Source: Candidatus Saccharimonadota bacterium
Lineage (GTDB): Bacteria; Patescibacteriota; Saccharimonadia; Saccharimonadales; UBA4665
Direction of reading: 5' to 3'
Assembly: GCA_024635495.1 (NCBI GenBank)
Contig: JAGXIT010000003.1
Location: 9,386-73,385 of the forward strand
Length of the DNA: 64,000 bases
Shown here: piece by piece, positions 1 to 64,000 of the stretch
Numbering within the stretch: position 1 is the first letter of the stretch
How the letters are laid out: every line of letters begins with the position of its first letter
The notes under the pieces: model-generated
Seen by the model: only the letters and a program-made list of their open reading frames with translations
Told to the model about the DNA's origin: nothing
Database searches by the model: none
Translations under genes and position numbers: made by a program

Positions 1-174
1 GTTATTTGCGAGTGAATTATGTAAGGCTTGTGAGTCAGTGTTTACTGCAACAAATTCGACGCCTTCAACACCAGCTTCAATCATACGATTGATAGCAGCG
101 CCTCCGGCACCACCAACACCCACCACCTTAATTCGTGCAAATGTTTCAATCGCTGGATCAACTGCTTGTGCCAT
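1..174 (-). CDS. ftsZ: Cell division GTPase FtsZ, first 58 codons (gene runs off the left edge)
   Basis: Reverse complement of 1-174 reads [58 protein letters not shown]. This is the IKVxGVGGxGxNAxNRM N-terminal FtsZ signature. ATG at 172-174. Lies directly downstream of ftsA. Absent from the ORF track because it is truncated. Confidence 0.85.
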
Positions 175-322
175 CTGGTTTCCCCTCATCTTATGTTCTA
201 TAGGCAAGTATACCGAAGGCTGAGCAAGAGTTCAACTACATGCACACAAAAACAATTCTTCTGTGAATCGAACGAACACAATTAGCGCTCACTTCAAACC
301 ACTATGAATACTATATGTAGGC

Positions 323-1597
323 CTAGGGTTTGAACTTACGGAAAAATTGGGTCACTGCAGAGAAATTACCACCAAGGATTTGACTCGAATTTGATGCTTC
401 GCTGAAAGGCGCAAGCAATGCATCGAGTTGCATCAAGCCAACTGCAGTAGCATAGCCTGGATCATCAACGGTATCAGCAAGGCCCTCAAAGCCTCGTATC
501 TTTCCAATGCGAACAGGGAGTTGGAGTTGTTCTCGGGCGAATTCGGCAAGCCCAGGCAGGGCTGCTGAGTCTCCGACGATAGTAATGCCACCAGGTAGCT
601 TGCGTGAACGATGTATACGAGCTAGCTCTTTATCCACGTACTCGAGAAGCTCCTCGGTCCGAGCTTCAACTATCATGTTCGTTTCAGCTTGCTCGAATGT
701 GTGCCCTGTACCATTCACAATGATTCGATACGTCTTATCTGAGTTATCACCCAGCTTGGCATGTTTTAATTTAACCTGCTCGGCAACCTCAATGTCAGTC
801 TTAAGGCCAATTGCAAGGTCATTTGTGATATTAATTCCACCCATTGGTATAACTGCAATGTGCTGGATTTCACCGTCTTCTATTACTACGATGTTCGTCG
901 TACCGGCACCGATATCAACCACCGCACTTCCCGCCTCTTTTTGTTTACGGTCTAATACTGCTTCGGCGGCGGCCAAAGCTGAGACCGTGTGATGACGCGG
1001 CACAACTTGTGCCTTTTCAAGGGCGAGATCTAAGTTTCTGACATTTGGCGTTGCTGCGGTTACGATGTGGCAATCGACTTCAAGCCGTACACCGTGCATA
1101 CCGACAGGATCTTTTAGGTTGTCTTGTCCATCTAAGCGATAATTTTTCGCGAACACCTGTAAGATTTCACGGTTGCTCGGTAATTTTACGATTGCGGCAG
1201 ACTCCTCGACCCTATCTCTATCTTCGGTAGTTATTTCGCGATTCGAACTACTAATGGCAATTGTGCCTCTAGAGTTCATTCCAGCAACATGAACACCGTT
1301 CACATTAACCGTGGCATGTTCTATACGGGTCCCAGAGACACGCTCAGCCTCGGTAACTGCCTGTACGATAGCTTCAACCGTATCATCTACATGCATTACG
1401 ACACCCTTGCGTAGCCCCTGATTGTTACTGATGCCGTGACCAATAATAGAGATGGAATTCGGATCATTTGGATTGTCATGAACACCAACGATACAACGCA
1501 CGTGTGATGTACCTATATCTAATCCGACGAAGTATGTATTTGTTGTGCCGTCGCGCATATCCCGCTCAGTATAGCGCTTATTGTTTAGGTGTTGCAA
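323..1597 (-). CDS. ftsA: Cell division protein FtsA (actin-like ATPase)
   Basis: 424 aa. Actin-fold phosphate motifs FVGLDIGTSHVRCIVG and VVDIGAGTTNIVV. Sits next to ftsZ. The track start is TTG; an alternative ATG is at 1558. Confidence 0.9.
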   Translation of the reverse strand: MQHLNNKRYTERDMRDGTTNTYFVGLDIGTSHVRCIVGVHDNPNDPNSISIIGHGISNNQGLRKGVVMHVDDTVEAIVQAVTEAERVSGTRIEHATVNVNGVHVAGMNSRGTIAISSSNREITTEDRDRVEESAAIVKLPSNREILQVFAKNYRLDGQDNLKDPVGMHGVRLEVDCHIVTAATPNVRNLDLALEKAQVVPRHHTVSALAAAEAVLDRKQKEAGSAVVDIGAGTTNIVVIEDGEIQHIAVIPMGGINITNDLAIGLKTDIEVAEQVKLKHAKLGDNSDKTYRIIVNGTGHTFEQAETNMIVEARTEELLEYVDKELARIHRSRKLPGGITIVGDSAALPGLAEFAREQLQLPVRIGKIRGFEGLADTVDDPGYATAVGLMQLDALLAPFSEASNSSQILGGNFSAVTQFFRKFKP

Positions 1598-1602
1598 GCG
1601 GG

Positions 1603-2349
1603 CTAGACTTGTGTCAATATTTCTGCGCCGTCTTTTGTGACTAACACAGTGTGTTCATATTGAGCTGACCGGCTACCGTCTACCGTTAACAGCGTCCATC
1701 CGTCATGGGCTGAAAAAATCTTGTGACTTCCGAGAGTTGTAATAGGTTCAATTGCAATTGTCATACCTTCCCGCAACACCGGACCAGTTCCTGTGTGTCC
1801 GTAATTAGGTATTTCGGGAGCTTCATGTAGCTCGTGGCCAACACCATGGCCTACGAGCTCACGTACGATACCAAGATCGTATGAGCGAAGCACCTTTTCG
1901 ACTGCTGCGGATATATCACCAATACGAGCACCATCGCGCACCTGATCGATACCCGCATAAAGTGCTTCTTCGGTGCCCTTCAATAATCGCTGTGCGGCTT
2001 TATCTGGAGCGCCACCCACACAGACGGTAATCCCAGCGTCTGTCACCATATTTTCGTAGATGACCCCAAAATCAAAATTCACTATATCGCCGTTTTTAAA
2101 AGCGACATCGTTCGGGATACTATGTTGGACCTCATTATTGTTTGAGATACATATAATGTCCGGGAATCCCTCAAAACCCTTGAAGGCTGCCTTGCCGCCA
2201 AGTCTCTCAAGTTCCGAAGCTGCAATGGCCGAAGCTTGCTTCGGCGTCATACCGGCTTTTACTTCTCGTCGGATCTTCTCAAGCACAGAAGCCAAAATAT
2301 AGCCGCTCTTTCGCATTGCCTTGAGCTCAGTAGTGGTTTTTGGCTGCAC
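1603..2349 (-). CDS. map: Methionine aminopeptidase, type I
   Basis: 248 aa. Motifs FDFGVIYENMVTD, HGVGHELHEAP, IAIEP and EHTVLVT match the MetAP metal-ligand context. GTG start. Confidence 0.92.
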   Translation of the reverse strand: MQPKTTTELKAMRKSGYILASVLEKIRREVKAGMTPKQASAIAASELERLGGKAAFKGFEGFPDIICISNNNEVQHSIPNDVAFKNGDIVNFDFGVIYENMVTDAGITVCVGGAPDKAAQRLLKGTEEALYAGIDQVRDGARIGDISAAVEKVLRSYDLGIVRELVGHGVGHELHEAPEIPNYGHTGTGPVLREGMTIAIEPITTLGSHKIFSAHDGWTLLTVDGSRSAQYEHTVLVTKDGAEILTQV

Positions 2350-2351
2350 CG

Positions 2352-2885
2352 TTAAACTCCCAGAGCTTCTATAATTTTATTGTGGATTGTCAGTGGAGTG
2401 CCTATCGCATCAATCTCATGGACGACGATACCTGCGTCCTTCATTTGCTCGAGAATAGGGTGAGTCTGTTCTTCGTACAACTTGTATCGAAGGTCTATGG
2501 CTGCGTCGGTATCGTCGATACGACCACGCTTGCTGAGTCGGGTTCGTATTTCCTCTTCGCTAATATTTAAATGGACCACGACTGGTTTTTCAAAACGACC
2601 GGCTGCAATCTCACCGAGCATCCATACTATTTGATTTGCAGTACGAGGAAATCCGTCGAGAATAAACTGGCCACTCGTATCAACGATGTCGAGCACCTTG
2701 TCGACAACATGGATTGTTTCGGTATCGCTGAGTAATTTGCCCTCAAGCATTTCTTCGCGGCGGTGACCAGTGATAAGCAATCGGAATATCTCGCCAGTCG
2801 ATATATAAGCCCAGCCGTATTCATCAGCTAGTTTGTGTCCCTGCATACTCTTACCGGCGCCGGCTGGTCCCATCAGAAGTATCAT
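2352..2885 (-). CDS. adk: Adenylate kinase (short form, no zinc lid)
   Basis: 177 aa. P-loop GPAGAGKSMQG and the LDGFPRT hallmark. ATGA overlap with the upstream gene. Confidence 0.85.
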   Translation of the reverse strand: MILLMGPAGAGKSMQGHKLADEYGWAYISTGEIFRLLITGHRREEMLEGKLLSDTETIHVVDKVLDIVDTSGQFILDGFPRTANQIVWMLGEIAAGRFEKPVVVHLNISEEEIRTRLSKRGRIDDTDAAIDLRYKLYEEQTHPILEQMKDAGIVVHEIDAIGTPLTIHNKIIEALGV

Positions 2886-3340
2886 TGTAGTTTCTCCTTT
2901 ACGAGTCGTGCGATAACACTACCATCCGCAGCATTACCGAGCTTCGCTTTAACTTGACCGATTACCTGCCCCATTTGCTGTAGACCTGATGGTTGAACAG
3001 CTGCTATAACCTCATCAATCGTCGACGCAATGTCAGCTTCGCTCAGCTGTTCCGGTAGATACGCCTCTATAATCACTTTTTCGGCGAGCTCTTTATCGGC
3101 GCGCTCTTGGGCGTGACCTTTAATGTATAAATCAGCACTCTCCTGGCGTTTTTTTACTTCTTTAGCAAACAGCACTTCAATTTCAACGTCTGTAAGCCCC
3201 TCGTCTCGCTTACCTGCCGCGACTTCGGCATACAGAATAACACTCTGCAGGCCTCGAAGAGTTTCTGTACGTAACGCATCATGCGCCAACATAGCGACCT
3301 TTACGTCGGCTTGTAGTTGGCGTTTGATATCCTGGGACAT
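2882..3340 (-). CDS. GatB/YqeY-domain protein
   Basis: 152 aa. Helical protein with the YqeY-like pattern (LQADVKVAMLAHD...LRGLQSVI...YIKGHAQERADKELAE...YLPEQLSEADI). Confidence 0.7.
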   Translation of the reverse strand: MSQDIKRQLQADVKVAMLAHDALRTETLRGLQSVILYAEVAAGKRDEGLTDVEIEVLFAKEVKKRQESADLYIKGHAQERADKELAEKVIIEAYLPEQLSEADIASTIDEVIAAVQPSGLQQMGQVIGQVKAKLGNAADGSVIARLVKEKLQ

Positions 3341-3349
3341 TGTAGTCTC

Positions 3350-3565
3350 TTAGCGCTGGCCGAGTTTGATGCGCTTAATCTTCAAAGCTTTTCGCTGATT
3401 ACGCACAATGGCCTTCTGGCGTCGCTCTCGCTTGCTGATCGGCTTCTCAAAATACTGTCCTTGCTTCACAGCTAGAACTAGGCCAGACTGCTGCACTCGT
3501 CGATTAAAACGACGCAACATGTTCTCAGCAGACTCTTTACCGTCTTTTCGTGTAACCTCTATCAT
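3350..3565 (-). CDS. rpsU: 30S ribosomal protein S21
   Basis: 71 aa, basic. MIEVTRKDGKESAENMLRRFNRRVQQSGL... is a typical S21 sequence. Confidence 0.9.
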   Translation of the reverse strand: MIEVTRKDGKESAENMLRRFNRRVQQSGLVLAVKQGQYFEKPISKRERRQKAIVRNQRKALKIKRIKLGQR

Positions 3566-3633
3566 ACTCCCGAGAGTATAGCAGTTACTCCCCGTTGCGA
3601 CAACCCTTTTTTAGGAGTTAGTCCGCCCCAAGT

Positions 3634-3921
3634 TTAGCTGACTTGACGCTTTTGTTGTGTCCGTTGGCTTTTCAGGACGATGCTTTGAAGTTCTTTGAAG
3701 ATAATGAATTGCTTATTTGTGTGGTAAATCTTGGTGTTGCCTTGCTTTTCTGAGATAAGGAAGCCGGCTTTTTCGAGGCGCTTCAGCTCACGCTGGATAT
3801 TCCCTGCATCTTCTTTGATGAGCTTAGCTAGCCCACGAACGTGCGTCTTGAAGTCTGGGTATTTTGCATAAATCACAATAATTTTGCGGCGGACTCGAGA
3901 AGTAATGAAGACATCTAGCAT
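3634..3921 (-). CDS. Small winged-helix (ArsR/MarR-like) transcriptional regulator
   Basis: 95 aa. The pattern RRKIIVIYAKYP...VRGLAKLIKEDAGNIQRELKRLEKAGFLISEKQGN is wHTH-like. Paralogous to the N-terminus of the 206-aa protein at 39742-40362. Confidence 0.55.
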   Translation of the reverse strand: MLDVFITSRVRRKIIVIYAKYPDFKTHVRGLAKLIKEDAGNIQRELKRLEKAGFLISEKQGNTKIYHTNKQFIIFKELQSIVLKSQRTQQKRQVS

Positions 3922-3964
3922 ATATAACCCTTATATTGATTTATCCATTCACATAAGCTCTATA

Positions 3965-3979
3965 TTGTCGTAACGACAA
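3965..3979. promoter_or_regulatory. Perfect 7-1-7 palindrome TTGTCGTAACGACAA in the divergent regulator/priA intergenic region (candidate operator)
   Basis: Read directly from the sequence. Lies about 45 bp upstream of the wHTH regulator start (3921) and about 120 bp upstream of priA. Confidence 0.35.
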
Positions 3980-4101
3980 CGTGCTACATCTAATATAACA
4001 ACTAGTTGCGGGGTTTTCAACACCAATTTTACGTAAGTGCCATTTGCGCGGTTCATATACGTTATCCCTAGGATGTACTATCCTATATACTCATAGGTGC
4101 A

Positions 4102-6042
4102 ATGCTGTACTACGAGGTCTTAGTCGGGAGCACACAATATCACGGTGCTGAAGCACTTACCTATTCGTGGGAAGAAGAAATTAAGCACGGTACTATAGTG
4201 CAAGTCGCACTGCGCCAGAAAAAAACGCTCGGTATTATCTACAGTGTTGTTGAAAAACCAGCTTTCGAAACTAAGTCTATCAGCTCGGTTGCACCCTATG
4301 ACGCGGTACCTCAGCAAGTATTACAACTAATCAAATGGCTCCGCCAATATTACCCAGCTCACTTTGGGGCAATTGTACGCCAATTCTTACCACCGAGTAT
4401 CCCCTATCCTAAAACCACCGTTCTAAAACACAGCGATAAGAGCAAGCCCGACACGAAAAGCCTCCCAGCTCTTACGAAGGATCAGCGAAAAGCATATGAG
4501 CAAATAGAGTCCTCAGGCTACCATCTTTTGCATGGGATTACTGGCAGTGGCAAAACTCGTATCTATATAGAAAAAGCCCTCCACACTGTCGTGGCCGGGA
4601 GATCTGCGATTATTCTTACACCAGAAATTGGGCTAACAACTCAATTATATGACGTGTTTTCTAGTGTTTTTCAGCAAAATGTATTCGTACTTCATTCACG
4701 ACAAACCTCAGCCCAGCGCCGAGACATTTGGTATCAGATTCTTTCAGCTAAAGTACCTGTGGTAATTATTGGCCCCCGTTCTGCTCTGTTCGCACCAGCA
4801 CGCAATGTGGGACTTATCGTTATAGACGAGTCTCACGACCAGGCTTACAAAAACGAAACCGCCCCACACTACCGAACAGAGCGTGTCGCAGCTATGCTCG
4901 GTAGTCTCCACGACGCATGCGTCATCAGCGCCTCGGCCACGCCGAACATTGATGATTACTATTTTACAAAGGCAAAAGAGCGTCCAGTTATCAATTTGGA
5001 TTCTCTGGCAAAAGAGCGTCCAGCGACTGAAAAAACGACGAAAGTCATCATTGACATGCGTGACGCATCAAACCATACAAAGAGTAAAATCCTGAGTAAC
5101 GCACTGATCGAGGAGATGCAAAGCAAACTTGAGACCAGCAATCAGTCATTGTTGTTTTTGAATCGGCGAGGAACGGCTGCAGCAATTCTATGCAATAGCT
5201 GCGGTTGGCGGGCGCTATGTTCGCACTGTGACCTACCCCTGACCTATCACGGTGATGCCCATTCACTACGCTGTCATACCTGTGGTCGCAGCTCAGAATT
5301 ACCAAAGAGCTGCCCTGAATGTGGAAACACCGATATAGTACTACGTTCCATCGGTACCAAAGCTATTGCCGATGAAGTGCGTCGCTTGTTCCCTCAGGCT
5401 TCAGTACAAAGATTCGATAGTGACTCGGCCAAAGACGAACAGCTTGAGACACAACTAGCATCATTACAAAACGGTGAGGTTGATATCATTATCGGTACTC
5501 AGATGATTACCAAAGGCCTCGACCTACCAAACCTATCTCTGGTCGGTATACTGAATGCCGATAGCAGTCTACTCATACCGGACTTCACCTCTACTGAGCG
5601 CACCTATCAGCTTATATCTCAAACAATTGGCCGAGTTGGCCGTGGTCACAGCGAAGGCACCGTCATAGTGCAGACTTATAGCCCCGAGCAAACTGTCCTA
5701 CATGCCGCACTTGAGAGTAAATGGGATGAATATTACAAGCAAGAGCTAGGCGAACGAAAATTATTTCATTTTCCGCCATTTGTTTACCTACTGAAACTAA
5801 CTTGTTCCCGTGCGAGCTCAGACAAAGCCGAGGAAACTGCTCTGGCGCAGAAACTCGCTATAGCATCAACACACAGCGCTATCGCGATAGAAGGCCCGTC
5901 TCCAAGCTTCCACCCTCGAGAAAATCAGAAGTATAAATGGCAGCTTATCGTAAAATCTCGGAATCGCACGGCATTGCTAGAAATTATTGCTGAACTACCA
6001 TCAGGTTGGTCGTATGACATTGACCCGATTAACCTGTTATAG
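4102..6042 (+). CDS. priA: Primosomal protein N' (replication restart helicase PriA)
   Basis: 646 aa. Walker A GITGSGKT, DExH box VIDESHD, and a Cys-rich zinc insertion CNSCGW..CSHCD..CHTCG..CPECG. Confidence 0.9.
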   Translation: MLYYEVLVGSTQYHGAEALTYSWEEEIKHGTIVQVALRQKKTLGIIYSVVEKPAFETKSISSVAPYDAVPQQVLQLIKWLRQYYPAHFGAIVRQFLPPSIPYPKTTVLKHSDKSKPDTKSLPALTKDQRKAYEQIESSGYHLLHGITGSGKTRIYIEKALHTVVAGRSAIILTPEIGLTTQLYDVFSSVFQQNVFVLHSRQTSAQRRDIWYQILSAKVPVVIIGPRSALFAPARNVGLIVIDESHDQAYKNETAPHYRTERVAAMLGSLHDACVISASATPNIDDYYFTKAKERPVINLDSLAKERPATEKTTKVIIDMRDASNHTKSKILSNALIEEMQSKLETSNQSLLFLNRRGTAAAILCNSCGWRALCSHCDLPLTYHGDAHSLRCHTCGRSSELPKSCPECGNTDIVLRSIGTKAIADEVRRLFPQASVQRFDSDSAKDEQLETQLASLQNGEVDIIIGTQMITKGLDLPNLSLVGILNADSSLLIPDFTSTERTYQLISQTIGRVGRGHSEGTVIVQTYSPEQTVLHAALESKWDEYYKQELGERKLFHFPPFVYLLKLTCSRASSDKAEETALAQKLAIASTHSAIAIEGPSPSFHPRENQKYKWQLIVKSRNRTALLEIIAELPSGWSYDIDPINLL

Positions 6043-6081
6043 CTAGATAATTCAGGTCTACCATCTGATATACTACCTTGC

Positions 6082-6660
6082 ATGAACAAACAGTTAATCA
6101 CCTTACCCAGTCCGGACCTCCGTGAACGTTCTAAAAAAATTGGCCTCATAAGCTCGGACGTAGCAGATCTCATATCTAACATGGAAACCGTGACACTCGA
6201 GTGGGAAGATAGTCGTGATCATGAGGTAGGTGTGGCACTAGCTGCAGTCCAGATTGGTGTATTGCAAAGAGCTGTAGTTATACGCAAAGACTTCAATGAC
6301 AAACAAAACAGAGAGTTCAAGGTGTTTATTAACCCCGAAATAACAAAATATGAGGGAGAAATAGTCTACGACTATGAGGGCTGTTTGAGTGTAAAAGATA
6401 TCTATGGCCACGTACCGCGTTATAGCAAAGTCCGAGTCAAAGCCATCGATGAGCACGGCAAAGAGGTCAGAACGACAGCTGAGGGATTCCTTGCACGAGT
6501 CTTTCAGCATGAGATAGACCATACCAACGGCATCGTATTTGTTGATCGTATCCATGATGATGAAGAAGCATTTTTTGTGCTCGATGATGATGGCAAGCTC
6601 TCAGCGCTTGATTACGAAACGGAGATTAAAAACAATGAACAACTCTGGCAAACAGAATAG
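6082..6660 (+). CDS. def: Peptide deformylase
   Basis: 192 aa. The three PDF motifs are present: GVALAAVQIG, EGCLS and HEIDH. Confidence 0.92.
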   Translation: MNKQLITLPSPDLRERSKKIGLISSDVADLISNMETVTLEWEDSRDHEVGVALAAVQIGVLQRAVVIRKDFNDKQNREFKVFINPEITKYEGEIVYDYEGCLSVKDIYGHVPRYSKVRVKAIDEHGKEVRTTAEGFLARVFQHEIDHTNGIVFVDRIHDDEEAFFVLDDDGKLSALDYETEIKNNEQLWQTE

Positions 6661-7579
6661 TACACGATTAGTATTCTTCGGCAACGAACAGCTTGCTACG
6701 GGCACTCATACTGACGCGCCGATTCTTCATACGCTTATAGATGCGGGGTATACTATCGTTGCGCTCATCTTGAGTGATAATGGAACTAGGTCAAGGAATA
6801 AACAAACCCCTGCTGTTGTTGAGCTCGCTCAAGTACACAATATCCCCATACTACGGCCGATTTCTCTTCGTGAAATCGAGGCAGAACTAGTTGAATCTCA
6901 CGCTGATGCCGCCATTCTCGCCGCATATGGCAAGCTCGTGCCCGCATCGGTGATTGATATTTTTCCAGGAGGAATCATAAATGTTCACCCCTCACTGCTA
7001 CCAAAACACCGTGGCTCAACACCCATCGAGAGCGTTCTGCTTGAAGGAGATATCGAGACGGGTGTTTCGATTATGCAGCTAGCCCAAAAGATGGATGCTG
7101 GCCCAATATATGGACAATCAAGTCTGTCTATTAATAGTCTCAGCAAGCAGGAGCTTGTTTCCGAGATATCGGATATCGGAGCTACAATGCTATGTGATCT
7201 TTTACCGGAGATACTATTGGGTACTGTCGTGGCAGCACCACAGGATGATAGTGCAGCAACCTATACTAGCCGTATTGAAAAAAATGTACGTAACATTGAC
7301 CTCACCAAGCCAGCAAACTTACTTGTTCGTGAGATTACCGCCTATGCTGGCTGGCCTGGTAGTCGACTCATCATCGCAGGTAAAGAGTGCGCGATATTAA
7401 CCGCACATGCGGTGACTAACAGCTCTAATACTGTTGAAAATAAAACAATATTTGTAGCCAATAAAAATCTATACGCCCAAACGTCGGATGGACTACTCTC
7501 GATTGATACCCTAAAACCAGCCGGAAAATCTGAGATGACTGCACAAGCGTTTTTGGCTGGTCACGCCCATTTATTATAA
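6635..7579 (+). CDS. fmt: Methionyl-tRNA formyltransferase
   Basis: The track ORF starts at 6539 inside def. ATG at 6635 (MNNSGKQNSTRLVFFGNE...) gives the usual short def-fmt overlap. Formyltransferase motifs IINVHPSLLPKHRG and AQKMDAGPIY. Confidence 0.88.
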   Translation: MNNSGKQNSTRLVFFGNEQLATGTHTDAPILHTLIDAGYTIVALILSDNGTRSRNKQTPAVVELAQVHNIPILRPISLREIEAELVESHADAAILAAYGKLVPASVIDIFPGGIINVHPSLLPKHRGSTPIESVLLEGDIETGVSIMQLAQKMDAGPIYGQSSLSINSLSKQELVSEISDIGATMLCDLLPEILLGTVVAAPQDDSAATYTSRIEKNVRNIDLTKPANLLVREITAYAGWPGSRLIIAGKECAILTAHAVTNSSNTVENKTIFVANKNLYAQTSDGLLSIDTLKPAGKSEMTAQAFLAGHAHLL

Positions 7580-7592
7580 GTAGGGGAAATAA

Positions 7593-7958
7593 CTATTGAG
7601 ATTGTTGTGCGTCGGGTAGATTTGGGTTTTGCCCAGTCTGCTTACTTGCAGCAAGAACTTGTGGCGCCGTCTGTCGTATCTCTATCTTTAGTGCCTCAAA
7701 TACATCGTTGACTACCTGTTTGTAGTTCGGAAGGTTGGCTTCGAGCCACTGTAGTGCCTGTGTCTGATCCGCATCTCCACCGCCATCAACAAACTGCTCG
7801 AATTCCTCGAGTTGTTTATCTGTCATTTGATTTGCAAGCTGAGTTCCAACACGAAGCTCTAGTGTTTCGTAAATGTGTTGAATCATTGCTTTCTTTTGCT
7901 CGTCCGGCAACTCACCGAGCCCAAGTTCTTGCAAAAGATTATTATCAAGCTTTAGCAT
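7593..7958 (-). CDS. Hypothetical acidic helical protein
   Basis: 121 aa. No motif recognised. Clean ORF between fmt and infB. Resembles small conserved CPR proteins of unknown function. Confidence 0.5.
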   Translation of the reverse strand: MLKLDNNLLQELGLGELPDEQKKAMIQHIYETLELRVGTQLANQMTDKQLEEFEQFVDGGGDADQTQALQWLEANLPNYKQVVNDVFEALKIEIRQTAPQVLAASKQTGQNPNLPDAQQSQ

Positions 7959-7977
7959 AGCTTATATTGTACACCCT

Positions 7978-9744
7978 CTAGAGACTTCGTTCCTTAGTTT
8001 CTACCGTGAACACTGTCAATTTATCGCCAATTTGAATATCAAGCTTAGACGTAGTCTCGATTTCCAAACCACCAAGTTCACCCTCTGTAAGATCTTTGGC
8101 GTCGTTTGGACCACGCTTGAGACCAGTTAGCTTTGCTCGAGCGATTTCTTCTTTGCCACGTTCGATTTTAACCTGTGCGGGTACGGTTAGTTTACCACCC
8201 AATACCTTTCCGCCACAGATCACCTGAGTACGAGTTGTATTGAATACACCCTTTATTTCAAGTGTGCCGAGCTCTTTTTCGGTCAGCTCGGGCGCAAGCA
8301 GTGCGCTCAGTTCATTGCGTACATCATCAATAAGTTCATAGATAACTGAGTATAGTCGAATCGAGACGCGGTCTCGTGCTGCACGCTGTTTCACGCTTGT
8401 GCCTACAGAGGTGTTAAAGCCATACAATATTGCCTTTTGTTCGGAGCTATTTGCCATGTGTACATCATTTTCATTGATAACACCCACGCTCGCGCTGACG
8501 ATACGAACCGCTACCTCATCAGTGCTAATGCTCTTGAGGCTATCGACAACTGATGTTAATGAACCCTGCACGTCAGCTTTGACAATGACAGGAAGTTCCT
8601 GGAGTTTATCTGACTGACTTATGAGACGAAGCAGCTCATTTCCACTCATATCACCTCGCCGGGACGCTTGAAGACGAAGAGCGCCCTCTTCGGACAGTGC
8701 ACGCGCTTCACGCTCATTCTTAACAATCACAAAGCTATCACCGAACTCTGGCAGTTTCTTAAAGCCTGTAATAACGACTGGCGTAGATGGTCCGGCTGTT
8801 TTAAGTGCTTTGCTGGTTGTCGACTCTAGGTTTCGAATCTTTGCATACGATGCGCCCGCCACGATAAAATCGCCTGGTTTGAGTGTGCCCTCTTCGACGA
8901 GAGCGTGTGCGATAGGACCACGACCATGTTCGAGGTGAGCCTCAACAATTAGCCCCGCTGCGGGTACCGTTGGATCGGCCTTAAGCTCTTCGACATCACT
9001 CACCAGAAGAAGCATGTCTAGCAACGCATCTATGCCCTTCTTGGTTATAGCAGAGACAGGGATAGCTACGATATCACCGCCCCATTCTTCTATAAGTAGG
9101 TTTTGCTCGGCGAGCTGTTGTTTAACGAGCGCCTCGTTGGCACCCTCTTTATCAATTTTATTGATAGCGACAACGATACGTACACCCGCTTTCCTCGCAT
9201 ACCGTATCGCCTCTATGGTCTGTGGCTTCACGCCATCGTCAGCCGCGACCACGATGATAACAATATCCGTAAGATGTGCGCCGTGCTGGCGAATCGCCGC
9301 AAAGGCTTCATGCCCCGGCGTATCGAGAAAAGTAATGAGTTTGTTGTTGTGCTCTACCTGATAAGCAGAGATGTGTTGGGTGATGCCGCCGGCTTCACCT
9401 TTGGCAACCTCTGCACCTCGGATAGCATCAAGCAAGCTTGTTTTGCCGTGATCGACGTGACCCATTACTGCTACAACTGGTGGTCGCTCAGTATTATGTG
9501 CGCTGTCTGCGCTTGCGGTACGTCGCGCCACCGGTTCAATATCATTGCCTTTTTTTATGAGCTCAACATCAAGTCCAAGTTCACCTACAATAATCTGGGC
9601 TGTATCGAAATCAAGCCGCTCATTAATGGTCGTGACCATGCCATTCTTGAATAATTCTCCGATGAGACGAGTTGCCGGTAGCTTGAGCACATCCGCAAGC
9701 TCACCGACAGTAATGCTATCCGCTATTTCGATCGATGCTGCCAT
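7978..9744 (-). CDS. infB: Translation initiation factor IF-2
   Basis: 588 aa. GTPase motifs GHVDHGKTSLLD, DTPGHEAF and NKID. Short N-terminal region. Confidence 0.95.
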   Translation of the reverse strand: MAASIEIADSITVGELADVLKLPATRLIGELFKNGMVTTINERLDFDTAQIIVGELGLDVELIKKGNDIEPVARRTASADSAHNTERPPVVAVMGHVDHGKTSLLDAIRGAEVAKGEAGGITQHISAYQVEHNNKLITFLDTPGHEAFAAIRQHGAHLTDIVIIVVAADDGVKPQTIEAIRYARKAGVRIVVAINKIDKEGANEALVKQQLAEQNLLIEEWGGDIVAIPVSAITKKGIDALLDMLLLVSDVEELKADPTVPAAGLIVEAHLEHGRGPIAHALVEEGTLKPGDFIVAGASYAKIRNLESTTSKALKTAGPSTPVVITGFKKLPEFGDSFVIVKNEREARALSEEGALRLQASRRGDMSGNELLRLISQSDKLQELPVIVKADVQGSLTSVVDSLKSISTDEVAVRIVSASVGVINENDVHMANSSEQKAILYGFNTSVGTSVKQRAARDRVSIRLYSVIYELIDDVRNELSALLAPELTEKELGTLEIKGVFNTTRTQVICGGKVLGGKLTVPAQVKIERGKEEIARAKLTGLKRGPNDAKDLTEGELGGLEIETTSKLDIQIGDKLTVFTVETKERSL

Positions 9745-9792
9745 TGTATGTGCTCCTTTCTACCGTTTAGTCCAAACTGGTTTGTCTGAAAT

Positions 9793-10866
9793 TTATTTTG
9801 CGCCCTTGAGGCTTAGTGAGATTTTGCGAGCGTCGGTGTCAATTTCGAGTACCCGAAACTCTTTTTTCTCATTGAGGCGGAATATCTTCTCTGGGTCGAC
9901 ACTTTCGTCATCACCCATTTCACTAACGTGTACAAGTGCCTCAACGCTAGGGCTGAGCTGTACGAACGCGCCAAATGGCGTAATGCGAGTAATCTTACCT
10001 TCGACTTTTTCACCCTTTTTGAAAGATTTAACTTCTTTGAGCCATGGATCTTCCTGCATCTGCTTTAGGCTGAGTGAAAGACGGTCCTTATCAATAGCAA
10101 TAATCTTTGCTTTGACAGTCTCGCCAACCTTCACGTAGTCACGTGGGTTTTCGACACGTTCCCAACTAATCTCAGAGATGTGAATTAGACCTTCGATACC
10201 ATCGACATTGACGAATGCGCCAAAATCAATAACACCTGTGACTATACCTTCAACCTCGTCTCCAACCTTAAGTTCTGAGAAACGAGCCTGCATATCATCT
10301 TTGACTGCTTCTTTCTCGGAGAAGATGAGCTTGTTGTCTTTACGACTAACGTCGAGAATTCGAACTCGAATCGGCTTGGTCGTTAAAGCATTAAGCTTCT
10401 GAAGAATCTCATCCTTATCTGCACCACTTACCCTTGGGTAATGTCCAGCAGCGAGCTGAGAAACTGGCAAGAATCCGCGAATCCCCTCTAACTCTACAAG
10501 CAGACCTCCACGGTTTGCGTCATAAGCTGTAATTTCGATGATGTCTCCAGCGTCAAATACGCGCTGTAGCTCATCCCAACCGCGATCCTTTGCGGCTCGG
10601 CGCATGCTCAAAAGTGCATACCCTTCGTCCATTTCAGCATCAATCACACTCACGGTGACTGGTGAACCTTCTTCAAGTGATTGACCGTGGCCAACCTCTC
10701 GACGCATCACAACTCCGACACCTCGAGCTCCTAGGTCAATCCAGACCTGGTGCTTGCGGACCGAGCTGATGCTTCCTTCGACTATATCGCCCGTCTCAAG
10801 CTGTTTCAGCTCAGACCCTGCGAGCAAGTCGTCCATTGTTATATTACTAGTACTGTTGTTTGGCAT
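9793..10866 (-). CDS. rpsA: 30S ribosomal protein S1 (four S1 domains)
   Basis: 357 aa. Four repeats of the S1 OB-fold pattern (G.IVEG.V..V....V.VDLG..G....SE). Confidence 0.85.
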   Translation of the reverse strand: MPNNSTSNITMDDLLAGSELKQLETGDIVEGSISSVRKHQVWIDLGARGVGVVMRREVGHGQSLEEGSPVTVSVIDAEMDEGYALLSMRRAAKDRGWDELQRVFDAGDIIEITAYDANRGGLLVELEGIRGFLPVSQLAAGHYPRVSGADKDEILQKLNALTTKPIRVRILDVSRKDNKLIFSEKEAVKDDMQARFSELKVGDEVEGIVTGVIDFGAFVNVDGIEGLIHISEISWERVENPRDYVKVGETVKAKIIAIDKDRLSLSLKQMQEDPWLKEVKSFKKGEKVEGKITRITPFGAFVQLSPSVEALVHVSEMGDDESVDPEKIFRLNEKKEFRVLEIDTDARKISLSLKGAK

Positions 10867-11098
10867 TTCTTACGTGCCTCCTTCATAAGTGTATTTTCCA
10901 GAGAACCTCACCATGAAACAAAGCTTTTAAGCTCAGCGTCCGGCCTGGTCCAAAAGATTACTAAACATTATACCTGTTTTACACCCTGTGAGCAACCATG
11001 CGTACGGTAGTACATTTATTTATTCAAACAGAGTATCGAAGCCAACTATCATTACGTGATACACTATTCTTAAATCACACGACAAGGGTAGGAAAAGT

Positions 11099-11911
11099 AT
11101 GTATATTGCAATCGACATAGGGGGAACAAAAACACTCATTGCAGCCGTAACCAATGACGGCGTTATACATGAGTCCACGAAATTCCTAACACCTGAATTA
11201 TACGAAGATTTTTTGCCTGCACTTACAGAAGCTATAGGTGATTTCACCACAAAAGATTTCCGAGCAGGCTGTGTCGCAATTCCCGGTACGATAGACCGGA
11301 AGCACGGCAAGATAGTCCAACTCGGCAACCGAATAGACTGGCAGAATATACACGTATTGAGAGATCTTGAGCGAATAGTAGCGTGTCCACTGCTCGTCGA
11401 GAACGATGCGAAACTCGCTGGCCTCAGTGAATCTATGTTGTTGAAGAAACAATACAAGCGTGTGCTCTACATCACAATTAGTACTGGTATCGGTATCGGT
11501 TTAACTGTTGATGGGGAAATCGACGAAACCATCGGAGATGGTGGTGGTCATAGCATCCTCTTAGCCCGAGATGATAAGCTCGTACCTTGGGAGAGTTTCG
11601 CCTCAGGTAGCGCTATCGTTCGTAAATACGGCAAGATGGCGTCAGAGATAACCGATAAAGCAACGTGGGCGAAGATTGTCAGGACGTTCACCCCTGGATT
11701 TGTCGAACTTATTGCAATCCTAGAGCCTGAAGTCATCGTGGTGGGCGGCGGCGCAGGCCACTACATCGATCGATTCCATGATTTGCTTATAAAAGATTTA
11801 CAACGATATGAAACACCGATGTTACACATCCCGCCAATTCTTGGGGCGAAACGACCTGATGAAGCGGTAATATATGGTTGCTATGACTACGCAAAACAAC
11901 ACTTCGCTTAA
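11099..11911 (+). CDS. ROK-family sugar kinase-like protein
   Basis: 270 aa. N-terminal IAIDIGGTKT actin-fold ATP motif and the ENDAKLA segment. The ROK cysteine zinc motif is not obvious. Confidence 0.65.
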   Translation: MYIAIDIGGTKTLIAAVTNDGVIHESTKFLTPELYEDFLPALTEAIGDFTTKDFRAGCVAIPGTIDRKHGKIVQLGNRIDWQNIHVLRDLERIVACPLLVENDAKLAGLSESMLLKKQYKRVLYITISTGIGIGLTVDGEIDETIGDGGGHSILLARDDKLVPWESFASGSAIVRKYGKMASEITDKATWAKIVRTFTPGFVELIAILEPEVIVVGGGAGHYIDRFHDLLIKDLQRYETPMLHIPPILGAKRPDEAVIYGCYDYAKQHFA

Positions 11912-12368
11912 TCTCCAACTATCAGATACAATCCAGCGGGATTTCCCTGAACTGAAGTTTGAAGAAGCTTCGCAGTTCTCATGGCATGGCGGCAAGCATG
12001 TCATATCTTACAACACGGCACAGCTCAAGGACGAACGCGGATTATGGGCACTCCTCCATGAGATCGGTCATGCCCAGCTTAAGCACGCAGACTATACTAG
12101 TGATATTGAGTTACTGCATATGGAAGTAGAGGCGTGGGAAAAGGCGCATGAGAGTGCAAAAAAATACGGCATACATCTCGATGACACGTACATCGAGGAT
12201 GCACTTGATAGCTATCGAGATTGGCTCCACATTCGATCGACCTGCCCTACATGCCAAGAAAGATGCACCCAGCAGGACGCCCATACTTACCGCTGTCATA
12301 ATTGCGGTAATTCATGGCGAGTCACTCGCTCTCGGCACTGTCGACCATATAGAAAAAACAAAAAATAG
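11874..12368 (+). CDS. HExxH zinc metallopeptidase-like protein with C-terminal zinc ribbon (SprT/ImmA-like)
   Basis: 164 aa. LLHEIGHAQLKH followed by CPTCQERC...YRCHNCGNSW. The layout recalls SprT-family proteins. The start may be the ATG at 11883. Confidence 0.45.
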   Translation: MVAMTTQNNTSLNLQLSDTIQRDFPELKFEEASQFSWHGGKHVISYNTAQLKDERGLWALLHEIGHAQLKHADYTSDIELLHMEVEAWEKAHESAKKYGIHLDDTYIEDALDSYRDWLHIRSTCPTCQERCTQQDAHTYRCHNCGNSWRVTRSRHCRPYRKNKK

Positions 12369-12416
12369 AGCCCTCAGCATGAGGGCTCTATTTGCATATT
12401 CGAGTATATACTCGAA

Positions 12417-12623
12417 TTACGCGTTCTTTTTTGTGCGACGTGAAATACGTCCACCGACAGCACCGTATGTGCGTGCTCGCTCACGGCCAGCGTCGCCTGC
12501 AGCAAAACCACCGGTTTTGCCAAGCTTGCCGCCCTTTGCGCCTATGCGTGCATAGAAGTCTGGACCATACTTTTTCTTGTTTGTCGCTGCTGCGGCCATG
12601 CCGCCAACTTTAGTTCCTGCCAT
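12417..12623 (-). CDS. KGG-repeat general stress protein-like (YciG/GsiB-type)
   Basis: MAGTKVGG...YARIGAKGGKLGKTGGFAAGDAGRERARTYGAVGG. Start moved to ATG 12623, preceded by GGGAGG. The track start TTG 12638 lies inside that RBS. Confidence 0.65.
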   Translation of the reverse strand: MAGTKVGGMAAAATNKKKYGPDFYARIGAKGGKLGKTGGFAAGDAGRERARTYGAVGGRISRRTKKNA

Positions 12624-12725
12624 CTTAACACCTCCCAAGTGTTTACATTGATGTTACAAAAAGAAAGAGGGCCCTAAACAGCAAAAAGCCGTCTAGGAAC
12701 CCTCTTATCCTTCTGAACTAAGCTT

Positions 12726-12754
12726 ATGCTATCATAGCTTTGCGCTTATGTCAA
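12726..12754 (-). promoter_or_regulatory. Sigma70-type promoter TTGACA-17-TAGCAT for the KGG stress gene
   Basis: Minus strand reads TTGACAtaagcgcaaagctatgaTAGCAT. Confidence 0.55.
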
Positions 12755-12804
12755 CAGAATATGATAATAAAAAGATTACTCTTGCAACCTAAGATTCACG
12801 ATTG

Positions 12805-13593
12805 TTATTTCTCGAGCGGCTCGTGAACGTGATTTATCCACCACTCTTTAGCCGGTAAGTGATGCAATAACAGATACTGGCTGTAGATGTAGCCATGTAG
12901 TAATATCATGCTCGCACCGACCAAAAGTGTGCTTGCAGTGAATGCAAACCAGTGGTCCTGAATCCAGTTCTCTGATCCGGGTTGAGGTGGGAACGATAGG
13001 TGAAGCAGCACGGATCCATCATCACGAATCTGTACGAGCCGAAACACGACATCAGCTCTCTCATCATAGGCGATATTAATCTCAGTGCGTTCGTCAAACC
13101 GAAGGCTAAACATACGCTCGCTTGGTAAAAGCTGCATGACGACGGTATCTTCTCTGATTGCAATTATCTTAAATAATCGAGGTTGACCCTGTTTTGAATC
13201 ACCGTTTAGGTAGAACTCATAGACTGAACCTACTTCTGCGAGCAACATATAGCCGTCCCGGGGTTGTTTCTGTGGTGATGAGTCGAGATACGGTCTAGTG
13301 TTTCCCCCCGAGAATATCGTGTTACTGGCATTGCCGCTAAAGTTCGTTGTCAGTTGACTTGTCGTAGGTGTGGTCGATTTCGTCTGAAGCGCTGGAACAA
13401 GCTTCCCGCAGCCAGAGGAAATCGTATACGTACGGTTTCCATCTGTGTCAAATACGGTGGTAAGCGTACAAGGCAGAAGGCCTATTTTTTGATGAAACGT
13501 TACAAATGATGCCGCGCTCACACTATGCGCATAAACAAAGATACTCAGAGATAGTACCGAAATAAACAGAAGTACTTTTGTTTTTAGCATCAT
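12805..13593 (-). CDS. Secreted protein with C-terminal membrane anchor (last gene of the surface operon)
   Basis: 262 aa. Signal peptide MMLKTKVLLFISVLSLSIFVYAHSVSA and C-terminal TM WFAFTASTLLVGASMILLHGYI. No family recognised. Confidence 0.6.
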   Translation of the reverse strand: MMLKTKVLLFISVLSLSIFVYAHSVSAASFVTFHQKIGLLPCTLTTVFDTDGNRTYTISSGCGKLVPALQTKSTTPTTSQLTTNFSGNASNTIFSGGNTRPYLDSSPQKQPRDGYMLLAEVGSVYEFYLNGDSKQGQPRLFKIIAIREDTVVMQLLPSERMFSLRFDERTEINIAYDERADVVFRLVQIRDDGSVLLHLSFPPQPGSENWIQDHWFAFTASTLLVGASMILLHGYIYSQYLLLHHLPAKEWWINHVHEPLEK

Positions 13594-13606
13594 TGCTAGT
13601 ATTGCA

Positions 13607-14869
13607 CTACATAGCTAGTAGCGTCAATGTCAGGCTAAAGCTATACGTACCTGTTCGTTGCTCGGCTGGTATGTTTTGCACAAGGGTAATATCAGTAATA
13701 TCCCACGTGCAGCCCGTCTGGGCACCGGTACCAGCCGTAATGATAGTTATGGAGTCTTGGGTTCCTTCGGAGAAACCCGTTAATGAATTAAGCGTTAAGC
13801 CGGTCGTCGTACAGCCACCGCCAATAGGGGTAATGGTCGCAGCTGATGGGTTAATGAAGAGTTTCCCTGCCAACGAATCAGCATCGCCGCCATCGGTACA
13901 GCCATCGAGTGTCGAGTCATTGAAGTCGTATCTTGTGACAGGGTTGCCGCCATCCCAGTATGCCGTGCTGCCTGCGGTAGCCGCAATTGTAATTGACCAG
14001 GTTGGCGATGGTGTCGTGTTTGACACTCGAATCTTCTGTGTACTTGTGCCTAGCGTTGCGCCATTAACGTTACAACCAAGATCTGATATTGCGGCCGGGA
14101 AACTAACTGAGGGGCTCGGCACCGATGCACCCAAATTGTCTACTATATCGGCCGTCTTGACCCCGACAGCCACCTTAAATATAGCTATCTGCCCGCGCCA
14201 GGCCGCAGATACGGTATTCGTTGCCGCTACAGATTGAGCAGTAGTGAGTGTCGTGAAGCGCTCAGCCTCCCCAAGGTGAATTGTATTGAGCGTGTCGGCC
14301 CGCTTGGTATAGCCTGCTGTAATACCGCTGAAAGAAGTTCCTCCGATAGTTGTAAACGCCGTGAACACAAGGCTACTACTGCTGGTGGGGGTTGCTGAGC
14401 CAGAGCTAAGAGCCGTACCCGTACCACTGGTGGTTGCGTTCGTATCAAGCGTACTGAGAGTGTTCATGCCGCTATATTCGTACATGTGAGCACCAATACC
14501 ATTTCTTGTCCTGAGGGAACTGTTACACGTTGCGGTGGTCTCACCACCGGTGGCAATTTTATAGAATATGCCCTGGGATACGGTGCCACTCACCGATGCG
14601 GCGGCCGTCGAGTAGCCAGCTACGCTAACCGTAGATGACGCCCCAACGCTACAGACGATGACGAGCAGATTGCCTGCGGTGGCCGCAGCGGGTAATGTCG
14701 CGGCCTGGCTGTTCGAGTTGCTGGTCGTAATCGCAACAGGTGATTGTTGCACAAACAGCCCCACCGCAGAAACAGTCGGCAGGAACGGCGAGAACCAGCT
14801 TGCCACGAGCATGGCTATAGCAAAATAACCTCCCCACCTTGCAGGCTGCATGGCTCTCATGACGTTCAT
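13607..14869 (-). CDS. Secreted surface protein; the C-terminal ~170 aa is paralogous to the 207-aa protein at 16615-17238
   Basis: 420 aa. Hydrophobic signal-like N-terminus. Shared blocks: SPSVSF, STQKIRV, YWDGG, FNDSTLDGCTDG and QNIPAEQRTGTYS. Confidence 0.7.
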   Translation of the reverse strand: MNVMRAMQPARWGGYFAIAMLVASWFSPFLPTVSAVGLFVQQSPVAITTSNSNSQAATLPAAATAGNLLVIVCSVGASSTVSVAGYSTAAASVSGTVSQGIFYKIATGGETTATCNSSLRTRNGIGAHMYEYSGMNTLSTLDTNATTSGTGTALSSGSATPTSSSSLVFTAFTTIGGTSFSGITAGYTKRADTLNTIHLGEAERFTTLTTAQSVAATNTVSAAWRGQIAIFKVAVGVKTADIVDNLGASVPSPSVSFPAAISDLGCNVNGATLGTSTQKIRVSNTTPSPTWSITIAATAGSTAYWDGGNPVTRYDFNDSTLDGCTDGGDADSLAGKLFINPSAATITPIGGGCTTTGLTLNSLTGFSEGTQDSITIITAGTGAQTGCTWDITDITLVQNIPAEQRTGTYSFSLTLTLLAM

Positions 14870-14871
14870 TG

Positions 14872-16470
14872 TTATTTCCTCTTCTTCGGCTTTGCTTGGC
14901 GCTTGGGCGTCTTCTTAGATATGGTTGCTTTTGAGCTTTTTGCGGATTTCTTGGCTTTTGACCCTACTTCTGTCGAGTAAGAGCGTAGTCTAGGCACAGC
15001 GGTATAGTCACCAAGTCGAGTCTCTATATCTTGTAGCTCGGTAGGGTTTGCACCTTCTCGCCAATCAACGTAATTCTCGTCATAGGTTTCGCTGGTATCA
15101 GATCCAGGAGTAACCCAGGTGTCAGGACTAGGCTCAGGTGGGCGAGAGGGTGCTTGAGGGGCTACGTGTTTAGGCTCTTGAGTTTGTTGTACCGGCGTAG
15201 CTGCTTGAGGAGTCTCCTGGGGGGCTTGTGCGGGCTCAGTCGGGGTACTTGTGACTTGGTCGTCAAGGAACCAATCAAGCTCGCTCTTACGCTGTCTGCG
15301 CTGCCTTCTTTGTTTTACACTCTTGGGCTTTGGCACAATTATAGTCTGACCTAAACGAAGCGTATATGGTGCCCTCAGATGGTTCATCTTAGCTATGCGT
15401 CGCCATTTAGCACCTCGAACAGCTGCAATGCTCATAATTGTTTCAGCTGAGTCTTCCACTAAATGCTTTTCCCAGCTACGCATAATTCGTTTCCTGCGGA
15501 CACGACGACGGAAAGGAGTAATCGCCAGCCACGCAACAGTTGCTAGTACCGCTAGCTCTGCCAACGCCGCAAGTGGGTCTGGCATCATAAAAAACAAACT
15601 GGAATCTTTACGAATCTTAGTTTGCTTAGAAGTGTTTTGGCCGATACCATCATTTGGATCGGAATTATAGCTCATTGAGACATGAGCCCTGTAGATACCT
15701 CCCCAGTAGGGTCGCTCAAATGAATAGCCACATGACTGGGTTGCACCTGGCACAACCGGACAGGTCGAATCACTTTTGATAGGTGTTTTTTGTTTGAAGA
15801 TGCTCTCAAGCTGTATGTAGGACTTTACGTCCAATGATACATTGCCGGTATTTTTCACTAACGGCATGACTTCATACTTGCCTTCGTTCTGGCTAATCTT
15901 GATTTCCTTCAGCTCGAGTTTTTTGATGATATCACCAGGCACAGTGACCGCTAGGCGGATTGCTGAACGGAAACCAAGCAATATACCCTCCCCTGATTGT
16001 GCTGGTACGTTTTGTAAGTCTTGTACGGCTATACAGCCATTGTGTTCACCGGGGCTTGTGCCGTCAGGTACGGTTACGTCGAAATCTACAACTTTTTGAG
16101 CACCTGGCTCAATACTAACCGTATCTTCAGATAGATTCACCCACATACCAACTTCTTTTCGATCCTCGGACTCTTGACGACACGAGAAGGAGCCGTCTAC
16201 AGAGGATGACCCATCTACTGGATAGACCTGTAGTGTTCGTTTCTCCGTACCCGAGTTGATGAGTCTGACGCCATTCGTGCCCGTCTCTCCAGGCTCCAGC
16301 GTCATGATAAATATGATCTTACTTCGACTATTGCCCTCATCGGGGTATGCCGGTGTTATTCCGACATCTGCTGAGCCCGCAGACACCAGTGTCTGCGCAG
16401 ATACAAGCAGAACTGCGCAAGCAGCCAGCACTTTACCGAATCTATGTACAGTTCGCACCATCTTGGTCAC
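14872..16470 (-). CDS. Single-pass membrane protein: DUF916/WxL-interacting-like ectodomain, TM helix, LysM-like module, Lys-rich tail
   Basis: 532 aa. Signal peptide. Ectodomain ITPAYPDEGNSRSKIIFIMTLEPGETGTNGVRLINSGTEKRTLQVYPVDG...VTVPDGTSPGEHNGCIAV. TM LAALAELAVLATVAWLAITPF followed by RRRVRRKR. LysM-like ETIMSIAAVRGAKWRRIAKMNHLRAPYTLRLGQTIIVP. Ends in KKSAKSSKATISKKTPKRQAKPKKRK. Confidence 0.7.
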   Translation of the reverse strand: MTKMVRTVHRFGKVLAACAVLLVSAQTLVSAGSADVGITPAYPDEGNSRSKIIFIMTLEPGETGTNGVRLINSGTEKRTLQVYPVDGSSSVDGSFSCRQESEDRKEVGMWVNLSEDTVSIEPGAQKVVDFDVTVPDGTSPGEHNGCIAVQDLQNVPAQSGEGILLGFRSAIRLAVTVPGDIIKKLELKEIKISQNEGKYEVMPLVKNTGNVSLDVKSYIQLESIFKQKTPIKSDSTCPVVPGATQSCGYSFERPYWGGIYRAHVSMSYNSDPNDGIGQNTSKQTKIRKDSSLFFMMPDPLAALAELAVLATVAWLAITPFRRRVRRKRIMRSWEKHLVEDSAETIMSIAAVRGAKWRRIAKMNHLRAPYTLRLGQTIIVPKPKSVKQRRQRRQRKSELDWFLDDQVTSTPTEPAQAPQETPQAATPVQQTQEPKHVAPQAPSRPPEPSPDTWVTPGSDTSETYDENYVDWREGANPTELQDIETRLGDYTAVPRLRSYSTEVGSKAKKSAKSSKATISKKTPKRQAKPKKRK

Positions 16471-16614
16471 TACTGTACATGCTTCTGCTTATTTTTTCTA
16501 GCGCAATCATGCGAAGGCTAAAAGGTGCAAGGTGTCACAATTAGTTCTCGGGTAAGCGGTGAGAACTAATTGTGACGACTATCTCATTAAAGACAGCCAG
16601 GTAAGCACTCAGAA

Positions 16615-17238
16615 TTACTGAGCAACGTAAGTAACAACCATTGGAAGGCTGTAGGTACCAGCAATCTGCTCAGCAGGAATCTTCTGAGTCAGCGTGTAGC
16701 CAGTGATATCCGCGTTGTACGGAACAGTACCAGTGTTATTCAACAGGGTTACAGATGTTGTGCCTGTGAACGCACCGCCTGGGGTGGTGTACGTAGGTGT
16801 ACCCGCACCAGCAGTCTTTACTAAAGTGGCATCAGAGCCAACACTTAGCTGACCGTTTGTACAACCGCTGCCAGTGGCATCGTTGTAGGCATAGCTGTTT
16901 GTGCCACCATCACTCCATACATCCGATGCTGGAGTTTGAGTGTTGATGTCAACCTTTACACCACCGGTAAGTGGGTTTTTGACCTGGATCTTCTGCGAAG
17001 CAGTAGCCAGGGTTGCCGTACCGTCTTGGCAGGCAAAGTCGAAGTTCACAGCGCCAAAGGCAACTGATGGACTTGCGATCGAGAGATCCGATCCGTCGAC
17101 AAAGTCAACAGAGAGGGTTCCCGCATTAATCACCTGAGACAGGCTCGGGCTTAGTGCTGCGTGTGACACCGCCGGAACGGTGACTGCTGCCATAAATGCA
17201 GCAACGGCAACAACTGCGCCTATTTTTTTGCGAAACAT
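16615..17238 (-). CDS. Small secreted surface protein (WxL-protein-like module)
   Basis: 207 aa. Signal peptide MFRKKIGAVVAVAAFMAAVTVPAVSHA and strong AGGAG RBS. Blocks SPSVAF, SQKIQV, VWSDGG, YNDATGSGCTNG and QKIPAEQIAGTYS are shared with the 420-aa protein. Confidence 0.75.
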   Translation of the reverse strand: MFRKKIGAVVAVAAFMAAVTVPAVSHAALSPSLSQVINAGTLSVDFVDGSDLSIASPSVAFGAVNFDFACQDGTATLATASQKIQVKNPLTGGVKVDINTQTPASDVWSDGGTNSYAYNDATGSGCTNGQLSVGSDATLVKTAGAGTPTYTTPGGAFTGTTSVTLLNNTGTVPYNADITGYTLTQKIPAEQIAGTYSLPMVVTYVAQ

Positions 17239-17306
17239 ATTGTTTCTCCTTTTTATTTTTTGTAGTTTTTATTTGTAATGCTCTTTATATAGAGCTATAC
17301 GCTACC

Positions 17307-17336
17307 ATGATATAAAATTTCATAGCTGAGAGTCAA
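17307..17336 (-). promoter_or_regulatory. Sigma70-type promoter TTGACT-18-TATCAT for the surface-protein operon
   Basis: Minus strand reads TTGACTctcagctatgaaattttaTATCAT, about 70 nt upstream of the 207-aa gene. Confidence 0.5.
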
Positions 17337-17617
17337 TCACTCGTTGTTAGTATTACAATATATAGATAACTTTGTTTGTATCTGTTAATTTTTACCTATA
17401 TTATAAAATTACAACGCTTTATGAAGCGCGCTTGTTGTGCGGCCAGCGCAATTCGGCTGAGTACAAAATTAATGACCACTGTTAGAGACGCCTCTATGTC
17501 TGAAGATTCTGTGAAGAGAGATTCATGTAGAAGTGAGAGCCTAATGAACAAAATGGCGCTCAATGTTCTCTGCCTGTACGCGTGGCCCTATTCTATTCTA
17601 TTTTAATTATTCATTTT

Positions 17618-17763
17618 CTGGGAAAATAGCACGGCCAAAGAAAATAGGCTTCACTCACGAAGTCTTTTTTATAGAACAACACCCACTGCTCTGCTTGGGA
17701 CAAAGAAAAAAGACTTCCTTTCGGAAGTCTTTTTTATAAAACGGCACCGTGCTATTTTCCCAG
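17618..17763. repeat. 17-nt perfect inverted repeat (17618-17634 / 17747-17763); one arm is the 3' end of 5S rRNA
   Basis: CTGGGAAAATAGCACGG versus CCGTGCTATTTTCCCAG. The intervening 112 nt contains a duplicated GAAGTCTTTTTTATA segment. Confidence 0.8.
17705..17736. terminator. Bidirectional intrinsic terminator downstream of 5S rRNA
   Basis: AAAAAAGACTTCC-tttc-GGAAGTCTTTTTT: 8-bp stem flanked by an A-run and a T-run. Confidence 0.7.
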
Positions 17764-17855
17764 GGCTAAAAGACCCAAGTATTGTAACCGCTGAAAGGCT
17801 TAACTGCTGTGTTCGGTATGGTAACAGGTGTTTCCCTCACGCTATGGGCACCGAC
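17742..17855 (-). rRNA. rrf: 5S ribosomal RNA
   Basis: Reverse complement contains CCCAUAGCGUGAGGGAAACACCUGUUACCAUACCGAACACAGCAGUUAAGCC. The terminal helix CGGUGCC/GGUGCCG forms with two G-U pairs. Ends are approximate. Confidence 0.9.
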
Positions 17856-17877
17856 TAGCGCTTCCTCATAAAGCGCG

Positions 17878-17933
17878 GTAGTTGGTAGTTGGTAGTTAGG
17901 GGTCTTTTCCCTATCTACTATCTACTATCTACC
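17878..17933. repeat. Imperfect hairpin in the 23S-5S spacer, built from 7-nt tandem repeats (GGTAGTT x3 / CTATCTA x3)
   Basis: GGTAGTTGGTAGTTGGTAGTTAGGGG ... CCCTATCTACTATCTACTATCTACC. The arms pair with periodic mismatches. Confidence 0.7.
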
Positions 17934-18104
17934 ACGCCTCCTCTAGAGGCGTAGTGTCGATGTCCAATATGTACAAATGTAGCGTTAGATAAGATGCAAT
18001 TTGTAAACAAACGGGTACGGCTATAGCTCTCGCTATGCCACACCAATAACTAGTCAATGCACTTCTCTGAACCTATCACCAACAAGGGCGATAAGATCAG
18101 AGAA

Positions 18105-21420
<3,316 letters not shown>

Positions 21421-21937
21421 TTTTACGAAAGTATACGTTTCTTAAAAAGAAACGTATAGTGTGCAATTGACTAGTTATTGGTATGTACCACTTCCCGCGT
21501 GACGGAGAGTGATTCCAATAGCCGTTTGTCTTTAAATTGCTTATATTTTGTTCGCTGTAACTCTCCATGAGTAATACTCAGGGAGCGATGTCTAGCGAAC
21601 AATTCTCTTCTCTAACTTAATTCAATTGTTAAATTACGACTCAGGACTCCGCGCCAAATTCAAAAGAATAAGACGTTGATGTGGAGCTTGAGTTTAAGCT
21701 TAAAACTTGGCGGTTTAGTCAACTGGCGCTAGGCCTCACTGTCTAAACTCAAGCATCCATGAGATTGTACTACTTTCAACAGAGGCGGTCAAGCATATCG
21801 CGTAGTTATATTTGCAACGCCCTCGCCCCTGAAAGCGAAAAACATTTTTTGTAAGCAATATTACAAAAACACCGACTAGGATACATTTACTGCTCGTGGG
21901 TATCATTTATTACAAAAAAGAAACAATTATTTCTGAC

Positions 21938-22014
21938 TGGTGGGCGATGAGGGACTCGAACCTCCGACCTCGTCATTATCAGTGACGCGCTCTAACCAAC
22001 TGAGCTAATCGCCC
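21938..22014 (-). tRNA. tRNA-Ile (GAU), CCA encoded
   Basis: Reverse complement GGGCGATTAGCTCAGTTGGTTAGAGCGCGTCACTGATAATGACGAGGTCGGAGGTTCGAGTCCCTCATCGCCCACCA. Anticodon loop is CU-GAU-AA. Confidence 0.93.
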
Positions 22015-22089
22015 ATCCGTCAGAAATAATTAAATGTACTGGGTAAATGGTGGAGACGCTATGCGGTAAGCATGACGCCCCCATGTAAA

Positions 22090-22166
22090 TGGTGGAGACA
22101 CAGGGACTCGAACCCTGGACCCCCTGCTTGCAAAGCAGGTGCTCTAGCCAACTGAGCTATGTCCCC
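22090..22166 (-). tRNA. tRNA-Ala (UGC), CCA encoded
   Basis: Reverse complement GGGGACATAGCTCAGTTGGCTAGAGCACCTGCTTTGCAAGCAGGGGGTCCAGGGTTCGAGTCCCTGTGTCTCCACCA. G3-U70 pair present. Anticodon UGC. Confidence 0.93.
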
Positions 22167-22466
22167 CTATGTAATAACCAATGGTCGAACTACCGATGTA
22201 TTTTACCGAAGAAACCCAAAAAACTCAACTGTTTATCTTCGGATATAAAAAGAAGCCCTCTCGCAATGGTCGGGCTCCTTAGCAAAAGTGCTTCGGTTAA
22301 AAACTGAATAGTGCATCTCAACGTCAAGTTCACAAAGGTACAGTAAACTGAATGTCTCGTCCATCCGAAGATGGATAAAATAAGTTGTCAGTACTGATTT
22401 ACAACTTATCGAGATCGACCTAGCTCTCAGAAGGATTGCTCCGCTCTGATGCTAGTTTCTCCCTAG

Positions 22467-24056
<1,590 letters not shown>

Positions 24057-24236
24057 AAGAATTTGTCTTAGCGCCAGATTAAACTGACTTACTTTTTGAA
24101 TCTATGATTCGAAATTTCTAAAACAATTCACTGCTACCGAAGTAGCAAAAGTGAATTGACGTTGATTTGCACTATTCAATTTTTAACGTCCGATTTCAGA
24201 GACACCAAAAGATACCTCTGAAAGCACTGGGGTCTA

Positions 24237-24265
24237 ATTGTAGCGGTACAACTCTACCATGTCAA
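24237..24265 (-). promoter_or_regulatory. rRNA operon promoter, consensus TTGACA-17-TACAAT
   Basis: Minus strand reads TTGACAtggtagagttgtaccgcTACAAT, about 180 nt upstream of the 16S 5' end. A leader hairpin lies at about 24128-24165. Confidence 0.7.
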
Positions 24266-24311
24266 GGATATATTTGCCCTTTCCTGTAGTATTTCGCACA
24301 TCACCTATATT

Positions 24312-24335
24312 AGTATCCTGTAGCAGCAGGATACT
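24312..24335 (-). terminator. Hairpin at the gyrA stop codon (9-bp perfect stem AGTATCCTG/CAGGATACT)
   Basis: Overlaps the TAG stop of gyrA. No strong U-run follows, so efficiency is uncertain. Confidence 0.45.
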
Positions 24336-26901
24336 ACTCTGACTGTTCGACTACTTCTTCGGATTCATCTTCGATGATTTCGCTCTTATCTACAAGTGCA
24401 AGGGATACAACTTCGTCGCTGTCGTTGAGGCGCATGATACGAACACCTTGTGTTGCTCGGCCAAGTGCTGGGATGTCCTTGAGACCCAGACGAATCGTCT
24501 GACCGTTCCTAGAGATAATAATTACCTCTTGGTCATCGTCGTCGCTCAAACGGTTTACACCTACGAGTTCGCCGGTCTTAGTGTTCACGACCGCAGAACG
24601 GATGCCAACACCACCACGAGCGTGTGGCGTAAACTGAGCCACCTTCGTTCGCTTACCATAGCCGTGTCTGCTTATGACAAATATGCTGGATTTCTCATCG
24701 ACAACATCCATACCAATGACACGATCATCACTGCGGAGACGAATACCTCGTACACCACGGCTCACCCGGCCCATCGGTCGGGCATCTCTTTCATGGAAGC
24801 GAATTGCTTGACCTTGGCTGGTAGAGATAATAACCTCGTTATTGCCATCTGTCATTCTGATCCACTTCAGCTCATCGCCATCATCAAGGTTAATCGCAAT
24901 CAGGCCGGTGCTGCGTACGTTTTGGTACTGTTCAAACGGCGTTTTCTTGACGACACCACGAACTGTACACATCAAAAGATTTGCAGCATTGTCGGTCTTG
25001 GAGACATTGATAACTGAACTTACGGTTTCCTCTGGCTGTAGCTGTAACAGATTGACGATAGCGACACCCTTGGCATTGAGATTCACCGCTGGCAATTCAT
25101 AGGTCTTCATGCGGAATACTCTTCCCTTGTTCGTAAAGAACAAAAGGAAGTCATGGGTAGATGCGTTGACAACATGCTCAATCACATCTTCCTCACGAGT
25201 AACCATGCCACGACGACCCTTGCCGCCCCTACCCTGGCGCTTGTAGTCAGCCAATGTACTTCGCTTAATATAGTTTGCGGACGTTAACGTAACAACAACT
25301 TGCTCATCTGGTACTAAGTCTTCGTCGCTGAGTTTATTCAGCTCCTGAGGGATAACCCTGGTGCGACGTTCGTCGCCATACTGTTTCTTGAGCTGCTTAA
25401 ACTCGTCTTTGATAATCCCAAGAATCTTCTTCTCGTCAGCCAGAATTGCTTCAAGCTCTGATATAAGTTTCATCAGCTCCGTCAGTTCATCTTCAATCTT
25501 CTTGCGCTCGAGGCCAGCCAACGTTCGAAGCTGCATAGCCATAATAGCCTTAGCCTGAAGATCTGATAACTTAAATCGCTTGATCAGGTTTGCTTGAGCC
25601 TCGTCGGTTGTTTCGCTTGCGCGAATGGTCGCAATAACCTCGTCGATGTTATCGAGTGCAATCTTGAGACCTTCGAGAATATGCGCACGGTCTTTAGCCT
25701 TGCGTAACTCAAATTCGGTGCGACGACGTACGACATTTTGACGATGCTTGATGTGCTCACTCAAAATTTCCTGCAATCCAAGTACTCGTGGCTGAATGCC
25801 GCCAATAAGCGCCATCATGTTGTAGTGGAAGCTTGATTGAAGTGGGGTTAGCTTATATAGCTGATTTAGTAGCTTTTTCGGATAAGCGTCTCTCTTGAGA
25901 TCGACGACCACGCGTACATTGCCTCGTGCGCTTTCGTCACGGATATCACTGACACCGGTGATTTTCTTGTCACGAACAAGGTCAGCAATCTTAATAACAA
26001 GCGTTTCTTTATTGAGCGCATACGGGATCTCCGTAATAACAATCTGGTGACGACCTTTATCACCTTCTACTATTTCGGCAATACCCCTTGTGACGACACC
26101 GCCACGGCCAGTCGCGTAGGCTTGTCTAATTGAAGCAGCGCCATAGACGACACCGCCGGTCGGAAAGTCTGGACCCTTGATATGTTGTAATAAATCATCG
26201 AGTGATGCATCTGGATTATCAATCTTATGAATCGTCGCATCTATGACTTCACCGAGGTTATGCGGCGGAATATTTGTCGCCATACCGACCGCAATACCGA
26301 GCTGGCCATTGAGGAGGAGATTCGGCAATTTAGCTGGCAGTACGCTTGGCTCCTGCGTCGTACCATCGTAGTTATCACGAAAATCTACAGTGTCTTTATC
26401 AATATCAGCCAGTAGTTCATCAGCGACACGGTGCATTTTGGCCTCTGTGTAACGCATAGCAGCTGGTGGATCTCCGTCCATCGAACCAAAGTTGCCTTGG
26501 CCATTGACGAGCATATAACGTGTCGACCATGGTTGTGCCAAACGAACCATTGAATCGTAGATAGAGGAGTCGCCGTGTGGGTGGTATTTACCCATGACAG
26601 AACCGACGACGTTTGCACTCTTGCGGTGACGGGCGCTACTACGCAACCCTTCTTCGTGCATGCTGTACATGATGCGACGGTGAACAGGCTTCATACCGTC
26701 TCTCACATCTGGTAAAGCCCTATCAATAATGACACTCATCGAGTAGCGCAAATAGCTGTCTTCCATGACATTTTCAACGCTACGACCCTCAACAACTCGT
26801 GAGTGGTCTGACTGCAAGATATCTACACGACCAGCTCGTTGCAAATGTCGTTCTTCATCTTCAGCATCAATTGGAGTGTTATCGATAATCTGGTCGTCCA
26901 T
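24334..26901 (-). CDS. gyrA: DNA gyrase subunit A
   Basis: 855 aa. Active-site region [14 protein letters not shown]-like [10 protein letters not shown], and C-terminal beta-pinwheel repeats. Confidence 0.97.
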
Positions 26902-26902
26902 A

Positions 26903-28906
<2,004 letters not shown>

Positions 28907-28972
28907 CTACACCTTTGTGCTAAGTTCTATTGTAACTTCTTTTTGACGTTTCTACAAGATGTGCGCAGCGAT

Positions 28973-31894
28973 TTATTCTGCAGACAAGTTTGAGTCATTT
29001 GAGCGCATAACACCATTCTCATCTATATTGATAGTGTCACTTTTATTATTTGACTGTGTGGGTGTAGTTGGAGGCTTTGGTACGATTGAGCTTTGCGTAT
29101 TACTAGGCTGCTGGGTCGGTGCGGCAACAGTATCTACTGGAGCTGGCGACGTAGATTGTGGGGTACTTGGCGGAGGAGCTAGGCCTTTCTTCAATTCTAC
29201 TGCGATATCATTGACCTCTTGTTTATCTAGTTGTGCGCTCGATACGTTACCGGCGTCATTGTCTTGAGGGGGTTGAAAAGTAGGTGTGGTGGCCGGCGAT
29301 GTAGCTTGAGGCTGTAGATTCGCACCTTGTTGGATTGTAGTTGCCTTCACCTCACTCGCTCTTTTAGATTGGGGGGTGGTCTTTTGTTTTGCGAGCCACT
29401 CGTCGAGAAACGAGCCCGTTCCGGGTGTTGACGATTTGGTTGCTGGTTGTGGAGCAGGTTGAGCTGCTTGACCTGGCTGACCTGAAGTACTGAATGGATT
29501 TGTGAGTGGTTTTTGTGGCGGGGTTTTTGTGGCGAGTCTATTGAATATTTCTTGCTCAACAATTGCACGAGGCCTGCCATACTTAGCTGCAGAAAGCTGC
29601 TTTAATGCAGAGGCAAGTCCTGGGTTTGGATTACCAAGCGGAGGTAATGTCGCCATACTAAACGGTTGTGTTGGTACACCATTCATAAGTGTACGGACGA
29701 TAGTATTTGCATTTGGCACCCTCAATAAATCATCTCCGTCAAACTGTGGCTGGAAGTAACGGCTTAGGCTATCAACATCGTTTTGGCCAACCCTAAACGA
29801 TACAATAGTACCGATGTTTCCAAATACAGCATCACGTATTTCTTCGGTTAGCTGGGTTGTGAATTGATTGGCTACTATCAGGTTTAGGTGGTACTTACGT
29901 GCCTCACTCATTATCGTGGCAAAACTATCGGTTGAAAAATTTTGGAACTCATCAACATACAAAGCAAAATCCTGTCTCTGGTCCTCGGGAATATTCGAAC
30001 GGCTCATGGCGGCAGCCTGGAACTTCATCACAAAAATCATACCGAGTAGTTTGCTGTTCAGGTCACCCGTGCGGCCTTTACTCAGGTTCACGAGTAATAT
30101 TTTCTTGTTGTCCATAATTTCACGTAAGTTGAACGCACTCTTGGTTTGGCCGATGATATTTCGCATCATCTCATTGCTCAAAAAGGCTCCAAACTTGCTG
30201 ACAAACCAAGCCGTAACCTCGCCTGCATCGTTTGAGCGCTGGCTAGCTGGATATTCTTTTTGCCAATAATCGAGTACATTGGGGTCTTTGACGTGCGTCA
30301 GTTTCTGTCTGAGAAATTCTGGGTCCCTAAATAGTTTTGGGATGTCGACAAATGTACCGCCAGCAGGATCAGCCATGACTGCCAGTGCTGCATTACGAAA
30401 AATACTTTCGTAACGGGGTCCTATAATACCTTGGTGCTGTGGGTCATACAGTTTGTATAGTATGTTTAATACTTCTTGAATCAGGAAGTCTTTCTCATCT
30501 GGGTTATCAAACTCGAATAAATTCAATCCCATCGGATATGCCATGTCCGCAGGCGAGAAATACAGCACATCTTCAGTCCGTTCTTTTGGTACCATTGCGA
30601 GTAGCTTCTCTGCGGTATCACCATGCGGATCCACGAAAGCGAAGCCATCACCTCGTAGCATATCCTGTAGCGCTAAGTTCTCGAGGAAGGTCGATTTACC
30701 TGTACCAGTTTGTCCTACAGCATACATATGACGCTGCCTATCTCCTAGAGCTATCCTGACGGGTTTCTTTGCGCCACGAAATATATTATAACCAAGCAAT
30801 AGACCTGATTCGGGCATATTACGAGGAGCATCGATTTGCTTTGAATCTTGGCGCTCTAGCTGAGAGGTTGGGATACTACGTTGGTCTGGAAAGTGAAAAA
30901 GTGTAGCAAGCTCAATAGAGTTCAGTATATTTTTTGTCTTATGTTTCGGGAATGTACGTAATATAAAGTTCGTGACAAGCTCTGATGGGTCGCTTGCGCT
31001 TTGATATTTAAAACCGTTTTTACCGGGTGAATCGAACAGGGAAAAACTTGCAACTATATTATTAACAATCGCTTGTGAACGTTGGGATATGTTCGAAGAA
31101 GCAACGATACGAACCGCTACCTCAAAACCCGGATATCTCGTTTTATCCTCAATAGCATCAATCACCGACTGATCAAGGCTTGATACTTCTTTAGGCTTCT
31201 CTGACAGCTCTTTCGACTCAGGTGGCTTCACGAACGCTGTCATAATATCTTTCGCGAGCGCGCCGGCATTGATAGATTTATCAGTACCCTTACGTTTTGC
31301 GCTTGCGAGCGATGTCGCCTCTTTGCGCCAACTGGCGTCAGCTGGGCGGAATAATATCTGAATACCTGCACCGTCTTCATTTTCCATAGAGGATAGTGCG
31401 TTGAGAATTGATTGAAAAGCATCGCGCTTCAAATCTTGATACGTTGCGATTGGGTATGCAGATTTTTCCTTCAGATTAAATTGGCCACCCATGACTGCGG
31501 CCATACCACCAACTTGACTAAAAATATTGTGTTCAGGTACTTGTTCTAAGCGAGCGCTTGAATATGCACTAACGATGGCTTGCTGCATGACAGGAATTTG
31601 ATCAGCGGGTACTGCAGCATATAGTCGCACAAAGCCTTTTTCACCAATAATCTCAAACGCGAAATGACGCTGGCCATGAAACCGGTTTTTGAAATTTTCT
31701 TCAATCGTACTAGCAATAATGTTGTAAATTACTTGCGCCTTCGAAATATTTTCATCAACGAGATCTCGAACATCACGACCATTCACCTCTGTATCTTCAC
31801 TGATTGGGGGTAGATGAATAAGCAGTGGCACCATACTGAGTGAACGCTCGTATCGAGCCTTCTTTTCATTCAAATTCTGTAGACCTAATAACAT
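28973..31894 (-). CDS. VirD4/TraG/TraD-like (type IV coupling protein family) P-loop ATPase, no TM segment, long Pro/Thr/Gln-rich C-terminal tail
   Basis: 973 aa. Walker A YAVGQTGTGKSTFLENL, FVDPHGD, Walker B FALYVDEFQNF, and ARKYHLNLIVANQFTTQL. The last ~250 aa are low complexity (PPQKPLTNP...PAPQPATKSSTPGTG...PPPSTPQSTSPAPV...). Confidence 0.7.
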   Translation of the reverse strand: MLLGLQNLNEKKARYERSLSMVPLLIHLPPISEDTEVNGRDVRDLVDENISKAQVIYNIIASTIEENFKNRFHGQRHFAFEIIGEKGFVRLYAAVPADQIPVMQQAIVSAYSSARLEQVPEHNIFSQVGGMAAVMGGQFNLKEKSAYPIATYQDLKRDAFQSILNALSSMENEDGAGIQILFRPADASWRKEATSLASAKRKGTDKSINAGALAKDIMTAFVKPPESKELSEKPKEVSSLDQSVIDAIEDKTRYPGFEVAVRIVASSNISQRSQAIVNNIVASFSLFDSPGKNGFKYQSASDPSELVTNFILRTFPKHKTKNILNSIELATLFHFPDQRSIPTSQLERQDSKQIDAPRNMPESGLLLGYNIFRGAKKPVRIALGDRQRHMYAVGQTGTGKSTFLENLALQDMLRGDGFAFVDPHGDTAEKLLAMVPKERTEDVLYFSPADMAYPMGLNLFEFDNPDEKDFLIQEVLNILYKLYDPQHQGIIGPRYESIFRNAALAVMADPAGGTFVDIPKLFRDPEFLRQKLTHVKDPNVLDYWQKEYPASQRSNDAGEVTAWFVSKFGAFLSNEMMRNIIGQTKSAFNLREIMDNKKILLVNLSKGRTGDLNSKLLGMIFVMKFQAAAMSRSNIPEDQRQDFALYVDEFQNFSTDSFATIMSEARKYHLNLIVANQFTTQLTEEIRDAVFGNIGTIVSFRVGQNDVDSLSRYFQPQFDGDDLLRVPNANTIVRTLMNGVPTQPFSMATLPPLGNPNPGLASALKQLSAAKYGRPRAIVEQEIFNRLATKTPPQKPLTNPFSTSGQPGQAAQPAPQPATKSSTPGTGSFLDEWLAKQKTTPQSKRASEVKATTIQQGANLQPQATSPATTPTFQPPQDNDAGNVSSAQLDKQEVNDIAVELKKGLAPPPSTPQSTSPAPVDTVAAPTQQPSNTQSSIVPKPPTTPTQSNNKSDTINIDENGVMRSNDSNLSAE

Positions 31895-31937
31895 CAGTTT
31901 TACGCCCTCTTCATATACATGTGTCTAAATTGCATCG

Positions 31938-32201
31938 TTATTGGCCCGAACTATTAAGGTTATATGCACCGTTCAAATATGCTGCTTTGACGGCGTGAAT
32001 TTGGTCCGCCCTATCACTAGGGCTCGTAGCGGTATTTGCGATTACTGATTCAACCTGTTCTATTGCTTGCGTCAATAACGCCCCCGGATCGTTCGTAGCT
32101 TGAACCGATTCGGCGGGGGCTATAGGGCTAGACTCCTGGGGAGTAGTCTGTTGAGCCATAGGAGATGGCCCTTGCTGTTCGGGTGTCGGTAGGTTATCCA
32201 T
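31938..32201 (-). CDS. Hypothetical small protein (Pro/Gln-rich N-terminus, helical C-terminus)
   Basis: 87 aa. Lies directly upstream of, and co-oriented with, the coupling-protein-like ATPase. No motif recognised. Confidence 0.45.
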   Translation of the reverse strand: MDNLPTPEQQGPSPMAQQTTPQESSPIAPAESVQATNDPGALLTQAIEQVESVIANTATSPSDRADQIHAVKAAYLNGAYNLNSSGQ

Positions 32202-32257
32202 TACCCACTTAGTATATACTAGCGCTCCACTCCTGAGTAGTCTGTATGGTACGAAAA

Positions 32258-32635
32258 CTACTTCTTATCTAGCACGTTGCGGGCGACATAAAAATATGAG
32301 CCTACAGAAAGAAGTAATGCTACGGTGAAGTCTCTCAGTGTGAACTCACCCAATGAGCTCAAGCCAGTGCTGACGACCACGAAACAAGCGAAGATAACTC
32401 CTACAGCCCGTAGCCTAATGAAGCGGCTGCTCTCTAGGCTAACCCGAAAATACAGTCCACTGATAGTCATCCATACGTAGTATGCCATGAGGCCCGCGAA
32501 GATGTATGGAATAAATAACAGATATACTGGAAGCGCATCTGGCTTAGTGGCCATCAAGAATACAGTAAAACCTGTTGCCGATAGGGCGAGTCGAGATGCA
32601 TATTGTTTGCTGTTCATGTCTATATAGTAAAACAC
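32258..32635 (-). CDS. Small integral membrane protein (about 4 TM helices)
   Basis: 125 aa. Hydrophobic segments LALSATGFTVFLMA, LPVYLLFIPYIFAGLMAYYVWMTISGL, AVGVIFACFVVVSTGL and VALLLSVGSYFYV. First gene of the three-gene minus-strand unit. Confidence 0.55.
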   Translation of the reverse strand: MFYYIDMNSKQYASRLALSATGFTVFLMATKPDALPVYLLFIPYIFAGLMAYYVWMTISGLYFRVSLESSRFIRLRAVGVIFACFVVVSTGLSSLGEFTLRDFTVALLLSVGSYFYVARNVLDKK

Positions 32636-32910
32636 GTCACAGGCAATGAAGCTACGACGTGTGAAAAATAGAGTCGAGGCGATAAATCCGCTCTTATTAT
32701 GTAAATTAATTAGCGCTTATCGCCTACGACGTTGACTGACCGCTCCTGCTACCTTTAGGGTAGCCTGAGCGAAGAAATGAATTGTTTTTTGTTTTTGCTT
32801 ACCTGTCTTCAATGCTACTACGAAACACCCGAAATGTCAATATGCTTCTGCTTTTTATACCTGTTCTGTCTAATGATGTATTTTTTGCTGAAAAATAGAG
32901 TATTTTGTGG

Positions 32911-32940
32911 TTGACACAGTAAGCATGAGCAGATTATTAT
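32911..32940 (+). promoter_or_regulatory. Sigma70-type promoter TTGACA-18-TATTAT in the 480-bp intergenic region upstream of comM
   Basis: TTGACAcagtaagcatgagcagatTATTAT, read directly. Confidence 0.5.
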
Positions 32941-33051
32941 AGAGAACAGCACTGAGTAAAATTAGTGTTCAAAAAGCAAATAGCCTAACGGCGGGATCTC
33001 GCAATCCGCTGTCAGCGCAAACAAACAAGAAACATTATAAAAAAATAACAA

Positions 33052-33081
33052 GCAACCCGTCTAAACCTACAGACGGGTTGC
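33052..33081. terminator. 10-bp GC-rich hairpin GCAACCCGTC/GACGGGTTGC, 35 nt upstream of the comM start
   Basis: An A-run lies on the left (AAAAAAATAACAA) and CTTTC on the right. The T-run is therefore better on the minus strand, yet no minus-strand gene lies upstream of it. Confidence 0.5.
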
Positions 33082-33116
33082 TTTCATGTTATGGCACGTT
33101 ATATTATCGTTAGTAG

Positions 33117-34652
33117 ATGAGAGCCCAGCATGTACGTGGGGTGGTCGAAGACGGTCAGCATGGATTGATCGTTGATATCGAGTGCCAACTCACAAAAGGG
33201 TTGCCGAACATACTTATCGTGGGCTATGCGACAAAGGCAGTTGATGAAGCAAAAGAACGTATAAGAAACGCCTTTGTAAGCTCAAATCTTACCTTACCCG
33301 TTAAACGCATTACTATTAACCTCGCACCTGCAGATATCCCCAAGGAGAGCACCGGCTTTGATCTTGCGATAGCTGCTGCAATACTCCTCGCATCAAAACA
33401 AGCTCCAACAATTCCTAGAGATTCTGCCATTATTGGTGAGCTCGGATTAGATGGTGATATACGGCCTGTTCGCGGAATCATAGGTAAGCTACTAGCAGGT
33501 AGAAACAATGGCTTAACTACTTTTATCATCCCCGAGGGTAACACTGAGCAAGCAAAGCTCATACCAGATATCCATATCATACCTGTAAGTACACTTGTGC
33601 AGCTCCATCAGGTATTGAATAACCCCTTTCAAGTAGTGCCCATAGATACGGCTGAACTACCGTTAGATAAAGTTGTAGCTGAGCGTTCCTCTGAAGAAAT
33701 AAAGCTGGAAGATGTTATTGGGCAAGAGCTTGGTAAAAGAGCAATTGAGATTAGTGCCGCTGGGGGCCATAACATTCTTCTTGGTGGGCCTCCGGGGACC
33801 GGAAAAAGCATGCTCGCAAAGGTTCTACCCTCGCTGCTCCCCGGCATGAGCCGAGCCGAGATGTTAGAGGTAACCCACATACACAGTCTCGCAAGTAATA
33901 ACTTCAACCAGCTAATCACAGAACGGCCTTTCCGCTCACCTCACCACAGCGCCAGCAATGTGGCTATCGTTGGGGGTGGTAATACAATTCGTCCTGGAGA
34001 GATGAGCCTGAGCCATCGTGGAGTTTTGCTCTTTGACGAGTTGCCAGAGTTTCCTCGAGTGGCAATCGAGGCACTCCGTCAACCGCTTGAGGACCGAACG
34101 GTCACGATTGCGCGCGCTAAAGAGACCGCCCAGTACCCTGCCCACTTCATTTTTGTCGGCACCGCCAACCCTTGCCCGTGTGGTCACTACGGAACGAGGA
34201 AGAACTGCCGCTGCTTGCCACACCAAATCGTGCAGTACAGACGCAAACTCTCAGGCCCTATTTTGGACAGGATTGATATCTACGTTGATGTACACGAAAT
34301 AGACAATAGACGGCTCCTGGGGGCTCCTGATGCAGGCCTCAAGACTAGTGAGACCGTACGGACCAACATCTCAGAAGCGCGAGCGGCACAAACGAAGCGA
34401 TTTGCGACTGAAGCGAAGCTCAATGCAGACATGACCAATCGTGAAGTCAAAGCTTTTGCCCAGCTAACGCCAGCAGCAAAAGACATGCTCGATACCGCCG
34501 CCGAAAAATTCGAGTTAAGCCCCCGAGCCTACATGCGCAGCGTGAAAGTCGCTCGTACAATCGCAGACTTAGACAAGTCAAAATCTATCGAAACAAAGCA
34601 CGTCGCTGAGGCGTTACAATACCGTCCGCACCAGTATCATGACCAGTACTAG
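33117..34652 (+). CDS. comM: ComM/YifB Mg-chelatase-like AAA+ ATPase (competence-associated)
   Basis: 511 aa. N-terminal Lon-protease-like domain (GLPNILIVGYATKAVDEAKERIRNAF). Walker A GPPGTGKSMLAK, Walker B LLFDELPEF, and CPCGHYG...CRC. Confidence 0.9.
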   Translation: MRAQHVRGVVEDGQHGLIVDIECQLTKGLPNILIVGYATKAVDEAKERIRNAFVSSNLTLPVKRITINLAPADIPKESTGFDLAIAAAILLASKQAPTIPRDSAIIGELGLDGDIRPVRGIIGKLLAGRNNGLTTFIIPEGNTEQAKLIPDIHIIPVSTLVQLHQVLNNPFQVVPIDTAELPLDKVVAERSSEEIKLEDVIGQELGKRAIEISAAGGHNILLGGPPGTGKSMLAKVLPSLLPGMSRAEMLEVTHIHSLASNNFNQLITERPFRSPHHSASNVAIVGGGNTIRPGEMSLSHRGVLLFDELPEFPRVAIEALRQPLEDRTVTIARAKETAQYPAHFIFVGTANPCPCGHYGTRKNCRCLPHQIVQYRRKLSGPILDRIDIYVDVHEIDNRRLLGAPDAGLKTSETVRTNISEARAAQTKRFATEAKLNADMTNREVKAFAQLTPAAKDMLDTAAEKFELSPRAYMRSVKVARTIADLDKSKSIETKHVAEALQYRPHQYHDQY

Positions 34653-34664
34653 CCAGAACCAACG

Positions 34665-34693
34665 TTGACCTCTGTTCATATGTCTGTTACAAT
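34665..34693 (+). promoter_or_regulatory. infC operon promoter TTGACC-17-TACAAT
   Basis: TTGACCtctgttcatatgtctgtTACAAT, read directly. Confidence 0.6.
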
Positions 34694-34728
34694 CTAGTAA
34701 CGAAAAATAAAGGAGATCCAGAATCAGT

Positions 34729-35244
34729 ATTAGCACGCGCCTGAACACCCAAATTCGGGCACCTCAACTTCGAGTAATTGACCAAGATGGCAAACAACTT
34801 GGTGTCATGAGTCGTGGCGAAGCCTTACAGCTAGCCATAGATTATGAACTTGATTTGGTCGAGATATCACCTACTGCCGACCCACCGGTATGTAAGATAA
34901 CTGACTGGGGCAAGTACAATTACCAAAAAACGAAGCAACAGCAGAAGAATCGCAAGAACGTGAAAACATCTGAACTGAAGCAGATGCGTTTTGGCCTCAA
35001 GATTGGCGACCATGATCTTGCGGTAAAGACCAAGAAAATTACCGGTTTCTTAGAGGCTGGTCACAAAGTAAAGGTCATCATCTTCTTCCGAGGACGCGAG
35101 CTAGCACATAAAGATATAGGATTTAAGCTTGCTGATAGAGTCATTGAAGAATTCGGTGAGAATATCGCAGTTGATCAAACCCCACAACTCAACGGCAAGC
35201 AATTAATATTCGTTATAAGGAGCAATCAGAATGCCAAAACTTAA
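34729..35244 (+). CDS. infC: Translation initiation factor IF-3, with probable non-AUG (AUU) start
   Basis: The track ORF starts at ATG 34807. The in-frame upstream sequence from ATT 34729 reads ISTRLNTQIRAPQLRVIDQDGKQLGV, the conserved IF-3 N-terminus. In-frame stop at 34708. AGGAG at 34711-34715. Confidence 0.85.
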   Translation: MSTRLNTQIRAPQLRVIDQDGKQLGVMSRGEALQLAIDYELDLVEISPTADPPVCKITDWGKYNYQKTKQQQKNRKNVKTSELKQMRFGLKIGDHDLAVKTKKITGFLEAGHKVKVIIFFRGRELAHKDIGFKLADRVIEEFGENIAVDQTPQLNGKQLIFVIRSNQNAKT

Positions 35245-35425
35245 AACCCACAGTGGCACTAAGGACCGCGTACGAATCACCAAGAATGGTAAAGCACGCA
35301 TCCGACACAGCCACGCAAGCCACTTCCTACAAAAGAAGTCCGGTGCCCGTAAGCGTAAGCTTGCAGGTCTCGAAACGTTAAACAAGACGAATACTAAGAT
35401 AGTTCGTAAGAATTTAGGAGCTTAA
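35231..35425 (+). CDS. rpmI: 50S ribosomal protein L35
   Basis: 64 aa. [21 protein letters not shown]... is a typical L35 sequence. Confidence 0.93.
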
Positions 35426-35427
35426 AA

Positions 35428-35778
35428 ATGCGAGTTAAAAGAGGCGTCCCTGGTCACGCTAAACATGTTAAAATCCGACAAGCCACAAAAGGCATGTCAC
35501 ATCCAAACCGCGTAAGCGTACGACGCGGCCGTCAGGCTGTTACCCGTAGTTTGCAATTTGCATACCGCGACCGTCGTAATCGTAAGCGAACCTTCCGCGC
35601 ACTATGGAATACCCGTATCAACGCAGCAGCACGTTTGAACGGCACGACATACAGTCGGCTTATCGCTGGACTTAAGAAAGCAAACATCGAGCTAGACCGC
35701 AAAGTACTTGCTGAGTTAGCAGTAAACGAACCACAAGCGTTTACGGCAGTTACTAAAGCTGCAGCTGCCACAAAATAA
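35428..35778 (+). CDS. rplT: 50S ribosomal protein L20
   Basis: 116 aa. [16 protein letters not shown]...[25 protein letters not shown] is a typical L20 sequence. Confidence 0.95.
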
Positions 35779-35795
35779 TTTAGAGTTATTTTGCG

Positions 35796-35824
35796 AAAAA
35801 CCTCTCACTAGAGAGGTTTTTTTG
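35796..35824 (+). terminator. Intrinsic terminator after rplT
   Basis: AAAAACCTCTC-acta-GAGAGGTTTTTTT. Confidence 0.8.
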
Positions 35825-35851
35825 TACGTAAGTACACGCGCCCAAACCATG

Positions 35852-35860
35852 TGCTATAAT
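35852..35860 (+). promoter_or_regulatory. Extended -10 promoter element TGcTATAAT for RNase P RNA
   Basis: Lies 7 nt upstream of the inferred P1 helix start. Confidence 0.55.
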
Positions 35861-35867
35861 TACCCCT

Positions 35868-36214
35868 GTTAGATTACCAGCTAATCGCTAGTACTTTTAT
35901 AGAACTAGAGGAAAGTCCGGGCAGCATAGGGAGTGACAGTCGCTAACAGCGACCGGGGGTAACCCTAGGGAAAGTGCCACAGAAACGAAACAGCCTACCT
36001 CGGTGGGCTACGATGAAACGAGCGGTGTAAGAGACCGCAGTCTCTCCTGGTGACACGAGAGAGAGGTAAACCCTGTCTGCTGCAAGGAGTGGGCTATCAG
36101 CGTCCCCGCGACGCCCACGTTTAACCCCGCTTGAGCCCATTGGCAACGATAGGCCTAGATAGATGATTAGCGCCCTTTTTAAGGAGCACAGAACCCGGCT
36201 TACGGTAGTCTAGC
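35868..36214 (+). ncRNA. rnpB: RNase P RNA, bacterial type A
   Basis: Universal blocks GAGGAAAGTCCGGGC and ACAGAACCCGGCTTA. P1 helix GTTAGATTACC / GGTAGTCTAGC closes the molecule (G-U pairs included). Confidence 0.93.
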
Positions 36215-36220
36215 AATAAA

Positions 36221-36253
36221 ATACCCCAAGTTATATCAACTTGGGGTATTTTC
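36221..36253. terminator. Bidirectional terminator between rnpB and the RNase H fusion gene
   Basis: ATACCCCAAGTT-atatca-AACTTGGGGTATTTT, with an A-run on the left. Confidence 0.8.
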
Positions 36254-36270
36254 TAATGAAGCACAACTAC

Positions 36271-36984
36271 TTAGCCAACGTGCTGAGTTGGGTGTTGCAA
36301 CTCTATATCGAGCGCCTTATTTACCTGAGCATCAGCAAGTTTATTAAGCTCTCGTGGCACATGATCAAAGCTTATTTTTTTGAACTTCGGAACTAACCTT
36401 GTGATAGCATCATGTATTGGCCATAGGTCTCTATTCTTCACTTTGAAAATATGCTTCATCTGATTTACGACGAGCATGCTATCCATGTACACATAGATTT
36501 CCCTAACCTGAAATGTATGCAATGCCGCCTCGAGTCCGAGCTTGAGTGCTTGGTATTCTGCTTGATTATTCGTTGTAATACCTAGATAGACACCGTCTTC
36601 ATATACCACATTCCCGGCCATATCGAGTAAGACAAACCCACTAGCTGATGGGCCAGGATTACCACGTGAGCCGCCGTCTGCATAGAGTTGCAGCTCTGTA
36701 AAATGTGTAGACTTTTTGTCAACACCATTATCCAACTTGGTTTCATTCGGATGATCTGCAAGTGCATCTATCGCATGCGCGAGATCCCAATCCTTTTCTG
36801 TGATTTCTCGCTGGTCATTGTGAGTAGTCAGCCAAAACTCAACAACGTTCCATTCATTCTGCCAGCGAGGATGATGGTCCATTTCGTTTACCAGTTCGGT
36901 AACACGCCCCATAAATTCCCATGCCGCCCGAAAATCTGTAAAGACAAATTGTTTATATAAGCCATGTTTTGTTTCATTCCACAT
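36271..36984 (-). CDS. Fusion protein: pterin-4a-carbinolamine dehydratase (PCD/DCoH)-like domain + RNase H (type 1) domain
   Basis: 237 aa. The N-terminal ~95 aa carry the PCD signature EMDHHPRWQNEWNVVEFWLTTH. The C-terminal domain carries YADGGSRGNPGPSASG, NNQAEYQALKLGLE, YMDSMLVVNQM and ELNKLADAQVN (RNase H DEDD context). Confidence 0.75.
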   Translation of the reverse strand: MWNETKHGLYKQFVFTDFRAAWEFMGRVTELVNEMDHHPRWQNEWNVVEFWLTTHNDQREITEKDWDLAHAIDALADHPNETKLDNGVDKKSTHFTELQLYADGGSRGNPGPSASGFVLLDMAGNVVYEDGVYLGITTNNQAEYQALKLGLEAALHTFQVREIYVYMDSMLVVNQMKHIFKVKNRDLWPIHDAITRLVPKFKKISFDHVPRELNKLADAQVNKALDIELQHPTQHVG

Positions 36985-37069
36985 ATGTTTATAGTACCAT
37001 GCGATATCCTCAAAACCTCTTGAATGTTATAATCCTACCCGTGCCAGATAGTAAGCCAAAAAAAACCGA

Positions 37070-37145
37070 CGGGGTGTAGCGCAGTTGGTAGCGCGTACGG
37101 CTGGGGGCCGTGAGGTCGCAGGTTCAAGTCCTGTCACCCCGACCA
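37070..37145 (+). tRNA. tRNA-Pro (GGG), CCA encoded
   Basis: CGGGGTGTAGCGCAGTTGGTAGCGCGTACGGCTGGGGGCCGTGAGGTCGCAGGTTCAAGTCCTGTCACCCCGACCA. Anticodon loop CU-GGG-GG. TGtTATAAT extended -10 element at 37025-37033. Confidence 0.88.
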
Positions 37146-37252
37146 AAGTAAAAACTACTTTTTTCATATAGATGCGGAAGTGGCAGTGCGGTATGATGGA
37201 AAGTTTTTAGCATAAGTACTATACTGCAAATACGGATTGTTAATTTAATAAA

Positions 37253-37819
37253 ATGGGGTACGGCACTATGGCTAGTAGAAAAACATCAGACAGGAAGACT
37301 ATCGACAAAATTCTAGTACTATTTGGTACAGCGGCAACGGTATTGCTGCTCGTGATAGGTGGCTTAGCGTGGTATGGCTACAGTTTTGCAAGTAATATGG
37401 TGCGGGATGAGTTAAGTGCACAGAAGATATTCTTCCCACCGGCTGGTAGCGCAGCATTGTCTGCGAGTGAGTTCCCTGACCTGCAAAAGTATGGTGGTCA
37501 GCAAGTTGTAGACGGTGATATGGCCAAGGCATACGCCAATGGCTTCATTGGCCGACATCTAGAAAAGATTGCAGGCGGTAAAACATATGCCGAAATCAGC
37601 TCTGCAGCCAGGGCAGACCCAACAAACACAGCTCTGCAGACACAAAAATCCACACTTTTCCAAGGAGAAACTCTTCGGGGCATGCTTCTCGGCAATGGCT
37701 ACGGCTTCTGGACCTTTGGTATGATTGCGAAGTGGGCTTCAATTGCATCGTTTGTAGCAGCTGGCACAATGGCTCTCCTGAGCCTGCTTGGCTACAAGCA
37801 CTACAAGAAGCTTAACTAA
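37253..37819 (+). CDS. Hypothetical membrane protein (N- and C-terminal TM helices)
   Basis: 188 aa. TMs ILVLFGTAATVLLLVIGGLAWYGY and IASFVAAGTMALLSLLGY. No family recognised. Confidence 0.55.
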   Translation: MGYGTMASRKTSDRKTIDKILVLFGTAATVLLLVIGGLAWYGYSFASNMVRDELSAQKIFFPPAGSAALSASEFPDLQKYGGQQVVDGDMAKAYANGFIGRHLEKIAGGKTYAEISSAARADPTNTALQTQKSTLFQGETLRGMLLGNGYGFWTFGMIAKWASIASFVAAGTMALLSLLGYKHYKKLN

Positions 37820-37851
37820 CGGCTAGACAATAGTAGTTGTATAAGCTCAAT

Positions 37852-37882
37852 AAAACCCCTGTCGTTCTGACAGGGGTTTTAT
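37852..37882 (+). terminator. Intrinsic terminator after the 188-aa gene
   Basis: AAAACCCCTGTC-gttct-GACAGGGGTTTTATT. Confidence 0.8.
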
Positions 37883-37967
37883 TGCTGGGCGCCAAACTGA
37901 TTAAACCTGAAAAATTCCAGGTGGGTGCCCGCAAATAACAACCACGGCTGCTATTATATGAAGCTCC

Positions 37968-37996
37968 CATATGATTAGTATTCAGATAATCATATG
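37968..37996. repeat. Perfect 10-bp inverted repeat CATATGATTA-n9-TAATCATATG downstream of the M50 protease gene
   Basis: Read directly. No U-run follows on either strand, so it is either a weak terminator or a protein-binding palindrome. Confidence 0.6.
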
Positions 37997-38046
37997 TTGG
38001 CAAGGCCGAAAAACGACCCGTACCCAGCCCTACTAGTATACATGCA

Positions 38047-38658
38047 TTACGGGAGTAGACTAAGGATAAACTGATTGCTTGTCATGATGACGCCACTTAA
38101 TCCCCCGAGGAAAATCAGCGCGATGATGATAAAGAAACCATACGGCTCAATCCGCCGCATAAAGTCCTGCACTGGCTCTGGAGCGAACGCATACAATACC
38201 CTAGAACCATCGAGCGGTGGTATCGGTATGAGGTTAAAGACGAATAGTGCGACATTCAGAACGACAAATATCCCAAGTACCGTCCCGATAAAGCCTGTTA
38301 TGCCAAAGACGCTCAGGATTGCCGCCGTCAGGAATGCCAGAATAAGGTTAGAGGCCGGGCCGGCGAACGCAATCAGTGCAGCACCCATTTCAGCACCCCT
38401 TACTCTAGTCGGGTTAAATGGCACAGGCTTAGCTGCTAAGATGATAAATCCAAATAGTACCCAGGCGATTGCTGGCAGTAGCACGGTTGCAAACGGGTCG
38501 ATATGGCTAAGCGGGTTCAGCGATAGACGACCTTCATCTTTTGCGGTCGTATCGCCGAGCCGATAGCTTACGTAGGCGTGCATGAACTCATGCACGGTCA
38601 TAGCTACCAATATACAGACAATAACAATTAGTAGGCTCATGGCCCAAGACATATCCAT
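38047..38658 (-). CDS. Site-2 protease family (M50) membrane zinc metalloprotease
   Basis: 203 aa, polytopic. HEFMHAYV (HExxH) and NLIPIPPLDG motifs. Confidence 0.85.
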   Translation of the reverse strand: MDMSWAMSLLIVIVCILVAMTVHEFMHAYVSYRLGDTTAKDEGRLSLNPLSHIDPFATVLLPAIAWVLFGFIILAAKPVPFNPTRVRGAEMGAALIAFAGPASNLILAFLTAAILSVFGITGFIGTVLGIFVVLNVALFVFNLIPIPPLDGSRVLYAFAPEPVQDFMRRIEPYGFFIIIALIFLGGLSGVIMTSNQFILSLLP

Positions 38659-38739
38659 ACTCTCTATTATAACAAAGAACTAAAGATTGACTTAGGTATT
38701 AAAAAACTATACAATAACACCTTGAATCAGGAGAAAATG

Positions 38740-38931
38740 ATGCAAAAGTGTGATCTAACCGGTAAAGGCAAACAGTTCGGCAATAATGTCAGTTTTTCTC
38801 AGCGCCATACAAAGAAAGTATGGAAGCCAAACCTACAGAGTAAAACCATCGAAGTAGACGGCAAGAAAATTAAGCTCAAGGTTAGTACCCAGGCTATTCG
38901 TACGCTGAGAAAAAAAGGCATCATAGCTTAA
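38740..38931 (+). CDS. rpmB: 50S ribosomal protein L28
   Basis: MQKCDLTGKGKQFGNNVSFSQRHTKKVWKPNLQ... is a typical L28 sequence. Start chosen at ATG 38740, 6 nt after AGGAG; the track start is TTG 38722. Confidence 0.9.
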   Translation: MQKCDLTGKGKQFGNNVSFSQRHTKKVWKPNLQSKTIEVDGKKIKLKVSTQAIRTLRKKGIIA

Positions 38932-38950
38932 GTTGTAAGTCTCAAATTAC

Positions 38951-38982
38951 ATAGAAACACCCCAGTAATGGGGTGTTTCTAT
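38951..38982. terminator. Bidirectional terminator between rpmB and the convergent MBL hydrolase gene
   Basis: ATAGAAACACCCC-agtaat-GGGGTGTTTCTAT followed by TTG TTT. Confidence 0.8.
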
Positions 38983-39001
38983 TTGTTTCAAGTAGTAATT
39001 G

Positions 39002-39625
39002 CTAGCTTTTTTGCAGCACCACAACCTGTGTAATCGAAATCTCGGGGGTTTTGTATTGGAGTTTCGCAACTGACTCACCTTGCTCAAAGCCGATCGTCTT
39101 GATAGCTTCCTCGATATCTTGCTGTGGGACCTCAAAATTCAAGGCAGAATCTGCGTAGTGTGTTGGCACGACCAGTTTTGGCTCGACTTGTTTAATAATC
39201 TGCAGGGCGCCAACTGGGTCCAATGTATAACCATTACCACCGACTGGCACCAGCATCACATCTACCATACCAATTTCCTCAAGCCTTGACTCGCTCAGCT
39301 TCGGGAAGATATGACCCGTCACGAGGATTTTTACATCTCCGGCCGTTATCTTATACATTATTGCTGTGCGCTCAGTCTCTTCGTCCATGTGTGCTCGCGT
39401 CTGGATACCACGAATTGTTATGCCACTAATCTCATATTCACCAGCCATATCGATAACCATCTTTGTCTCAGGCATAAGCTCTGGGTGTGGTGAAGAAAAA
39501 AGGCAAACATCTCCTGGTTTGACTATTGATTTTGCGCCAAGCTGCGCGAGATTATCGTCAAAGACAAAACGCACCTGCTTGTTCGAGAGTGTTATGCAGT
39601 TTGCGCCGTAAAATTGTATATCCAT
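39002..39625 (-). CDS. Metallo-beta-lactamase-fold hydrolase (UPF0173-like)
   Basis: 207 aa. Begins MDIQFYGANCITLS, like small MBL-fold hydrolases. His/Asp-rich segments ILVTGHIFP and VPTHYADS. Confidence 0.6.
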   Translation of the reverse strand: MDIQFYGANCITLSNKQVRFVFDDNLAQLGAKSIVKPGDVCLFSSPHPELMPETKMVIDMAGEYEISGITIRGIQTRAHMDEETERTAIMYKITAGDVKILVTGHIFPKLSESRLEEIGMVDVMLVPVGGNGYTLDPVGALQIIKQVEPKLVVPTHYADSALNFEVPQQDIEEAIKTIGFEQGESVAKLQYKTPEISITQVVVLQKS

Positions 39626-39741
39626 CTAATCTCCAGTTTTGCGTTAAATTTACATGGAAGCGTCGTAGTCTTTTACCCCGACTTGCCTGCTTATACTATA
39701 GCTCATCTTCCCTGATAGCCAAAGTCTCTACGTGTATACGA

Positions 39742-40362
39742 TTACTTCTTCAGTAGGCCTGGCTTGTCGACTAGTACTTGCATCTTTGAGCGTAAGACAT
39801 TCAATATGAAACGATCGTTTATCTGGACACGGTAGGTAAACTCGTCAAGTGAGAATACCGTATAGCGTAGGTCTTTGCCTTCTTGTTTCTCGAGGTCGCT
39901 GACATATCGTGCGACAGCATTCTGATTTACACTACCAACTATCATGAGGTCAATGCCGCTGGCTTCGTCTCGGGTGAACTGACCAAGTAGACAAGCAATG
40001 TCGACGTTACCTAACGAGCGTAGGCCCTCTTTCTCGTCATCAGTCTCGACAGCAACATCTTCCGTTTCTTTTGCTTTTTCTGCCTTAGTTGATTTCTTGC
40101 GCGGCTTTACGTCACCAAAGATTTCTTCAAGCGGTACATAGAACTCATATTTTTGGTTTACTTCGTAAAAGACTTTGTTGTTGCTCGTGTCGCTTGTGAT
40201 GATACCGATACTCAATAAATTCGCTAGTTCGCGTCGAACGGAGTTGATTTGCTCATCAATCTTGCGAGTAATTTCTCGCACATAGAAAGAGCGGTTAGGA
40301 TTGCTATAAAAAAGTCGCAAGAGCTTCACACGGGTTTTGGATCCAAATAATTGCTCAACCAT
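39742..40362 (-). CDS. Winged-helix regulator-like protein with C-terminal extension
   Basis: 206 aa. N-terminus LFGSKTRVKLLRLFYSNPNRSFYVREITRKIDEQINSVRRELANLLSIGII is a paralog of the 95-aa protein at 3634-3921. Confidence 0.55.
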   Translation of the reverse strand: MVEQLFGSKTRVKLLRLFYSNPNRSFYVREITRKIDEQINSVRRELANLLSIGIITSDTSNNKVFYEVNQKYEFYVPLEEIFGDVKPRKKSTKAEKAKETEDVAVETDDEKEGLRSLGNVDIACLLGQFTRDEASGIDLMIVGSVNQNAVARYVSDLEKQEGKDLRYTVFSLDEFTYRVQINDRFILNVLRSKMQVLVDKPGLLKK

Positions 40363-40428
40363 ACTGCTCTCCTCTCTGCATTACTGTCTACTACACAGTA
40401 TAGCAGGTCTCAAAACTGTATAAAAATC

Positions 40429-41292
40429 TTATTTGTTCAAAAATGTTGTAACAAGCTCTACGGCTTCACTACTGTTATGTACCCATTGAATACTATTATT
40501 ACGCCTGAACCAGGTTCGCTGCTTCTTTGCGAGCTGTAAAGTCCCACGGATAATACGATGCCTTGTTTCGGCTAGGGTTTTTTCGCTCGCAAAGTAATCT
40601 TGCCATTCCCGGTACCCAATACCATTCATGGGCTCGGCCTTCCATCCGTATTTGTCAGCGAGCTCCTTTACCTCAACCTCCAGGCCCGCTTCGAGCATGG
40701 CGTCTACTCGGCGTTCAATACGCTCGTCTAGCGAATCTCGAGCTATATGCATGCCCAGCACAAGAGTATCTGCACGAAGTGGTTTTTTGGTAGGTCGCTG
40801 ACCGCCGTTTTCAATCAGGCGTATAACCCGACGTTTGTTACGCATATCTATACCTGTTGTATCAAGGTTAAGTTCCTGCGTGAGGCGCACTAGCTCACTC
40901 AAATCCATCGTGTCGAGATTAGCCCTTTGGGTAGGCTCCGAGCGAGCCAAGAACCCATAATCATATAAAACACTGTCGACATACAAGCCAGTGCCACCAA
41001 CCAGGATTGGCAGCTTACCTCGGCCATGGATGTCATCTATCGCCCTCATGGCTAAACGCTTGAAGACCGCCGCGCTAAAGCCCTCTTCTGGACCAGCCAC
41101 ATCTATAAGATGGTGCGGAATCTGAGTTTGCTCCTCTAGGGTTGGTTTAGCTGTTCCGATGTTGAAGCCCCGGTACACCGCCCAAGAATCTGCTGAGATA
41201 ATTTCACCGTCAAACTTCTCTGCGATTTCAATCGCAAGTGCAGACTTGCCACTGGCAGTTTCTCCGACTATGACTATAAGGGGTGCTCTCAT
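40429..41292 (-). CDS. miaA: tRNA dimethylallyltransferase
   Basis: Start moved to ATG 41292 (MRAPLIVIVGETASGKSALAIEIA, P-loop), giving an ATGA overlap with the upstream gene. IPP-transferase body with VGGTGLY. Confidence 0.88.
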   Translation of the reverse strand: MRAPLIVIVGETASGKSALAIEIAEKFDGEIISADSWAVYRGFNIGTAKPTLEEQTQIPHHLIDVAGPEEGFSAAVFKRLAMRAIDDIHGRGKLPILVGGTGLYVDSVLYDYGFLARSEPTQRANLDTMDLSELVRLTQELNLDTTGIDMRNKRRVIRLIENGGQRPTKKPLRADTLVLGMHIARDSLDERIERRVDAMLEAGLEVEVKELADKYGWKAEPMNGIGYREWQDYFASEKTLAETRHRIIRGTLQLAKKQRTWFRRNNSIQWVHNSSEAVELVTTFLNK

Positions 41293-41645
41293 GATGTCTC
41301 CTGATCTTGAGGCCACCACAAAAGCGACCCAACATCGACCCGACCATCTATTGTTGGTACGCCCTCAGCTTCAAGCACTTGCCGATGACAGTCTCTACCA
41401 CCAGGGTAGCCGCTCGCCAGCCCACCCTGTTTATTCACGACTCGTTGCCACGGCAAACTCTCGTCACCGAAGTGGGCAATTCCCCCAACAATCCTGGCCG
41501 CACGAGCATTGCCGCAAAGCGCCGCTAGTTGCCCGTAGGTCATCACCCGCCCACGTGGTATCTGTGCCACAATAGCCTCAACCCGCCCCCGAAATCCATC
41601 GTTAGCTTTTAGCATCAAAATACTCCCGTATCGCCTGCCAATCAT
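41289..41645 (-). CDS. Alkyltransferase-like (ATL) protein: MGMT DNA-binding domain without the acceptor cysteine
   Basis: 118 aa. IPRGRVMTYGQLAALCGNARAARIVGGI...LPWQRVVN. The PCHRV active site of Ogt/Ada is replaced by PWQRV. The start may be the ATG at 41615. Confidence 0.8.
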   Translation of the reverse strand: MIGRRYGSILMLKANDGFRGRVEAIVAQIPRGRVMTYGQLAALCGNARAARIVGGIAHFGDESLPWQRVVNKQGGLASGYPGGRDCHRQVLEAEGVPTIDGRVDVGSLLWWPQDQETS

Positions 41646-42207
41646 CGCAGCGCGTTATGTGATCAGGCAGTTTTGTTTCGTATTGATTCCAGCCGTAGTC
41701 CCCAAACAGCACCGCATCAACACCGTGTTCTCCCGCCGAAAGACAGTGTTTGAGCTGGTCATCTATCAAATACGTAGCGCCAATGGTCTTCAGGGCATCA
41801 CCTTTCGTCATATGGATTGAGCTGTCTGTAATCGTATCCCAAATCCCAACAAAATGTATGTCACTGAAAATACCCGGAAAATACCTATCAATCCACTGAT
41901 AAGTTACGTTCTGGATGACCTTTCGCCGTGATGTCACAATTACAAGTTCATACCTCTCACGTAAGTGCTTCAGTACCGGTTTTGCGGCCGGAAAATGCTC
42001 ATGATAGGCAAACACACCAGAGGCGTGCATTTCGTCGGAACGTCTCGAGGTCTCCTCGTTGTCGACACCCCACAGTTTTGCCCAATGCTCATCATAATCT
42101 TGTACCGTAAGTGATAAACCCCACATGCGATTCGTGTATTCCACGAACCCTTTGGCGTTTGCGGCTAGTACATCATCAATGTCGACGGCAATAATTGGTT
42201 TCGCCAT
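41602..42207 (-). CDS. HAD-superfamily 5'(3')-deoxyribonucleotidase-like phosphatase
   Basis: 201 aa. N-terminal IAVDIDDVLA (DxDxV nucleophile motif), VIVTSR, and a late DD motif YLIDD. Confidence 0.7.
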   Translation of the reverse strand: MAKPIIAVDIDDVLAANAKGFVEYTNRMWGLSLTVQDYDEHWAKLWGVDNEETSRRSDEMHASGVFAYHEHFPAAKPVLKHLRERYELVIVTSRRKVIQNVTYQWIDRYFPGIFSDIHFVGIWDTITDSSIHMTKGDALKTIGATYLIDDQLKHCLSAGEHGVDAVLFGDYGWNQYETKLPDHITRCDDWQAIREYFDAKS

Positions 42208-42212
42208 ACTAC

Positions 42213-44072
42213 CTACATCGATGTCTTGCCGACCCGACTTTTTGCTTCGTTCGCAACAGTTTGCAAGAATTCATGTGCAGTATAACTCTTCGATTCATCG
42301 TGCACGACAAGGTCCTTGCGAATGCGCGGCACGAGTTCACCCCCTCCAATCTCTTTTTCACCAGCGACAATAACGTACGGCACTTTCCAGATTTCAGCGG
42401 CTCGGATTTTCTTGCCGACCGATTCATTGCTATTGTCCATCGCGATACGAAGGCCAAGCTCTTTACCCATTGTGCGTAGGTTTTCAACAAACTGAATTGT
42501 CTCTGGCTCTTGATTCACGCTCAGAATACGAACCTGCTCAGGTGCACACCACACTGGGAATTTCCCGGCAGTATGCTCGATATATACAGAGAGAAAGCGC
42601 TCGATTGAGCCGAGTAGAGCCGAATGGATCATGACTGGTTGTTGCGCGCTGCCATCTTCGGCGGTATATTCCAGTCCAAATCGGTCTGGTTGCACAAAAT
42701 CAAGCTGCACGGTCGCCAGCTGATGTTCACGCCCGATAGCATCCGTCGCCATGAAATCAATCTTCGGCCCATAGAATGCTGCTTCGCCTTCTTGCTCAAA
42801 AAATGTCAGCTTATTAGCGACCACCGCAGCCTTGAGTTGTGCCTGAGCACTCTCCCAGAGCTTCTCATCGCCGAGATAGGCATCTGACTCGTCGCGGTAG
42901 CTTAGTCGCACCCGCAAATCCATCCCGACCGTACTATAGAGGTCTCTCGCACAACTTAGCAGATTATTGATTTCTGTTTCTATCTGATCCTGGCGACAAA
43001 ATACATGGCTATCATCCTGCGTCAGTGCACGCACGCGGTTCAAACCACCCAATTCACCTGTTTTTTCATCTCTGTAGTCTGTCGTTGTCTCGAGGTAGCG
43101 AATAGGTAAATCACGATAGCTCCTCGGCTGAGAAGCGTAGATACGGGTGTGATGTGGACAATTCATTGGCTTCAAAACCAGTTCATCGCTCGTTTCCTGG
43201 CTCTTAACTAGAAATAGCTCATCACCAAACTTTGCCCAGTGCCCACTCGCCTCATAGAGGTCTTTTTTGGTCATGTGCGGCGTCCATACCTTTTGAAAGT
43301 CGTAGTTTTCGCGCAAGCTATTGCTAAACGTAGTTAACTCCTCGCGCAGTACCGTACCACGAGGGGTAAAAAGCGGCAGACCAGAGCCCACTAAATCGGA
43401 GGTTATATACAGATCGAGTTCTTGACCGAGTTTACGGTGATCACGCTTCTTTGCCTCTTCAAGCATATCGAGGTGCTGTCGAAGCTCCTTTGGTGTTGCA
43501 AATGCCAGCCCGTAGACTCGTTGCATTTGTGGGTTTGATTCTTTGCCACGCCAGTAGGCGCCGGCAACCCTCGTTAGTTTGAAGGCACCAACCTTGTTTG
43601 TTGCCTCGACGTGGGGACCGCGACAGAGATCGGTAAAATCACCGTTACGATAGAATGATACCTCTGTAATAGCCACCGGTGATGTTGCGCCCAGAATACC
43701 CGCAGGCAGACCCATCATGGCTGTATTCAAGTCTTTTGCGAGCGTCGTGCCTTCTCGCTGAAGGTCGTGCAGCAACTCTTCTTTATATGGCTGACTGTAC
43801 TTGCGAGCCCAATCAAGGGCTTCATTGATAGGCATCATGAACTGCTCAAAAGGCTGGGCACTTGCGATAATAGCCCTCATTTCTTCCTCTATACGGCCAA
43901 AGTCTTCATTGCTCAGTGTTTCATCACCAAGGTCTATGTCGTAATAAAAGCCGTCTTCCACCACTGGTCCAACACCGAGTTTCACCTCAGGCCATAGGTG
44001 TTGAACAGCGGTCGCCATGATATGCGCCAGACTGTGCCGCATCGCATAAAGTGTATCTTTGTCTTCTGCCAC
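42213..44072 (-). CDS. thrS: Threonyl-tRNA synthetase (no N-terminal TGS domain)
   Basis: 619 aa. Editing-domain start MRHSLAHIMATAV. Class II core (HRKLGQELDLY, FRDE-like YRDEKTGELGGLNRVR). Anticodon-binding C-terminus. GTG start 8 nt after AAGGAG. Confidence 0.95.
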   Translation of the reverse strand: MAEDKDTLYAMRHSLAHIMATAVQHLWPEVKLGVGPVVEDGFYYDIDLGDETLSNEDFGRIEEEMRAIIASAQPFEQFMMPINEALDWARKYSQPYKEELLHDLQREGTTLAKDLNTAMMGLPAGILGATSPVAITEVSFYRNGDFTDLCRGPHVEATNKVGAFKLTRVAGAYWRGKESNPQMQRVYGLAFATPKELRQHLDMLEEAKKRDHRKLGQELDLYITSDLVGSGLPLFTPRGTVLREELTTFSNSLRENYDFQKVWTPHMTKKDLYEASGHWAKFGDELFLVKSQETSDELVLKPMNCPHHTRIYASQPRSYRDLPIRYLETTTDYRDEKTGELGGLNRVRALTQDDSHVFCRQDQIETEINNLLSCARDLYSTVGMDLRVRLSYRDESDAYLGDEKLWESAQAQLKAAVVANKLTFFEQEGEAAFYGPKIDFMATDAIGREHQLATVQLDFVQPDRFGLEYTAEDGSAQQPVMIHSALLGSIERFLSVYIEHTAGKFPVWCAPEQVRILSVNQEPETIQFVENLRTMGKELGLRIAMDNSNESVGKKIRAAEIWKVPYVIVAGEKEIGGGELVPRIRKDLVVHDESKSYTAHEFLQTVANEAKSRVGKTSM

Positions 44073-44265
44073 TTCAAGTACTCCTTGTCCTTATAAATAA
44101 AAAAACACGCGTCAAGCAATAATCTGCTCTCTTGCGTGCTTGGGTCCTTCTCTGTTATTTCAAAAAAGGAGGTTCCACCTAAGCATTTACTCTTACAACT
44201 CTGGTTATCGTACCCTGTTGCCACACCGACGAAGCTCAGTGGCTGGTGAATCCACCTCAATGCTT
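44073..44265 (-). promoter_or_regulatory. Candidate T-box riboswitch leader of thrS (antiterminator with UGGAACC bulge, overlapping terminator)
   Basis: Minus strand reads GCUUAGG-UGGAACC-UCCUUUUUUG-AAAUAA-CAGAGAAGGA-CCCAAGC (44138-44184). It is followed by the terminator AAGCACGC...GCGUGUUU plus a U-run (44096-44141). Extended -10 TGgTATAGT at 44272-44280. See findings. Confidence 0.55.
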
Positions 44266-44309
44266 AATCTCACTATACCACAGTTACAGTGGTGACGAGG
44301 CAAATAAAA

Positions 44310-44345
44310 AACGCTTAGATGATCTCGCAAATACATCCAAGCGTT
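44310..44345 (-). terminator. Intrinsic terminator (12-bp stem, one G-U) oriented for minus-strand transcripts coming from the tRNA-Val region
   Basis: Minus strand reads AACGCUUGGAUG-n12-CAUCUAAGCGUU followed by UUUUAUUUG. Confidence 0.65.
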
Positions 44346-44453
44346 TTCTCCCTAGTTTGGTTAAAACCTCTCGGCAAAACCGCACCTCAAAAGCTAGTAT
44401 AAAGTACCTAGCCGCATTTGGCTAGCACTTTTTTGGCTCTTTTCTATACTGCA

Positions 44454-44471
44454 TGTGGATAAGTGGATAAC
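44454..44471. promoter_or_regulatory. Two abutting DnaA-box-like 9-mers, TGTGGATAA + GTGGATAAC
   Basis: TGTGGATAA is the exact reverse complement of the TTATCCACA consensus. The second copy has one mismatch. Confidence 0.3.
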
Positions 44472-44590
44472 TCAATATCAAGCCTCTTATACCTGGACTG
44501 GTATATCTGAAGAATTAGGTGGTAAGAGCTGTCAAACATTGCTGTGACAGCTACTATCCATTCTTTTGCGACATTCGTTTTATGCTTGTT

Positions 44591-44688
44591 GTGGGTGATA
44601 TAGGATAGCGGCACTATGCATTTCTCAAATTATGTATAGCCACCGAAGTAAAATACCCCATTTACAGGGGTGATATAGGATAGCGCAC
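44591..44688. repeat. Two degenerate direct copies of the tRNA-Val 3' end plus its downstream flank
   Basis: GTGGGTGATATAGGATAGCGGCAC (44591-) and GGGGTGATATAGGATAGCGCAC (44667-), compared with the gene's GTGGGCGATATAGGATTCGAAC (44839-). Each copy is preceded, or followed, by a copy of ATAGCCACC(A/G)AAGTAAAA(C/T)ACCCCATTT(T/A)CAGGGG. Confidence 0.75.
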
Positions 44689-44796
44689 TTCGTGCTTCTC
44701 TGTTGCACCGTGCTCGGAATAAATTCCTGCGCACGTGCTCACGCCGCCGAACCTACGTTCGCTTCGCTCACTTGACGGTTCTCAGGTTTTACATAG

Positions 44797-44843
44797 CCAC
44801 CAAAGTAAAACACCCCATTTTCAGGGGTGTTTTACTTTGGTGG
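44797..44843 (-). terminator. 20-bp hairpin immediately 3' of tRNA-Val; one arm includes the tRNA CCACCA end
   Basis: CCACCAAAGTAAAACACCCC-attttc-AGGGGTGTTTTACTTTGGTGG. Confidence 0.65.
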
Positions 44844-44914
44844 GCGATATAGGATTCGAACCTATCACCTCCACAACGTCAATGTGGCGCTCTAGCCAAA
44901 TGAGCTAATCGCCC
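44838..44914 (-). tRNA. tRNA-Val (GAC), CCA encoded
   Basis: Reverse complement GGGCGATTAGCTCATTTGGCTAGAGCGCCACATTGACGTTGTGGAGGTGATAGGTTCGAATCCTATATCGCCCACCA. Anticodon loop UU-GAC-GU. Confidence 0.9.
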
Positions 44915-44954
44915 TGAGATTCATCTGTAATTCCTGTCGCTTTTCACCATTTTG

Positions 44955-45028
44955 TTGGCTAGAGCGCCTGTGGCGAATAGCTAAATCTACTCGCGTACGC
45001 TCGGACAGGCCAAATGAGCTAATCGCCC
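44955..45028. repeat. tRNA-Val-derived fragments upstream of the gene: 14-nt inverted copy of the D-arm/anticodon stem, a degenerate inverted 5' end, and a perfect 20-nt direct copy of the 5' end
   Basis: 44955-44968 TTGGCTAGAGCGCC is the reverse complement of 44886-44899. 45009-45028 GCCAAATGAGCTAATCGCCC is identical to 44895-44914. Confidence 0.85.
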
Positions 45029-45044
45029 AGCTCAGGTCGAGATA

Positions 45045-45074
45045 ACTATAGCAGACATACCTACATTTCTGCAA
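45045..45074 (-). promoter_or_regulatory. Promoter TTGCAG-18-TATAGT reading toward tRNA-Val
   Basis: Minus strand reads TTGCAGaaatgtaggtatgtctgcTATAGT. It ends about 16 nt upstream of the duplicated 5' fragment at 45028, not of the intact gene. Confidence 0.45.
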
Positions 45075-45129
45075 GCGGATAACGGTAAGTTTACATCTGT
45101 TATAGCGCTTATGCATGACACAATATATA

Positions 45130-45158
45130 TTGACATGTAGAAGTTTCTTCCGTAGAAT
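45130..45158 (+). promoter_or_regulatory. Consensus-like promoter TTGACA-17-TAGAAT for an unassigned RNA
   Basis: TTGACAtgtagaagtttcttccgTAGAAT, read directly. Divergent from the tRNA-Val promoter. Confidence 0.6.
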
Positions 45159-45164
45159 GCATTG

Positions 45165-45347
45165 GTTAAACGAGGTGTGTGTTTGAGTAACAAGCAACCT
45201 AGCTCCCTGCGGAGCTTCAAGTTGTTTTATGAGGAACTGCCCAGCGTAAAGCGAATTGTTCGCGTACGCCGTGTGCGATCAGCATAAAAGTTCATAAGAC
45301 AATGTCCCGGTCTTCCTCCTTATGGAGCGAGGCCGGGTTTTCATTTC
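45165..45347 (+). ncRNA. Candidate ~180-nt structured RNA (sRNA or nrdR leader) bounded by a promoter and an intrinsic terminator
   Basis: Internal hairpins AGCTCC-ctgc-GGAGCT and GCGTA-aa-GCGAA-ttg-TTCGC-g-TACGC. Terminator CCCGGTCTTCCTCC-ttat-GGAGCGAGGCCGGG plus TTTTCATTTC (45306-45347). No ORF longer than 6 codons with an RBS. Confidence 0.45.
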
Positions 45348-45402
45348 TGGAGGTTTCCCACACATAATTGATCTTTTCCACTCGCATTTTTATCAGCGTT
45401 AT

Positions 45403-45416
45403 GACAATATGTTGTC
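45403..45416. promoter_or_regulatory. NrdR-box-like palindrome GACAATATGTTGTC abutting the nrdR start codon
   Basis: The core CAATATgTTG has one mismatch to the palindromic CAATATATTG core of the NrdR box as I recall it. The ATG of nrdR follows immediately. Confidence 0.35.
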
Positions 45417-45842
45417 ATGGTTTGTATATATTGTAGCGGTGAAACCCGTGTTATCAACTCAAGACATCAAAAGCGTGAGAATCATATCTGGCGCCGGCGG
45501 CAGTGTTTGAACTGTAATACCGTCTTCACCACAGAGGAAGCCCCTGATTTGGCGGCAAACATACGAGTGGCCACACCAAGGCAGCCATCGGCTGTTGGCA
45601 CAAAGTTCGATCGAGATAAACTATTCGTAAGCCTCTACCGCGCTCTCGGGCACCGTCAGCACGCGATTAGCGATGCATCAGCACTTTGTACTACTATCAT
45701 CAGCAAACTGCTTAAAACGCATTCTGGAGCGGTATTGAGCGTAACGGAAATTGCCTTTGTCACAAATGAGACATTACAGCATTTTGATTCAGCCGCTGCA
45801 GTCAGCTACGCTGCGTATCACAGTATTGCCTTATCCGAGTAA
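45417..45842 (+). CDS. nrdR: Transcriptional repressor NrdR (zinc ribbon + ATP-cone)
   Basis: 141 aa. MVCIYCSGETRVINSR...RRRQCLNCNTVFTTEE zinc ribbon, then an ATP-cone-like FDRDKLFVSLYRAL. Confidence 0.8.
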   Translation: MVCIYCSGETRVINSRHQKRENHIWRRRQCLNCNTVFTTEEAPDLAANIRVATPRQPSAVGTKFDRDKLFVSLYRALGHRQHAISDASALCTTIISKLLKTHSGAVLSVTEIAFVTNETLQHFDSAAAVSYAAYHSIALSE

Positions 45843-45849
45843 CCTTGAG

Positions 45850-47457
45850 TTATTTAGCTTTTGAGCCGTCAGCAGACACGACAGCCTTGTCTGTTACGTC
45901 AAATTTCGACATATAGAGTCCCAGGATTAGTCTTGTCTGTGAGTATAGTGCGGCGCAGGCATTGAATACCACAGTAGTAATTGGCAGATATGCCCACTGC
46001 AGTACCATGAAGATTGTTCGGTGCCGTTTATATCGTGCTGGTTTTTTTGGTAGTGTTTTGAGCGCAAGAAATACGGTAATAAATGCGATCCCTAGGGCTA
46101 CCGTCTGAACACGACTCACTACAACCGGCAACTCGAGGGCAGCATAGCTGGCTGGGTTAAAGAGAATCGGGATAAAGCCACCGAAGAGTATCAAGATAGG
46201 GCCGACCGCCCAAGTCACGTGCCCCTCGAGGAGTCGCCAAGTTTTTCCGATAAGGTCTGTCTTGGGTACGGTGTTTTTACGGAAGAATCCTAGATGCACA
46301 ACATAGGCGACATCTGAGGCCCCATACGTCCAGCGTCGTATCTGAAGAAACTGCGCCTTGATTGTCTTGAGATAGGTATCAGATAGAACGGCGTCTTGAG
46401 ATATAGGTAGATGAAGTGGCAGCACCCGATAGTTCCCTTCAAACCGGAAATATGAGCGCCAGAATTGATGTCCATCCTCGACAATCGTTCGAGTGCTCCA
46501 ATAATCTGTTTTCATCAATGCCACCATTGGCTGGGCGTGGGACGAGAAATTACGAAGCGCGTGCGAGCGCAGTGAATTTACGAGGTGAAAAAACGAGTTA
46601 CCGGTGGCCAATACTCGCATCGGCGCAGGTGCGTCCCAGATATTATTCGCAAATAGTGCAACTGGCTGAAATGACGTATGAATCGGGTCTTCACAGATAA
46701 TATAGGCATAGGTGAGTGCATTGAGATAGTTTTTATCTGGACGGTTGTCTGCATCAAGCGTAGTGACCAGCACCCGCATGGGGTCAATTGATTTTTTCTT
46801 GAGATAGTTTTCGAGCTCACGAGCGGCAAAAGTGACATTGCCACCCTTACCAATAATTTCATTCGGGAGATTACTTGGATGTTTGACTGCAAAGGCGTCT
46901 CTAAATTCCTTGCCGTATGTCTTGATGAGTTCATTGGCCCTGTCCTCAGTCTCTTGGCCGGCTCGGCCCTCGTATGCCAAGATAAAAATAACTTGTTTCA
47001 TATTGAAATCAGCACCCAGCACCGCTTCAATAGTTGGGGCAAGCACTTCTCGTGACTCTTTATACGTAGCAATGATGACGGCATGAACTACTTCTTCGGG
47101 TGGCATCAAAAGCGAACGCTCATTTGCTTGGGTAATTGCATACTTATGCCAGCCCGGACGGTGAACTCGCGCCGGTAAAACTCCTGTGCCAAGTTCTTTC
47201 AGTAGATCTGGCCACGGTAGCTTCTGATGCTGTCGCATCGTTTTATAACCCTGGATAGCTCTAAGGCCCCCCGCGGCTGCCCTCGAGAAATTGATGAGTA
47301 CATAAACGAACATGAAGAACGCAGCTAGTCGGACATTGTATATGCTGAGCACAAATGGAAGCGCCAACATTGACCAGCTAAGCATGCCTGGTAGCATTTC
47401 AAAAAAACGATAGTGCCCCTTGCGATGGGATTCAAGTGGGATCTCAATATCTTTCAT
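45850..47457 (-). CDS. Membrane-embedded processive family-2 glycosyltransferase (cellulose/chitin/hyaluronan synthase-like)
   Basis: 535 aa. N- and C-terminal TM bundles. VIIATYKE, TLDADN (DxD) and QIRRWTYG (QxxRW) motifs. Confidence 0.8.
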   Translation of the reverse strand: MKDIEIPLESHRKGHYRFFEMLPGMLSWSMLALPFVLSIYNVRLAAFFMFVYVLINFSRAAAGGLRAIQGYKTMRQHQKLPWPDLLKELGTGVLPARVHRPGWHKYAITQANERSLLMPPEEVVHAVIIATYKESREVLAPTIEAVLGADFNMKQVIFILAYEGRAGQETEDRANELIKTYGKEFRDAFAVKHPSNLPNEIIGKGGNVTFAARELENYLKKKSIDPMRVLVTTLDADNRPDKNYLNALTYAYIICEDPIHTSFQPVALFANNIWDAPAPMRVLATGNSFFHLVNSLRSHALRNFSSHAQPMVALMKTDYWSTRTIVEDGHQFWRSYFRFEGNYRVLPLHLPISQDAVLSDTYLKTIKAQFLQIRRWTYGASDVAYVVHLGFFRKNTVPKTDLIGKTWRLLEGHVTWAVGPILILFGGFIPILFNPASYAALELPVVVSRVQTVALGIAFITVFLALKTLPKKPARYKRHRTIFMVLQWAYLPITTVVFNACAALYSQTRLILGLYMSKFDVTDKAVVSADGSKAK

Positions 47458-47460
47458 AAG

Positions 47461-47820
47461 CTAGCGGAGAATGAGTAAAGCGTTACTGACAATAATGATT
47501 AGAATCAAAAGCACAGAGCTCAGGCTTAGAACTACGAGTGATAATTCACGCTTAATCGGGTAGGTTCGATATCCAAGTACAACGGCGAAAGCAAATATAA
47601 GCACCGCGGCAATCATGAAACTGGCGATATCCAGCGCCGTCCCCTGCATATAGCTATCAATACCCAGTGAACTACGATACGTAATAATGTAGTTGGAGGT
47701 ACCCTGGCTGGCATTGAGCTTGAGTGATACTAATACTATAGCAACGAGAGCGAGAAATGCGTCGATACTGACAAGCAGTAGTGCGCTGCGATCATGCATA
47801 AAATTTTGGTTCTTAGTCAT
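47461..47820 (-). CDS. Small integral membrane protein co-transcribed with the GT2 synthase
   Basis: 119 aa, about 3-4 TM helices. Its stop lies 3 nt before the GT2 start. No family recognised. Confidence 0.55.
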   Translation of the reverse strand: MTKNQNFMHDRSALLLVSIDAFLALVAIVLVSLKLNASQGTSNYIITYRSSLGIDSYMQGTALDIASFMIAAVLIFAFAVVLGYRTYPIKRELSLVVLSLSSVLLILIIIVSNALLILR

Positions 47821-47950
47821 AAGGCTAAGAGGTATTGTAACAGATTATCCTGGTCCGGTGAAAGGAGCTATTAGTATGGTTTTAGGTGTGTATATGCTCA
47901 CTGACTGTTCGGTCATCGAACCCCTTTGGCTCGACCCGTTCTTTCATACC

Positions 47951-47986
47951 AAGTAAATAGCCACCCTTTCGGATGGCTATTTACTT
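47951..47986 (-). terminator. Hairpin immediately 3' of tRNA-Gly
   Basis: AAGTAAATAGCCA-ccctttcgga-TGGCTATTTACTT. Confidence 0.65.
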
Positions 47987-48060
47987 GGTGCGGGTGGCGG
48001 GAGTCGAACCCGCGTCTCAGCCTTGGGAAGGCTACATAATAGCCGTTATACGACACCCGC
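47986..48060 (-). tRNA. tRNA-Gly (CCC), CCA encoded
   Basis: Reverse complement GCGGGTGTCGTATAACGGCTATTATGTAGCCTTCCCAAGGCTGAGACGCGGGTTCGACTCCCGCCACCCGCACCA. Anticodon loop UU-CCC-AA. Confidence 0.88.
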
Positions 48061-48192
48061 TTAAGGCAATGAAATCCGATTATCGGTCGGTTACATTGCT
48101 AAAATTGGCGAATTCACTTCGGCAATTTTAGCATTACTAAGGAAAAAGAGCAGCGAAGCGATGAGAAAAAACGTAGTTTTGTGTCATCATTG

Positions 48193-48268
48193 TGGAGCCA
48201 CCTGCCGGGATTGAACCGGCGACCTGCACGTTACGAATGTGCCGCTCTACCAACTGAGCTAAGGTGGC
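48193..48268 (-). tRNA. tRNA-Thr (CGU), CCA encoded, discriminator U73
   Basis: Reverse complement GCCACCTTAGCTCAGTTGGTAGAGCGGCACATTCGTAACGTGCAGGTCGCCGGTTCAATCCCGGCAGGTGGCTCCA. Anticodon loop UU-CGU-AA. Confidence 0.88.
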
Positions 48269-48332
48269 GTACAATTTCAAAGTATACCGTTTCGCAACTT
48301 CGGTGACAAGCGATGTTGCATAAAGAGATTGC

Positions 48333-48440
48333 GCGGGAGCCCGACCGGATGGTTGCTTATGCAACACGCAGTCACCGTGCTCGAAGTAAACTTCTGTGCG
48401 CGGTTCCTTGGCGCCCGCCCCGGCTTCGCCGGTTCGTATC
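48333..48440. repeat. tRNA-Asp-derived fragments between tRNA-Thr and tRNA-Asp (one direct 3'-end copy, one inverted T-arm copy)
   Basis: 48333-48350 GCGGGAGCCCGACCGGAT compared with the gene's GCGGGCCCGACCGGAT (48498-). 48427-48440 CGCCGGTTCGTATC compared with the reverse complement of the gene's T-arm, CGCCGGTTCGAATC. Confidence 0.65.
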
Positions 48441-48460
48441 ACAGACGAAGTCTGTCCAAG

Positions 48461-48492
48461 ATAAAACCCCCAGCTTTCGCTGAGGGTTTTAT
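48461..48492 (-). terminator. Hairpin immediately 3' of tRNA-Asp
   Basis: ATAAAACCCCCA-gctttcgc-TGAGGGTTTTAT. Confidence 0.65.
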
Positions 48493-48494
48493 CT

Positions 48495-48571
48495 TGGCGG
48501 GCCCGACCGGATTCGAACCGGCGATCTCCTCCGTGACAGGGAGGCGTGATAGGCCTCTTCACTACGAGCCC
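48495..48571 (-). tRNA. tRNA-Asp (GUC), CCA encoded
   Basis: Reverse complement GGGCTCGTAGTGAAGAGGCCTATCACGCCTCCCTGTCACGGAGGAGATCGCCGGTTCGAATCCGGTCGGGCCCGCCA. Anticodon loop CU-GUC-AC. Confidence 0.85.
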
Positions 48572-48625
48572 AAATCTATAACAGGGGTAAGTGTATCAAG
48601 AGAGAGCGCAAAAAGCAACAATGTT

Positions 48626-49792
48626 TTAGGGCTGCTGCTCTATTTCCTTAACGCTTATATAGATGCGCGGTGGATTCTTTTCCTTGAGTGGTTGTATGTA
48701 TGTCTGAATATCTTTGTGGTTAATCTGGATATGCGATGCTTCGTACTTACCGTCTTTGGCACCGTTCAGTTTTACGATTTCAAGTGATCCTGGCGTAGTA
48801 ATAACAACTGAGAACTGCCCGATCTTCATATCTGCCAGAGCCTGCACTACCTGCGCCGGTACTTCTTGGCTGCTCATAGTTATTGCTGTGTCAGCATAGG
48901 CACCGCCGTTACTCTTGGTTGAACTATCGTCAGAGACCTGCTCGGCGAGCTTCGCAAAATCTGCGCCTCCCTCAAGTTGTTTTATGACATTGTCCGCCTT
49001 AGTAGTTGCATCTGTGTCAAGCTTGGCGGCAACCTTCGTCGCGAGTAATTCCTGCTTGAGTTGTCGGCGCAAATCATTGATAGACCAGCCGAAGAATTTA
49101 CTCGTAACACTTGCAAGCTTGTCGTTGCTATCACCAAGCCTGTTCTGGGCGCGTAAGGTTGCAAGTGCGTCGTCAATTTCACTGTTTGATACCGATACAC
49201 CATGCTCTGCGGCAAGCTGTTTCACGTAGGCTTCATTGATTACCCGTTCTAGCGCCTTCGGGCGATAGGTGTCGAGCTGGAATTGGCCTGATTCGATACT
49301 GAAATCGACTTGCTGTTGCGTCTCGTTATAGTGCATGTAGCGTCGCAGCTCAAAGAGGTAACTTTCGTAAGACACCCATCGGTCACCTGCTTTTGCAACC
49401 GGCATAGGCACAACACTGGTTACGCGGTACATGAAAAGCGATGTTGAATTGAACTTATAAAGATTTAAGGCCGTAAATACAGAAAAACCAATTATACCAA
49501 GCAGCAGTATGCTGATGGATACAATGAGAATACGGTGTTTGGAATGTTCAAGTGGATATTTGTATTTACGAGCACCGCGCAGCACCGTTTCACGATGCTC
49601 GGCAAGTGTTTCGTTAGTGATACGAGGAACATCCTTGAGCGCCTCCTCTGTCTGTTCTTGGAGTGTTCGTTTACGAAGGCGCTTGGGGAAATCACGCAGT
49701 TTATCTTGCGCTCCGGTAGGTATAATTCGCAGTTTGGGTACTGTGATTTTTTTATTCTTCTTCATATAGTTCCTGTTTGGCGCCTGGGGCAC
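48626..49792 (-). CDS. Membrane-anchored SurA/PrsA-like chaperone with degenerate parvulin (PpiC) domain
   Basis: 388 aa. N-terminal TM ILIVSISILLLGIIGFSVFTALNL. Parvulin-like segment GGADFAKLAEQVSDDSSTKSNGGAY...IGQFSVVITTPGSLEIVKL. Confidence 0.65.
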   Translation of the reverse strand: MPQAPNRNYMKKNKKITVPKLRIIPTGAQDKLRDFPKRLRKRTLQEQTEEALKDVPRITNETLAEHRETVLRGARKYKYPLEHSKHRILIVSISILLLGIIGFSVFTALNLYKFNSTSLFMYRVTSVVPMPVAKAGDRWVSYESYLFELRRYMHYNETQQQVDFSIESGQFQLDTYRPKALERVINEAYVKQLAAEHGVSVSNSEIDDALATLRAQNRLGDSNDKLASVTSKFFGWSINDLRRQLKQELLATKVAAKLDTDATTKADNVIKQLEGGADFAKLAEQVSDDSSTKSNGGAYADTAITMSSQEVPAQVVQALADMKIGQFSVVITTPGSLEIVKLNGAKDGKYEASHIQINHKDIQTYIQPLKEKNPPRIYISVKEIEQQP

Positions 49793-50447
49793 TATTTGCA
49801 GTTATGCCATTCGAGCGCAGTATCTCTAATAGGTGTTTCTGTATCTTCGCAGGGTGGTGAATATAGTGTATCAATAAATCGCCCACCATGGTCTGCATCA
49901 TGATTGTACCGTAGCCGAGTAGCGTCTCTTGGATGCCACGTACTTCATAGTTTACCATCTGAATCTGAGAAAGCCCCATGTCGACGATGCTTCGATGGAA
50001 GAACCCTCGTTGAGTTATCTGGATAAAACGCTGGTCTGTGATGATGAATACACTAAAATACCAGCTCATCCACGACGGGAAGAATAGCAAGGCGGCTACA
50101 ACTACGCTCGCAAGAAAGCTGAGATAGAAAAATGTCATCGTCGGTGGATTTGCCGAACTAGTATAGGTAAGGATAAGGGTATAGAGCGGTCCGACGAGTA
50201 AGCCCAAAGAGCCAAATATCAAGCCTCGCCGCATGACGATCGGATGCTTGCGGAAAACATATAAGACTTCTTCATCGTCAAACTGATCTTCAAAATACCG
50301 TACTTTGCCCTGCCCAGAAGCGGAGCCCTGATTTATCTTTTTCATATGAGTCATTGTATCAGAAAACTGTGTCTGATTGGTGACACCGTCAGGATAATGT
50401 ACTACAGGTTTCTGCGCACGTGACCACGAAGCCGAGTCTTCATCCAC
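49752..50447 (-). CDS. Membrane protein with bacterial PH (YdbS/YdbT-like, DUF304) domain
   Basis: 231 aa. FRKHPIVMRRGLIFGSLGLLVGPLY, a second TM, then IITDQRFIQITQRGFFHRSIVDMGLSQIQ, typical of bPH_2 proteins. Confidence 0.6.
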   Translation of the reverse strand: MDEDSASWSRAQKPVVHYPDGVTNQTQFSDTMTHMKKINQGSASGQGKVRYFEDQFDDEEVLYVFRKHPIVMRRGLIFGSLGLLVGPLYTLILTYTSSANPPTMTFFYLSFLASVVVAALLFFPSWMSWYFSVFIITDQRFIQITQRGFFHRSIVDMGLSQIQMVNYEVRGIQETLLGYGTIMMQTMVGDLLIHYIHHPAKIQKHLLEILRSNGITANSAPGAKQELYEEE

Positions 50448-50480
50448 TTAGTTCATTTGGCGGTTCTCGTCTTAAAAATA

Positions 50481-50524
50481 ACCAAAGAAAAAGCCGGTTA
50501 TATAATACCGACTTTTTCTTTGGT
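50481..50524 (-). terminator. Long hairpin 3' of tRNA-Arg, overlapping its ACCA end
   Basis: ACCAAAGAAAAAGCCGGT-atataat-ACCGACTTTTTCTTTGGT. Confidence 0.65.
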
Positions 50525-50595
50525 GCCCCCACCAGGAGTCGAACCTAGAGCTTCTCCTTAGGACGGAGTTATTTTATCCATTGAACTATGGGGGC
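50521..50595 (-). tRNA. tRNA-Arg (CCU), CCA encoded
   Basis: Reverse complement GCCCCCATAGTTCAATGGATAAAATAACTCCGTCCTAAGGAGAAGCTCTAGGTTCGACTCCTGGTGGGGGCACCA. Anticodon loop GU-CCU-AA. The D-arm is somewhat atypical. Confidence 0.8.
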
Positions 50596-50636
50596 AGTAT
50601 GAGTACATATTGTACTCATATTTTAAGGTTTTGGCC

Positions 50637-51143
50637 CTACTTTTTGCGTGGCTGCGTGAAGGATCCGTGTGAAACTTCGTAGTCGTATAATTCACTTTCA
50701 GCGAACCAATGAGCTATCTCCTGCTCCGCCTCATCGACTGTCGCGGATGCATGTACGATATTTGGCACTCCCAGACCTGCCGCTGCAGGTTGTGAATAAT
50801 TTACATGCGCATAATCGCCACGTATTGTGCCCGGTAGCGCACTCTTCGGTTGGGTATCCCCTACCATCTTTCGGACAAACTCAACCGCCTCAACCCCTTC
50901 AAGTACCATGGCAATCACTGGTCCAAGCTGCATAGTTGCGAGCTGAGCCTCAAAAATGTCATCGCCTTTGCGAGTCCTGAGCGTACCGATGCCTTCATAG
51001 TGCTGGGCAAAATGTTCATAATCCGGCTGAAGCATTTTCATGCCGACGATTCTAAAACCAGCGCGTTCAAACCTAGTCAACACTTCTCCGACAATACCGC
51101 GCATGACTGCGTCCGGTTTAAATACAACTAACGTTTTTTCCAT
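50637..51143 (-). CDS. ndk: Nucleoside diphosphate kinase
   Basis: Start moved to ATG 51143 (MEKTLVVFKPDAV). Active-site NIVHAS present. Has a C-terminal extension relative to classic Ndk. Confidence 0.88.
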   Translation of the reverse strand: MEKTLVVFKPDAVMRGIVGEVLTRFERAGFRIVGMKMLQPDYEHFAQHYEGIGTLRTRKGDDIFEAQLATMQLGPVIAMVLEGVEAVEFVRKMVGDTQPKSALPGTIRGDYAHVNYSQPAAAGLGVPNIVHASATVDEAEQEIAHWFAESELYDYEVSHGSFTQPRKK

Positions 51144-51226
51144 GAAATTCCTTTCTTTATGCTCATTGTAACAGATAGGTCTTCCTGTGCCAACGTCGCA
51201 CAATATTGTGCTACAATACATGGTAC

Positions 51227-52135
51227 ATGAAGTTTATAAAAGCAAAAACAGATTTTCTCGAATATCTTGAAATAGAACAAAACCGTTCACAGAAAACAAT
51301 CGCAAATTACGATCATTACCTCACCCGCTTGAGCGATTACGCGGGCGACATAACAGTCCAAGATATTGATCAAGAATTAGTACGCAAGTGGCGCTTATGG
51401 CTGAACCGGCTTGGCACGAACACGAGTGATGAGCTACAGAAAACAACGCTCAATTACCACCTGATTGCCCTCAGAAGCTTTCTGAAATACTGCCACAAGC
51501 GCAGTCTGCCCTGCCTACCGCCCGATACAATTGAGCTAGCTCGTACGACGAGACCCCAAGTCACGTTCCTGAACGAAGAGGAGCTTGGCCGTGTGTTTGA
51601 GCAGCCAGATACAAACACCGAGGCGGGTCTGCGAGACAGAGCGATCCTCGAACTACTCTTCAGCTCTGGCTTGCGTGTATCTGAGCTCGTCGGACTTGAT
51701 AGAGACCATATAAATCTGAAGCGTCGAGAGTTTATGGTCAGGGGTAAGGGCCAAAAGGATAGGCCGATATTCATCAGTACAGACGCGGCAGACTGGATTC
51801 AACAGTATCTAGACAAACGAGATGATGCCACCAAACCACTCTTCATCCGTTACGGTGGGCGCAAAACAGTAGATCGCAGCGGCAATTACCACCGCTTGAC
51901 AGCTCGGAGCGTCCAGAGACTGGTGGCACACTATGCCCTTCTGGCCGGCATCACTAAGCACGTCAGCCCACACACACTTCGCCACAGTTTCGCAACTAAT
52001 CTACTCATGAACGGTGCAGATATTCGCTCAGTCCAGGCGATGCTCGGGCATAGCAATATCGCCACTACACAGATTTATACGCACGTGACCGACCCACACC
52101 TTCGTGCTGTGCACGAAAAGTTCCATCACAAATAA
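51227..52135 (+). CDS. Tyrosine site-specific recombinase, XerC/XerD family
   Basis: ATG at 51227 (MKFIKAKTDFLEYLEIEQNRS...). Catalytic context ...RDRAILELLFSSGLRVSELVGL...HTLRHSFATNLLMNGADIRSVQAMLGHSNIATTQIYTHV. TGcTACAAT extended -10 element at 51209-51217, only about 10 nt before the ATG, so the mRNA may be leaderless. Confidence 0.85.
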   Translation: MKFIKAKTDFLEYLEIEQNRSQKTIANYDHYLTRLSDYAGDITVQDIDQELVRKWRLWLNRLGTNTSDELQKTTLNYHLIALRSFLKYCHKRSLPCLPPDTIELARTTRPQVTFLNEEELGRVFEQPDTNTEAGLRDRAILELLFSSGLRVSELVGLDRDHINLKRREFMVRGKGQKDRPIFISTDAADWIQQYLDKRDDATKPLFIRYGGRKTVDRSGNYHRLTARSVQRLVAHYALLAGITKHVSPHTLRHSFATNLLMNGADIRSVQAMLGHSNIATTQIYTHVTDPHLRAVHEKFHHK

Positions 52136-52147
52136 GTGCTACATTCT

Positions 52148-53200
52148 CTAGCAACCCGGGGTATAGGAGGCAGAAGAAATACTAAATTGCTTACAGACAT
52201 CGGCTGTTGAGTGCACTGCACCCTGTGGTATCAGTGAGTTATCAAACTGTTGCAACGGTACGGTAACCTGCACTCGTCGGAGTACATCTTGTGCTCTACC
52301 CGTTACGTCAACTTGTGCTTGTGCATCTTTGAAATATGCACTTTCACTCAGCGAGTTTACGGCGTCAATGACGACTCGTTCAGTGTCGCCATAGAGTGTC
52401 GTGATACGAGTGTAGTACAGAGTTGTCATTGCATTTCCCGTAAACGACACGCTACCCGTGCACGTAGCTGTGACGCTACTGCAGGGTGCTTCAACTATAT
52501 ATCCCTTTGTGGCGAAGCTGGGCAAGCTTGGGGTCGATAAACCACTCGAAACAGGTTGCATGAAGAAAGATGATGTATTGCCAGCCAAACCCGCAGCCGA
52601 TATCGATGGAAGGTTCTTTGTACTCATGATATCTACGCGTAGTAGTGGATATCCGCAATTATTGCTGGCTGTGGTGGTGAAATCGCCTCGTGTGCTACAT
52701 AAGACTGGGTTTGGGTCTCCACCAGTTTTGGCAGACCATGTAAAGTTAAGTGTGAGCTTATTGCCGGTATTAAAATTAGTACCGTTACTAGCTACAAGAT
52801 TTATTGGGATGACTTTTGAGCTCGTTTCGTTTGCGGTGGTGACTATCTGAGAAACGATAGGGTTTACCAATATACACGTGTACTCGACACCCACTCCTAG
52901 CGTTCCTGGGTCGTAGTTACCTTGCTTGCAAGTAGTCTGCTCTTTAATAGGATTGCCCGCAGCTAGTGCGGCCGACATCACAGAAACTGCTTTATTTACT
53001 CCTGATTCGGCTGCATAGAATGCCTGCTGACTCAGCTGTCTATCGAGTTGCTCGCGGCGATTGCTATTCGTAACCTGCGTAAACCCAACCACGATGAGTG
53101 AAATTACCAGCATCATGATGATAGTTACCATAAATGACACGAGCCCACGCTCATCCTGCTTAGTCATTCTCTCTGTCACGTTAGTCATATTACTACTCAT
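52148..53200 (-). CDS. PilX-like pilus-associated protein (N-terminal TM, no Glu5)
   Basis: 350 aa. ERGLVSFMVTIIMMLVISLIVVGFTQV...QAFYAAESGVNKAV matches the PilX N-terminal pattern. Last gene of the pilus operon. Confidence 0.6.
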   Translation of the reverse strand: MSSNMTNVTERMTKQDERGLVSFMVTIIMMLVISLIVVGFTQVTNSNRREQLDRQLSQQAFYAAESGVNKAVSVMSAALAAGNPIKEQTTCKQGNYDPGTLGVGVEYTCILVNPIVSQIVTTANETSSKVIPINLVASNGTNFNTGNKLTLNFTWSAKTGGDPNPVLCSTRGDFTTTASNNCGYPLLRVDIMSTKNLPSISAAGLAGNTSSFFMQPVSSGLSTPSLPSFATKGYIVEAPCSSVTATCTGSVSFTGNAMTTLYYTRITTLYGDTERVVIDAVNSLSESAYFKDAQAQVDVTGRAQDVLRRVQVTVPLQQFDNSLIPQGAVHSTADVCKQFSISSASYTPGC

Positions 53201-53216
53201 ATTACACCGTTTCCGC

Positions 53217-53912
53217 TTATGTACCTAGCCGCTTCTCGACCACTGTTTTCAGGATGCTATTTGCACAATATGGCGCGCCTGGACCGCTACGACAGCTGAG
53301 CGAGTCTGCCTTACTACCCCACATGTTACCGCTAGGCCCTTCAGACAAATTACCTGAGCCCGAACAATTTCCGCTAGCTACACCACCGTCAGTGGAGCAC
53401 AATACGTCTTTTTCGCCAAAAGCGATAGCAATATCTATCGCGTATAGGTTATTACCAGCAGACGTAACCGATAGATTGGTTACACGTTGGTTTTTGCTGA
53501 GCAGTTGCTTGCCATTGGTGAATGGCTGGCTCGGCATTTTACAAGAACCGTTAATTGGTTGCATGTATAAACCGAGGTTCGCATTGGTGGTATCACCTCC
53601 GTTGTATAGTATTGCTTTCCCGTAAGAAAACACGTAGCCACCCGCGCAGAAAAATGAATTTGCCGGTTTGGTCTCTGTGATCGAAGCGCCGCTAAATTGG
53701 ATTGATTGGCTTATCATGTCAATAGCATTTCGAGTGGTATTTTGCGTAGCAGTAGCATTGACGCTCTTGTAGTACTGATTGGAAAACGCAATCACCCCGA
53801 CAGTGATGATCACAAGAATCATAGAAAACACCACAGTCGCTATCATCAGCTCGACGATAGTGAAGCCAGCTTCGTTCTTTGTGGTATCGGATAATTTTTT
53901 AGACATGTTCAT
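53217..53912 (-). CDS. Type IV minor pilin (prepilin N-terminal methylation motif)
   Basis: 231 aa. NEAG|FTIVELMIATVVFSMILVII is a class III signal peptide. Confidence 0.75.
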   Translation of the reverse strand: MNMSKKLSDTTKNEAGFTIVELMIATVVFSMILVIITVGVIAFSNQYYKSVNATATQNTTRNAIDMISQSIQFSGASITETKPANSFFCAGGYVFSYGKAILYNGGDTTNANLGLYMQPINGSCKMPSQPFTNGKQLLSKNQRVTNLSVTSAGNNLYAIDIAIAFGEKDVLCSTDGGVASGNCSGSGNLSEGPSGNMWGSKADSLSCRSGPGAPYCANSILKTVVEKRLGT

Positions 53913-54359
53913 TTACTCTACCCTGTAAAGCACAGACACATCCGCGCCCGAGCCACCCAAAGTATCCCAGTGTGCATTAATTTTATAGACGGGGGCATTC
54001 GTCGAATCAACCGTGAGCAGATACGTCGCACCACCATTGGTGACCTTACAGAGGCTCGCACCGCTTGCCTCACTCACGTAGGCTCCACCGTCAAAACAAC
54101 CGCCACTATTGCTTTTTATCGCAGTGATATCACTGCCGATCGCAGAAGTACCGAGAGAACGAAATACTTCTACCTGCTCTTCGACGAGTTTTTGAGCGTA
54201 CGATTGCTCTTGCACCTCTTGAGTGACTTGCGTATTTCGGTTTGTGATAGCATAGGCTGCGGTCAGTACAAGGCTCACGATACCGATTGCAATAATCACC
54301 TCGATGATAGTATCGCCCCGCTCTCGTTTTCCATGCCAGATGTCTCTATATAGTTTCAT
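53913..54359 (-). CDS. Pilin-like protein with atypical cleavage site G|DTIIE
   Basis: 148 aa. KRERG|DTIIEVIIAIGIVSLVLTAAYAI. Glu5 is present but position +1 is Asp instead of Phe/Met. Confidence 0.65.
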   Translation of the reverse strand: MKLYRDIWHGKRERGDTIIEVIIAIGIVSLVLTAAYAITNRNTQVTQEVQEQSYAQKLVEEQVEVFRSLGTSAIGSDITAIKSNSGGCFDGGAYVSEASGASLCKVTNGGATYLLTVDSTNAPVYKINAHWDTLGGSGADVSVLYRVE

Positions 54360-54362
54360 AGT

Positions 54363-55187
54363 TTATGCCCCGCAGGTTGTCCCGTTTTTAATATCAAGTG
54401 TGACCTCAAGCCCGTTCGTGATTGTTATCAGCCCAGACTGGTCGGTGCCGCCGCTTTTGAAACATAGTCCAATGCCTTTACTCACTTTTGGATACGCAGC
54501 ACTGGTAGTGGCCTCTGTGTCCAGCCAGCTCCTAGCGGCATCGCTATCACTCTGTGTGTTAGCTGGCCACGGTCGAGAGAAATTATGAAGATTGAGCTGC
54601 TGAACACCCGCCTGCTGGCTCGTCCCACTGCCTGCAAATCCGCTCAGAAATGCGACGGCAACCCCCTCATCGCTAGTAAATCCCGTGCCATCGACATTGG
54701 CGCCGACATATTCTAAGCCATTATTTATGTTACTCACAATCGTACTCTTCTGTATAACTGTGAGCCAAGCCTTTGAAGCATCGGATACGTCTGCATTACT
54801 CGAGTCTAGGCGGCGTCCAGCCATCGAATACACGGTGTATTTAGTAGGGTTCTGGACGGATAATGCTAACGCCTTTCCACCGAAAACACATTCTGAATTA
54901 CTCCCTTGAGTGTTCGAGCTACTGTCTGTAATTTTTACATTATTCCCAGCGCCAGCCTGACAGCTAAAGTCTGTGTTGTTTGGATAATAACCGCTGACTG
55001 TCTCGTTTACTATCTGCTGGATTTGTTGCTTTAGGCCGCGCACACCCACCTGAAAGTCGGTTTTATTCTGACGACCGTTGATAGTAAGCGCAGCCATCAC
55101 AAAGAGCGAACCTGTTACTGCAAGTACAATCAGTGTTTCCACTATCGTAAAGCCCTGTGCCGATTGCTGCTCGCCACCCCTTTTCAT
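54363..55187 (-). CDS. Type IV minor pilin
   Basis: 274 aa. SAQG|FTIVETLIVLAVTGSLFVMAAL. Confidence 0.75.
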   Translation of the reverse strand: MKRGGEQQSAQGFTIVETLIVLAVTGSLFVMAALTINGRQNKTDFQVGVRGLKQQIQQIVNETVSGYYPNNTDFSCQAGAGNNVKITDSSSNTQGSNSECVFGGKALALSVQNPTKYTVYSMAGRRLDSSNADVSDASKAWLTVIQKSTIVSNINNGLEYVGANVDGTGFTSDEGVAVAFLSGFAGSGTSQQAGVQQLNLHNFSRPWPANTQSDSDAARSWLDTEATTSAAYPKVSKGIGLCFKSGGTDQSGLITITNGLEVTLDIKNGTTCGA

Positions 55188-55223
55188 ATGCTTTCAGTAT
55201 AGCATAAGCTTAGTGTGGTTATG

Positions 55224-56054
55224 CTAGATTAAAATACCTTGATACCAATCAATAACCCTCTGACCAAACAGTACCACTAACAGTGCTGCGGTCAGTAAGT
55301 ATGGACCAAATGGAATATGCTGTGCGAAACCTTGCTTGCCCTGCAGCATGAGCGGTATACTCATGAGCGATCCGAGTAAAGAAGCCAAGAAAACAACGAG
55401 CAACGCCTCGATTGGCCCACCGACGATGAGCCCAAGGGCGAGTGCTAGTTTGACGTCTCCGCCCCCTATCCATCTACCCTTGGATAGCTGAAACAACGCC
55501 CAAAATAGCCCAAATATTAGCACTCCCCCGAAAGCCGCGTGCAGGACGTACACCGGGTCGCTATTCACGAATGCAATTACGAGTACCTGTAGGACGGCAA
55601 GGCCTGTCAGTGGCCGTACGAGCTTATCTGGGAGCAGGAACCACCGCAAGTCGTACAGTGCCAGTGCCATGAAGAACACGGCAAATACGAGGAAAAACGC
55701 AAATCCGATGATACCAACTGCGTCGAGTTCATATGGCCACGTCACATAGCTGAGGCTAAATACCAGCGCGGTAATGGTCTCTACGATTGGATATTGCGCA
55801 GAAATAGGCTTGTGGCAGTAACGGCAGCGCCCTCGCAGCCACAGCCAGCTGAATACTGGCACGAGATCTTGCGCGGCAAGCTCGTGCTTGCAGTGCGGGC
55901 ACATGCTTCTGCCCTCTACTATGGAGAGCCGCTTGTCGGCACGCTTCTTCTTGCTACTGGCCTGCTCGTGCAGACGCCACACGAGCGCATTCACGAAGCT
56001 GCCAAACACCAACCCCAACAGGAATAAAAAAGCTACAATCATTAGCTCAATCAT
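55224..56054 (-). CDS. pilD: Prepilin peptidase / N-methyltransferase (A24 family)
   Basis: 276 aa, polytopic. Zinc motif CPHCKHEL...CRYCHKPIS. Catalytic Asp context GGGDVKLALALG. Confidence 0.9.
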   Translation of the reverse strand: MIELMIVAFLFLLGLVFGSFVNALVWRLHEQASSKKKRADKRLSIVEGRSMCPHCKHELAAQDLVPVFSWLWLRGRCRYCHKPISAQYPIVETITALVFSLSYVTWPYELDAVGIIGFAFFLVFAVFFMALALYDLRWFLLPDKLVRPLTGLAVLQVLVIAFVNSDPVYVLHAAFGGVLIFGLFWALFQLSKGRWIGGGDVKLALALGLIVGGPIEALLVVFLASLLGSLMSIPLMLQGKQGFAQHIPFGPYLLTAALLVVLFGQRVIDWYQGILI

Positions 56055-56115
56055 ACCACAAAGATAAATAAGGCCCCGCGGGGCCTTATTTTAGTACACA
56101 AACCTTTTTTAGGTT

Positions 56116-56604
56116 CTAGCTACCGACACACTTGACGATATCGCCCGAGCCACTCTCAGCACCATACAGTACGACATATGCTCGACCATTTGTAGCGACA
56201 ACAGCTCCAGTTGAGGTGTCATTACAGATTGCTCTTGTGACAATCGTGTAAACACCAGGCGCAACCGTTGTCGGTATCGTTGAAGTCAGTGATACCCCAG
56301 TCAAACTTGCATCTACTTTAACTCTTTCATTGTTGGCAGTGCCAGAACTAGGCGACAAAACAACGGAAGTGCCCGAGATAGCTGCTGTACCCGCGATCGC
56401 ACCTCCATTATTCGATGAATACGTGCCCATGGCAGAGAGTAAGTTGTTTGCATTAGCATTAGCTGCATTATTACGCCCACTTCGCTGCAGTGCTGGTACC
56501 GCCAAGAAGACGACGACCATGATAAGCCCCGCGATAGCTAGTACAATCAATACTTCGATGATTGTGAAGCCCTCTGATTTACGTTCTTTTAGATTTAACC
56601 CCAT
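56116..56604 (-). CDS. pilA: Major type IV pilin candidate
   Basis: 162 aa. KSEG|FTIIEVLIVLAIAGLIMVVVFLAVPALQ. Two Cys (CND...KC) lie near the C-terminus. Positioned between pilC and pilD. Confidence 0.8.
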   Translation of the reverse strand: MGLNLKERKSEGFTIIEVLIVLAIAGLIMVVVFLAVPALQRSGRNNAANANANNLLSAMGTYSSNNGGAIAGTAAISGTSVVLSPSSGTANNERVKVDASLTGVSLTSTIPTTVAPGVYTIVTRAICNDTSTGAVVATNGRAYVVLYGAESGSGDIVKCVGS

Positions 56605-56681
56605 TTTGTGTGCCCTTCCCTTAGTTAAAACGCTTATGTTTAGATAATACGTATATTGGAATATATTTGCAAGTATATGGC

Positions 56682-57899
56682 CTACCCCCCGAACCCTGAG
56701 GTCCCTGCGAGCCCATAAATTGGCAATAGTACAGCCGCCACAATGATGAAGGCAACCACACCGAGGAGCACCATCATCACCGGCTCGATGATAGAAGATA
56801 TGTTCGCCACTTCGGTATCTACTTCTTTTTCATAATAGTCAGCTACCTTCTCCATCATCTGCTCAATCGAACCTGATTGCTCACCGATGCGAATCATATT
56901 CGGCACGAGCGGTAAAAAGCTTGAGTCATTCTCGAGGCTATCAGCCAGGCTTTTGCCGCCCTTTACCTTATCGGCTGCGCGCTTGATGGACGCTTCGATG
57001 TGTACGTTATTGACCGCCCGGCTCGTGATACTGAGCATCTGCAAGAGCGGTACCCCCGTAGAGACGAGCGTGGTGCCGGTGCGAGCAAAACGAGCCATAT
57101 ACACTTTCATGAAGAGTGGTCCGATTGGCCAAGCTTTCATCTTTACTTTATCAACGACAAGCTTGCCGGGGCCAGTACGCGCCCAGCGAGAGGTGAAGAA
57201 CGCTCCGACAGCTAGCACAAGTATGACCACCCACCAGAACTTTATGGTGAAGTCAGATATCGCCAGGAGGATTCGAGTCAGAAGTGGCAGCGTGGTTCCC
57301 TGGATACCATCGTAGATGTTCTTGACCTGTGGTAGCACTTTGACCACCATAAATCCTATGACACCAATCATCACTACCAGCACTATGACGGGGTACATCA
57401 TCGCACCGCGAATCTTGCTATTGAGGTCAGCTTCTTTTTCTTGCTGGATAGCGAGTCGATCGAGCGCTGCGTCGAGCGTGCCAGAGGACTCACCGGCCGA
57501 TATCAGGCTGAGATACACCTGGTTAAACACACGAGGATGCTTACCCATGGCATTGGCAAGCGTGCTACCGCCTTCGACATCACCGATAATTTGGCTCAAC
57601 ACAATCTTGAGAGGCTTGCTCGTTGCCTGGTTACTGACACTCCTGAGTGCCTGGAGTAGTGGCAACCCGGCGTTGATGAGTGTGCTCAATTGACGACTGA
57701 ATAGGACTCGGTCTTTTGTCTTTACCTTGGACTTTTGCGAGCTAAACATACCACCACTTGCTTGCAAACTGATGTCTGTCGCTACAAGGCCTTCATTCGC
57801 AATAAGTTTAGCTGCTGCTGCTTCACTATCAGCCTCAACCATCGATTTGACGGTTTTGCCTGTCTGAGGGTTACGAGCAGTGTAGTTATAAGCTAGCAT
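56682..57899 (-). CDS. pilC: Type IV pilus platform protein PilC (GspF family)
   Basis: 405 aa. Two T2SS-F repeats (FSRQLSTLINAGLPLLQAL / FARTGTTLVSTGVPLLQML) and 3 TM segments. Confidence 0.92.
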   Translation of the reverse strand: MLAYNYTARNPQTGKTVKSMVEADSEAAAAKLIANEGLVATDISLQASGGMFSSQKSKVKTKDRVLFSRQLSTLINAGLPLLQALRSVSNQATSKPLKIVLSQIIGDVEGGSTLANAMGKHPRVFNQVYLSLISAGESSGTLDAALDRLAIQQEKEADLNSKIRGAMMYPVIVLVVMIGVIGFMVVKVLPQVKNIYDGIQGTTLPLLTRILLAISDFTIKFWWVVILVLAVGAFFTSRWARTGPGKLVVDKVKMKAWPIGPLFMKVYMARFARTGTTLVSTGVPLLQMLSITSRAVNNVHIEASIKRAADKVKGGKSLADSLENDSSFLPLVPNMIRIGEQSGSIEQMMEKVADYYEKEVDTEVANISSIIEPVMMVLLGVVAFIIVAAVLLPIYGLAGTSGFGG

Positions 57900-57902
57900 G
57901 TA

Positions 57903-58979
57903 CTAATCTCTCATTAATCTATCAAGTTCATCTATATCGACGGCGACGTTACGCGCCTCATCATAGCTAATCGAGCCCTCGTGGATGAGCTGTACGAGCT
58001 GCTTATCCATGCTCTGCATACCGAATTCGGTACCAGTCTGGATTACAGCGTCTAACTGATGCGTTTTGCCTTCACGGATGATATTGCGCACAGCCGGTGT
58101 CGCTACTAGGATTTCTGTGGCTGCGATGCGGCCACCGCCAATAGCTGGTATAAGCCGCTGGCTACAAATGGCCATAAGGATGTTCGAGAGTTGAGCGCGG
58201 ATTTGTGGCTGTTGGTGTGGCGGAAACACATCGACCATACGGTCTATACTCTGTGCGGCGCTATTGGTGTGTAGCGTGGCGAATACAAGGTGCCCGGTCT
58301 CGGCGATTGTGATGGCGCTCGCGATAGTTTCGAGGTCACGCATCTCACCGATAAGTACAACATCTGGATCTTCACGGAGCGAGCTACGAAGTGCAGCACT
58401 GAATGAGTAGGTGTCATAGTGTACTTCACGCTGAACAATCATGGATTTTTTGCTTTTGTGCGTATACTCAATCGGGTCTTCGATCGTAATAATGTGCTTG
58501 GACTGTTCCATGTTTATCTTATGAATAAGTGCTGCAAGACTCGTTGATTTACCTGAGCCGGTCGGACCGGTTACAAGCACTAGTCCTCGAGGATAACTGG
58601 CAAATTTAGTAACAATAGGAGGCAAACCAAGTTGCTCAACCGTCAGAATTTCATTCGGTATAAGGCGGAGTGCGCACGCGAGATTACCACGCTCATGAAA
58701 TGCATTTACACGGAAACGACCGAGGTCGCCAAAGGCAAAGCTGAAGTCAAATTCTTTATCCTTGAGCAGGATTTGTTTTTGATCTTCATCAAGGATAGCA
58801 AATATAAGCGACTCGACTGTCTCTTCGGAGAGTACGTCCGCACCATTGACCGGTGTAAGCGAACCATCAACTCGAAGCATTGGAGGTAGGCCCACCTGCA
58901 AGTGAAGGTCGGAAGCTTTGCGCTTTACGACTTCTTCTAGTAGTATTTCGATTCTTGGTTGTCCCTGCATCTGTGCCAC
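57903..58979 (-). CDS. pilT: Twitching-motility retraction ATPase PilT
   Basis: 358 aa. GPTGSGKSTSLAALI, IITIEDPIEY and GHLVFATLHTNSA. No N-terminal GspE-N domain. Confidence 0.92.
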   Translation of the reverse strand: MAQMQGQPRIEILLEEVVKRKASDLHLQVGLPPMLRVDGSLTPVNGADVLSEETVESLIFAILDEDQKQILLKDKEFDFSFAFGDLGRFRVNAFHERGNLACALRLIPNEILTVEQLGLPPIVTKFASYPRGLVLVTGPTGSGKSTSLAALIHKINMEQSKHIITIEDPIEYTHKSKKSMIVQREVHYDTYSFSAALRSSLREDPDVVLIGEMRDLETIASAITIAETGHLVFATLHTNSAAQSIDRMVDVFPPHQQPQIRAQLSNILMAICSQRLIPAIGGGRIAATEILVATPAVRNIIREGKTHQLDAVIQTGTEFGMQSMDKQLVQLIHEGSISYDEARNVAVDIDELDRLMRD

Positions 58980-58989
58980 CCTTTGTATA

Positions 58990-60801
58990 TTATGCGCTAT
59001 CGGCTGAAGCTACGCGATTAATTTCCTGTACGGTTGTTTGTCCCTCGAGAGCCTTCAGATATCCATCTTGTCGCATGGTAATCATGCCCTCTTTTTGTGC
59101 CTGAGCCTGGATCTCTGAACTCGTTGCCCGATTGAGGATAAGCTGCTGTATCTGCTCGCTTACTTCAAAAACTTCGTACAATCCCATGCGACCCTTGTAG
59201 CCGCCGGGTGAGTCAGGGCTATCCTTACCCTTCTTTAAAGTATAAGCGTTATCACCTGCCAAAGGCAAGTTATCATGCCCAAGGTCTTTTGAGATATCTG
59301 GAATTTGCTTTGCGTCCTGCGGTAGCAGGCCACTGAGCGCCTCTTTCACCGCAACAGTTTCTGCTGCTCCAGATTGATACTCCTCAGCATTCTTGCTATT
59401 GCGGCGGACTAGTCGCTGACCAATGACAACGTGCACCGTGCTGGCAATAAGGAATGGCTCGATGCCCATATCGAGTAAACGCGGCAAGATACCGGCGGCA
59501 CTATTTGTGTGCAACGTGCTGAAGACAAGGTGTCCCGTGAGACTCGCTTGCACGGCAAGTTCGGCCGTCTCTTTGTCTCGAATCTCACCGACCATCACGA
59601 TATCTGGGTCCTGGCGGAGGATAGAACGCAAACCACTACCAAAGGTCAAGCCTATATCAGCATTTACCTGAATCTGATTGATGCCATCCATTTTGTATTC
59701 AACTGGATCTTCAAGTGTCACGATGTTTACTGCATCAGATTTAATCTCTTGGAGTAGCGCGTACAGACTTGTCGATTTACCCGAACCAGTTGGCCCAGAG
59801 GTTAGAATCATGCCGTTCGTTCGCTCAAGACCCTTTTTTATCGTGCGAAGGCTTCGTCCGGTATAGCCCATGTCTTCAAGTTTAAAGCTCGTACCGGTTT
59901 TGTCGAGCAGACGAATAACGACCTGCTCTCCCCATACGACGGGACTAATCGATATACGAAGATCTATTTCTTTACCAACGACATTTATCGTAAATTCGCC
60001 ATCCTGGGGTATACGGTGCTCATCAATCTTGAGACTTGCTAAAATCTTAATACGAGATACCAGGGGGGGCTCGGTACTCTTCGGCAATACCATGATTTCA
60101 CGCAATATTCCGTCGATACGACAGCGAATTTTCAAACTTTCTTTGAGTGGCTCGATGTGTACATCACTTGCATTATTCTTTGCAGCATACTCAAGAATCG
60201 TCGAGAGTGCTTTACTGATCGGTGAATCTTGCACGATAGTCTTTATCGATTCCTGTGAGCCAACCTTCTTTTTGATGTCTTCCTCTCGGGATGCAGACAT
60301 CTCAACACTGACGTTTTCACCAAGCTGGCCTATTTCATCAACAACCCTATCGGATATTTTAGAATCATATTGGTGTAGTACCTGGCGGATACCCTCTTCG
60401 CTCGCCGCATACACACGAAGCGCTCGGCCAATACGGTTGCTCAGGAAATCAACTGCCTGGACATTATCAGCATCGAGCATCGCAACCACAAGGCGATTTT
60501 GCATTTCACCGAGCGGAACTGCCATGTAGCGCTCAGCGACATCTTTTGGCAGGAGCTCGAGCACCTTTGATTCAACCTTTGCTTCGAGTAGGTTCACATA
60601 GGGTACCTTCGAGACTTGAGCGATTGTTTTGGTCAGCTGCTCATTGGTTACTTTGCCGCTCGTTACAAGCATCGAAAAGAATGGTGTACCGGTATCTTTT
60701 GATTGAGTTTTTAATTCTGATAGATCTGCCCGAGTAAGCGTCTTGTTTTCAACAAGCTTATCTTCGACCTGCGATTGTGCGGTTGCGGAGAGGACACTCA
60801 C
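58990..60801 (-). CDS. pilB: Type IV pilus assembly ATPase PilB (GspE family)
   Basis: 603 aa. N-terminal T2SSE-N-like domain. GPTGSGKSTSLYALL, VTLEDPVEY and GHLVFSTLHTNSA. Confidence 0.92.
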   Translation of the reverse strand: MSVLSATAQSQVEDKLVENKTLTRADLSELKTQSKDTGTPFFSMLVTSGKVTNEQLTKTIAQVSKVPYVNLLEAKVESKVLELLPKDVAERYMAVPLGEMQNRLVVAMLDADNVQAVDFLSNRIGRALRVYAASEEGIRQVLHQYDSKISDRVVDEIGQLGENVSVEMSASREEDIKKKVGSQESIKTIVQDSPISKALSTILEYAAKNNASDVHIEPLKESLKIRCRIDGILREIMVLPKSTEPPLVSRIKILASLKIDEHRIPQDGEFTINVVGKEIDLRISISPVVWGEQVVIRLLDKTGTSFKLEDMGYTGRSLRTIKKGLERTNGMILTSGPTGSGKSTSLYALLQEIKSDAVNIVTLEDPVEYKMDGINQIQVNADIGLTFGSGLRSILRQDPDIVMVGEIRDKETAELAVQASLTGHLVFSTLHTNSAAGILPRLLDMGIEPFLIASTVHVVIGQRLVRRNSKNAEEYQSGAAETVAVKEALSGLLPQDAKQIPDISKDLGHDNLPLAGDNAYTLKKGKDSPDSPGGYKGRMGLYEVFEVSEQIQQLILNRATSSEIQAQAQKEGMITMRQDGYLKALEGQTTVQEINRVASADSA

Positions 60802-60810
60802 AGCAATCCC

Positions 60811-61062
60811 TTATTGGCTTGTGCCGTTAAATGGATTTTGATTTGTGCCGGAGCCAATTTCTGAGTCAATCGTTGGGTTGATGCTATCTTTGTTGAAATA
60901 GCGCGAATCAGGTTGTTGAAAATCAGTAGATATAACGTCCACAACCTCAACCTCTTGCTGACGATTTTCTGATGTAACGAAAATTTTTCCTGTCACCAAT
61001 AGCGATAGTACTGCACTTACGAATGCAACGATGATGATGGTTGCTATGTCTTTTTGCTTCAT
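60811..61062 (-). CDS. Small single-pass membrane protein within the pilus operon
   Basis: 83 aa. TM IATIIIVAFVSAVLSLLVTG. Occupies the PilP-like position, but no similarity was recognised. Confidence 0.5.
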   Translation of the reverse strand: MKQKDIATIIIVAFVSAVLSLLVTGKIFVTSENRQQEVEVVDVISTDFQQPDSRYFNKDSINPTIDSEIGSGTNQNPFNGTSQ

Positions 61063-61733
61063 TTCACAACCTTTGTCTGGATATTAAGTGACTTGCCTGG
61101 TTGGTAATACGTCTGTGCCTGTACTACGAGCGAGAGGTTGTTTGGATCTGCACCTGTTATATCGAAGCTCATGACTTGTATCGGTCGAATTGAACGCTCA
61201 AATGCACTTATGACATTTTGTAATCCGGTGTAACTACCGGTCACCGAGACATTGAATGGTATTGCGATTGGTTCTGGGTTTACGCTCGATTGATTTTCGG
61301 ATTGGCTGACCTCATCGTCGGTACCAGATATTGAATTTATCTTGACATTTAATCCACTCAAAAGTGTTTCGAGATTGGTCGTAAGGCTCGGAAAATCATA
61401 CGCGCTTGGTAGTGCATCAAGGATAATCTTTGCGTTATCACCGTCCTGTCGGCCAGCTCCTTCTGGGTTTCCACCGAGTGCATTTTGAGCAGTGGAAACA
61501 AATGCGTTGTACGATGTTTTGAGCGTATCAACAGCACTTATGTCATCCTTGAGCTGATTCACCGCCTCCCGCTTTGCATCAATCACACGGTTTTGGTACG
61601 TCGCCTGGCTCACTAGTGCTTTTGTGGCGACCATAGAAAATGCCGTAATTGCTGCTGCGATGCCTACGACAATCACAATACGGGCATTTGCCTTATCTAT
61701 GAGTGCGCGCTTGCTTGATTGCGATCCTGCCAT
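61059..61733 (-). CDS. pilO: PilO-like pilus alignment protein
   Basis: 224 aa. N-terminal TM IVIVVGIAAAITAFSMVA, a coiled-coil segment, then an alpha/beta C-terminal domain. Assigned by gene order after pilN. Confidence 0.6.
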   Translation of the reverse strand: MAGSQSSKRALIDKANARIVIVVGIAAAITAFSMVATKALVSQATYQNRVIDAKREAVNQLKDDISAVDTLKTSYNAFVSTAQNALGGNPEGAGRQDGDNAKIILDALPSAYDFPSLTTNLETLLSGLNVKINSISGTDDEVSQSENQSSVNPEPIAIPFNVSVTGSYTGLQNVISAFERSIRPIQVMSFDITGADPNNLSLVVQAQTYYQPGKSLNIQTKVVK

Positions 61734-61735
61734 CT

Positions 61736-62386
61736 TTATGCTCCCGTCCCAAACACATTTGAACTATCTGCTGCTGCAGTACTCGGTACAACTAAGTTTA
61801 TTTTGTTTGCGGCATTGAATATTTGCAGATCAAAATTCATAGTTATGGTAAATGTTGCACCCTTATCATCCCTGCCAAAGTTGCTCAGCACGACACTGCT
61901 AAAAGCCTTGGCTGGATTGGTATCACCCTCAATCGTATACTCGGTGACCTTCAGGGTATCAGTGAATAAGCTAACTGTGTCGAGCGTTGGTGCGCTACCT
62001 CCAATATTCATAGAATTGTCCGAGAAATCAATCGTTATCTTATTTAGGCTAGCCTGGGCTGGCGTAACCTTGGAGATATAGTCAAAAAGTCGACTAGTAA
62101 CTGGTTTGCTGTCATGTAGTTGGGTGAGTGTACTGAGTTGATTCTGTACGGTAAGTATTTTGCTTAGGTCAGGAACCTCCTGAAGTTGTTGGCTATATGT
62201 AGAGATATCTTTGTTGAGATCGTTGAGGCTTTTTTTCTGAATAACGTTGACCATAAATAATGAAAAGAGCAGCACAACAATAGCGGCGACAGATACGACG
62301 ATTGATATAAGTGTGAGGAGATACTTGGTTCGACGCGTTCGTACATACTCAAGTTTTACGTTAGGGAGAAGGTTGAATTGCACCAT
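61736..62386 (-). CDS. pilN: PilN-like pilus alignment protein
   Basis: 216 aa. MVQFNLLPNVKLEY (the conserved INLLP-type N-terminus), followed by a TM. Confidence 0.7.
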   Translation of the reverse strand: MVQFNLLPNVKLEYVRTRRTKYLLTLISIVVSVAAIVVLLFSLFMVNVIQKKSLNDLNKDISTYSQQLQEVPDLSKILTVQNQLSTLTQLHDSKPVTSRLFDYISKVTPAQASLNKITIDFSDNSMNIGGSAPTLDTVSLFTDTLKVTEYTIEGDTNPAKAFSSVVLSNFGRDDKGATFTITMNFDLQIFNAANKINLVVPSTAAADSSNVFGTGA

Positions 62387-62388
62387 GA

Positions 62389-63429
62389 TTATTCGACCCT
62401 CTGGGCTAATCCGGCTGCGACACCGAACATATTAGATACACCGAGCAACTCATTCTGGCGGTCACCAGAAAATGCAACATTTCGCCATGCATTACCAATC
62501 TCAACATTTATGCCGAACTTATTTGCGAGATAGAGTGGGAATTCGGGAATAGTGGAGGCACCCCCAGTCACAATCATGCGTTCTATTGGGACATCAGGAT
62601 AGCGTGTCTGGAAGAATTTAACTGATTTGTCTATTTCACTGACGAGTAAATCTATAGTACCAATGATAGCCTGGAATACTTGTCCATCGAGCTTATCCTT
62701 GCTCACGCCAAACTTATAGACAAATTGCTTTGCTTGATTCTCATCGATGTTCAGGTTCTGCATTGCCGCACGGACAATAGCCTCAGCTCCAGTTGGGATT
62801 GAGCGCGTGAGTCGTGGCGCATCACCCATGGTGATAACAAGGTCAGTGCCCAGCTGCCCAACGTCCAGAACAAGCTGTGGCGCCGTCGTGCCAGTCGGTA
62901 TTAACGCTCGCGAAATCGCCAGATTATCTGGCTCAAAAGCAACGACATTGAGGCCAATTGACTCAATCATATCAAGGCGTGCTTCGATAAAAGCATTCGG
63001 AACGCTTGTGAGAAGAATCTCGAGCTTGGTCTTGTCCTTAGGTGAATCGCCGATTGCAGCCCAATCGATTTTAGATTCGGCTGGTGGCGTCGGGATAAGC
63101 GAGTCTGCTTGGTACATAAGCGCTTTGCCAAGCTCATTTTCTGGCACACGGTCGAAGTCGACAACTGTCGTAAAGACGCGATTACTCGGTAGCCCTACCG
63201 CGACATTCTTTGTAGTCAGCTTCGCCTCAGCTACGAGATTTGCGAGTACCTGAGCAAGTTTTTGCCTATCAGATTTACTATCACTTTGTGCGAGTTTTAC
63301 ATCTATTGGCACATAGGCATACTTCACGAGAGTCCTCGTGGGGCCTGTGCCCTTCAATTCAACCAGTCGCAGGCCAGTCGTCCCGATGTCAAGTCCGAAA
63401 AAAGATGATACCCCACTCAATATACTCAT
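62389..63429 (-). CDS. pilM: Type IV pilus assembly protein PilM (actin-like ATPase)
   Basis: 346 aa. FGLDIGTTGLRLVEL and LVLDVGQLGTDLVI actin-fold motifs. First gene of the pilus operon. Confidence 0.88.
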   Translation of the reverse strand: MSILSGVSSFFGLDIGTTGLRLVELKGTGPTRTLVKYAYVPIDVKLAQSDSKSDRQKLAQVLANLVAEAKLTTKNVAVGLPSNRVFTTVVDFDRVPENELGKALMYQADSLIPTPPAESKIDWAAIGDSPKDKTKLEILLTSVPNAFIEARLDMIESIGLNVVAFEPDNLAISRALIPTGTTAPQLVLDVGQLGTDLVITMGDAPRLTRSIPTGAEAIVRAAMQNLNIDENQAKQFVYKFGVSKDKLDGQVFQAIIGTIDLLVSEIDKSVKFFQTRYPDVPIERMIVTGGASTIPEFPLYLANKFGINVEIGNAWRNVAFSGDRQNELLGVSNMFGVAAGLAQRVE

Positions 63430-63510
63430 ATTACCTCGATTATAGCATGAGCGTTATGGAGTGGCGCAAGGAGTTTTTTCTTCTTTAGCATATCTAGCAA
63501 GGTTTTGAGC

Positions 63511-64000
63511 CTACAAAATCGGTGGCAAGCTCACGTAAGAGTCCCAATCACTCCCGTTAATTCCGCTCGTATTAGCACTCGGTGCCAGCCAAACCTCCGG
63601 TGAATAGATGAAGTTTTCTGCGGGTAAAGCAAGTACTCCACTGCCATGAACTGTACCGTAGGTGCGGCTGAGAATGAGTTGGTTAGCAACCACGGTGCCA
63701 TAGACAGTAAGCTGACGGTTACAAAGATTGAATGCATTTGCGGTTGTATTGAGATTTACGGGAGTGTTATTTGCCGTTGCACAGCTATAAAAATCACCGG
63801 ACGAATAAAACACGCCGTGGACTATATTTACATCATTGTCGACATAAATGTTACCGTTTTGCACAATGACCGTTAGGCGCGGGATACTACCGAGTGCATA
63901 TGCTCCATAGTTGATATTACCCCTGATAAATAAATTTCCTGATGTTACGAAAATAGTGATGTTTCTGCCAGCTGGGATACTACTTGCCGATAAGGTAAGA
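63511..64000 (-). CDS. C-terminal part of a larger protein with beta-helix-like Asn/Gly-rich repeats (runs off the right edge)
   Basis: The reading frame stays open upstream of the track start, up to position 64000 (...LTLSASSIPAGRNITIFVTSGNLFIRGNINYGAYALGSIPRLTVIVQNGNIYVDNDVNIVHGVFYSSGDFYSC...). No family recognised. Confidence 0.55.
   Translation of the reverse strand, partial: LTLSASSIPAGRNITIFVTSGNLFIRGNINYGAYALGSIPRLTVIVQNGNIYVDNDVNIVHGVFYSSGDFYSCATANNTPVNLNTTANAFNLCNRQLTVYGTVVANQLILSRTYGTVHGSGVLALPAENFIYSPEVWLAPSANTSGINGSDWDSYVSLPPIL

Follow-up and report, generated by a model that had tools for sequence, protein, structure and literature searches.

The closest described systems are the WxL gene clusters, which are defined by at least one WxLIP and at least two WxL proteins within four genes (PMC10599100). 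The WxLIP comprises a PGBD, an HBD and a transmembrane helix, and an LPxTG-anchored small protein is a frequent, not obligatory, member (PMC10599100). Known examples are Csc of L. plantarum, loci A–C of E. faecium (SwpA/LwpA/DufA) and Elr of E. faecalis (PMC9772566, PMC10599100), and 91% of the known WxL sequences occur in Firmicutes (PMC9772566). A complex of an E. faecium WxLIP bound to a long WxL protein has been solved (9i25), and AlphaFold modelling predicted the WxL sandwich to be completed with a strand from a hairpin in the PGBD of the WxLIP (PMC10599100). Patescibacteria (CPR), the lineage considered here instead of Firmicutes, are obligate episymbionts; apart from type IV pili and a handful of adhesins, little is understood of how they recognise their hosts and stay attached to them (PMC10633639, PMC12206443). 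Here we describe a four-gene locus that is likely a tryptophan-poor, very divergent CPR version of the WxL/WxLIP surface-protein system known from Gram-positive bacteria of the gut.

Results and discussion

Organization of the locus

The window, i.e., the whole stretch of DNA that was analysed, comprises 64,000 nt of Candidatus Saccharimonadota bacterium (GCA_024635495.1, contig JAGXIT010000003.1, positions 9,386–73,385 of the forward strand). Directly downstream of an rRNA operon it carries the co-directional minus-strand genes p207 (16615–17238), p532 (14872–16470), p420 (13607–14869) and p262 (12805–13593), which are separated by gaps of 144, 2 and 13 nt. A sequence-only reading had proposed these four open reading frames, and all were found with exactly the same coordinates and lengths. 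The p532 frame starts with GTG, and the 529-aa form of public databases begins at an in-frame ATG located three codons further on. Signal-peptide-like N-terminal segments were visible in all four proteins, including p207 as previously claimed, the one of p420 being weakly hydrophobic.

An AGGAG ribosome-binding site (17246–17250, minus strand) lies 8 nt before the p207 ATG. Upstream of it, the sigma-70-like motif TTGACT-18-TATCAT was indeed present (17336–17307, minus strand) where a promoter had been called, and the terminator-like hairpins of the rRNA operon (about 17650–17735) are located further upstream. The region holds five promoter-like sites, no more than shuffled sequences (6.9), and the call is thus statistically unsupported; as a motif, the site is a plausible p207 promoter. 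The p207–p532 spacer contains a hairpin with a perfect 16-bp stem (16534–16576, minus strand), and the 144 nt fold with a minimum free energy of –49.6 kcal/mol (z –6.35). Equivalent hairpins of different sequence were found in loci L001 and L125; the element is strong among the closest relatives, albeit not universal. It is a candidate attenuator or mRNA-stability element that may increase p207 output over that of the genes downstream.

The ectodomain of p532 is homologous to WxLIPs

The Pfam model PF06030 (WxLIP_PGBD) matched p532 at residues 38–150 with 33.5 bits, above its cut-off of 27.3, and the p532 family profile retrieved the solved EfmWxLIP1 (E 8e-9). Profile–profile alignment (hhalign) of the p532 family with Firmicutes WxLIPs (99%, E 8.5e-18) covered 260 columns across PGBD (DUF916) and HBD (DUF3324) and reached query position 273 and template position 282. 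In agreement with this, a Foldseek search of the PDB with the AlphaFold model of p532 returned E. faecium WxLIP structures (9i25_C, 9i1y) at ranks 1–3 (E 3.5e-14), and 270 columns spanning both domains were aligned with the 251-residue chain 9i25_C. The DUF916-type ectodomain suspected by the earlier reader was thus confirmed by profile and structure searches alike, and p532 is a genuine two-domain WxLIP homologue.

The PGBD extends over residues ~36–180 (15931–16365, minus strand) and is marked by the conserved features PAYP..N.R..IF, Cys97/Cys146 and PGEHNGC. It is followed by a second Ig-like domain at residues ~185–295 (15586–15918, minus strand), the equivalent of the HBD, which appears as a second β-sandwich (185–295) in the AF2 model and conserves KNTGNVS and WGGxY; a direct Pfam match of p532 to DUF3324 was not obtained. 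The N-terminal signature differs between the two groups: NQIDKxxxYFDLK, conserved in Firmicutes WxLIPs, is absent from p532, where the same register places PAYPDEGNSRSKIIFIMT, corresponding to the family consensus PAYP..N.RT.SIFI. A loop at residues ~151–168 showed lower pLDDT (73–79) and occupies the place of the WxLIP hairpin that was proposed to insert into WxL (PMC10599100).

p207 and p420 share a C-terminal module that is widespread in CPR

Behind its signal peptide (~1–27), p207 consists of a single all-β module of ~175 aa, of the WxL-like 'small' type, which was modelled with a pLDDT of ~90 over residues 40–207. The 'large' type is represented by p420, in which residues 233–420 (13610–14173, minus strand) form the module. 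Mature p207 and the C-terminal ~188 aa of p420 share 34% identity (E 4e-16), and the two are paralogs, as had been noticed from the sequence. The module defines a previously unannotated family, not recognized by Pfam and spread over many CPR lineages: it comprises at least 754 representative clusters (50% identity; E ≤ 1e-3), and its named members are exclusively CPR (Saccharibacteria, Peregrinibacteria, Kerfeldbacteria, Dojkabacteria). Among the matches listed, the module formed the C-terminal end in 150/150 representatives of 161–1744 aa. Small proteins such as mature p207 consist of the module only, and large ones carry it C-terminally.

Across 363 modules, a proximal W-x-[LVI] was present in 82%, and the position of the distal tryptophan was always occupied by L, I or V, never by W. 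The terminal W-x-L motifs had been described as missing. This holds for the distal tryptophan of both proteins (V-T-Y in p207, L-T-L in p420) and for the proximal one of p207, where V94 takes its place in V-K-V, but not for p420, which keeps the proximal T-W-S-I-T-I-A-A-T.

The gene neighbourhood is conserved in relatives

Among independent metagenome loci, a small module gene was found directly upstream of the WxLIP homologue in 53 of 54 cases and a large one downstream of it in 32 of 36; loci L001, L003 and L004 showed the same neighbourhood. The genes therefore stay together in relatives, and the order small–WxLIP–large fits the definition of a WxL cluster, provided that the module counts as WxL-like. 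As in the clusters of Lactobacillales and Listeria, one membrane-anchored WxLIP is combined with one module-only small protein and one large protein bearing a C-terminal module, the genes are adjacent and co-directional, all proteins carry signal peptides, and the N-terminal domains of the large protein vary. Together with the homology of p532 and the profile link of the module described below, this conserved order supports the WxL-locus architecture that the sequence-only reading had assigned to Saccharibacteria.

The module is a probable distant relative of the WxL domain

Unlike the proteins of known clusters, p207 and p420 failed to match the Pfam WxL model (PF13731) at E ≤ 1, and 29 members of the module family gave no match even at E ≤ 10. 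By contrast, hhalign connected the A2 module alignment to 45 small WxL proteins (44 of which pass Pfam WxL) with P 1.4e-4 (52%) over 129 columns, and to all 137 small WxL proteins with P 1.9e-4 (score 33.5). Alignment with the closest 17-member WxL subfamily, which was selected as the best-matching one, reached 92% (E 5.6e-7, score 49.1). Reversed profiles scored 10.3, unrelated Ig families 16–18 and block shuffles at most 31.7. Significance varied with the alignment used, the 363-sequence module alignment giving weaker values (P 0.003–0.047), but every profile–profile variant placed both motifs in one register, the proximal as ..V.[DN]....GW.[LV].[VI].. and the distal as [IV]P......Y...h.h.h. 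Furthermore, when the CPR-module HMM was run over 1,292 open reading frames of Firmicutes loci, WxL proteins made up 9–10 of the top 10 and 38–40 of the top 50 hits (baseline 16%, P ~1e-21). In the reverse direction, Firmicutes WxL HMMs failed to single out p207 or p420 among the open reading frames of the window (E ~2). 9i25_A, the only solved WxL chain, was not matched in sequence by the CPR module profile and did not appear among the first 50 matches when the p207 model was searched with Foldseek.

The negative direct HMM tests and the lost distal tryptophan would also be expected if only the DUF916-type protein were common with WxL loci and the module were an unrelated CPR β-sandwich of an envelope or S-layer-like system. 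PGBD or HBD domains without WxL partners are known (47 and 25 cases, PMC10599100), and the T/S/G/A/N-rich composition of secreted β proteins could inflate weak profile scores. We nevertheless regard this explanation as unlikely, given the motifs in register, the scores above reversed, shuffled and unrelated-family controls, the identical architecture rules for small and large proteins, the tight linkage to a WxLIP homologue and the rank enrichment. The module, which had been proposed to be WxL-like, thus falls short of the Pfam model, but the profile links suggest that it is probably homologous to the WxL domain as a distant relative. With homology at that level of probability, the WxL system would extend well outside Firmicutes and its eponymous distal tryptophan would be dispensable. 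An unannotated family of at least 754 clusters and its conserved partner would moreover be placed in the frame of the solved WxLIP–WxL structure 9i25, which makes concrete experiments possible in genetically tractable Saccharibacteria.

Proposed tethering at the cell surface

In analogy to E. faecium, p532 would be exported and held in the membrane by one transmembrane helix, with its PGBD and HBD Ig-like domains outside the cell. p207 and p420, secreted and having no anchor of their own, would present the same β-sandwich module to the PGBD, whose donated strand would keep both proteins at the surface without a covalent bond. On the model of the E. faecium system, such β-strand complementation is the likely tethering mechanism. 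p420 would expose its N-terminal passenger domain, and p207, consisting of the module only, may act as an abundant partner or scaffold subunit; a higher expression of p207 would agree with the strong hairpin behind this gene. p262 would add a fourth, lineage-specific component close to the membrane.

The same parts recall chaperone–usher pili (PapD/FimC/Caf1M/CfaA with Fim/Caf1/Cfa/Csu), which also combine a two-Ig-domain protein with small β-sandwich subunits. After the WxLIPs, the next Foldseek matches of the p532 model were CfaA, CsuC, Caf1M, PapD, FimC and CupB2 (E 1e-9 to 1e-7, TMt ~0.5), and for the p207 model the highest-ranking PDB structures were the pilins CfaB, FimG, CsuA/B and Caf1 (E 5e-3 to 0.3). 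Fimbrial operons achieve differential expression with a hairpin after the small-subunit gene, an arrangement that the p207–p532 spacer resembles. Strand complementation, the contact proposed for chaperone and subunit, has also been proposed for WxLIP and WxL (PMC10599100). The locus could accordingly be imagined to build a short monoderm chaperone–subunit fibre on the surface in place of a static tethered complex, with p532 as a tethered PapD-like chaperone, p207 as a pilin-like major subunit assembled by donor-strand exchange and p420 as tip adhesin. We consider such a fibre quite unlikely: the pilin matches of p207 are weak (TMq 0.3–0.4, rmsd 5–12 Å, no E below 1e-3), an N-terminal donor-strand extension was not identified in p207, and a domain search of the four genes found no usher-like protein in this locus; an outer membrane is absent as well. 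Tandem Ig pairs are a common arrangement, and p532 is permanently membrane-anchored whereas chaperones are soluble. The likeness lies only in the fold and is not accompanied by sequence similarity.

The tethering model assigns the outward function to the large protein. In p420, residues ~36–232 (14174–14764, minus strand) form an N-terminal passenger domain that is conserved in nine other large proteins of ~415–450 aa and has no Pfam match. In relatives this position is taken by lectin-like, DUF2341, β-propeller or Ig domains, and given this variability the large proteins probably act as binding proteins or adhesins that can be exchanged for one another. The system may have a role in binding or host attachment, and the locus probably serves to display binding proteins on the cell.

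p532 carries a LysM domain behind its transmembrane helix

The transmembrane anchor predicted to follow the p532 ectodomain was found as a strong segment at residues ~299–321 (15508–15576, minus strand; hydrophobicity and AF2 model), but it does not end the protein, which continues for ~210 residues, compared to a median tail of 13 aa in Firmicutes WxLIPs. The helix is followed by RRRVRRKR, which by the positive-inside rule indicates a cytoplasmic C-terminus, and the parts behind it are predicted to lie on the cytoplasmic side. These are a LysM domain (~333–380; 15331–15474, minus strand) and a region rich in P, Q and T at residues 381–532 (14875–15330, minus strand). The latter is predicted to be disordered, contains the conserved motif W..REGA..EL and ends in a tail rich in Lys and Arg; its last 47 residues contain 16 K+R versus 2 D+E. 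This region of ~150 aa is present in 'long' forms of ~530 aa and absent from 'short' forms of ~370–400 aa.

For p532 alone, the LysM model PF01476 scored 19.8 bits, just below its cut-off of 20.9. It was detected after the helix in most of the 68 p532 homologues (P0164, P0165, P0168 and P0169 lack it), and the family profile matched LysM domains of the PDB with E 1.6e-13, SafA (7r1l) and Kbp (7pvc) being among the hits. The AF2 model shows a β-α-α-β fold with canonical motif (E333–337, H345–352, H356–362, E376–380; pLDDT ~95). SafA and Kbp contain LysM domains that act inside a cytoplasm. Unlike other LysM proteins, p532 presents the domain after a transmembrane helix and poly-Arg stop-transfer, fused to a WxLIP ectodomain. 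This fusion was unexpected: no description of the combination was found, and the standard WxL model has no role for a cytoplasmic LysM. That LysM and basic tail are the core of a trans-envelope sensing or cell-wall-organising device, which would bind a precursor containing GlcNAc or else a partner in the cytoplasm and use the module proteins as ligands or regulators and not as adhesins, agrees with the prevalence and confident modelling of the domain and its intracellular relatives, but is very improbable in view of the members without LysM, the lack of any kinase, regulator or enzyme domain in the four genes, and the variable passenger domains, which point to external ligands.

A broader version of the tethering model would make the locus the main surface-display scaffold of CPR, working in another way than in Firmicutes: a WxLIP-like anchor would hold Trp-poor WxL-type modules by donor-strand complementation, the abundant small subunit may polymerise without an usher into a fibre like that of chaperone–usher systems, and LysM and basic tail, coupled to the anchor across the membrane, would link the display of exchangeable adhesins to an intracellular partner. 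We rate this rather unlikely; if true, WxL/WxLIP and chaperone–usher systems would both go back, as separate branches, to one ancient principle of strand complementation, and the locus would be among the first candidates to consider for how episymbionts recognise their hosts.

A lineage-specific fourth gene

The locus lacks the LPxTG protein of Firmicutes clusters and has an unrelated family, p262, at that position. p262 (262 aa) gave no Pfam or NCBIfam match and contains no LPxTG, and an HMM of its family found no homologue in 120 Firmicutes WxL loci (best E 0.63); it can thus be regarded only as an analogue of the LPxTG protein. It had been described as secreted with a C-terminal transmembrane anchor. 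The signal-peptide-like segment agrees with secretion, but the C-terminal segment is only moderately hydrophobic, below the Kyte–Doolittle threshold used. The protein features a Cys pair, a Thr/Ser-rich linker and a β-rich domain, and in ~15 related loci a member of its family likewise follows the gene of the large protein.

p532 is a WxL-interacting protein with a LysM tail

The four minus-strand open reading frames proposed by the sequence-only reading, namely p207 (16615–17238), p532 (14872–16470), p420 (13607–14869) and p262 (12805–13593), each named by its protein length, were confirmed exactly in coordinates and length. p532 starts with GTG, the public 529-aa form beginning at an ATG three codons in. 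Spacers of 144, 2 and 13 nt separate the genes in this order and are compatible with a single operon. No paralogues of the four proteins were found elsewhere in the window. The closest named homologues of p207 belong to Candidatus Saccharibacteria/Saccharimonadales MAGs (64–67 % identity), and the TM7-specific 16S primers 580F and 314F matched the 16S gene of the window with 0 mismatches, so the placement in Saccharibacteria has good support.

The assignment of the p532 ectodomain to the DUF916 type was borne out by family, profile and structure comparisons, and p532 is a WxL-interacting protein (WxLIP). The protein matched Pfam WxLIP_PGBD/DUF916 at 33.5 bits (threshold 27.3), and a profile built from 44 p532 homologues (A3) matched the solved WxLIP of E. 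faecium (9i25_C and 9i1y_A) with E 8e-9. Profile–profile comparison of the p532 family with Firmicutes WxLIPs, drawn from 120 loci found by the back-translated published NQxDKxxxYFDL signature, gave a probability of 99 % and E 8.5e-18 over 260 columns, covering both the PGBD and the HBD domain. The AlphaFold2 model of p532 (pLDDT >90 at residues 40–380) exhibited two beta-sandwich domains, a long transmembrane (TM) helix and a LysM fold. Its best three PDB matches in Foldseek were 9i25_C (E 3.5e-14, 270 columns), whose title reads 'WxLIP from E. faecium locus A bound to long WxL', followed by both 9i1y chains. The p532 family differs from Firmicutes WxLIPs in its N-terminal strand (PAYP..N.R..IF versus NQIDKxxxYFDLK) and in the length following the TM helix (~210 residues in p532 versus a median of 13). 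The NQxDKxxxYFDL pattern also matched a groundwater Chloroflexi MAG (L016), a Bdellovibrionales MAG (L048) and a Gammaproteobacteria MAG (L063); these matches may be due to chance, which would yield ~4, to binning errors or to WxLIP genes occurring beyond Firmicutes.

Beyond the TM helix and its RRRVRRKR stop-transfer sequence, the long tail of p532 comprises a LysM domain (residues 333–380, 15331–15474, minus strand; family profile versus PDB LysM domains, E 1.6e-13), a P/Q/T-rich stretch predicted to be disordered and an end rich in Lys. Since most of 68 p532 homologues carry PF06030 and PF01476 together, the WxLIP–LysM fusion is a family trait; in long forms a Lys-rich tail and a conserved W..REGA..EL motif are added. 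LysM domains usually work extracellularly; the one in p532 is predicted to be cytoplasmic, an unusual placement, because a cleavable signal peptide, a conserved Cys pair in the ectodomain, one TM helix and the poly-Arg stop-transfer sequence all precede it.

A CPR module family and its probable relation to WxL domains

The claim that the C-terminus of p420 is paralogous to mature p207 held: over its final ~188 residues p420 is 34 % identical to p207 (E 4e-16). None of p207, p420 and p262 matched a Pfam or NCBIfam family. A word-indexed homology search for the shared module gave 104 matches, and an exhaustive search of representatives yielded 754 clusters at E ≤ 1e-3 and 670 at E ≤ 1e-10. The module occupied the C-terminal end in all 150 best-listed representatives of these 754 (161–1744 aa), and module proteins were either small (module only, ~200–260 aa) or large, with N-terminal extensions. 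Members bearing names came from Saccharibacteria, Peregrinibacteria, Kerfeldbacteria and Dojkabacteria, and the best 120 matches listed in a search at E ≤ 10 were all CPR. The p207 model was all-beta (pLDDT ~90 over the mature part). Against the PDB it gave nothing below E 1e-3 in Foldseek, the best matches, to chaperone-usher pilins, having E values of 5e-3 and above, and the module sequence profile gave chance-level PDB matches only.

By the Pfam WxL family's own criteria the module is a non-member: none of 29 family members scanned against Pfam at E ≤ 10 matched WxL. The reading of the module as a WxL domain thus lacked a Pfam match, but gained profile alignments that scored above controls with motifs in register. 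For comparison we assembled 45 small WxL proteins from Firmicutes loci, 44 of which match Pfam WxL (best E 3.9e-70). Aligned with hhalign, the CPR module profile (A2) scored 33.9 against this set (P 1.4e-4, 129 columns), 33.5 against all 137 small WxL proteins (P 1.9e-4) and 49.1 (92 %, E 5.6e-7) against a 17-member subfamily, which was picked as the best match and whose Pfam WxL membership was confirmed. All controls scored lower, including reversed profiles (10.2–10.3), 40 column shuffles (≤14.7), 60 eight-column block shuffles (≤31.7) and unrelated Ig-like families (16–18). In every hhalign variant tried, two blocks kept an identical register: the proximal CPR block QKI.V.NP....GW.L.IAAT aligned to VQVTD.RG...GW.L.V of WxL, and the distal block LSQKIPAEQ..GSYSL.MTLT to L.VPG...K....Y...LTWTL, as exemplified by the pair KVPAGNIGGSYSSTLTWTL (Companilactobacillus) and KIPAEQIAGTYSLPMVVTY (p207). 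When the CPR HMM was used to rank all 1,292 ORFs (stop to stop) from the Firmicutes loci, WxL proteins took 9–10 of the top 10 and 38–40 of the top 50 positions (baseline 213 of 1,292; hypergeometric P ~1e-21). With a 363-sequence CPR alignment, scores against WxL went down to 19–27 (P 0.003–0.047), and Firmicutes WxL HMMs run over all ORFs of the window failed to make p207 or p420 stand out from the rest. A long WxL protein from E. lactis found no match in the PDB, and the A4 profile was needed to identify the one WxL chain with a solved structure, 9i25_A; this chain was missed by the CPR module profile and absent from the top 50 Foldseek matches of the p207 model. In our view the module is probably a remote homologue of WxL that is poor in Trp. 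The W-x-L motifs had been described as missing, which is correct for the distal position (L, I or V in 363 modules, W in none) and for the proximal position of p207 (V), but p420 keeps a proximal W-S-I, and 82 % of the 363 modules have the proximal Trp.

Conservation of gene order and variable passenger domains

The neighbourhood of the window recurs in the related locus L001 (1.07-Mb contig), where an rRNA gap is followed by genes for a small protein (204 aa), a WxLIP/LysM protein (546 aa), a large protein (851 aa, DUF7483), a 238-aa protein, a 68-aa protein and a ROK kinase. In L003 and L004, which are more distant, the order small – WxLIP/LysM – large is preserved. Synteny was further surveyed in 55 of 80 metagenome loci found by the p532 GEH[NGD]GC pattern. 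Of the 54 loci with sufficient flanking sequence, 53 had a small-module ORF on the same strand ending <400 bp upstream of the WxLIP gene; a co-directional downstream gene for a protein with a C-terminal module was present in 32 of 36, so that the gene order suspected from one genome is indeed conserved.

The fourth gene fared differently. Homologues of p262 lie 3′ of the large gene in ~15 loci; Firmicutes WxL loci hold no counterpart, and the proposed analogy to the fourth gene of canonical WxL loci was therefore rejected as homology. The N-terminal domain of p420 occurs in nine other large proteins (~415–450 aa). Large representatives contained DUF2341, Laminin_G_3 (ConA-like lectin), SdiA-regulated-type propeller, DUF7483 and Ig domains, a variety indicating that the module carries variable passenger domains. 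At L003 (8743–15335), a LysM-bearing gene without a recorded PF06030 match is followed by five more secreted-protein genes, only one of which (347 aa) encodes the module; the locus can thus expand by added components.

A probable WxL-type surface complex

The best-supported reading of p207–p532–p420 is a WxL-type surface complex. p532 would serve as the membrane anchor, with a PGBD that holds on to the secreted module proteins by non-covalent contact, most likely strand insertion of the WxLIP–WxL type. Such a contact was predicted (PMC10599100) and is captured in 9i25. Loop 151–168 of p532, modelled with lower confidence than its surroundings, is in this respect like the unbound WxLIP hairpin as described. 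The large protein would display a domain for binding, with the small protein as the abundant partner; in an episymbiont such a complex could plausibly serve host attachment. A fibre-forming, chaperone-usher-like variant of the complex is less likely. It is nevertheless a real rival, since both partners show the likeness: the PDB matches of the p532 model next after the WxLIPs were two-Ig-domain chaperones of chaperone-usher pili, and the p207 model resembles the pilins. These models hint that WxL/WxLIP systems and chaperone-usher pili may have a strand-complementation design in common, a link made by no paper found in our literature search.

According to published surveys, 91 % of WxL sequences are in Firmicutes (PMC9772566). 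Our literature search found no paper joining WxL, WxLIP or DUF916 with Saccharibacteria, Patescibacteria or CPR, and a Saccharibacteria Tn-seq study mentions none of WxL, DUF916, WxLIP and LysM. DUF916 on CPR proteins was latent in databases, as precomputed Pfam annotations already hold the match; what this analysis adds is the identification of the partner module family and of its link to WxL, together with the conserved gene triad and the fusion to LysM.

Regulatory elements and adjoining genes

The proposed promoter TTGACT-18-TATCAT is present at 17336–17307, and AGGAG lies 8 nt 5′ of the p207 start. Promoter-like sites were no commoner than in shuffled sequence, so the promoter was rejected as statistical support and stands as a plausible candidate. 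Between p207 and p532 lies a 16-bp perfect hairpin (16534–16576, minus strand; spacer MFE –49.6 kcal/mol, z –6.35). L001, L125–L128 and some further loci, though not all, have a hairpin of different sequence at the same position. A universal hairpin was rejected, since strong examples are confined to the closest relatives and certain other loci. The hairpin between p207 and p532 is possibly an attenuator or mRNA-stability element, which would fit raised expression of the small subunit.

Directly upstream of the locus, on the same strand, lies a complete rRNA operon with 16S (22467–24057), tRNA-Ala and tRNA-Ile, 23S (18105–21425) and 5S (17739–17855). The 23S match spans 3,321 nt against a 2,925-position model, indicating insertion(s) that add ~400 nt; all group I/II intron families stayed below the Rfam gathering score there. 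The 108- and 120-aa ORFs called within the rRNA are spurious. Two alike hairpin and T-run elements 3′ of 5S (~17650–17735, minus strand; aaaaaagacttc…gaagtctttttt) are likely tandem rRNA-operon terminators setting the operon apart from the locus promoter.

On the other side, a 73-aa Gly/Lys-rich ORF (12417–12638, minus strand; …YGPDFYARIGAKGGKLGKTGGFAAGD…) resembles KGG-repeat stress proteins. With its own promoter-like site (12754–12726, TTGACA-17-TAGCAT with TG) and a strong terminator (12393–12363), it is probably a separate gene outside the operon; the 68-aa gene of L001 occupies the matching position. A 164-aa ORF (11874–12368, plus strand) with a HEIGH zinc-metallopeptidase-like motif and two CxxC pairs (CPTC…CHNC) converges on the p207–p262 locus, the bidirectional terminator at 12363–12393 being common to both, and in L001/L002 a gene of comparable size adjoins the ROK gene.
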